Below the pieces are notes generated by a model that worked only from the letters and a program-made list of their open reading frames with translations, was not told where the DNA came from and searched no databases. From Wolbachia endosymbiont of Cimex lectularius (lineage in GTDB: Bacteria > Pseudomonadota > Alphaproteobacteria > Rickettsiales > Anaplasmataceae), in the NCBI RefSeq assembly GCF_000829315.1, contig NZ_AP013028.1, positions 600,001 through 632,000 of the forward strand: a DNA stretch of 32,000 nt, in the 5' to 3' direction. Made by a program: the position numbers and the translations under genes. This document shows positions 1-32,000 of this stretch, piece after piece. Numbering within the stretch: the first letter of the stretch is position 1; every line of letters begins with the position of its first letter.

Positions 1-9238: not shown

Positions 9239-10588
9239 GTTTAATACCTTTAGAATTGTAATAATAATCTATTGTGTTCGAGACTTCCCTTCTCAGTAGA
9301 TATATTGCAACAGCATTTGGAATCATAAGACACATAAACAAACTGTCGCCTAAATAAGATATAAATTCTATATTTTTTGACATACAACTGATATACACCG
9401 AACCCACTATAAGAACTTGGAACAATATCAGTACTTTTTTGCTACCAAATAAGTACAGCAAAGCAACTTCACAGTAGTAACAATAAGCTATTATCGTGGA
9501 AAATGCAAAGGAAAACATTATCAGCGGGAGAGCTAACTTGCTAAATAAAGGCAAGGCTGTTGAAAATGCCGAGCTAACCAATGTAATATCACCCACGTTA
9601 TCAGTACTATGCATACCAGTGATAATTATTACAATGCCAGTCAAAAATGAGACTAATATTGTGTCTACAAATGGTGCAATCATTGCAACACTTCCAACCT
9701 TAATTGGGTCTTCCTCTTTCACATCTGAATGTGCTATGGCTGCTGTTCCGGTACCTGCTTCGTTAGCAAATACCGATCTTCTAACTCCGGCTATTAATCC
9801 ACTCAGCACCCACCTCCTATGGCTGATTTGTTAAAGATATCTTGAAATGTTATAGATAGAGCATTCAGCAGATTATTTCCGTTTACACAGACTGAATACA
9901 CACACATACCTATATACAACACTATCATAATTGGTGCTAAACCCGTTGAAACGAAAGCAATTCGTTTTATTCCTCCCAGTATTACAATCAAGACAAGCAG
10001 CGATATAATAATAGACGCGTTATATTCAAAGAGGTTGTTTGACAATGCTGCAATTTGATTTGCTTGAAATGGTATGCCACCCAAAATCATCGCAATAAGT
10101 AACATAATTGCATAAGTGAATGCAATAAACTTACCAGTCCTGACAAATCCAATCTTAGCAAGTCCGTACTTCATGTAACAAAAAGCCCCGCCAGTTGAGT
10201 TTTCAGAGCGATAATTGAATGCAAGCACCACTTCAGCAAATTTTATCGACATGCCAAGTATTCCAGTAATTATCATCCAAAAAATTGCACTTGGGCCCCC
10301 TATTGTGATAGCTATAGCAACTCCTGATATTGTCCCAAGACCAACTGTTCCTGAAATTACTGTTGCAAACGCTTGAATATGAGTGATTATACTGTCGTTA
10401 TGATTACATTTTAGGTTGAATAGCGTTTGTATTCCATGCTTGAATAACCTAAAGTTAGTAAATTTGAACTGAACCGTACAAAAAACTCCAGTTGCAATCA
10501 CCCAAATAATTATAAATGGAATGTTAAATATCTTTACGTACAGAAATGAATTTAATAGTTCACTTATTTTTATAACCGTGCTACTCAC
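9228..10588 (-). pseudogene. Sodium:alanine symporter paralog, split by a frameshift at ~9807-9811
   Basis: ORFs 9803-10588 (N part, ends '...AIGGGC*') and 9228-9809 (C part, '(V)LSGLIAGVRRSVFANEAGTGTAAIAHS') are colinear with the intact neighbour ('AVGGGVVGAFVAGIQRAIFASEAGVGSASITHA'). The frames differ by one nucleotide within GGAGGTGGGTGCTGA. Confidence 0.85.
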
Positions 10589-10610
10589 TACTTTTCATTA
10601 CGATTTTTAG

Positions 10611-11381
10611 CTAACGAGCTTTATACGTGTAATATATATAGAGCCCGATGCTTACTGGAATAGTCAGCGTATATATTACACCTAGAATTGGCAGAGTAAT
10701 CCAAGGCTTACTGACAAAGAATACGATAAATACTCCAAAGAGTGACACAAATATATAAGATAGGCTACTGGAAATATAAATGTACTTTGCAGAGAAAGTT
10801 GGAATATGGCTGACCGAAAAAAATGAGATAGCTAAAAAGTAACAAGCTGTATTTCTTATGTTAAAAAATTGCTCCATAAAAAGTAAGTATTCACTTTCAT
10901 GAGATTGAAAGGTAATGATTATTGGCAATAAAGAAAGTAAAGCACATATCGGTGCTGGAACACCAGAAAAGAAGAATTTTTCCCAGTCAAGTTGTTCTGC
11001 ATTCAACGATACATTAAACCTTGCAAGCCTTATCGAAATGCAGATGACATATATCATTACTAATATCCACCCTATAACTTTGATTTCCTTTAACTTCCAA
11101 AAATATAAAAGAAACGCAGGTGCCGCACCAAAATTTAGAAAATCTGCAAAAGAATCAAGCTGCGCTCCAAAATCACTAGTTGATTTTAGAATTCTGGCTA
11201 TTCTGCCATCCATTCCATCTATAATTGCTGCAATGATAATAAAAATTACTGCAAACTCCCACTGTTCATTAAATGTAAATTTAAGCGAAGTAAGACCAGA
11301 GCATAAACCCAATAAAGTTATAAAATTTGGGAATAACTTGGCAACAGGTAAAGACCTACTGTTACTGCCATTACTGCTCAT
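10611..11381 (-). CDS. pssA: CDP-diacylglycerol--serine O-phosphatidyltransferase
   Basis: CDP-alcohol phosphatidyltransferase motif D-G-x2-A-R-x8-G-x3-D-x3-D seen as '[23 protein letters not shown]'. Polytopic membrane protein. Overlaps psd by 4 nt (operon). Confidence 0.87.
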
Positions 11382-12070
11382 ATGACATCAAAAGTAAGCT
11401 TTTCTTTAGCACTTTCCTTATTCAAATTTGCTATAATTGTTTCACCACCAACAACAGTTTGTCCTTCTGAGACTCTTATTTCTATATCAGCAGGAATGTA
11501 AATATTTACCCTACTGCCAAACCTTATAATTCCAAACCTTTCACCTGCTTTTACGTTTTGAGACACTCTTAAATTACAAACGATACGACGTGCAATTAAC
11601 CCAGCTATTTGCTCTACAATAATTTCTTTCCCCTTTTCATACTCAACCACAATAACTTGCTTTTCGTTTTCGTTACTAGACCTATTGTTCATTGCAGATA
11701 CAAACTTGCCTTTCTTATAGTGCATTTCCTTTACTGTACCAGATATTGGTATACGATTCACATGCACATCCAAAACACTCAAGAATATGCTAACAAGCGT
11801 GAATTTCTTCTCTTCTTTGTCTTCTGCTGATAAAGGGTAACTCACTTCTTCAATTTTCGAAATCACACCGTCTGCAGGACTTAGTACAAGGTCTTTATTG
11901 CCTGGAACAACCCTTGCTGGATCACGAAAGAAATAAGTGCACAATAACGTTGGAAACAAGCATATAACGCCAAAACCCCAAGATATAGAGAATGCTATAC
12001 ATGTTACTATAAAAGAAACCACTATAAACAAATAACCTTCCTTGTTTATATTAGGTAAACTAAAACACAT
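11378..12070 (-). CDS. psd: Phosphatidylserine decarboxylase proenzyme (short type)
   Basis: 230-aa ORF with an N-terminal TM segment, '[10 protein letters not shown]', and the self-cleavage-type 'RFGSRV' motif near the C-terminus. Adjacent to pssA. Confidence 0.85.
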
Positions 12071-12300
12071 AATCTTAATAATAATAATCTGTTATTGACA
12101 ACTTATCATTTATCACTCCTCACGGGAAGTTTTTTTTAACTGCTTCAAAAAGCTTTTTGATACGAGTTAATATTGTAAATTGTTATATTGTAGCCAAAGT
12201 AGCTTAGGTTCATCGACGATTTGATATCTTGCTCTTCATTAGCAGAATCTATGCGAAGATACTGCGGCGGTACGATGATTGTGTCCAAACTTCAGCTAAA

Positions 12301-13368
12301 TCAGAAAACTGATTCTTCTAAAAGCTGCTCGCTTTCTTCTTCCATCGCAATAGAGTTACCGTGATTTCTAAATAAATCTCTGATTTTAGTTTCTATTTCA
12401 TTGGCAACTTCTTTGTTTGTCTTGAGGTAATTTTTTACATTCTCCCTTCCTTGCCCAAGACGTGTGTTATTGTATGAATAATAAGCACCTGCTTTTTCAA
12501 GCACACCAAGTTTTGCTCCTATATCTATCATCTCTCCGAGTTTTGATATACCTTCATTGTACATTATATCAAACTTTGCTTCTCTAAATGGAGGAGCGAC
12601 TTTATTTTTTACAACTTTAACTCTCGTTTCGTTGCCCGTGATATTCTCTTTATCCTTTATTGCACCAATTTTTCTTATATCAAGCCTTATAGAAGTGTAA
12701 AATTTCAACGCATTCCCACCGGTGGTAGTTTCGGGGTTTCCATACACTACTCCTATTTTCATACGGATTTGATTAATAAATATCAGTATACAGTTCGCTT
12801 TTGAAACTGCGGAAGTTAGTTTCCTGAGCCCATGACTTAGAAGTCTTGCTTGCAATCCCATGTGCTGATCACCCATATCTCCTTCAATTTCAGCCCTTGG
12901 AGTTAATGCTGCAACAGAGTCAACAACTATCACATCAACTGCACCAGAGCACACTAAATACTCAACGATATGTAACGCTTGTTCTCCAGTGTCTGGTTGC
13001 GAGATTACCAAATCATCAGTATTTACTCCAAGCTTACGGGCATATATGACATCTAATGCATGCTCTGCATCGATAAATGCACATAATCCCCCTTTCTTCT
13101 GAGCTTCAGCAATTACATGCAAAGCAAGAGTGGTTTTACCAGAACTCTCAGGACCAAATATCTCGATTATACGTCCTTTTGGCAATCCCCCAACACCTAG
13201 TGCTGAATCAAGCGCAATTGACCCTGTGGATATTGTATCTATCTTTTCTACAGGATTCTGCTTTAGCTTCATTATGGCGCCTTTACCGAATGCTTTTTCA
13301 ATTTGGCTTATTGCGTTATCTAGCGCTTTTTGCTTATCATTATTTTTTTCTTCTGGGTTGCTTGCCAT
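12301..13368 (-). CDS. recA: Recombinase RecA
   Basis: Unmistakable RecA sequence: '[20 protein letters not shown]' (Walker A), '[10 protein letters not shown]', '[20 protein letters not shown]', '[29 protein letters not shown]'. Confidence 0.98.
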
Positions 13369-13459
13369 AGGTCATTTATTAATTTATATAAATTCCATGA
13401 TAATCGAACATGAACAACCTGCCAAGGGTTTTTTAATAACGAAAAATGTTGACGCTTTA

Positions 13460-13852
13460 AAAACAAAAAAACTACTTGACAACCTTCGCCGTCACCTTTA
13501 TAATGATACTGAAGCCATTTGTTTATCTTCGTAATCTGTGCACCTCATGTCTTCATAAAATTCTGGTTTTTACCTATACAAGCTGAAACGCGCTTATAAG
13601 TCGTTTAAGACAGTATAGAACGTCAAATAGACAAGGGAGAATTTGAATACTAGCTGCCCTAGAGTTTTTTTGCTCTTTTTCCTGCTTAGTAAAATTCTTA
13701 ACGTTTATAGTTTTGGCTATTTACATTTAAAAGTAGCTGAATCGTAGCGCTGAGAATAAAAACGCCGATATTTGAGGTACATATAAATAATTAGCCACCG
13801 ACCAGGGCTTCTTTTGCTTTTTTTCTCGCTTGGTAAATTTTTTAATATTTAT
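13460..13852 (+). repeat. Promoter-bearing intergenic repeat, copy B (plus orientation; ~50-bp internal deletion relative to copies A and C)
   Basis: TTGACA (13476-13481), 17 nt, TATAAT (13499-13504). Downstream sequence aligns with copy C and with the rc of copy A, including '...TACAAGCTGAAACGCGCTTATAAGTCGTTTAAGACA...'. The two tail modules end in TAGTAAAATTCTTAA and TGGTAAATTTTTTAA. Confidence 0.8.
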
Positions 13853-13944
13853 TACTAAAGTAGTATCCTGGATCTCAGTGTCAGCTACTTAGATGACACC
13901 CTGAAGATTCAAAAAACCGTCATTCCGCTACGTGTTAGCGGTTG

Positions 13945-13996
13945 AGATACTTCAAGTATTCTGTGGTTGCGTTTCTCCTAAAAATTCCTCATCATA
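13945..13996. repeat. ~50-bp conserved repeat containing the palindrome ATACTTCAAGTAT (copy 1)
   Basis: 'GATACTTCAAGTATTCTGTGGTTGCGTTTCTCCTAAAAATTCCTCATCATAA' nearly matches 17504-17555. It overlaps the pth stop codon. Confidence 0.7.
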
Positions 13997-14543
13997 ATGC
14001 AAGAGATCTAATAAAAGCTGTATTATCTTCTTGCAGCATTAAGTGTATGTTTTTTGCTATTTTTTCTACTAAGTGGGTGGCGTTGTCGAGATTTGCAAAT
14101 TTGGACAATACGTAATCCGCTAGATCTCTTTGATCATTGGGCCTGCCTATTCCAAATCTCAGGCGCCAATAATCATTACCAATAAAACTGTCTATAGATT
14201 TAAGTCCATTATGTCCAGCAGAGCTGCCACCCTTCTTTATTTTTATTCTTCCAAGTTCTAGATCAGCATCATCATGTATAACAATGATATTATCTAGCGA
14301 AAATTTGTAAAAGTTTCGTATTTTTGCAACAGAGATACCTGAGTTATTCATAAACGAATAAGGCTTTAGCAATATAGTTTTACTTTCATTGATTATGTCA
14401 GAGGTTGTCAGGTAATCGGCTTTTTTAGAGAACGGCTGAAAATTCCAACACTTGCAAATTGCATCAATAATGATGAAGCCAATATTATGATAAGTTAGCT
14501 CATATTGGCTACCTGGATTACCAAGCCCAACTATCAAATACAC
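13992..14543 (-). CDS. pth: Peptidyl-tRNA hydrolase
   Basis: 'MYLIVGLGNPG..Y..T.HNIGF', 'KPYSFMNNSG' and 'GGSSAGHNGLKSI' are canonical Pth motifs. Confidence 0.94.
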   Translation of the reverse strand: MYLIVGLGNPGSQYELTYHNIGFIIIDAICKCWNFQPFSKKADYLTTSDIINESKTILLKPYSFMNNSGISVAKIRNFYKFSLDNIIVIHDDADLELGRIKIKKGGSSAGHNGLKSIDSFIGNDYWRLRFGIGRPNDQRDLADYVLSKFANLDNATHLVEKIAKNIHLMLQEDNTAFIRSLAL

Positions 14544-15154
14544 TATGCCTCTATCTCTGCTTGAGGTTCTTCAACGTTACTATCGGCAGCAGAGATTGTA
14601 ACAACAGTGAAGTTTTCTTCCTCGTGTGCTGCAAGTTTAACTCCTTCTGGCAATTTTACATCATTTATGTGTATAGACTGGCCGATCATTTTACCAGATA
14701 AATCGACTTCTATAGCCTGAGGTATTTTATCAGGAAAGCATTTGACAGTAATAGAACGACATAAAACATTAAGCACTCCACCTAGCTTGATTCCTGGAGA
14801 TTTGCTTTCGTTTATAAATGATAAAGGTATGTCTATTTTGATTTCACTGCCTTTATCAACAAATTGAAAATCAACATGTTGCACAGTATCCTTTACCACA
14901 TGCCATTGAATATCGCGAACAAGAGCATATTCTTTTTTACCTGAAATGTTCAATTCTATCACATGTGCAGGAAGGGAACCTGATTTATATTGTTTCGTGA
15001 ATTCCTTTGAGGACAATGTTAAATTTACATTATCATGTCCTTTACCGTATATAACTGCAGGTATATATCCTTTCTTTCTCAGAGAATACATCGCTTTTGT
15101 TTTTGTTACATCACGTAATTCTGCATTAATAGTTACCATTTCTTGTTGCGCCAT
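14543..15154 (-). CDS. rplY: 50S ribosomal protein L25 / general stress protein Ctc
   Basis: 203-aa ORF. 'LRKKGYIPAVIYGKG' and 'VQHVDFQ' are typical of L25/Ctc. It lies immediately upstream of pth, the conserved gene pair. Confidence 0.9.
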   Translation of the reverse strand: MAQQEMVTINAELRDVTKTKAMYSLRKKGYIPAVIYGKGHDNVNLTLSSKEFTKQYKSGSLPAHVIELNISGKKEYALVRDIQWHVVKDTVQHVDFQFVDKGSEIKIDIPLSFINESKSPGIKLGGVLNVLCRSITVKCFPDKIPQAIEVDLSGKMIGQSIHINDVKLPEGVKLAAHEEENFTVVTISAADSNVEEPQAEIEA

Positions 15155-15402
15155 CGATTACTCCTACTCAATTAATCTTTTTAATATAATTTAGTATATA
15201 ACATAAAAATGTTTATTTCAAACTTCATTACTCGCAGTACGTGTAAAAGATTTATAAGATACACGTATTACATATGAAAATATTGTTTAATTAATATAGT
15301 CTATTAATGAACAAGATAGTCAAGCAAATAGCATGACATTTAATAAAAAACTAACCATTGGGAATGTAAAATTATAATATATTAATTAGCTAAGGGGTAA
15401 AA

Positions 15403-15909
15403 ATGTCAACAAATTGGTTTCATGATTTTTTTTTCGGTTCTAATGAATCGGCAATAGAAGCACTAGAAAAACTTCAAAAGATGGATGCTGAGCAGTTTCA
15501 AAAGGTGTTTAGTGCGTTAAAAAAATTGCAAGAAGGTCAGCAGTTTAACGCTGAGCAGATCCAAATCGCATTTAGCAGATTAGAGGAATTGCAAAAAGGT
15601 CAATTGTTCAACACTGAGCAGATTTAAAGTATGCAAGAGCACTTAAACAGTTTGCAAGAAAGACTCGCAAATGTGGAAAAAAAAGTGGAAATACTTACAG
15701 ACACAGTAGCAGAACAAGAAAAAATAATGCTGACTTGTTGTATCGTAGCAAGTGTTATTGCTATAGCGGCAATTAGTTTTATTGGCTTCTGCATCTACCA
15801 GGGAATTAAGAGTGAAAGGGAGAAGCAAAAGGGCTTGTTAGATACATCAGACATGGAACTTGATAATTCAAGTAAATTAACCAGACACAAAACTTTATGT
15901 AGATGTTAG
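15403..15909 (+). pseudogene. Repeat/coiled-coil membrane-anchored protein gene interrupted by one in-frame TAA (15625-15627)
   Basis: ORFs 15403-15627 and 15631-15909 are in the same frame, separated only by TAA-AGT. The N part has three ~21-aa tandem repeats ('LQ.GQ.FNAEQIQ.AFS'). The stop aligns with a CAA (Gln) codon of the preceding repeat. The C part has a coiled coil and the TM helix 'LTCCIVASVIAIAAISFIGFCIY'. Confidence 0.6.
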
Positions 15910-15974
15910 CAGTGCCGAAGAACTACCGAAAAACACATCGATGATGCCAGACTGAATAATATTCTTCATTGCAA

Positions 15975-15999
15975 AGGTGTTACATAACTTGTAACACCT
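15975..15999 (+). terminator. Perfect 10-bp stem / 5-nt loop hairpin downstream of the 15403-15909 ORF (no U-tract)
   Basis: AGGTGTTACA-taact-TGTAACACCT, ~65 nt after the stop at 15909. It is not followed by a T-run, so intrinsic-terminator function is uncertain. Confidence 0.3.
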
Positions 16000-16113
16000 C
16001 ATAATCCGAATTAAGGTAATCCAAGATCTTCAGCTACACAGTTCGCATTTTAATTTGGTTGTGTTTTATTAAAAAAAACTTTAGATTTACTTCATAATCA
16101 GCACTGTGATTTG

Positions 16114-17454
16114 ATGACTAAAACTTGGAATTTATTGCAAACAGGGCAGAAAGAAGGCTACAAAATTGCATATACAAACGTTCGTATTATCGATCCAGAA
16201 ACTAAACTCGATATAAAGGGTTCACTGTTAACTGAGGGAAATAAAATCGTTGATTTTGGTGAGTCGTTATTTTCAAATGGAGTTCCAAGTGGGATTGACG
16301 AGACAACAGACTGTGAAGGACTTGTTCTCATGCCAGGCCTTATTGACATTCACGTGCATTTTCGTGAACCAGGTCAGGAGCATAAGGAAACTATACACAC
16401 AGGTAGCAAATCTGCTGCTGCAGGGGGTGTTACGACTGTGGTTTGCCAGCCTAACACTGCTCCGGCAATTGATAGCGTTGTTTTGGCTCAATATTTGAAA
16501 TATAGAGCACTTGAAACTTCACATGTAAACGTTGAGTTTTACGCTAAAATCACCACTTCAGAAGAAAAGTTGACTGAAATGGCACTTTTAAAGGAAGCAG
16601 GTGCAGTTGGGTTTACTGACGATGGTATGCCAGTTATGAATCCAATGATTATGAGGCAGGCGCTACTTTATTCAAGTATGCTGGGTGTTCCGATTGCTCA
16701 GCATGCGGAAGATTTAAATTTATCAGCAGGCGGTGCAATCAATGAAGGCAAGATCTCTGAGGAATTGGGAGTAAAGGGAATTTTAAGTGCATCAGAATCG
16801 GTCATGGTAAGTCGCGATATACTGCTCATGAAAGATATGGAAAACGTGCACTATCACATTTTACACGTTTCTGCAAAAGATTCACTCGACGCTATTAAGC
16901 GTGCAAAAGACTTAGGACTGAATGTTACATGCGAAGTAACGCCTCATCACTTCACTTTAACTGAAGATATAGTGAAACAACATGGAGCAATTGCAAAAAT
17001 GAATCCACCACTTCGCACTGAGGAAGATCGATTGGCTATGATTGAAGGTTTAAAAACAGGTGTGATTGATTGCATTGCAACTGATCACGCGCCACATGAT
17101 CGTAGTTCAAAAGATCTGCCACTTGAGAACGCTGCATTTGGTATCGTAGGTCTTGAGACAATGCTACCTCTTTCACTTGAACTTTACCACAGTGGACAAA
17201 TGAGCCTATTTGACGTACTTGTAAAATTGACATACAAACCTGCGGATATAATACACATGCCACGCGGTCGTATACAAAAAAACCTTGCTGCAGACTTAAT
17301 TTTAGTTGATCTAAATTACGAATGGGAAATTAAAATTGACAACTTTGCTAGTAAATCAAAAAATTCTCCTTTTGATGGGCGCAAGGTAAAAGGACACGTA
17401 GTACGCACTATTGTGTCCGGCAAAACTGTGTACTTGCATAGATCTCTTGCATAA
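16114..17454 (+). CDS. pyrC: Dihydroorotase
   Basis: Amidohydrolase signature 'PGLIDIHVHFREPG', 'HILHVS', 'TCEVTPHH' and 'ATDHAPH'. ATG at 16114 (the track ORF starts one codon earlier at TTG). Confidence 0.9.
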   Translation: MTKTWNLLQTGQKEGYKIAYTNVRIIDPETKLDIKGSLLTEGNKIVDFGESLFSNGVPSGIDETTDCEGLVLMPGLIDIHVHFREPGQEHKETIHTGSKSAAAGGVTTVVCQPNTAPAIDSVVLAQYLKYRALETSHVNVEFYAKITTSEEKLTEMALLKEAGAVGFTDDGMPVMNPMIMRQALLYSSMLGVPIAQHAEDLNLSAGGAINEGKISEELGVKGILSASESVMVSRDILLMKDMENVHYHILHVSAKDSLDAIKRAKDLGLNVTCEVTPHHFTLTEDIVKQHGAIAKMNPPLRTEEDRLAMIEGLKTGVIDCIATDHAPHDRSSKDLPLENAAFGIVGLETMLPLSLELYHSGQMSLFDVLVKLTYKPADIIHMPRGRIQKNLAADLILVDLNYEWEIKIDNFASKSKNSPFDGRKVKGHVVRTIVSGKTVYLHRSLA

Positions 17455-17503
17455 CCTGCTTTCTGATGGTAATTTCTGCGTCAAAACTTGCTTACGCTCC
17501 TCA

Positions 17504-17555
17504 AATACTTCAAGTATTATGCGGTTGCGTTTCTCCTAAAAATTCCTCACCATAA
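17504..17555. repeat. ~50-bp conserved repeat containing ATACTTCAAGTAT (copy 2)
   Basis: 'AATACTTCAAGTATTATGCGGTTGCGTTTCTCCTAAAAATTCCTCACCATAA' lies between the convergent 3' ends of pyrC and the SurA-like gene. Near-identical to 13945-13996. Confidence 0.7.
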
Positions 17556-17607
17556 ATTGGTTACGCAAGGATCTAATGATATGTCCGCTCGGAAGTCCTA
17601 GTTTCGG

Positions 17608-18753
17608 TTAACTATATCGATAACTGACAGCTGCATTTTTACGCATATCATCCAGTAGCAAGTTGCTTTGTATCATAATCTTTTGTTGGCATATCTGCTG
17701 TTTAATAGCTTCTGTATCTGCCGTATTGCTTTTAATATCACACAACATCATTAACCTTGCAGTGCTATTTTCTCTGAATTCTACTATTTCGTTTACCCCT
17801 GTTTTACTAAATAAAGCCTGTAAATTAGGGTTTAAATCCCGCATCTTTATTTCAAATTCTTTTGCATTTGGCAATTTAAGATTATCTGCCAATTTATCAA
17901 AATTCAAACAATTGACTTTCTGCTCTTTGAGATCATCTAATGAACTTTCAGAACTTTTAACCACGACCTGTTTTAATTTTAAAGTGCTTTCCAGTAGTGT
18001 ATGATCGAGTTGTACTTTATCTATTACTTTTACAATAGAGTAACCTTCGCTAAGACTGACTGGACCTGCTATGTCACCAGTCTCTAGTCCTTCTAAAGCG
18101 CTCTTAAGGTTGCCTTTCAATTGATTCAAATTAACTGTTGCTTTACGCATCTTTATTGGAGGTTCTGGAGTAAAGTCATTATTACTATTGTGTAATTTTT
18201 TCGCCAAATCTTCGGCTATACTCTTGTCTTTCTGATCAGGAATTATAAACTCTTGAAACGTGATAAGGTAATCTGGCTTTTCTATTTGTCCTTTTGCATC
18301 GTTTACTTCCTTGTCGCTTATATTGATAAATGGTACGATTCTTGTTTCAATAATTTTGCCCCACAAAAGCTGACATTTTATTTGTTTTTTTAAGATGTCA
18401 AGGTCTATATCATGTTCTTTTATATATTGATCAATTTCATCATCCTTAATTTTAAAGCTTTGAGTTAGAAATGACACGACGGCGTCATTTAACTCTTCAT
18501 CACTCAATTTTATATTTAATCTTTGCGCCTCATTGATAATAATAATTTCGTCTATTAGCTGCCTCAGAATTTGAAGCCTTAGCTCCTTTCCATTTTGAGT
18601 GTGAAACAGTGAATTTATCAGATTAACGCGTTTTTCAATATCTAAATTTGAAATTGGTTCACCATTTACATCTGCAATAATTTCAATCTCAACCGCAAGC
18701 AACTTAATTGGCAATATTATCAACAATAAAATTAGTATTTTACGCATAAGCAA
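17608..18753 (-). CDS. SurA-like periplasmic chaperone / parvulin-family peptidyl-prolyl isomerase
   Basis: 381-aa ORF with a signal-peptide-like N-terminus ('MRKILILLLIILPIKLLA'), a SurA N-domain-like 'VNGEPISNLDIEKR' and a parvulin-like 'GDIAGPVSLSEGYSIVKV'. Confidence 0.7.
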   Translation of the reverse strand: MLMRKILILLLIILPIKLLAVEIEIIADVNGEPISNLDIEKRVNLINSLFHTQNGKELRLQILRQLIDEIIIINEAQRLNIKLSDEELNDAVVSFLTQSFKIKDDEIDQYIKEHDIDLDILKKQIKCQLLWGKIIETRIVPFINISDKEVNDAKGQIEKPDYLITFQEFIIPDQKDKSIAEDLAKKLHNSNNDFTPEPPIKMRKATVNLNQLKGNLKSALEGLETGDIAGPVSLSEGYSIVKVIDKVQLDHTLLESTLKLKQVVVKSSESSLDDLKEQKVNCLNFDKLADNLKLPNAKEFEIKMRDLNPNLQALFSKTGVNEIVEFRENSTARLMMLCDIKSNTADTEAIKQQICQQKIMIQSNLLLDDMRKNAAVSYRYS

Positions 18754-18966
18754 TAGTTAATAATCAATTCTATAATAAATATTAAGTTAATACTAGCCAA
18801 TAGGTGACTTTTTTTGTGTAATATATCCATAGATGTCTTTAATTTATTAACATAGTAGTGCTACGTTAATACAAATTAATAAAATAAATAAAAATTTTGA
18901 GCGCTTTCAAATTAGGTGTTTTGGTTTCTTAAGTGTAGCATTGCTAAGGAATAAACTGGTTTATGT

Positions 18967-20295
18967 ATGACAAACACAGGTGAAACTATTTTTGCTTTAT
19001 CAACCGTATTTGGTAAGTCAGGAGTTGCAGTAATCAGAATTTCAGGTAGTCATGCGCTTAAGGCTTTAAGTCATTTTCATATTACAAAAGACGTCAAACC
19101 TAGGTTTGCTACTTTAGTTGATCTATATGATGATTCAGGTCAATTGATTGACAATGGAATAGCCATTTATTTTCCTGCTCCAAACAGCTTCACTGGTGAA
19201 GATGTCATAGAGTTGCAAGTGCATGGAAGCAAAGCAGTTATAAAGATTATCTTGGAGGAATTATCAAAAGTTTTTGTTATGGCTAAGCCTGGAGAATTCT
19301 CGCTTAGGGCCTTTCTAAATGGCAAGTTTGACTTAACGCAAATAGAAGGAATTGCCGACTTGATTGATGCCGAAACAAAAATGCAAGCTAAACAAGCAAT
19401 CAGGCAGATGTCAGGGGAATTAGAGAGGTTATACAGTGGTTGGAGACAGAGATTGATAGCAATGCAATCTAGAATTGAAGCATATATAGATTTTCCAGAG
19501 GATGTTGTAACAGAAAGAAACGAGCTGGAAAAGGTCAATAACGAAGTGCAAGCTCTTGTACAGTCAATACAAGACCACCTAGATGATAACAGACGTGGTG
19601 AAAGATTGCGTGAAGGTTTACATATTGTGATAACTGGTGAACCAAATGTTGGTAAATCAACGCTATTTAATTTTCTTGCCAAACGTGATATCGCTATTGT
19701 TTCTGAATACGCAGGCACAACAAGGGACGTACTTGAAGCTCATATCGACATCTGCGGATATCCGATCATCCTTTCTGATACTGCTGGAATTCGTGAGAGC
19801 TCAGATCCGGTAGAATCAGAAGGCATAAGTCGAGCGAGAAAAAAGTCTTGTGAAGCTGATTTGAGAATAGAATTATTTCCTTTTAAACAGCGTCACAATA
19901 TCAATTGCAGTGTTACAAATAGTGACACCATTTATGTGCTGAGCAAAGCTGATGACGTCAGCGATAATCATAATATAAAAATTAACAACATAGATTTTTT
20001 ATCTATTTCTATTTTAAAAGGAATAGGCACAGAAAGGCTAATCTCTGTGATTAAAGAAAAAGTAGAGAAAAAATTTGGCTGCGATAGAGACGCTCCTCTG
20101 ATTACTCGGCAAAGATATAGAAATTGTATGCAGAGAGCTATAGAGCATTTACGACGTTTTAATATAGACAATCCGATTGAACTAATATCCGAAGACTTAA
20201 GGCTTGCAGCAATTAAACTTGGTGCGGTAACTGGGGTTATTAGTGTTGAAGAAGTATTGGATGATATATTCAATAACTTCTGTGTAGGCAAGTGA
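18967..20295 (+). CDS. mnmE: tRNA modification GTPase MnmE (TrmE)
   Basis: '[21 protein letters not shown]' N-domain, G-domain '[12 protein letters not shown]' and 'DTAGIRES', and the diagnostic C-terminal 'FCVGK'. Confidence 0.95.
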
Positions 20296-20342
20296 AATTT
20301 TTATAGATTGCTTGAAATCAAATGTTGTGATAAAAAAGAAGT

Positions 20343-20430
20343 GGACGGATGGCCGAGTGGTTTAAGGCACCAGTCTTGAAAACTGACGTACGTGATGAGC
20401 GTACCATGGGTTCGAATCCCATTCCGTCCG
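20343..20430 (+). tRNA. tRNA-Ser (anticodon UGA), long variable arm
   Basis: Acceptor GGACGGA/TCCGTCC plus discriminator G. D-arm 'GCCGAGTGGTTTAAGGC'. Anticodon loop CT-TGA-AA. Long variable arm 'CGTACGTGATGAGCGTACC'. T-arm 'GGGTTCGAATCCC'. Confidence 0.93.
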
Positions 20431-20548
20431 TATACTGTTTAACATAACTCAAGTCCGACTTATTAGCCCATTTTTGTCCAATATGTGTGTGCCTTCTTCT
20501 GGGTAAGGTCAATTCGGTATTTATGGACAACCTCTTCTACCTGAAGCA

Positions 20549-20586
20549 TTTAATGCAGCTTGAGAGGATTTGTCTTGGCAGCACAT
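20549..20586 (+). repeat. Left copy of a short direct repeat bounding the tRNA-Ser/rplU island
   Basis: TTTAATGCAGCTTGAGAGGA (20549-20568) matches 25690-25709 at 19/20. TTTGTCTTGGCAGCACAT (20569-20586) matches 25719-25736 at 16/18. The right copy has 9 extra nt between the two cores. Confidence 0.65.
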
Positions 20587-20675
20587 CTTGCAGTATTTCC
20601 AAGTTCACGCTAAGGTATCTGTATATCAATGTTTATTACTTTTTTACCATTTGCTGATACTATTTTTAAAATTAT

Positions 20676-22030
20676 GTGAGGTTGAGGATGTCTGAAAGAT
20701 TGTCCTGCTCGGCGGTTAAACGCACCTTTCATGGTATTATGTATCAAACGATATGGCTAATGCTGTTTCCTAAACGTGCAGTGGATAGAGAGTATTCTTT
20801 TCGCCTATTCACAGAGAAAGAATCAGCTAAGGATTTCGATGATATCGTTCTTCGTTATGAACAAGGCGGGAAAATAATACATAGATTCATAAAAACCAAG
20901 CACAAGAAAAATAAAAACAAAAAGATCGGAATAGGTAAATTATTAACGCGGGGAAAGGATGATGCGTTTAGCTTAATAAAATATCTCATTGCTTATTTAA
21001 AAATCAAAAGTAGTGGAAAGTTTGAGGGTGAAATAGAAGATTTTGTCATTGTTACAAATGCTGATTTTGATTCCACGGATTCGACATTGTGTCCAGTACG
21101 AAAGCTGAGAATGATGTCGAACGAAAAGAATGAAGGAAAGGAAATTTCAGTTATAAGGGTAGATATACAAGATGAGTTTTTGGATGTAGGTAATGGTGCA
21201 AGATATAAATTTGATAGTAGTATTATCTCATACCTGCAGGAAAATAAGGATTTCATAAAGCGTGAGGTAGGTAGAGAAGTCAGCGATGAAAAAATAGAAG
21301 ACTTTTTAAATAAATTAGTATTTGCAGTTAATTTACCTAATAGGGCTGAATTGAGTAGAATCATTAAGAATGAGTTGGGCAAGGAATTCAGTAATGTTGA
21401 TGCAAGGTACTTCTATAGTCGCCTTCTAGAAGAAGTGCTGATTTTGATGGAAAAAGAAAAAGAGGACTTTCTATCATACAGGGAAGCAAAAGCCCTACTT
21501 GAAAAAATAAGAGAGGAAATTTTAGAAGAGATTTGGTTTGAAATAATAGAGCCAGTAGTATCTTTTACTGGTAGAAGTAGTGAATTAAAAACTTTACATA
21601 ACGCATTACGAAAGAGCGCAGGCAAACAAGCAGTGATATCACAGGTTGCTACTATTAGTGGTCTTGGAGGAGTGGGAAAAAGTGAGTTAGCTAGGAAATA
21701 TGCTTACAAATATGGAAAGTATTATGGTGGCAATGTTATATGGATAAATGCTGAAAACTTTGAGTATATGAAAAATTCTTTCTTGAGGTTAGCTGAAGAC
21801 AAGAGAGTAGGTATTTCTCCCAAAGATAAGCACGAAAAGGACAAGACGATAGAAGCTATTGTTGAAGAAATATATGCTTTCTTTGCAAGAAGGAGAAGGA
21901 AGAGCCTATTTATTTTTGATAATGCTGAGGGATATTAAAGACATTAAAAAGTTTTTACCTTCATCTTTACATCCTAGACATAAAAAACCTTATGTTCTAG
22001 TTACTTCTCGTGACTGTAAGTGGAATGTAA
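20676..22030 (+). pseudogene. STAND-type NTPase (NB-ARC-like P-loop) with PD-(D/E)xK-nuclease-like N-terminal domain; frameshifted near 21930 and cut by an IS at 22031
   Basis: P-loop 'ISGLGGVGKSELARKYA' and Walker B 'SLFIFDNAE'. After a frame change (ORF 21859-22068) the sequence continues 'DIKKFLPSSLHPRHKKPYVLVTSRDCKWN' (NB-ARC 'hhVTSR' motif). N-terminus: 'FHGIMYQ', 'TEKESAKDFDDIVL', 'RFIKTKH'. ATG at 20688 is an alternative start. Confidence 0.65.
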
Positions 22031-22891
22031 GAACCTGTTTAAAATCTTGGAAATGTGAGGTAAAGTAAGCATAGATTAATAATGAGGTGTCTATGCAGAA
22101 AAGTTATCCAAGTAATATAAGTCAAGAGCAGTTTGAAAAAATCAGGCCAATTTTGGAGAGTAGCAAGCAGAAAACAAAACCAAGAAAACTTGATTTGTAT
22201 GACGTATTTTGTGGGGTGTTGTACGTCTTAAAAAGTGGTTGTCAGTGGAGGATGTTACCAAAGGGTTTTCCAAGATGGGAAAGCGTATATTACTATTTTC
22301 GAGTGTGGAGTAAAAAGAATGGAGAAGAGCCAAGCTTGTTGGAATTAGTCTTAAAAAAAATTAGTTGGAGAGGTCCGTATCAGCAATGGTCGGAAAGAGA
22401 AAACTAGCTTTTGTATAATTGATTCTCAAAGCGTTAAAAACGCAGATACTGCTGAAAAAAAAAGGCTATGATGCAGGTAAAAAGATTTCAGGGATAAAGC
22501 GCCATATTGCAGTTGATACACAAGGTTTGCCACATGCAATTTATGTAACAACGGCAGAAGCAACTGACCGTAGCAGTGCTGTGAAAATGGTCGAAAATGC
22601 TAAAGCAAACCTCTCTGAAGTTAAAAACATACTGGTTGATGCTGGCTACACAGGAGAAAATTTTGCAACACAAATAAAAGCTATCATTGGTGCGACTGTT
22701 GAAGTAATAAAGCGAAGTGAGTTACACACTTTCGTCGTACTGCCAAAAAGATGGGTTGTTGAACGCTCTTTTGCCTGGTTAGAAAAGTGCAGGCGATTGT
22801 GGAAAAATTGCGAGCGGAAGCTCAACACTAGCTTACAGATGATAGTCCTCTCCTTCATTTCTCTCCTGTTACGAAGATTTTAAACAGGTTC
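22031..22891 (+). mobile_element. IS5-family insertion sequence, copy 1 (861 bp), flanked by TAA on both sides
   Basis: Terminal inverted repeats GAACCTGTTTAAAATCTT (22031-22048) and AAGATTTTAAACAGGTTC (22874-22891). TAA at 22028-22030 and 22892-22894. Near-identical to 27125-27984 (inverted) and to the partial copy at 25058-25380. Confidence 0.93.
22087..22883 (+). pseudogene. IS5-family DDE transposase (orfA 22087-22407, orfB 22419-22883); needs two frame corrections in this copy
   Basis: orfA is an HTH-like N-domain ('CGVLYVLKSGCQWRMLP'). orfB carries DDE motifs ('IIDSQSVK' reached only via the +1 frame, 'VDAGYTGENF', 'VVERSFAWLEKCRRLWKNCERK'). A8 run at 22353-22360. The second run is A9 (22455-22463) against A8 in copy 3, which breaks the frame again. 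Confidence 0.85.
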
Positions 22892-23051
22892 TAAGAGAAT
22901 ATTCTTCTACTTCCTCTATCATGCGAAGCTGCGAACATGTTAATTCATATATTGTTAAGGATTATTATTAAATTTTTATTAATATTAGTAATGATTAAAC
23001 TTTTAGTCAAAATGAAAGCAGACTTCTCGCATAACCTAAAAAAAAGTAAAA

Positions 23052-23170
23052 AAAACCCTGGTCAGTATTTATTTCCAGTATTGGCGTTTTTATGCCTTTA
23101 ACGCTGCAATTTAGCTGCTTTTAAACGCAACTAGTCTAAGCTATAATATTTAAGAAATTTACCAGGCAGA
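23052..23170. repeat. Left arm of a ~119-bp near-perfect inverted repeat (partner 23611-23729)
   Basis: 23052-23170 is the reverse complement of 23611-23729 with only a few mismatches, for example '...TTTAAACGCAACTAGTCTAAGCTATAATATTTAAGAAATTTACCAGGCAGAA' against 'TTCTGCCTGGTAAATTTCTTAAATATTATAGCTTAGACTAGTTGCGTTTAAA...'. Confidence 0.85.
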
Positions 23171-23319
23171 AAAAAGAAGGCTATCGAAGGAGTATGATTT
23201 ACTCACAACATTCACTGAGAATTTCATATACTTAGCTATGAGTAGAGTTATGTTAAAGAGGGAATATGCTTGAATTTGCTAGCTTCCGGACAACCTCTAT
23301 ATATTCAGAAGCCACGGGA

Positions 23320-23775
23320 ATTCAATAGAAACAAAAAAACTGCTTGACAACTTTCGCTATTCCTTTTATCAATAGTATTGAAGCTATTTGTTTAACTTCC
23401 CAATCTGTGCAGGTTAAAATGACAAGAAAACTTGTATTTGGCGTACTATTGTTTAATTTTTCGCACTATGTGCACTGCATGTCTAAAACTTCGGGTTTTT
23501 ACCCATACAAGCTGAAACGCGCTTATAAGTCGTTTAAGACATCACCCAACGCCGGATTTTAAAATAGAGAGTGGAATAACTAGCTACCTCGGGGTTTTAT
23601 TGTCCTTTTCTTCTGCCTGGTAAATTTCTTAAATATTATAGCTTAGACTAGTTGCGTTTAAAAGCAGCTAAATTGCAGCGTTTAAGACATAAAAACGCCA
23701 ATACTAAAAATAAATACTGACCAGGGTTTCTTTTGCTTTTTTTTTCGCTTGGTAAATTTCTTAATATTTATAGCT
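23320..23775 (+). repeat. Promoter-bearing intergenic repeat, copy C (plus orientation)
   Basis: TTGACA (23344-23349), 17 nt, TATCAA (23367-23372). Aligns with copy B and with the rc of copy A. Its two tail modules end in TGGTAAATTTCTTAA at ~23618-23632 and ~23750-23764. Confidence 0.8.
23611..23729. repeat. Right arm of the ~119-bp inverted repeat (partner 23052-23170); it is the second tail module of repeat copy C
   Basis: See the left arm. The arms bracket 23171-23610, which contains the copy C promoter. Confidence 0.85.
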
Positions 23776-24158
23776 AGTTGTAATTCATAAATTGGGTAGA
23801 AGGTGTAATTCTGTCCAGCCTTTATCACGCAACCTCACCAAGAACGTTTTTAGCATAAGATTAGCTACTTTCCATGATCACCAAATCAGTTTGCTTGTGA
23901 ACAAGCAAATTTTCCTGGATTGTATATTAAATCAAAGCTGTAAGTCTATAATGAGCAAGGAGTGATACTGTTGACTGGATTGATTGCTTATACCAATTCC
24001 CATTACATAGGACAATAACGAGGAAAAGGCCCATACTGAAACAAGTAGAATAGCGTGTGGCATATCTGCTCCCTGTGTGATGGGAATTGGTATACCGAAG
24101 CCAAGAATATGTGTTTCCTTATATGCACAGAAGTAAATATTGTGAACACTATATTGTG

Positions 24159-24226
24159 GAACCGTGTGCGGGAAATTCGCATGCACGGTTCTGATAGGGA
24201 GACTGTAGCGATAAGACCTAATCGAT
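24159..24226 (+). mobile_element. Group II intron 3' remnant: domain V and domain VI with bulged branch-point A
   Basis: 24159-24191 'GAACCGTGTGCGGGAAATTCGCATGCACGGTTC' folds like the 34-nt domain V consensus (GAGCCGUAUGCGAUGAAAGUCGCACGUACGGUUC). It has a 9-bp lower stem, a 2-nt bulge (AT) on the 3' strand, an upper stem and a GAAA-type loop. 24193-24223 'GATAGG...CCT-A-ATC' forms a domain VI-like helix with a bulged A at 24220, 7 nt before a possible ...GAT 3' end at 24226. Confidence 0.55.
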
Positions 24227-24280
24227 GGTTTCAAAATTGCAATTCTCTATCAACCCAAGTAGTTTTTTTTGATATCTTAT

Positions 24281-25057
24281 CTATACCAAAGTGTTCTTCT
24301 TATAGATATTATACCAACAATCCACTATTTTTTCTACGTCTCGTGGTTTAGTTTTTGGACCTATACTGATTCTAATCGAACACTCTGCTTGCTCTTTTGT
24401 TGCCCCCATTGCAAGCAAAACATGGGAAGGTTCAACTTTTCCAGAAGAACATGCAGAGCCATTGCTAACTGCAATGTTATTTAAGTCAAAATGCATGAGC
24501 TGCACGCCATTCCTTACTTTCGGCATATAAATGAGACTTGTATTTGGTAACCTTTTGGAGTTTTTACCGAAGATTTTGATACCGCTGGCAAAGTTTAACA
24601 GCTCACACTCCAATTGATCGCGTAGCTTCTTTATTTCATCCATTTTTGATAGAAGATCTGGGATATCTCGCAATGCAGCAGAAAGACCTGCAATTGCAAC
24701 AATATTTTCCGTACCACCTCGTAATCCTTTCTCTTGCCCGCCACCTATTATGATAGGTTCTATTACAAGCTTTTTGTCGTATATTAAAACTCCACTACCC
24801 GCTATACCGCCGAATTTATGAGCGGACAAAGTGAGTAAATCCACCCCTAAATCTTCCATATTAACTTCAATTTTTCCAACGCTTTGAGCAGCATCGGTGT
24901 GACAGATTGCTCCAAATTTATGTGCTATTTCAGCTACTTCCTTAACAGGCTGAATAACCCCAGTTTCGTTATTAGCCATCATCACTGAAACTATTACTCT
25001 ATCCCTCTCAAGTTTGCTCAGAATCTTTTCTAGCTCTAAAAGATCAACAACACCTTC
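24281..25057 (-). pseudogene. iscS: Cysteine desulfurase (IscS/NifS family), C-terminal ~258 codons only, fused in frame to IS orfA
   Basis: 'VSVMMANNETGVIQPV', 'HTDAAQSVGKI', PLP-lysine motif 'LSAHKFGG' and active-site 'SNGSACSSG'. The N-terminal ~125 aa of the family are missing. The ORF continues upstream into IS sequence (track ORF 24281-25324). Confidence 0.85.
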
Positions 25058-25380
25058 TAAGACTAATTCCAACAAGCTTGGCTCTTCTCCATTCTTTTTA
25101 CTCCACACTCGAAAATAGTAATATACGCTTTCCCATCTTGGAAAACCCTTTGGTAACATCCTCCACTGACAACCACTTTTTAAGACGTACAACACCCCAC
25201 AAAATACGTCATACAAATCAAGTTTTCTTGGTTTTGTTTTCTGCTTGCTACTCTCCAAAATTGGCCTGATTTTTTCAAACTGCTCTTGACTTATATTACT
25301 TGGATAACTTTTCTGCATAGACACCTCATTATTAATCTATGCTTACTTTACCTCACATTTCCAAGATTTTAAACAGGTTC
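25058..25380 (-). mobile_element. IS5-family insertion sequence, copy 2, truncated (left ~323 bp only: IRL plus orfA up to the A-run)
   Basis: Matches copies 1 and 3 from the terminal IR (…AAGATTTTAAACAGGTTC ending at 25380, TAA at 25381-25383) to the codons 'LELVL'. Identity stops exactly where the A8 run begins in the full copies (25057|25058). Confidence 0.9.
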
Positions 25381-25381
25381 T

Positions 25382-25684
25382 AAGAATAAAAATGGTGAAA
25401 CTTCGCTGCACTACTCTGTCTTGTTTGGTAGCCACAGTAGCTACAATATCGTAGGATACCTCATTCGAGAAAATGCTAATGTTAACGCTAAGGATAAGAA
25501 TGGCAACACTCCGTTTCATCTCGCTGCTATAAATGGAAAGATTGATGTAGTTAAGGTACTATTAAAGTACAACGCAGATGTCAACGCAAAAAATAATGAA
25601 GGGAGAACAGCATTGTGTTATGCTACTGAACATAACTACCGGAAGCTTGTGGAGTTGCTTTTAGCTCATGCTTGTGTCTGCTGA
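25382..25684 (+). pseudogene. Ankyrin-repeat protein, 3' fragment (about three ANK repeats), 5'-truncated at the IS end
   Basis: The frame is open from the IS boundary: 'NKNGETSLHYSV...', 'DKNGNTPFHLAAINGKIDVVKVLLKYNADVNAKNNEGRTALCYATEHNYRKLVELLLAH'. These are canonical ANK 'G.TPLH.A...G....V..LL..GA.VN' units. The only start-like codon is TTG at 25421. Confidence 0.75.
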
Positions 25685-25689
25685 AAGTG

Positions 25690-25736
25690 TTTAATGTAGC
25701 TTGAGAGGAGAAAAATTATTTGTCTTGACAGCATAT
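25690..25736 (+). repeat. Right copy of the short direct repeat bounding the island
   Basis: TTTAATGTAGCTTGAGAGGA, a 9-nt insert (GAAAAATTA), then TTTGTCTTGACAGCATAT. Partner at 20549-20586. Confidence 0.65.
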
Positions 25737-25753
25737 ATGACATCCTTTACGAT
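25725..25753 (+). promoter_or_regulatory. Candidate sigma70 promoter of rplU-rpmA-tRNA-Ile
   Basis: TTGACA (25725-25730), 17 nt, TACGAT (25748-25753), ending 30 nt upstream of the rplU ATG. Confidence 0.4.
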
Positions 25754-25783
25754 TAAAGTTAACAGTGAAAGTGTATATTTGTT

Positions 25784-26086
25784 ATGTTTGCGGTGATTGA
25801 AACAGGTGGAAAGCAGTATTTAGTAAAAAAAGGTAGTGTAATAAAAGTAGAAAAACTAGAAGCTGAGGAAGGAAAGGAGGTAGAGATTGACAAGGTAGTT
25901 TGCCTTTCAGACAACGGGTTATCTTATTCACCTAATGCTACTGTTAAAGCTGAAGTACTTGAACAACGCAGAGGGGAGAAAGTTATAATTTTTAAAAAGA
26001 AGAGAAGAAAGAATTACCGTAGGAAAACTGGCCATAGGCAATATATAACTGTTCTTCGTATCAATGAAATTAATCTTCAAAAGTAA
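25784..26086 (+). CDS. rplU: 50S ribosomal protein L21
   Basis: '[25 protein letters not shown]' and '[19 protein letters not shown]' are canonical L21. Confidence 0.96.
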
Positions 26087-26096
26087 GGGGTAGGGT

Positions 26097-26366
26097 ATGG
26101 CAACTAAAAAATCGGGTGGTAGTTCCTGTAATGGTAGAGACTCCGCAGGTCGTAGGTTAGGGATAAAAAAGAACGGAAAAGTTATTCCTGGTAACATAAT
26201 TGTCCGTCAAAGAGGAACAAAATTCCACCCTGGAAGGAATGTTGGTATGGGTAAAGATCATACAATTTTTGCCAAGATAGAAGGCTGGGTCAAATTTAGA
26301 AAGTCAGTAAATAAAAAGACTTTTATTGATATCTTGCCTGCGGATAATATACAAGTTTCAGCTTAG
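26097..26366 (+). CDS. rpmA: 50S ribosomal protein L27
   Basis: '[21 protein letters not shown]...[26 protein letters not shown]' is canonical L27. Confidence 0.96.
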
Positions 26367-26443
<77 letters not shown>

Positions 26444-26507
26444 TTTAGTAATTACTAGCTGGATTTTCTATAACAATTTTGACATTGTATGAGCAGAAGC
26501 CTAAAGC

Positions 26508-27124
26508 ATGAGTTTATATAAAAATTTAATTACCAGTGAATCAGTTGCAGCTGGTCATCCAGACAAAGTAGCGGATCAAATTTCAGATGCAATACTTGAC
26601 AAGTACCTTTTTACTGACCCTTCCTCGCGAACTGCAATAGAAACTTTAGTTACTAAAGATAACGTTATTATAGCGGGAGAAGTGTTTGGACCTAACATCG
26701 CAAATAGCAGAATTGAAAATATTGTACACAGTACAATAAAAGATATTGGTTACGAATGCGATGGTTTCCACTGGAGAAGAGTGAAAGTAAATATATTGTT
26801 GCATGAACAATCAAATGACATTGCAATAGGGGTGGACCAAGGTGCTGGAGATCAGGGCATTATGTATGGTTATGCAACGACAGAGACAGAAAGTCTCATG
26901 CCGGCGCCAATTTTTTATGCGCACTTGATTTTAAAAAATATTATGAGTGTAGCTAAAGAAGCAAAACTTGGTCCAGATGCAAAATCGCAAATTACCTTGG
27001 TGTATGAGAATAATCTGCCAGTACGTGCTGAAAGTATTATCGTTTCAATACAGCACCCTGAAGATCTGGATCAATTGAAAGTAAAAGAAATAATTTACCC
27101 TTGCATAGTTTCATTTTTACCTAA
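26508..27124 (+). pseudogene. metK: S-adenosylmethionine synthetase, N-terminal ~205 codons, truncated by IS copy 3
   Basis: 'ITSESVAAGHPDKVADQISDAILD' and 'GAGDQGIMYGYA' are canonical MetK. The homologous reading ends at '...FLPKNL', where the IS terminal repeat starts (27125). The expected 'INPTG.F.IGGP.GD.GLTGRKIIVDTYGG' half is absent on the other side of the IS. Confidence 0.88.
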
Positions 27125-27984
27125 GAACCTGTTTAAAATCTTCGTAACAGGAGAGAAATGAAGGAGAGGACTATCATCTGTAAGCTAGTGTTGAGCTTCC
27201 GCTCGCAATTTTTCCACAATCGCCTGCACTTTTCTAACCAGGCAAAAGAGCGTTCAACAACCCATCTTTTTGGCAATACGACGAAAGTGTGTAACTCACT
27301 TCGCTTTATTACTTCAACAGTCGCACCAATGATAGCTTTTATTTGTGTTGCAAAATTTTCTCCTGTGTAGCCAGCATCAACCAGTATGTTTTTAACTTCA
27401 GAGAGGTTTGCTTTAGCATTTTCGACCATTTTCACAGCACTGCTACGGTCAGTTGCTTCTGCCGTTGTTACATAAATTGCATGTGGCAAACCTTGTGTAT
27501 CAACTGCAATATGGCGCTTTATCCCTGAAATCTTTTTACCTGCATCATAGCCTTTTTTTTCAGCAGTATCTGCGTTTTTAACGCTTTGAGAATCAATTAT
27601 ACAAAAGCTAGTTTTCTCTTTCCGACCATTGCTGATACGGACCTCTCCAACTAATTTTTTTTAAGACTAATTCCAACAAGCTTGGCTCTTCTCCATTCTT
27701 TTTACTCCACACTCGAAAATAGTAATATACGCTTTCCCATCTTGGAAAACCCTTTGGTAACATCCTCCACTGACAACCACTTTTTAAGACGTACAACACC
27801 CCACAAAATACGTCATACAAATCAAGTTTTCTTGGTTTTGTTTTCTGCTTGCTACTCTCCAAAATTGGCCTGATTTTTTCAAACTGCTCTTGACTTATAT
27901 TACTTGGATAACTTTTCTGCATAGACACCTCATTATTAATCTATGCTTACTTTACCTCACATTTCCAAGATTTTAAACAGGTTC
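27125..27984 (-). mobile_element. IS5-family insertion sequence, copy 3 (860 bp), flanked by TAA on both sides
   Basis: GAACCTGTTTAAAATCTT at 27125-27142 and AAGATTTTAAACAGGTTC at 27967-27984. TAA at 27122-27124 and 27985-27987. One A shorter than copy 1, plus a C/T difference (track antisense ORFs read 'LFGNTT' against 'LFGSTT'). Confidence 0.93.
27133..27928 (-). CDS. IS5-family DDE transposase, orfA (27608-27928) plus orfB frame (open from the A8 run to 27133); one frameshift or slippage event gives a ~279-aa protein
   Basis: Reading orfA through 'LELVLKK' and dropping one A of the A8 run (rc of 27655-27662) gives 'LVGEVRISNGRKEKTSFCIIDSQSVKNADTAEKKGYDAGKKISGIKRHIAVDTQGLPHAIYVTTAE...VDAGY...VVERSFAWLEKCRRLWKNCERK' with no further stop. 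Confidence 0.8.
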
Positions 27985-28059
27985 TAATATAAAGGGCTAG
28001 ATTCAACTTGGCGGACGAGAATTAACTGATAAAGAAAGCTGATGCATATATTTTTATCT

Positions 28060-28923
28060 TCAAGGTTTCTTATCGAGTATAAACATCAGCTCGTCCCATT
28101 CCCTTTTACCAATTCCGCTTTCCTCTCTAGTAACATTTTCTCCTTTAATTAATTTGCGAACTACCTCTAGACCAGTTCTTGAAATACAAACCGATTCTAA
28201 GCAATATTCAACGAAAGCGCTGTAGGCCATTGGGACCCACTTCTTTATTATATCCAACATAACTTCTGCATAGACTCTAATTTCATACTGAGCATGCTTG
28301 TCAGCTCTAAGTTTCAAAAAATGAAGAAGGTTATGCAGATCTATCTTCCAATAAAATTGCGTGTAGTAATTAAGCATTAGATTGGTTCTGGCAATTTCTC
28401 TTGCGAGTCCCTGCTGAATAAATTTCCCATAATGAGAATATACTAAATTAGAGTCATTTGTCAGAGAATCTATTATTTCTTTTGATGTATGTGAGTCAAA
28501 AGCTTCACCACTACCTTGTTTATTATTATCAGATTGTTTTGCAACCTGTTCTGGCCTTGGTATGTAAAATTCATTGTCAAGTATTGAATACCTTGCTGAA
28601 TACTCATTCACATTTGCAGTTCTATGCCTTATCCATTGTCTTGCAACAAAAATTGGAAGTTTCACGTGAAACTTCATTTCACACATCTCAAACGGAGTTG
28701 TGTGGTGATTCCTCATTAAATACTTTATAAGCGCTTCATCTTGACTTATCTGTTTTGTTTCCTTTCCATAAGAAACACGAGCGGCTTGAACTATAGCGCT
28801 GTCAGAGCCCATATAATCTACTACTCGAATAAATCCATGATCTAATACCTTATGTTCCTCAAATAGAATTTCATCTATTTCTTTTACTGTAATTCTCTTG
28901 GTTGAATAACGTTCCTCGTTCAT
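28060..28923 (-). CDS. thyX: FAD-dependent thymidylate synthase ThyX
   Basis: ThyX motif '[18 protein letters not shown]' (RHR...S.RY), plus 'HTTPFE' and '[21 protein letters not shown]'. Confidence 0.93.
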
Positions 28924-28932
28924 AAAATATCC

Positions 28933-30309
28933 TCAAGATGAAATGGAGATATCAGCTCCACACGAATTTAGTTTTTCGTGCATTGCTTCATACCCTCTCC
29001 ATAAATGATGTGAGTTATTTATTGTAGTTTCTCCACTAGCTACCAAAGAAGAAAGCACTAAAGCTGCCGTTGATCTTAAATCAGTAGCATATAGATTAGC
29101 TCCAGACAAGCTTTTTACTCCATTTATAATAGCTTTGCTTTTCTCGATGCTAATATTAGCACCTAACTTTCTTAATTCATCTGCATGCGTAAACCTGCTT
29201 TCAAAAATGTTTTCTTCAATTACCGATATCCCATCAGCGACGCACATTGCAGACATCAGTTGTGGCTGCATATCACTAGGAAAGTTAGGGTATGAATCTG
29301 TTGCAGCGTTAGCAGATTTAATAGAGCCATTTTTTCTGGAAATAACAACACCTTCGCCATGCGGTTCAATCACAGCTCCTATAGCCTCCAATTCATTTGC
29401 AATACATCTTATATCAGATAGATTTATTCCTTCTAACATCAATTTACCACCAGTTATTATGGCAGCTAGTGCGTATGTACCGGCTTCTATGCGATCTGAT
29501 ATTATTTTGTGGACACATCCGTTTAATGTCTCAACTCCTTTTATTGTTATTAGACCTCTTGCAAAATTCCTTGTCATCCCAGTAGTGTAACACTGGGATT
29601 TATCATGGATTCCAGCGTCACGCGCTGGAATGATATCAGAGAGATCTATTTTATTATCATGAATATTAATATCAGCACCCATTTTCCTCAAGAACTCTAT
29701 TAAATCCAGAACCTCTGGCTCTGTTGCAGCATTGTTTATTATTGTTATTCCTTCTGCAAGTGTTGCTGCCATTATTATGTTCTCCGTTGCACCAACACTT
29801 ATTTTTTCGAATGTAATTTCTCTCCCTTGTAGCTTTCCTTTCACCGTTGCAATTATATTACAGCCGTCAATTTCAATTTTAGCCCCCATTTTTTCTAACG
29901 CTTTGATGTGCATGTCAACAGGGCGTTTTCCAATGTTGCACCCACCAGGAAATGCTGTTCTCGCCTTGCCGAATCTGCTAAGCATTGGGCCTAGCATTAA
30001 AAAAGATGCTCGCAGTTTATTTGCAGTTTTATGCGGTATCACATGATTGTTAATATTGCTACAGTTAATTTCTAAAGTATGATTTGCTTTATAGTCTTTA
30101 TTGTACAAAAAGTTTACTTTTGCCCCAAGACTTTCGAGCAGCTCAGACATCAGATGCACATCAATTAGATCAGGCACATTATGCAAAGTTACTGAAGAAC
30201 TACTCAATAGGCTTGCTGCTGCTATTGGTAAAATAGCATTCTTTGAACCATTAACCTTGATTTTCCCAACTAAAGGCTTATGGTTACTCCTTACTAATAT
30301 TTTATGCAT
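28933..30309 (-). CDS. murA: UDP-N-acetylglucosamine 1-carboxyvinyltransferase MurA, carrying a ~32-aa in-frame insertion
   Basis: 'GSKNAILPI', the active-site loop 'FPGGCNIGKRPVDMH', 'SVGATENIIMAATLAEG', 'SDRIEAGTY' and 'ATDLRSTAALVL'. 458 aa against ~419 aa for E. coli MurA. Confidence 0.93.
   Translation of the reverse strand: MHKILVRSNHKPLVGKIKVNGSKNAILPIAAASLLSSSSVTLHNVPDLIDVHLMSELLESLGAKVNFLYNKDYKANHTLEINCSNINNHVIPHKTANKLRASFLMLGPMLSRFGKARTAFPGGCNIGKRPVDMHIKALEKMGAKIEIDGCNIIATVKGKLQGREITFEKISVGATENIIMAATLAEGITIINNAATEPEVLDLIEFLRKMGADINIHDNKIDLSDIIPARDAGIHDKSQCYTTGMTRNFARGLITIKGVETLNGCVHKIISDRIEAGTYALAAIITGGKLMLEGINLSDIRCIANELEAIGAVIEPHGEGVVISRKNGSIKSANAATDSYPNFPSDMQPQLMSAMCVADGISVIEENIFESRFTHADELRKLGANISIEKSKAIINGVKSLSGANLYATDLRSTAALVLSSLVASGETTINNSHHLWRGYEAMHEKLNSCGADISISS
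29573..29634. repeat. 62-bp double-hairpin palindromic element inside murA
   Basis: 'GTCATCCCAGTAGTGTAACACTGGGATTTATCATGGATTCCAGCGTCACGCGCTGGAATGAT'. The hairpins are TCCCAGT-agtgtaac-ACTGGGA and TTCCAGCG-tcacg-CGCTGGAA. Same family as the ends of 6301-6442. Confidence 0.8.
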
Positions 30310-30421
30310 TTAATCAAACTAGATCCTACCGAATAAGTATAGTGAATTGGCAGTAAAAGGCAAACATAGCCTCTTGATGAGTATAGTACGCCAGCGTCAA
30401 ACGCTTCCCAGTTTTACTTGG

Positions 30422-30925
30422 CTTAAGAAATTTACTAAATAGAGAAAAAAAAGCAAAAGAAGCCCCGGTCAATGTCTATTTTAATAACTTGGCGTTAATG
30501 CTCTATACGCTTGACAAGTAGCTGACCTTGGGGTTGTAAATACCCATAATTTATGATAAGGGAAACGTCAAAACTTGTCAAGCAACTTTTTTGTGAAAAA
30601 AATAGAACCGGTTAACTTTTTAACTAATTAAAAAAAAAGACAAAAAAACCCCGCAACGTGAGTTGTTTACTGTTCTCTCAAAAACTTGGCGTCCGGTTCT
30701 CTCTTACACCGCTTAGTAAGCGAGGCTCAGCTAATGTAGACAAAAAATTATAAAGGCATGCAGTGTCCATGCTGCAAAAATTAAACATAACACGCCTTGT
30801 TTTATACTGTGCTTTTGTCACTTAATACAAGATTAAAAATAAATTTTAGACCTAAAACACCCACAACTCTATTGTAAAGGCGCTAGCGAAGGTTGTCAAG
30901 TAGTTTTTTTGTTTCTGTTGAATCC
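30422..30925 (-). repeat. Promoter-bearing intergenic repeat, copy D (minus orientation, most divergent), directly upstream of murA
   Basis: The reverse complement shares 'CAACAGAAACAAAAAAACTACTTGACAACCTTCGC', '...GTTTAATTTTTGCA...CACTGCATG...' and the tail module '...AACGCCAAG...GACCGGGGCTTCTTTTGCTTTTTTTTCTCTATTTAGTAAATTTCTTAAG' with copies A to C. Confidence 0.7.
30871..30899 (-). promoter_or_regulatory. Consensus-like sigma70 promoter within repeat copy D, pointing toward murA
   Basis: On the minus strand: TTGACA (30899-30894), 17 nt, TACAAT (30876-30871). The murA start codon lies ~560 nt downstream on the same strand. Confidence 0.4.
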
Positions 30926-31036
30926 AATACGCTGCCAAGAACTGGTTTGATGTAGTTATGCTAAAAATCTAATAACAAAATTTCTAGCTTTTTTGTTGTG
31001 TAGGGCTTATCATTTTGATTTAACTTTGGTGAGATT

Positions 31037-32000
31037 ATGTCAGACCTTGCAGAAAGAATGTTCCTAATAAAGCCATCACCTACGATTGCTGTAACCGACA
31101 AGGCAAATAGGTTAAAAGGCGAGGGGAAAAACATCTGCGTTTTAGCTGCAGGAGAGCCGGACTTTGACACTCCAGATCATGTAAAAAAAGCAGCTATTCA
31201 AGCAATAAACGAAGGTAAAACTAAGTATACTGCTGTTGATGGGACACGTGAACTTAAAGAGGCAATAATCAATAAGTTAAAAAGGGATAACAATCTCGAA
31301 TATACATTTAATCAAATCTGCGTTGGTACCGGCGCTAAACAGGTGTTGTTTAACTTATTTATGGCAACGATTAACCCTGGAGATGAAGCTATAATTCCGG
31401 CCCCTTATTGGGTCTCATATGTTGATATGGTAAGTCTTTTTGGCGGTCTGCCAATTGTGATAAAGTGCAAGCAAAACTTCAAGCTAACACCAGAATTGTT
31501 AAAAAGCAAAATAACTAAGAAGACTAAGTGGTTGATCCTTAACTCACCGAACAACCCAGCAGGAATTGTGTATACACATGATGAACTGAAAGACATAGCA
31601 CAAGTATTGCTTGAATATCCCCACGTGAACGTTGTTACAGATGATATTTATGAGCATATAATATACGATGAGAAGTTTTTTACTATTGCCCAAGTTGAAC
31701 CGAGGCTTTATGATAGGGTTTTTGTGGTCAATGGGGTATCAAAAGCTTACGCAATGACAGGCTGGAGAATAGGTTATATTGCAGGTAAAAGTGATATAAT
31801 AAAAGCTATTTCTGCACTGCAATCTCAGAGCACCTCTAATCCAAACTCAATAGCACAGGCAGCAGCAGTTGAAGCTTTAAGCGACAATCATGATTTTTTG
31901 AAGGAAAGAACAAGAATTTTCAAGAATCGTAGAGATTTTGTGGTAGAGAAGCTAAGTTCTGCTTCAGGACTATCAGCATCTACTCCGCAAGGTGCGTTTT
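31037..32000 (+). CDS. Aspartate/aromatic aminotransferase (class I PLP-dependent), 5' part; continues beyond the window
   Basis: Not in the ORF track because no stop falls inside the window. Translation from ATG 31037: 'MSDLAERMFLIKPSPTIAVTDKANRLKGEGKNICVLAAGEPDFDTPDHVKKAA...NSPNNPAGIVY...NGVSKAYAMTGWRIGY...SQSTSNPNSIAQ'. These are canonical AspAT motifs, including the PLP lysine 'SKAYAMTGWR'. Confidence 0.9.
   Translation, partial: MSDLAERMFLIKPSPTIAVTDKANRLKGEGKNICVLAAGEPDFDTPDHVKKAAIQAINEGKTKYTAVDGTRELKEAIINKLKRDNNLEYTFNQICVGTGAKQVLFNLFMATINPGDEAIIPAPYWVSYVDMVSLFGGLPIVIKCKQNFKLTPELLKSKITKKTKWLILNSPNNPAGIVYTHDELKDIAQVLLEYPHVNVVTDDIYEHIIYDEKFFTIAQVEPRLYDRVFVVNGVSKAYAMTGWRIGYIAGKSDIIKAISALQSQSTSNPNSIAQAAAVEALSDNHDFLKERTRIFKNRRDFVVEKLSSASGLSASTPQGAF

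Follow-up and report, generated by a model that had tools for sequence, protein, structure and literature searches.

The window, that is, the whole 32,000-nt stretch of Wolbachia DNA analysed here, contains the two ends, and only the two ends, of a decayed pseudogene of a once single-chain NLR-like STAND gene. Its architecture, folds, conservation and lesions are those of a shattered gene for a Cap4/DUF4297-type nuclease joined to an NB-ARC switch and an ankyrin sensor, and the protein was probably a suicide nuclease that would have been activated by oligomerisation upon meeting its ligand. Decay of this kind is ordinary. The family to which the pseudogene belongs is large, barely described, and found in both insect endosymbionts and insect genomes.

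Two ends of a broken gene

The 5′ end lies directly downstream of tRNA-Ser(UGA) (20342–20431, forward strand; ARAGORN and Rfam), which is itself preceded by mnmE (18967–20295; Pfam MnmE). A forward-strand open reading frame at 20676–21938 (420 aa from a GTG, or 416 aa from the NCBI-style start at ATG 20688, whose MRLRM beginning is common to homologue P0026) encodes the Cap4-like domain and runs halfway into the nucleotide-binding domain of the NB-ARC, where it stops right after Walker B. That stop (21936–38) arises from a frameshift: comparison with orthologue DNA gave a net gain of one nucleotide, GGATAT[T]AAAGAC, at about 21936 (21927–21950, forward strand), where the in-frame sequence expected without the extra base is GGATATAAAGAC. 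The homologous frame is picked up one base later as IKDIKKFLPSSLHPRHKKPYVLVTSRDCKWNV (21937–22030, forward strand, +1 frame), which includes the RNBS-B or sensor-1-like VLVTSR at 21994–22011.

The gene is broken at 22030 by an 861-bp IS5-family element (copy A, 22031–22891, forward strand), bounded by inverted repeats GAACCTGTTTAAAATC and by TAA at 22028–30 and 22892–94. Its transposase is split into two forward-strand ORFs (22087–22407 and 22419–22883; Pfam DUF4096 and DDE_Tnp_1), and assignment to IS5 follows from DDE_Tnp_1 with a DUF4096 N-terminus, 16-bp inverted repeats, and TAA flanking all three copies. Beyond copy A is filler without homology to the family (22895–24280), at the end of which lies domain V/VI of a group II intron (24157–24260, forward strand; Rfam), and then, on the reverse strand, a 3′ fragment of an iscS/nifS-type cysteine desulfurase (24281–25057; Pfam Aminotran_5 positions 126–370) fused in frame to a truncated IS copy B. 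Of that copy the initial 323 nt alone remain (25058–25380, reverse strand), identical to copy A but inverted, with TAA at 25381–83. Debris of 2.4 kb (the group II intron end and the iscS fragment) replaces approximately 440 missing codons, and no match to the missing middle of the gene (aa ~460–900) was found in the window when both strands were searched. Simple IS–IS recombination does not account for the internal deletion, because copies A and B are mutually inverted and B is truncated inside.

The 3′ end of the same gene follows at 25382–25684 (forward strand), encoding 100 aa that comprise the last three ankyrin repeats and the stop, 61.5% identical to aa 900–1003 of the 1007-aa orthologue P0095. 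The C-terminal sensor repeats, believed gone in the earlier note, therefore persist as a terminal remnant. An unrelated ankyrin gene was considered as its source and rejected: the remnant matches best the very ends of the orthologues' C-termini (58–62% identity, versus 34–40% for most other ankyrin stretches and 35–47% overall). The lesions, in order along the gene, are the substitution Q69K, the +1 frameshift after Walker B, the IS5-type insertion after RNBS-B, the loss of about 440 codons, and the truncated second IS copy lying against the last three ankyrin repeats.

That these features are more than chance is indicated by 94 database homologues of the ORF and by an independent metagenome-assembled genome (GCA_051710405.1, contig L024) with the same lesions. 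The contig is identical to the window over 1599 nt bar one SNP and has both the extra base and the IS junction, so the double inactivation proposed earlier, by a frameshift and by an IS5-family insertion at the TAA, is seen in two assemblies. The frameshift does sit in an A/T-rich stretch (GGATATTAAAGACATTAAAAAG), an indel-error-prone context, and might be taken for an assembly or sequencing error that leaves the IS as the sole interruption; this is barely credible, given that the second assembly has the same extra base while its SNP lies elsewhere, and that the ~440 codons are missing even without the frameshift. It is also very improbable that the 420-aa ORF still encodes a working short product, a self-standing nuclease plus part of an ATPase, rather than being part of a pseudogene. 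The ORF is long and near-identical in the two assemblies, and versions of 400–660 aa occur in many Wolbachia genomes, where most copies are truncated; however, it ends within a nucleotide-binding domain whose homology goes on in another frame, the near-invariant Q69 of its head is substituted, and truncation points vary among genomes and coincide with IS insertions, which argues for independent decay and not for a conserved short form. In wFol and OZ195519, too, IS elements have split the orthologues, each time independently. The prevalence of truncated copies could mean that the family is largely dispensable in Wolbachia.

A Cap4-type head and an NB-ARC switch

The N-terminal domain (aa 1–281, 20688–21530, forward strand) was delimited from an AF2 model (pLDDT 77, pTM 0.77), Foldseek and column conservation. 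Foldseek matched the model over ~280 aligned columns to HerA-DUF4297 (9c1m_G, E 4.6e-5), LmuA (9ux7_C, 9nxx, 9hr5), HamA (8zue), EcCap4 (7yib) and AbCap4 (6wan, 6wam and 6vm6, 1.6e-4), with E values of 4.6e-5 to 1e-3 and probability 1.0. Matches at high probability were to Cap4-type defence nucleases only, SeAvs3 being absent from the best 50 structural matches and the CidB/CinB nuclease domains appearing weakly (probability 0.1–0.38). All 281 aa align to Cap4-type nucleases, with beta strands along the whole length, so that the nuclease-like N-terminus surmised in the earlier note is larger than its ~80 aa followed by a ~230-aa helical linker. Every motif it quoted is present in the sequence.

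Sequence comparison was less telling. Pfam Cap4_nuclease (PF14130) scored 18.0 bits (E 0.0036) against the window domain, below its gathering score of 26.2 bits, and among 14 N-domains run this was the only match at E<1 (1/14), for which reason sequence evidence alone does not carry the nuclease claim. Database homologue P0020 carries a precomputed PF14130 match, and the PADLOC SAVED_PDDEXK and LmuA/DUF4297 models match the domain weakly, at about 1e-3. An N-domain profile run against all PDB sequences recovered no nuclease, its sole match, GatB at E 0.08, being attributable to chance. A PD-(D/E)xK nuclease fold of Cap4/DUF4297 type is nevertheless supported by the predicted structure.

The domain has a signature of its own, which in ATG numbering reads H15-G16-x-x-Y19-Q20 (20730–20747), E43 (20814–16), D51-D52 (20838–43), K69-T-K71-H72 (20892–20903) and N124, all on the forward strand. 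Of ~167 family representatives, all or almost all (161–167) keep E43, D51, D52, Q69, K71 and H72, with D52 in 164/165, Q69 in 161/167 and K71 in 167/167; the codon AAA at 20892–20894 (forward strand) replaces this Q by K, a change found in the window lineage only. The spacing D52…Q69xK71 equals that of the DUF4297 catalytic triad D41/E59/K61 (10.1101/2024.10.24.620088). By this spacing and by strand position, with no superposition of structures, D52/Q69/K71 form a putative catalytic D…(E/Q)xK triad, and K69 means that the putative triad of the window copy itself is altered. The ancestral protein would have had nuclease activity.

The NTPase's N-terminal portion, with an FTGR motif, occupies 21531–21935 (forward strand; motifs and alignment). 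Its P-loop, GLGGVGKSELA (21660–21692, forward strand; GLGGVGKS 21660–21683), conforms to Walker A GxxGxGK[ST], and LFIFDNAE (21906–21929, forward strand; LFIFDN 21906–21923) to Walker B hhhhD[DN]; both are invariant across the family alignment of this region. The RNBS-B or sensor-1 motif (hhhTSR/TTR) follows Walker B in the +1 frame only; in the orthologue profile its VLVTSR lines up with VITTRD in Roq1. The GLPL motif, HD1 and the winged-helix domain are absent from the window, the orthologues keeping GLPL (as FPLAL) and the NBD-HD1-WHD fold. Against Pfam NB-ARC (PF00931, gathering score 23.5 bits) the window fragment scores 17.7 bits and intact homologues 25–46 bits (37–46 bits also being cited as above the curated cut-off). 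A single NTPase sequence found no match in the PDB, and it took a profile to recover Roq1 and AfsR (1e-7), whose P-loop, Walker B, RNBS-B and GLPL motifs aligned with it. The AF2 model of the NTPase (pLDDT 86.6) matched Apaf-1 at 4.6e-12 and CED-4 at TM 0.71–0.73. The earlier assignment to the NB-ARC-type STAND ATPases is borne out, and membership of the NB-ARC (AP-ATPase) clade of Apaf-1, CED-4, plant NLRs and AfsR is supported.

Intact relatives and their setting

Intact orthologues, anticipated in the earlier note as an uncharacterised system, do exist: they are 1007–1427 aa long and combine the Cap4-like domain and NB-ARC with ankyrin repeats or, in paralogues, TPRs. The full effector–STAND–repeat architecture was found in P0095 (WP_265044649.1, adjoining gatB), P0098, P0097 (XCA33130.1), P0099 and P0102. 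NCBI names such homologues ‘NB-ARC domain-containing’ or ‘ankyrin repeat domain-containing’ protein. The same NB-ARC module also carries TIR or DnaJ heads, and the N-domain is also paired with NACHT; swapping of effector heads is typical of immune STANDs, and TIR heads are classic abortive-infection effectors.

The family numbers 1343 clusters at 50% identity, with members in Wolbachia, Mesenet, Midichloriaceae and Rickettsiella and as intron-bearing genes of many insects (among them beetles, bugs and flies, mosquitoes, ants and bees, and mealybugs), and is confined to arthropod-associated intracellular bacteria and arthropod genomes. The insect nuclear genes keep the full putative active-site signature. 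Far from being unexpected in obligate intracellular bacteria, as had been supposed, this family is abundant exactly there and in insects. A pattern scan of genome contigs, swamped by the generic P-loop pattern, returned one Wolbachia locus and otherwise only unrelated actinobacterial STANDs. No mention of a Cap4-like head on Wolbachia NB-ARC/ANK/TPR proteins was found in the searchable literature.

The genomic setting is one of housekeeping genes, with mnmE, tRNA-Ser, pyrC, recA, thyX and murA in the window and, at the orthologous locus, gatB and cysS; neither place shows a defence-island or mobile-element context. Family copies examined are chromosomal, adjoining gatB, mnmE or secA, and none is in a prophage. 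PADLOC-DB v2.0.0, a model set without ~90 newer Avs families, does not recognise the intact orthologues: there was no Avs match, and hits were to ANK/TPR repeat models and, weakly, DUF4297 and SAVED_PDDEXK only. The deposited phage genomes of INPHARED gave no homologue match, and PLSDB plasmids gave P-loop matches only. A single IMG/VR ‘provirus’ match was rejected as phage cargo, since it lies at a contig edge among folD, transaldolase and secA and was read as chromosomal flank. With no Avs match, defence island or phage linkage, ‘antiphage’ is a matter of inference; of the Avs/antiphage-type label in the earlier note, the tripartite architecture stands, while Avs membership gives way to analogy.

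That analogy is to Avs3 and Avs7 (SeAvs3, PDB 8DGC; SeAvs7), single polypeptides with the same order of Cap4-type PD-(D/E)xK head, STAND NTPase and helical-repeat sensor. The window family differs in that its NTPase belongs to the NB-ARC/AP-ATPase clade, with Apaf-1, CED-4, plant NLRs and AfsR, and not the Avs structures, as nearest solved relatives; in its ankyrin sensor; and in its hosts, obligate intracellular symbionts and insects. The best structural matches of the head, Cap4 of CBASS, LmuA of Lamassu, DUF4297 of HerA-DUF4297 and HamA of Hachiman, differ in turn: the family domain falls below the Pfam threshold, has Q for E in the middle of the putative triad and its own HG..YQ / E / DD / QxKH / N signature, and is joined to NB-ARC, in place of the SAVED domain or the SMC or HerA partner that accompanies those nucleases. 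The family has its P-loop, Walker B, RNBS-B (hhhTSR) and GLPL (FPLAL) motifs in common with Apaf-1, CED-4, Dark, plant NLRs, bacterial AfsR and the NCBIfam FxSxx-COOH TPR protein, and likewise the NBD-HD1-WHD fold (TM up to 0.73), but its head is a nuclease where theirs is a CARD, TIR, CC or SARP DNA-binding domain, and it has ANK or TPR repeats in place of WD40 or LRR.

Proposed action, an alternative and implications

The ancestral protein would have been ~1000–1200 aa long, with a ~280-aa Cap4/DUF4297-type PD-(D/E)xK head, an NB-ARC NTPase (NBD, HD1, WHD and helical domain) and a C-terminal ankyrin-repeat sensor, in that order. On the model of Avs3/Avs7, Apaf-1 and plant NLRs, its ankyrin repeats may have kept it ADP-bound and auto-inhibited; binding of a protein ligand would open the NB-ARC, and ATP-dependent oligomerisation would bring the nuclease domains together to cleave DNA in a suicide or abortive response. 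Avs3 and Avs7 (Cap4-STAND-TPR) are phage sensors by experiment, and ligand-induced oligomerisation that assembles the nuclease was shown in them (PMC12803255); for the window family such activation is proposed on that analogy. The ligand, likewise by analogy, would most plausibly be a protein from an invader such as phage WO, although one from the host is also conceivable. Both the ankyrin sensors and the occurrence of family members among insect nuclear genes are compatible with a host-interaction role too.

An alternative, possible though on balance unlikely, is that the ancestral protein was not an anti-phage sensor but a host-directed effector of the kind attributed to the phage WO eukaryotic association module (EAM), with repeats binding arthropod proteins, an NB-ARC that mimics or hijacks host cell death, and a nuclease that harms host DNA as CI nucleases do. 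The module's proteins occur in the same organism group and have the same NB-ARC plus ANK/TPR composition (Bordenstein & Bordenstein 2016), and Wolbachia NB-ARC, ANK and TPR domains have been so read (PMC5062602, PMC6133264, PMC10438800); the arthropod-bound distribution, the lack of defence-island context or an Avs HMM match and the weak CidB/CinB similarity point the same way. Yet the window copy and the intact orthologues are chromosomal, by gatB or mnmE and outside any prophage or EAM, deposited phage genomes have no match, and there is no evidence of secretion. Moreover, the best structural neighbours of the head are all bacterial immune nucleases, and TIR, its alternative on the same NB-ARC module, is an abortive-infection effector. 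An oligomerisation-activated suicide nuclease is preferred here.

The locus itself documents only IS-driven erosion in a Wolbachia genome, and what matters is the family that it exposes. Wolbachia NB-ARC/ankyrin proteins have been regarded since 2016 as eukaryote-like host manipulators (PMC5062602, PMC6133264, PMC10438800); since their head is a nuclease of the kind that serves the bacterial immune systems CBASS, Lamassu, Hachiman, Avs3 and Avs7, the default hypothesis shifts from host cell-death mimicry to a bacterial NLR-like suicide nuclease. Intact genes, such as WP_265044649.1 by gatB, are on hand for testing against phage WO proteins. More tentatively, arthropod endosymbionts and insect nuclear genomes may share a large undescribed clade of Cap4-nuclease NB-ARC repeat proteins; insects, in which NLR-type receptors are generally described as missing, would then have a repertoire of bacterial-type nuclease-NLRs that had passed between them and their symbionts, and the copies in symbionts would be a true immune or conflict system, lost repeatedly. 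The presence in insect chromosomes of close relatives whose active-site signature is conserved is relevant to how animal NLR-like immunity arose and to gene exchange between symbiont and host.

Anatomy of the disrupted locus

The 5′ ORF of the remnant spans 20676–21938 (+) and encodes 420 aa from a GTG, or 416 aa from the ATG at 20688, at which the near-identical database protein P0001 also starts and from which residues are numbered here. It contains all the motifs quoted in an earlier note made from the sequence alone: HG..YQ (aa 15–20), E43, D51-D52 and K69-T-K71-H72 (+) at the N terminus, the P-loop GLGGVGKSELA (21660–21692, +) and the Walker B motif LFIFDNAE (21906–21929, +). The ORF ends at a stop codon (21936–38, +), one base past which the homologous frame resumes as IKDIKKFLPSSLHPRHKKPYVLVTSRDCKWNV, reaching 22030; alignment against orthologue DNA indicates a net insertion of 1 nt (GGATAT[T]AAAGAC), in agreement with the frameshift that the note had proposed. 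The 861-bp element that follows (22031–22891) has 16-bp inverted repeats, TAA on either side, and DUF4096 and DDE_Tnp_1 reading frames, and therefore belongs, as also proposed, to the IS5 family. An independent MAG contig (GCA_051710405.1), identical over 1599 nt bar one SNP, shares the extra base as well as the IS junction, and neither lesion is therefore an assembly artefact.

The sensor repeats, thought in that note to be gone, survive in part. When the window was searched by tblastn with intact orthologues, a second piece was recovered besides the 5′ part, at 25382–25684 (+): a 100-aa stretch of three ankyrin repeats with its stop codon. Its best matches were the far C-terminal ends of orthologues (P0095, aa 900–1003 of 1007, 61.5% identity; P0098, aa 1105–1197 of 1206; the C-terminal half of the wFol copy, aa 456–548 of 557), compared with only 34–40% identity to most other ankyrin stretches (35–47% overall). 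Codons ~460–900 were not found on either strand of the window, a loss that simple recombination between the two IS copies does not fit, their orientations being opposite.

Between the two gene ends lies debris flanked by IS copies in opposite orientations. The second copy, inverted relative to the first and adjoining the ankyrin remnant, retains only its first 323 nt (25058–25380), being cut past that point, and is joined to an iscS-type gene of which the 3′ part remains (24281–25057, −). The result is a chimeric ORF (24281–25324, −): 89 aa from the N terminus of the IS transposase OrfA run in frame into a cysteine desulfurase represented by its C-terminal two thirds (Aminotran_5 positions 126–370). 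The 1.4 kb between the IS copies lacks homology to the family and has at its end a group II intron domain V/VI (24157–24260, +; Rfam 46.8 bits, gathering score 40); the end of this domain and the stop codon of iscS are 20 bp apart. Since no long ORF is present in the 1.3 kb preceding it, the domain is probably part of a degenerate intron.

The surroundings are core chromosome, with the gene order 23S rRNA, nrdA, ruvX, plsY, recA, pyrC, mnmE, tRNA-Ser, remnant, tRNA-Ile, metK, thyX and murA. The window carries three copies of the IS5-type element, and both metK and a symporter gene are split; in a genome this rich in IS elements, the locus is a pseudogene of an ordinary kind. The third, full-length IS copy (27125–27984, −; TAA/TAA flanks) interrupts metK, leaving an ORF (26508–27161, +) that retains just the N-terminal and central domains of S-AdoMet synthetase. 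Elsewhere in the window, two sodium:alanine symporter genes lie in tandem (7772–9238, 9228–9809 and 9803–10588, all −), the second consisting of two overlapping ORFs and probably another frameshifted pseudogene. The 23S rRNA (1–747, −) comprises the 5′ 771 positions and continues beyond the window start, the Wolbachia small RNA WsnRNA46 (6284–6458, +) scored 65.5 bits, barely over its gathering score, and a 533-aa ORF (4609–6210, +) gave no Pfam match at E≤1e-4.

The nuclease-type domain and its NB-ARC partner

Sequence profiles barely registered the N-terminal domain: Pfam Cap4_nuclease was sub-threshold (E 0.0036, 18.0 bits vs a cut-off of 26.2), only 1/14 homologues gave that match, and a PDB sequence-profile search returned nothing. 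An AlphaFold model of aa 1–281, built on 14 homologues (pLDDT 77, pTM 0.77), has a long N-terminal helix, a β hairpin bearing D51/D52 and the K69-x-K71 strand, additional strands and, at the C terminus, a bundle of helices. Its high-confidence Foldseek matches in the PDB were Cap4-type defence nucleases only: HerA-DUF4297 (9c1m_G, E 4.6e-5), LmuA (9ux7_C, 9nxx, 9hr5), AbCap4 (6wan, 6wam, 6vm6; E 1.6e-4 and weaker), HamA (8zue) and EcCap4 (7yib). These matches span ~280 aligned columns (TMq 0.40–0.50), and the nuclease-type domain is therefore the entire 281 aa, including the segment previously described as a 230-aa helical linker.

When column conservation was scored over ~167 family representatives, E43, D51 and D52 were present in 164/165 and K71 and H72 in 167/167, while position 69 was Q in 161/167, K occurring there only in the lineage of the window. 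The D52...Q69-x-K71 spacing is that of the experimentally validated DUF4297 triad D41/E59/K61 (10.1101/2024.10.24.620088); spacing and strand position thus mark D52/Q69/K71 as a putative active site. Structurally the domain belongs to the Cap4/DUF4297 nuclease superfamily; its own signature is one that Pfam misses.

The NTPase is a STAND of the NB-ARC/AP-ATPase clade, as the motifs had suggested. The window fragment itself falls under the Pfam NB-ARC threshold (17.7 bits) and is aligned by NCBIfam to the NTPase part of an FxSxx-COOH TPR protein (4e-19); intact homologues score 25–46 bits. A 20-sequence profile matched Roq1 and AfsR (1e-7), then NRC4, Sr35 and NRC2, with P-loop, Walker B, RNBS-B and GLPL all aligned, and a model of an orthologous module (AlphaFold, pLDDT 86.6) matched Apaf-1 (4.6e-12), CED-4 (TM 0.71–0.73), Roq1, NRC3, ZAR1 and Dark. 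The module also occurs with a TIR or DnaJ head in place of the Cap4-like one (P0089; P0058/P0065/P0067), and the Cap4-like domain with a NACHT NTPase (P0103). Effectors are swapped as modules within the STAND repertoire of the symbionts, as is typical of immune STANDs.

Intact relatives and recurrent decay

The N-domain profile, searched against 1.84 billion cluster representatives, matched 1343 clusters at E≤1e-3, of which 284 reached E≤1e-30. Intact orthologues with C-terminal repeats do exist, with ANK and/or TPR sensors: P0095 (WP_265044649.1, Wolbachia group A, 1007 aa; N-domain, NB-ARC, DUF7779 and ANK), P0098 (1206 aa, 13 ANK repeats), P0097 (XCA33130.1, Wolbachia, 1117 aa, TPR), P0099 (1057 aa, TPR and ANK) and P0102 (1427 aa). 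Named bacterial members come from Wolbachia, Candidatus Mesenet, Midichloriaceae, Rickettsiales MAGs and Candidatus Rickettsiella viridis, so that the family, far from unexpected in obligate intracellular bacteria, is abundant there; no free-living bacterium was among the named matches. A search of 50,697 phage records gave no match to the family; in plasmids, matches were confined to the P-loop.

Further members lie on insect chromosomes: Brassicogethes (103-Mb contig), Onthophagus, Condylostylus, Malaya, Planococcus citri (isoforms X1 and X2), Halyomorpha, Phymastichus, Apis cerana, Pseudomyrmex and Eufriesea, with long proteins of 1500–3500 aa, in which HG..YQ/E/DD/QxKH is retained in full, in Halyomorpha, Brassicogethes, Onthophagus, Planococcus, Malaya and others. 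At both insect loci examined, the N-domain relatives are spliced nuclear genes flanked by ordinary insect genes, sirtuin and C2H2 zinc-finger genes in Pseudomyrmex gracilis (JWHX01000097.1, locus positions 10001–12007) and a TEP/A2M gene and laminin in A. cerana (KZ288186.1, 10001–11800). Among the members checked, whether from insects or bacteria, the signature HG..YQ/E/DD/QxKH/N was intact or nearly so, with single substitutions in a few of the insect copies; K at position 69 was again confined to the window lineage.

Within Wolbachia, P0095 lies intact directly 3′ of gatB in two group-A genomes. At the same site the copies in wFol (CP015510.2, L001 8001–12475) and OZ195519.1 (L003 8001–12577) were split independently, by different elements (IS5-type and IS110 respectively), and their downstream halves, ankyrin repeats, are still open. 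Megabase contigs carry at least a dozen more homologues, shortened to 255–656 aa. Another shortened copy, a 322-aa N-domain, adjoins secA at one edge of a provirus predicted to span 102 kb (IMGVR_UViG_637000339_000002, L027 7998–8966); since folD, transaldolase and secA surround it, the provirus boundary is probably over-extended. The intact and IS-split copies at gatB, together with the many shortened homologues, thus indicate that the family is old and chromosomal in Wolbachia and has been inactivated repeatedly.

A possible defence sensor or host-directed effector

The earlier note was right about the architecture (nuclease-type head, STAND NTPase, repeat sensor); its Avs/antiphage label holds only as to likeness. 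Avs3 and Avs7 are Cap4-STAND-TPR proteins, auto-inhibited as monomers, in which binding of a phage protein by the repeat sensor leads to exchange of ADP for ATP, tetramerisation and activation of the Cap4 domains as a DNase (PMC12803255). Shared architecture, folds and conserved residues suggest that the ancestral Wolbachia protein would have followed similar logic: auto-inhibition, ligand sensing, ATP-driven assembly and switching on of a DNase. An NB-ARC switch of the same kind is used by Apaf-1, CED-4 and plant NLRs. The most economical guess for the ligand of the ankyrin/TPR sensor is phage WO proteins. Although it may have worked alike, the protein is not filed in the Avs family, because PADLOC matched no Avs model among the family proteins, the NTPase belongs to a different clade and the gene sits among housekeeping genes; an antiphage role is unproven.

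Classically, such proteins would be read as host-directed ‘eukaryotic-like’ effectors (PMC5062602, PMC6133264, PMC10438800), and the family may be just that: that the sensor is made of ankyrin repeats, that the locus is in no defence island, that PADLOC matched no Avs model and that insects share the family all favour this reading. We found no paper joining Wolbachia with Cap4 or DUF4297, and two broad STAND surveys leave Wolbachia, Rickettsiales and ankyrin sensors unmentioned. The family is a new version of a known architecture, and a worthwhile lead for experiments.
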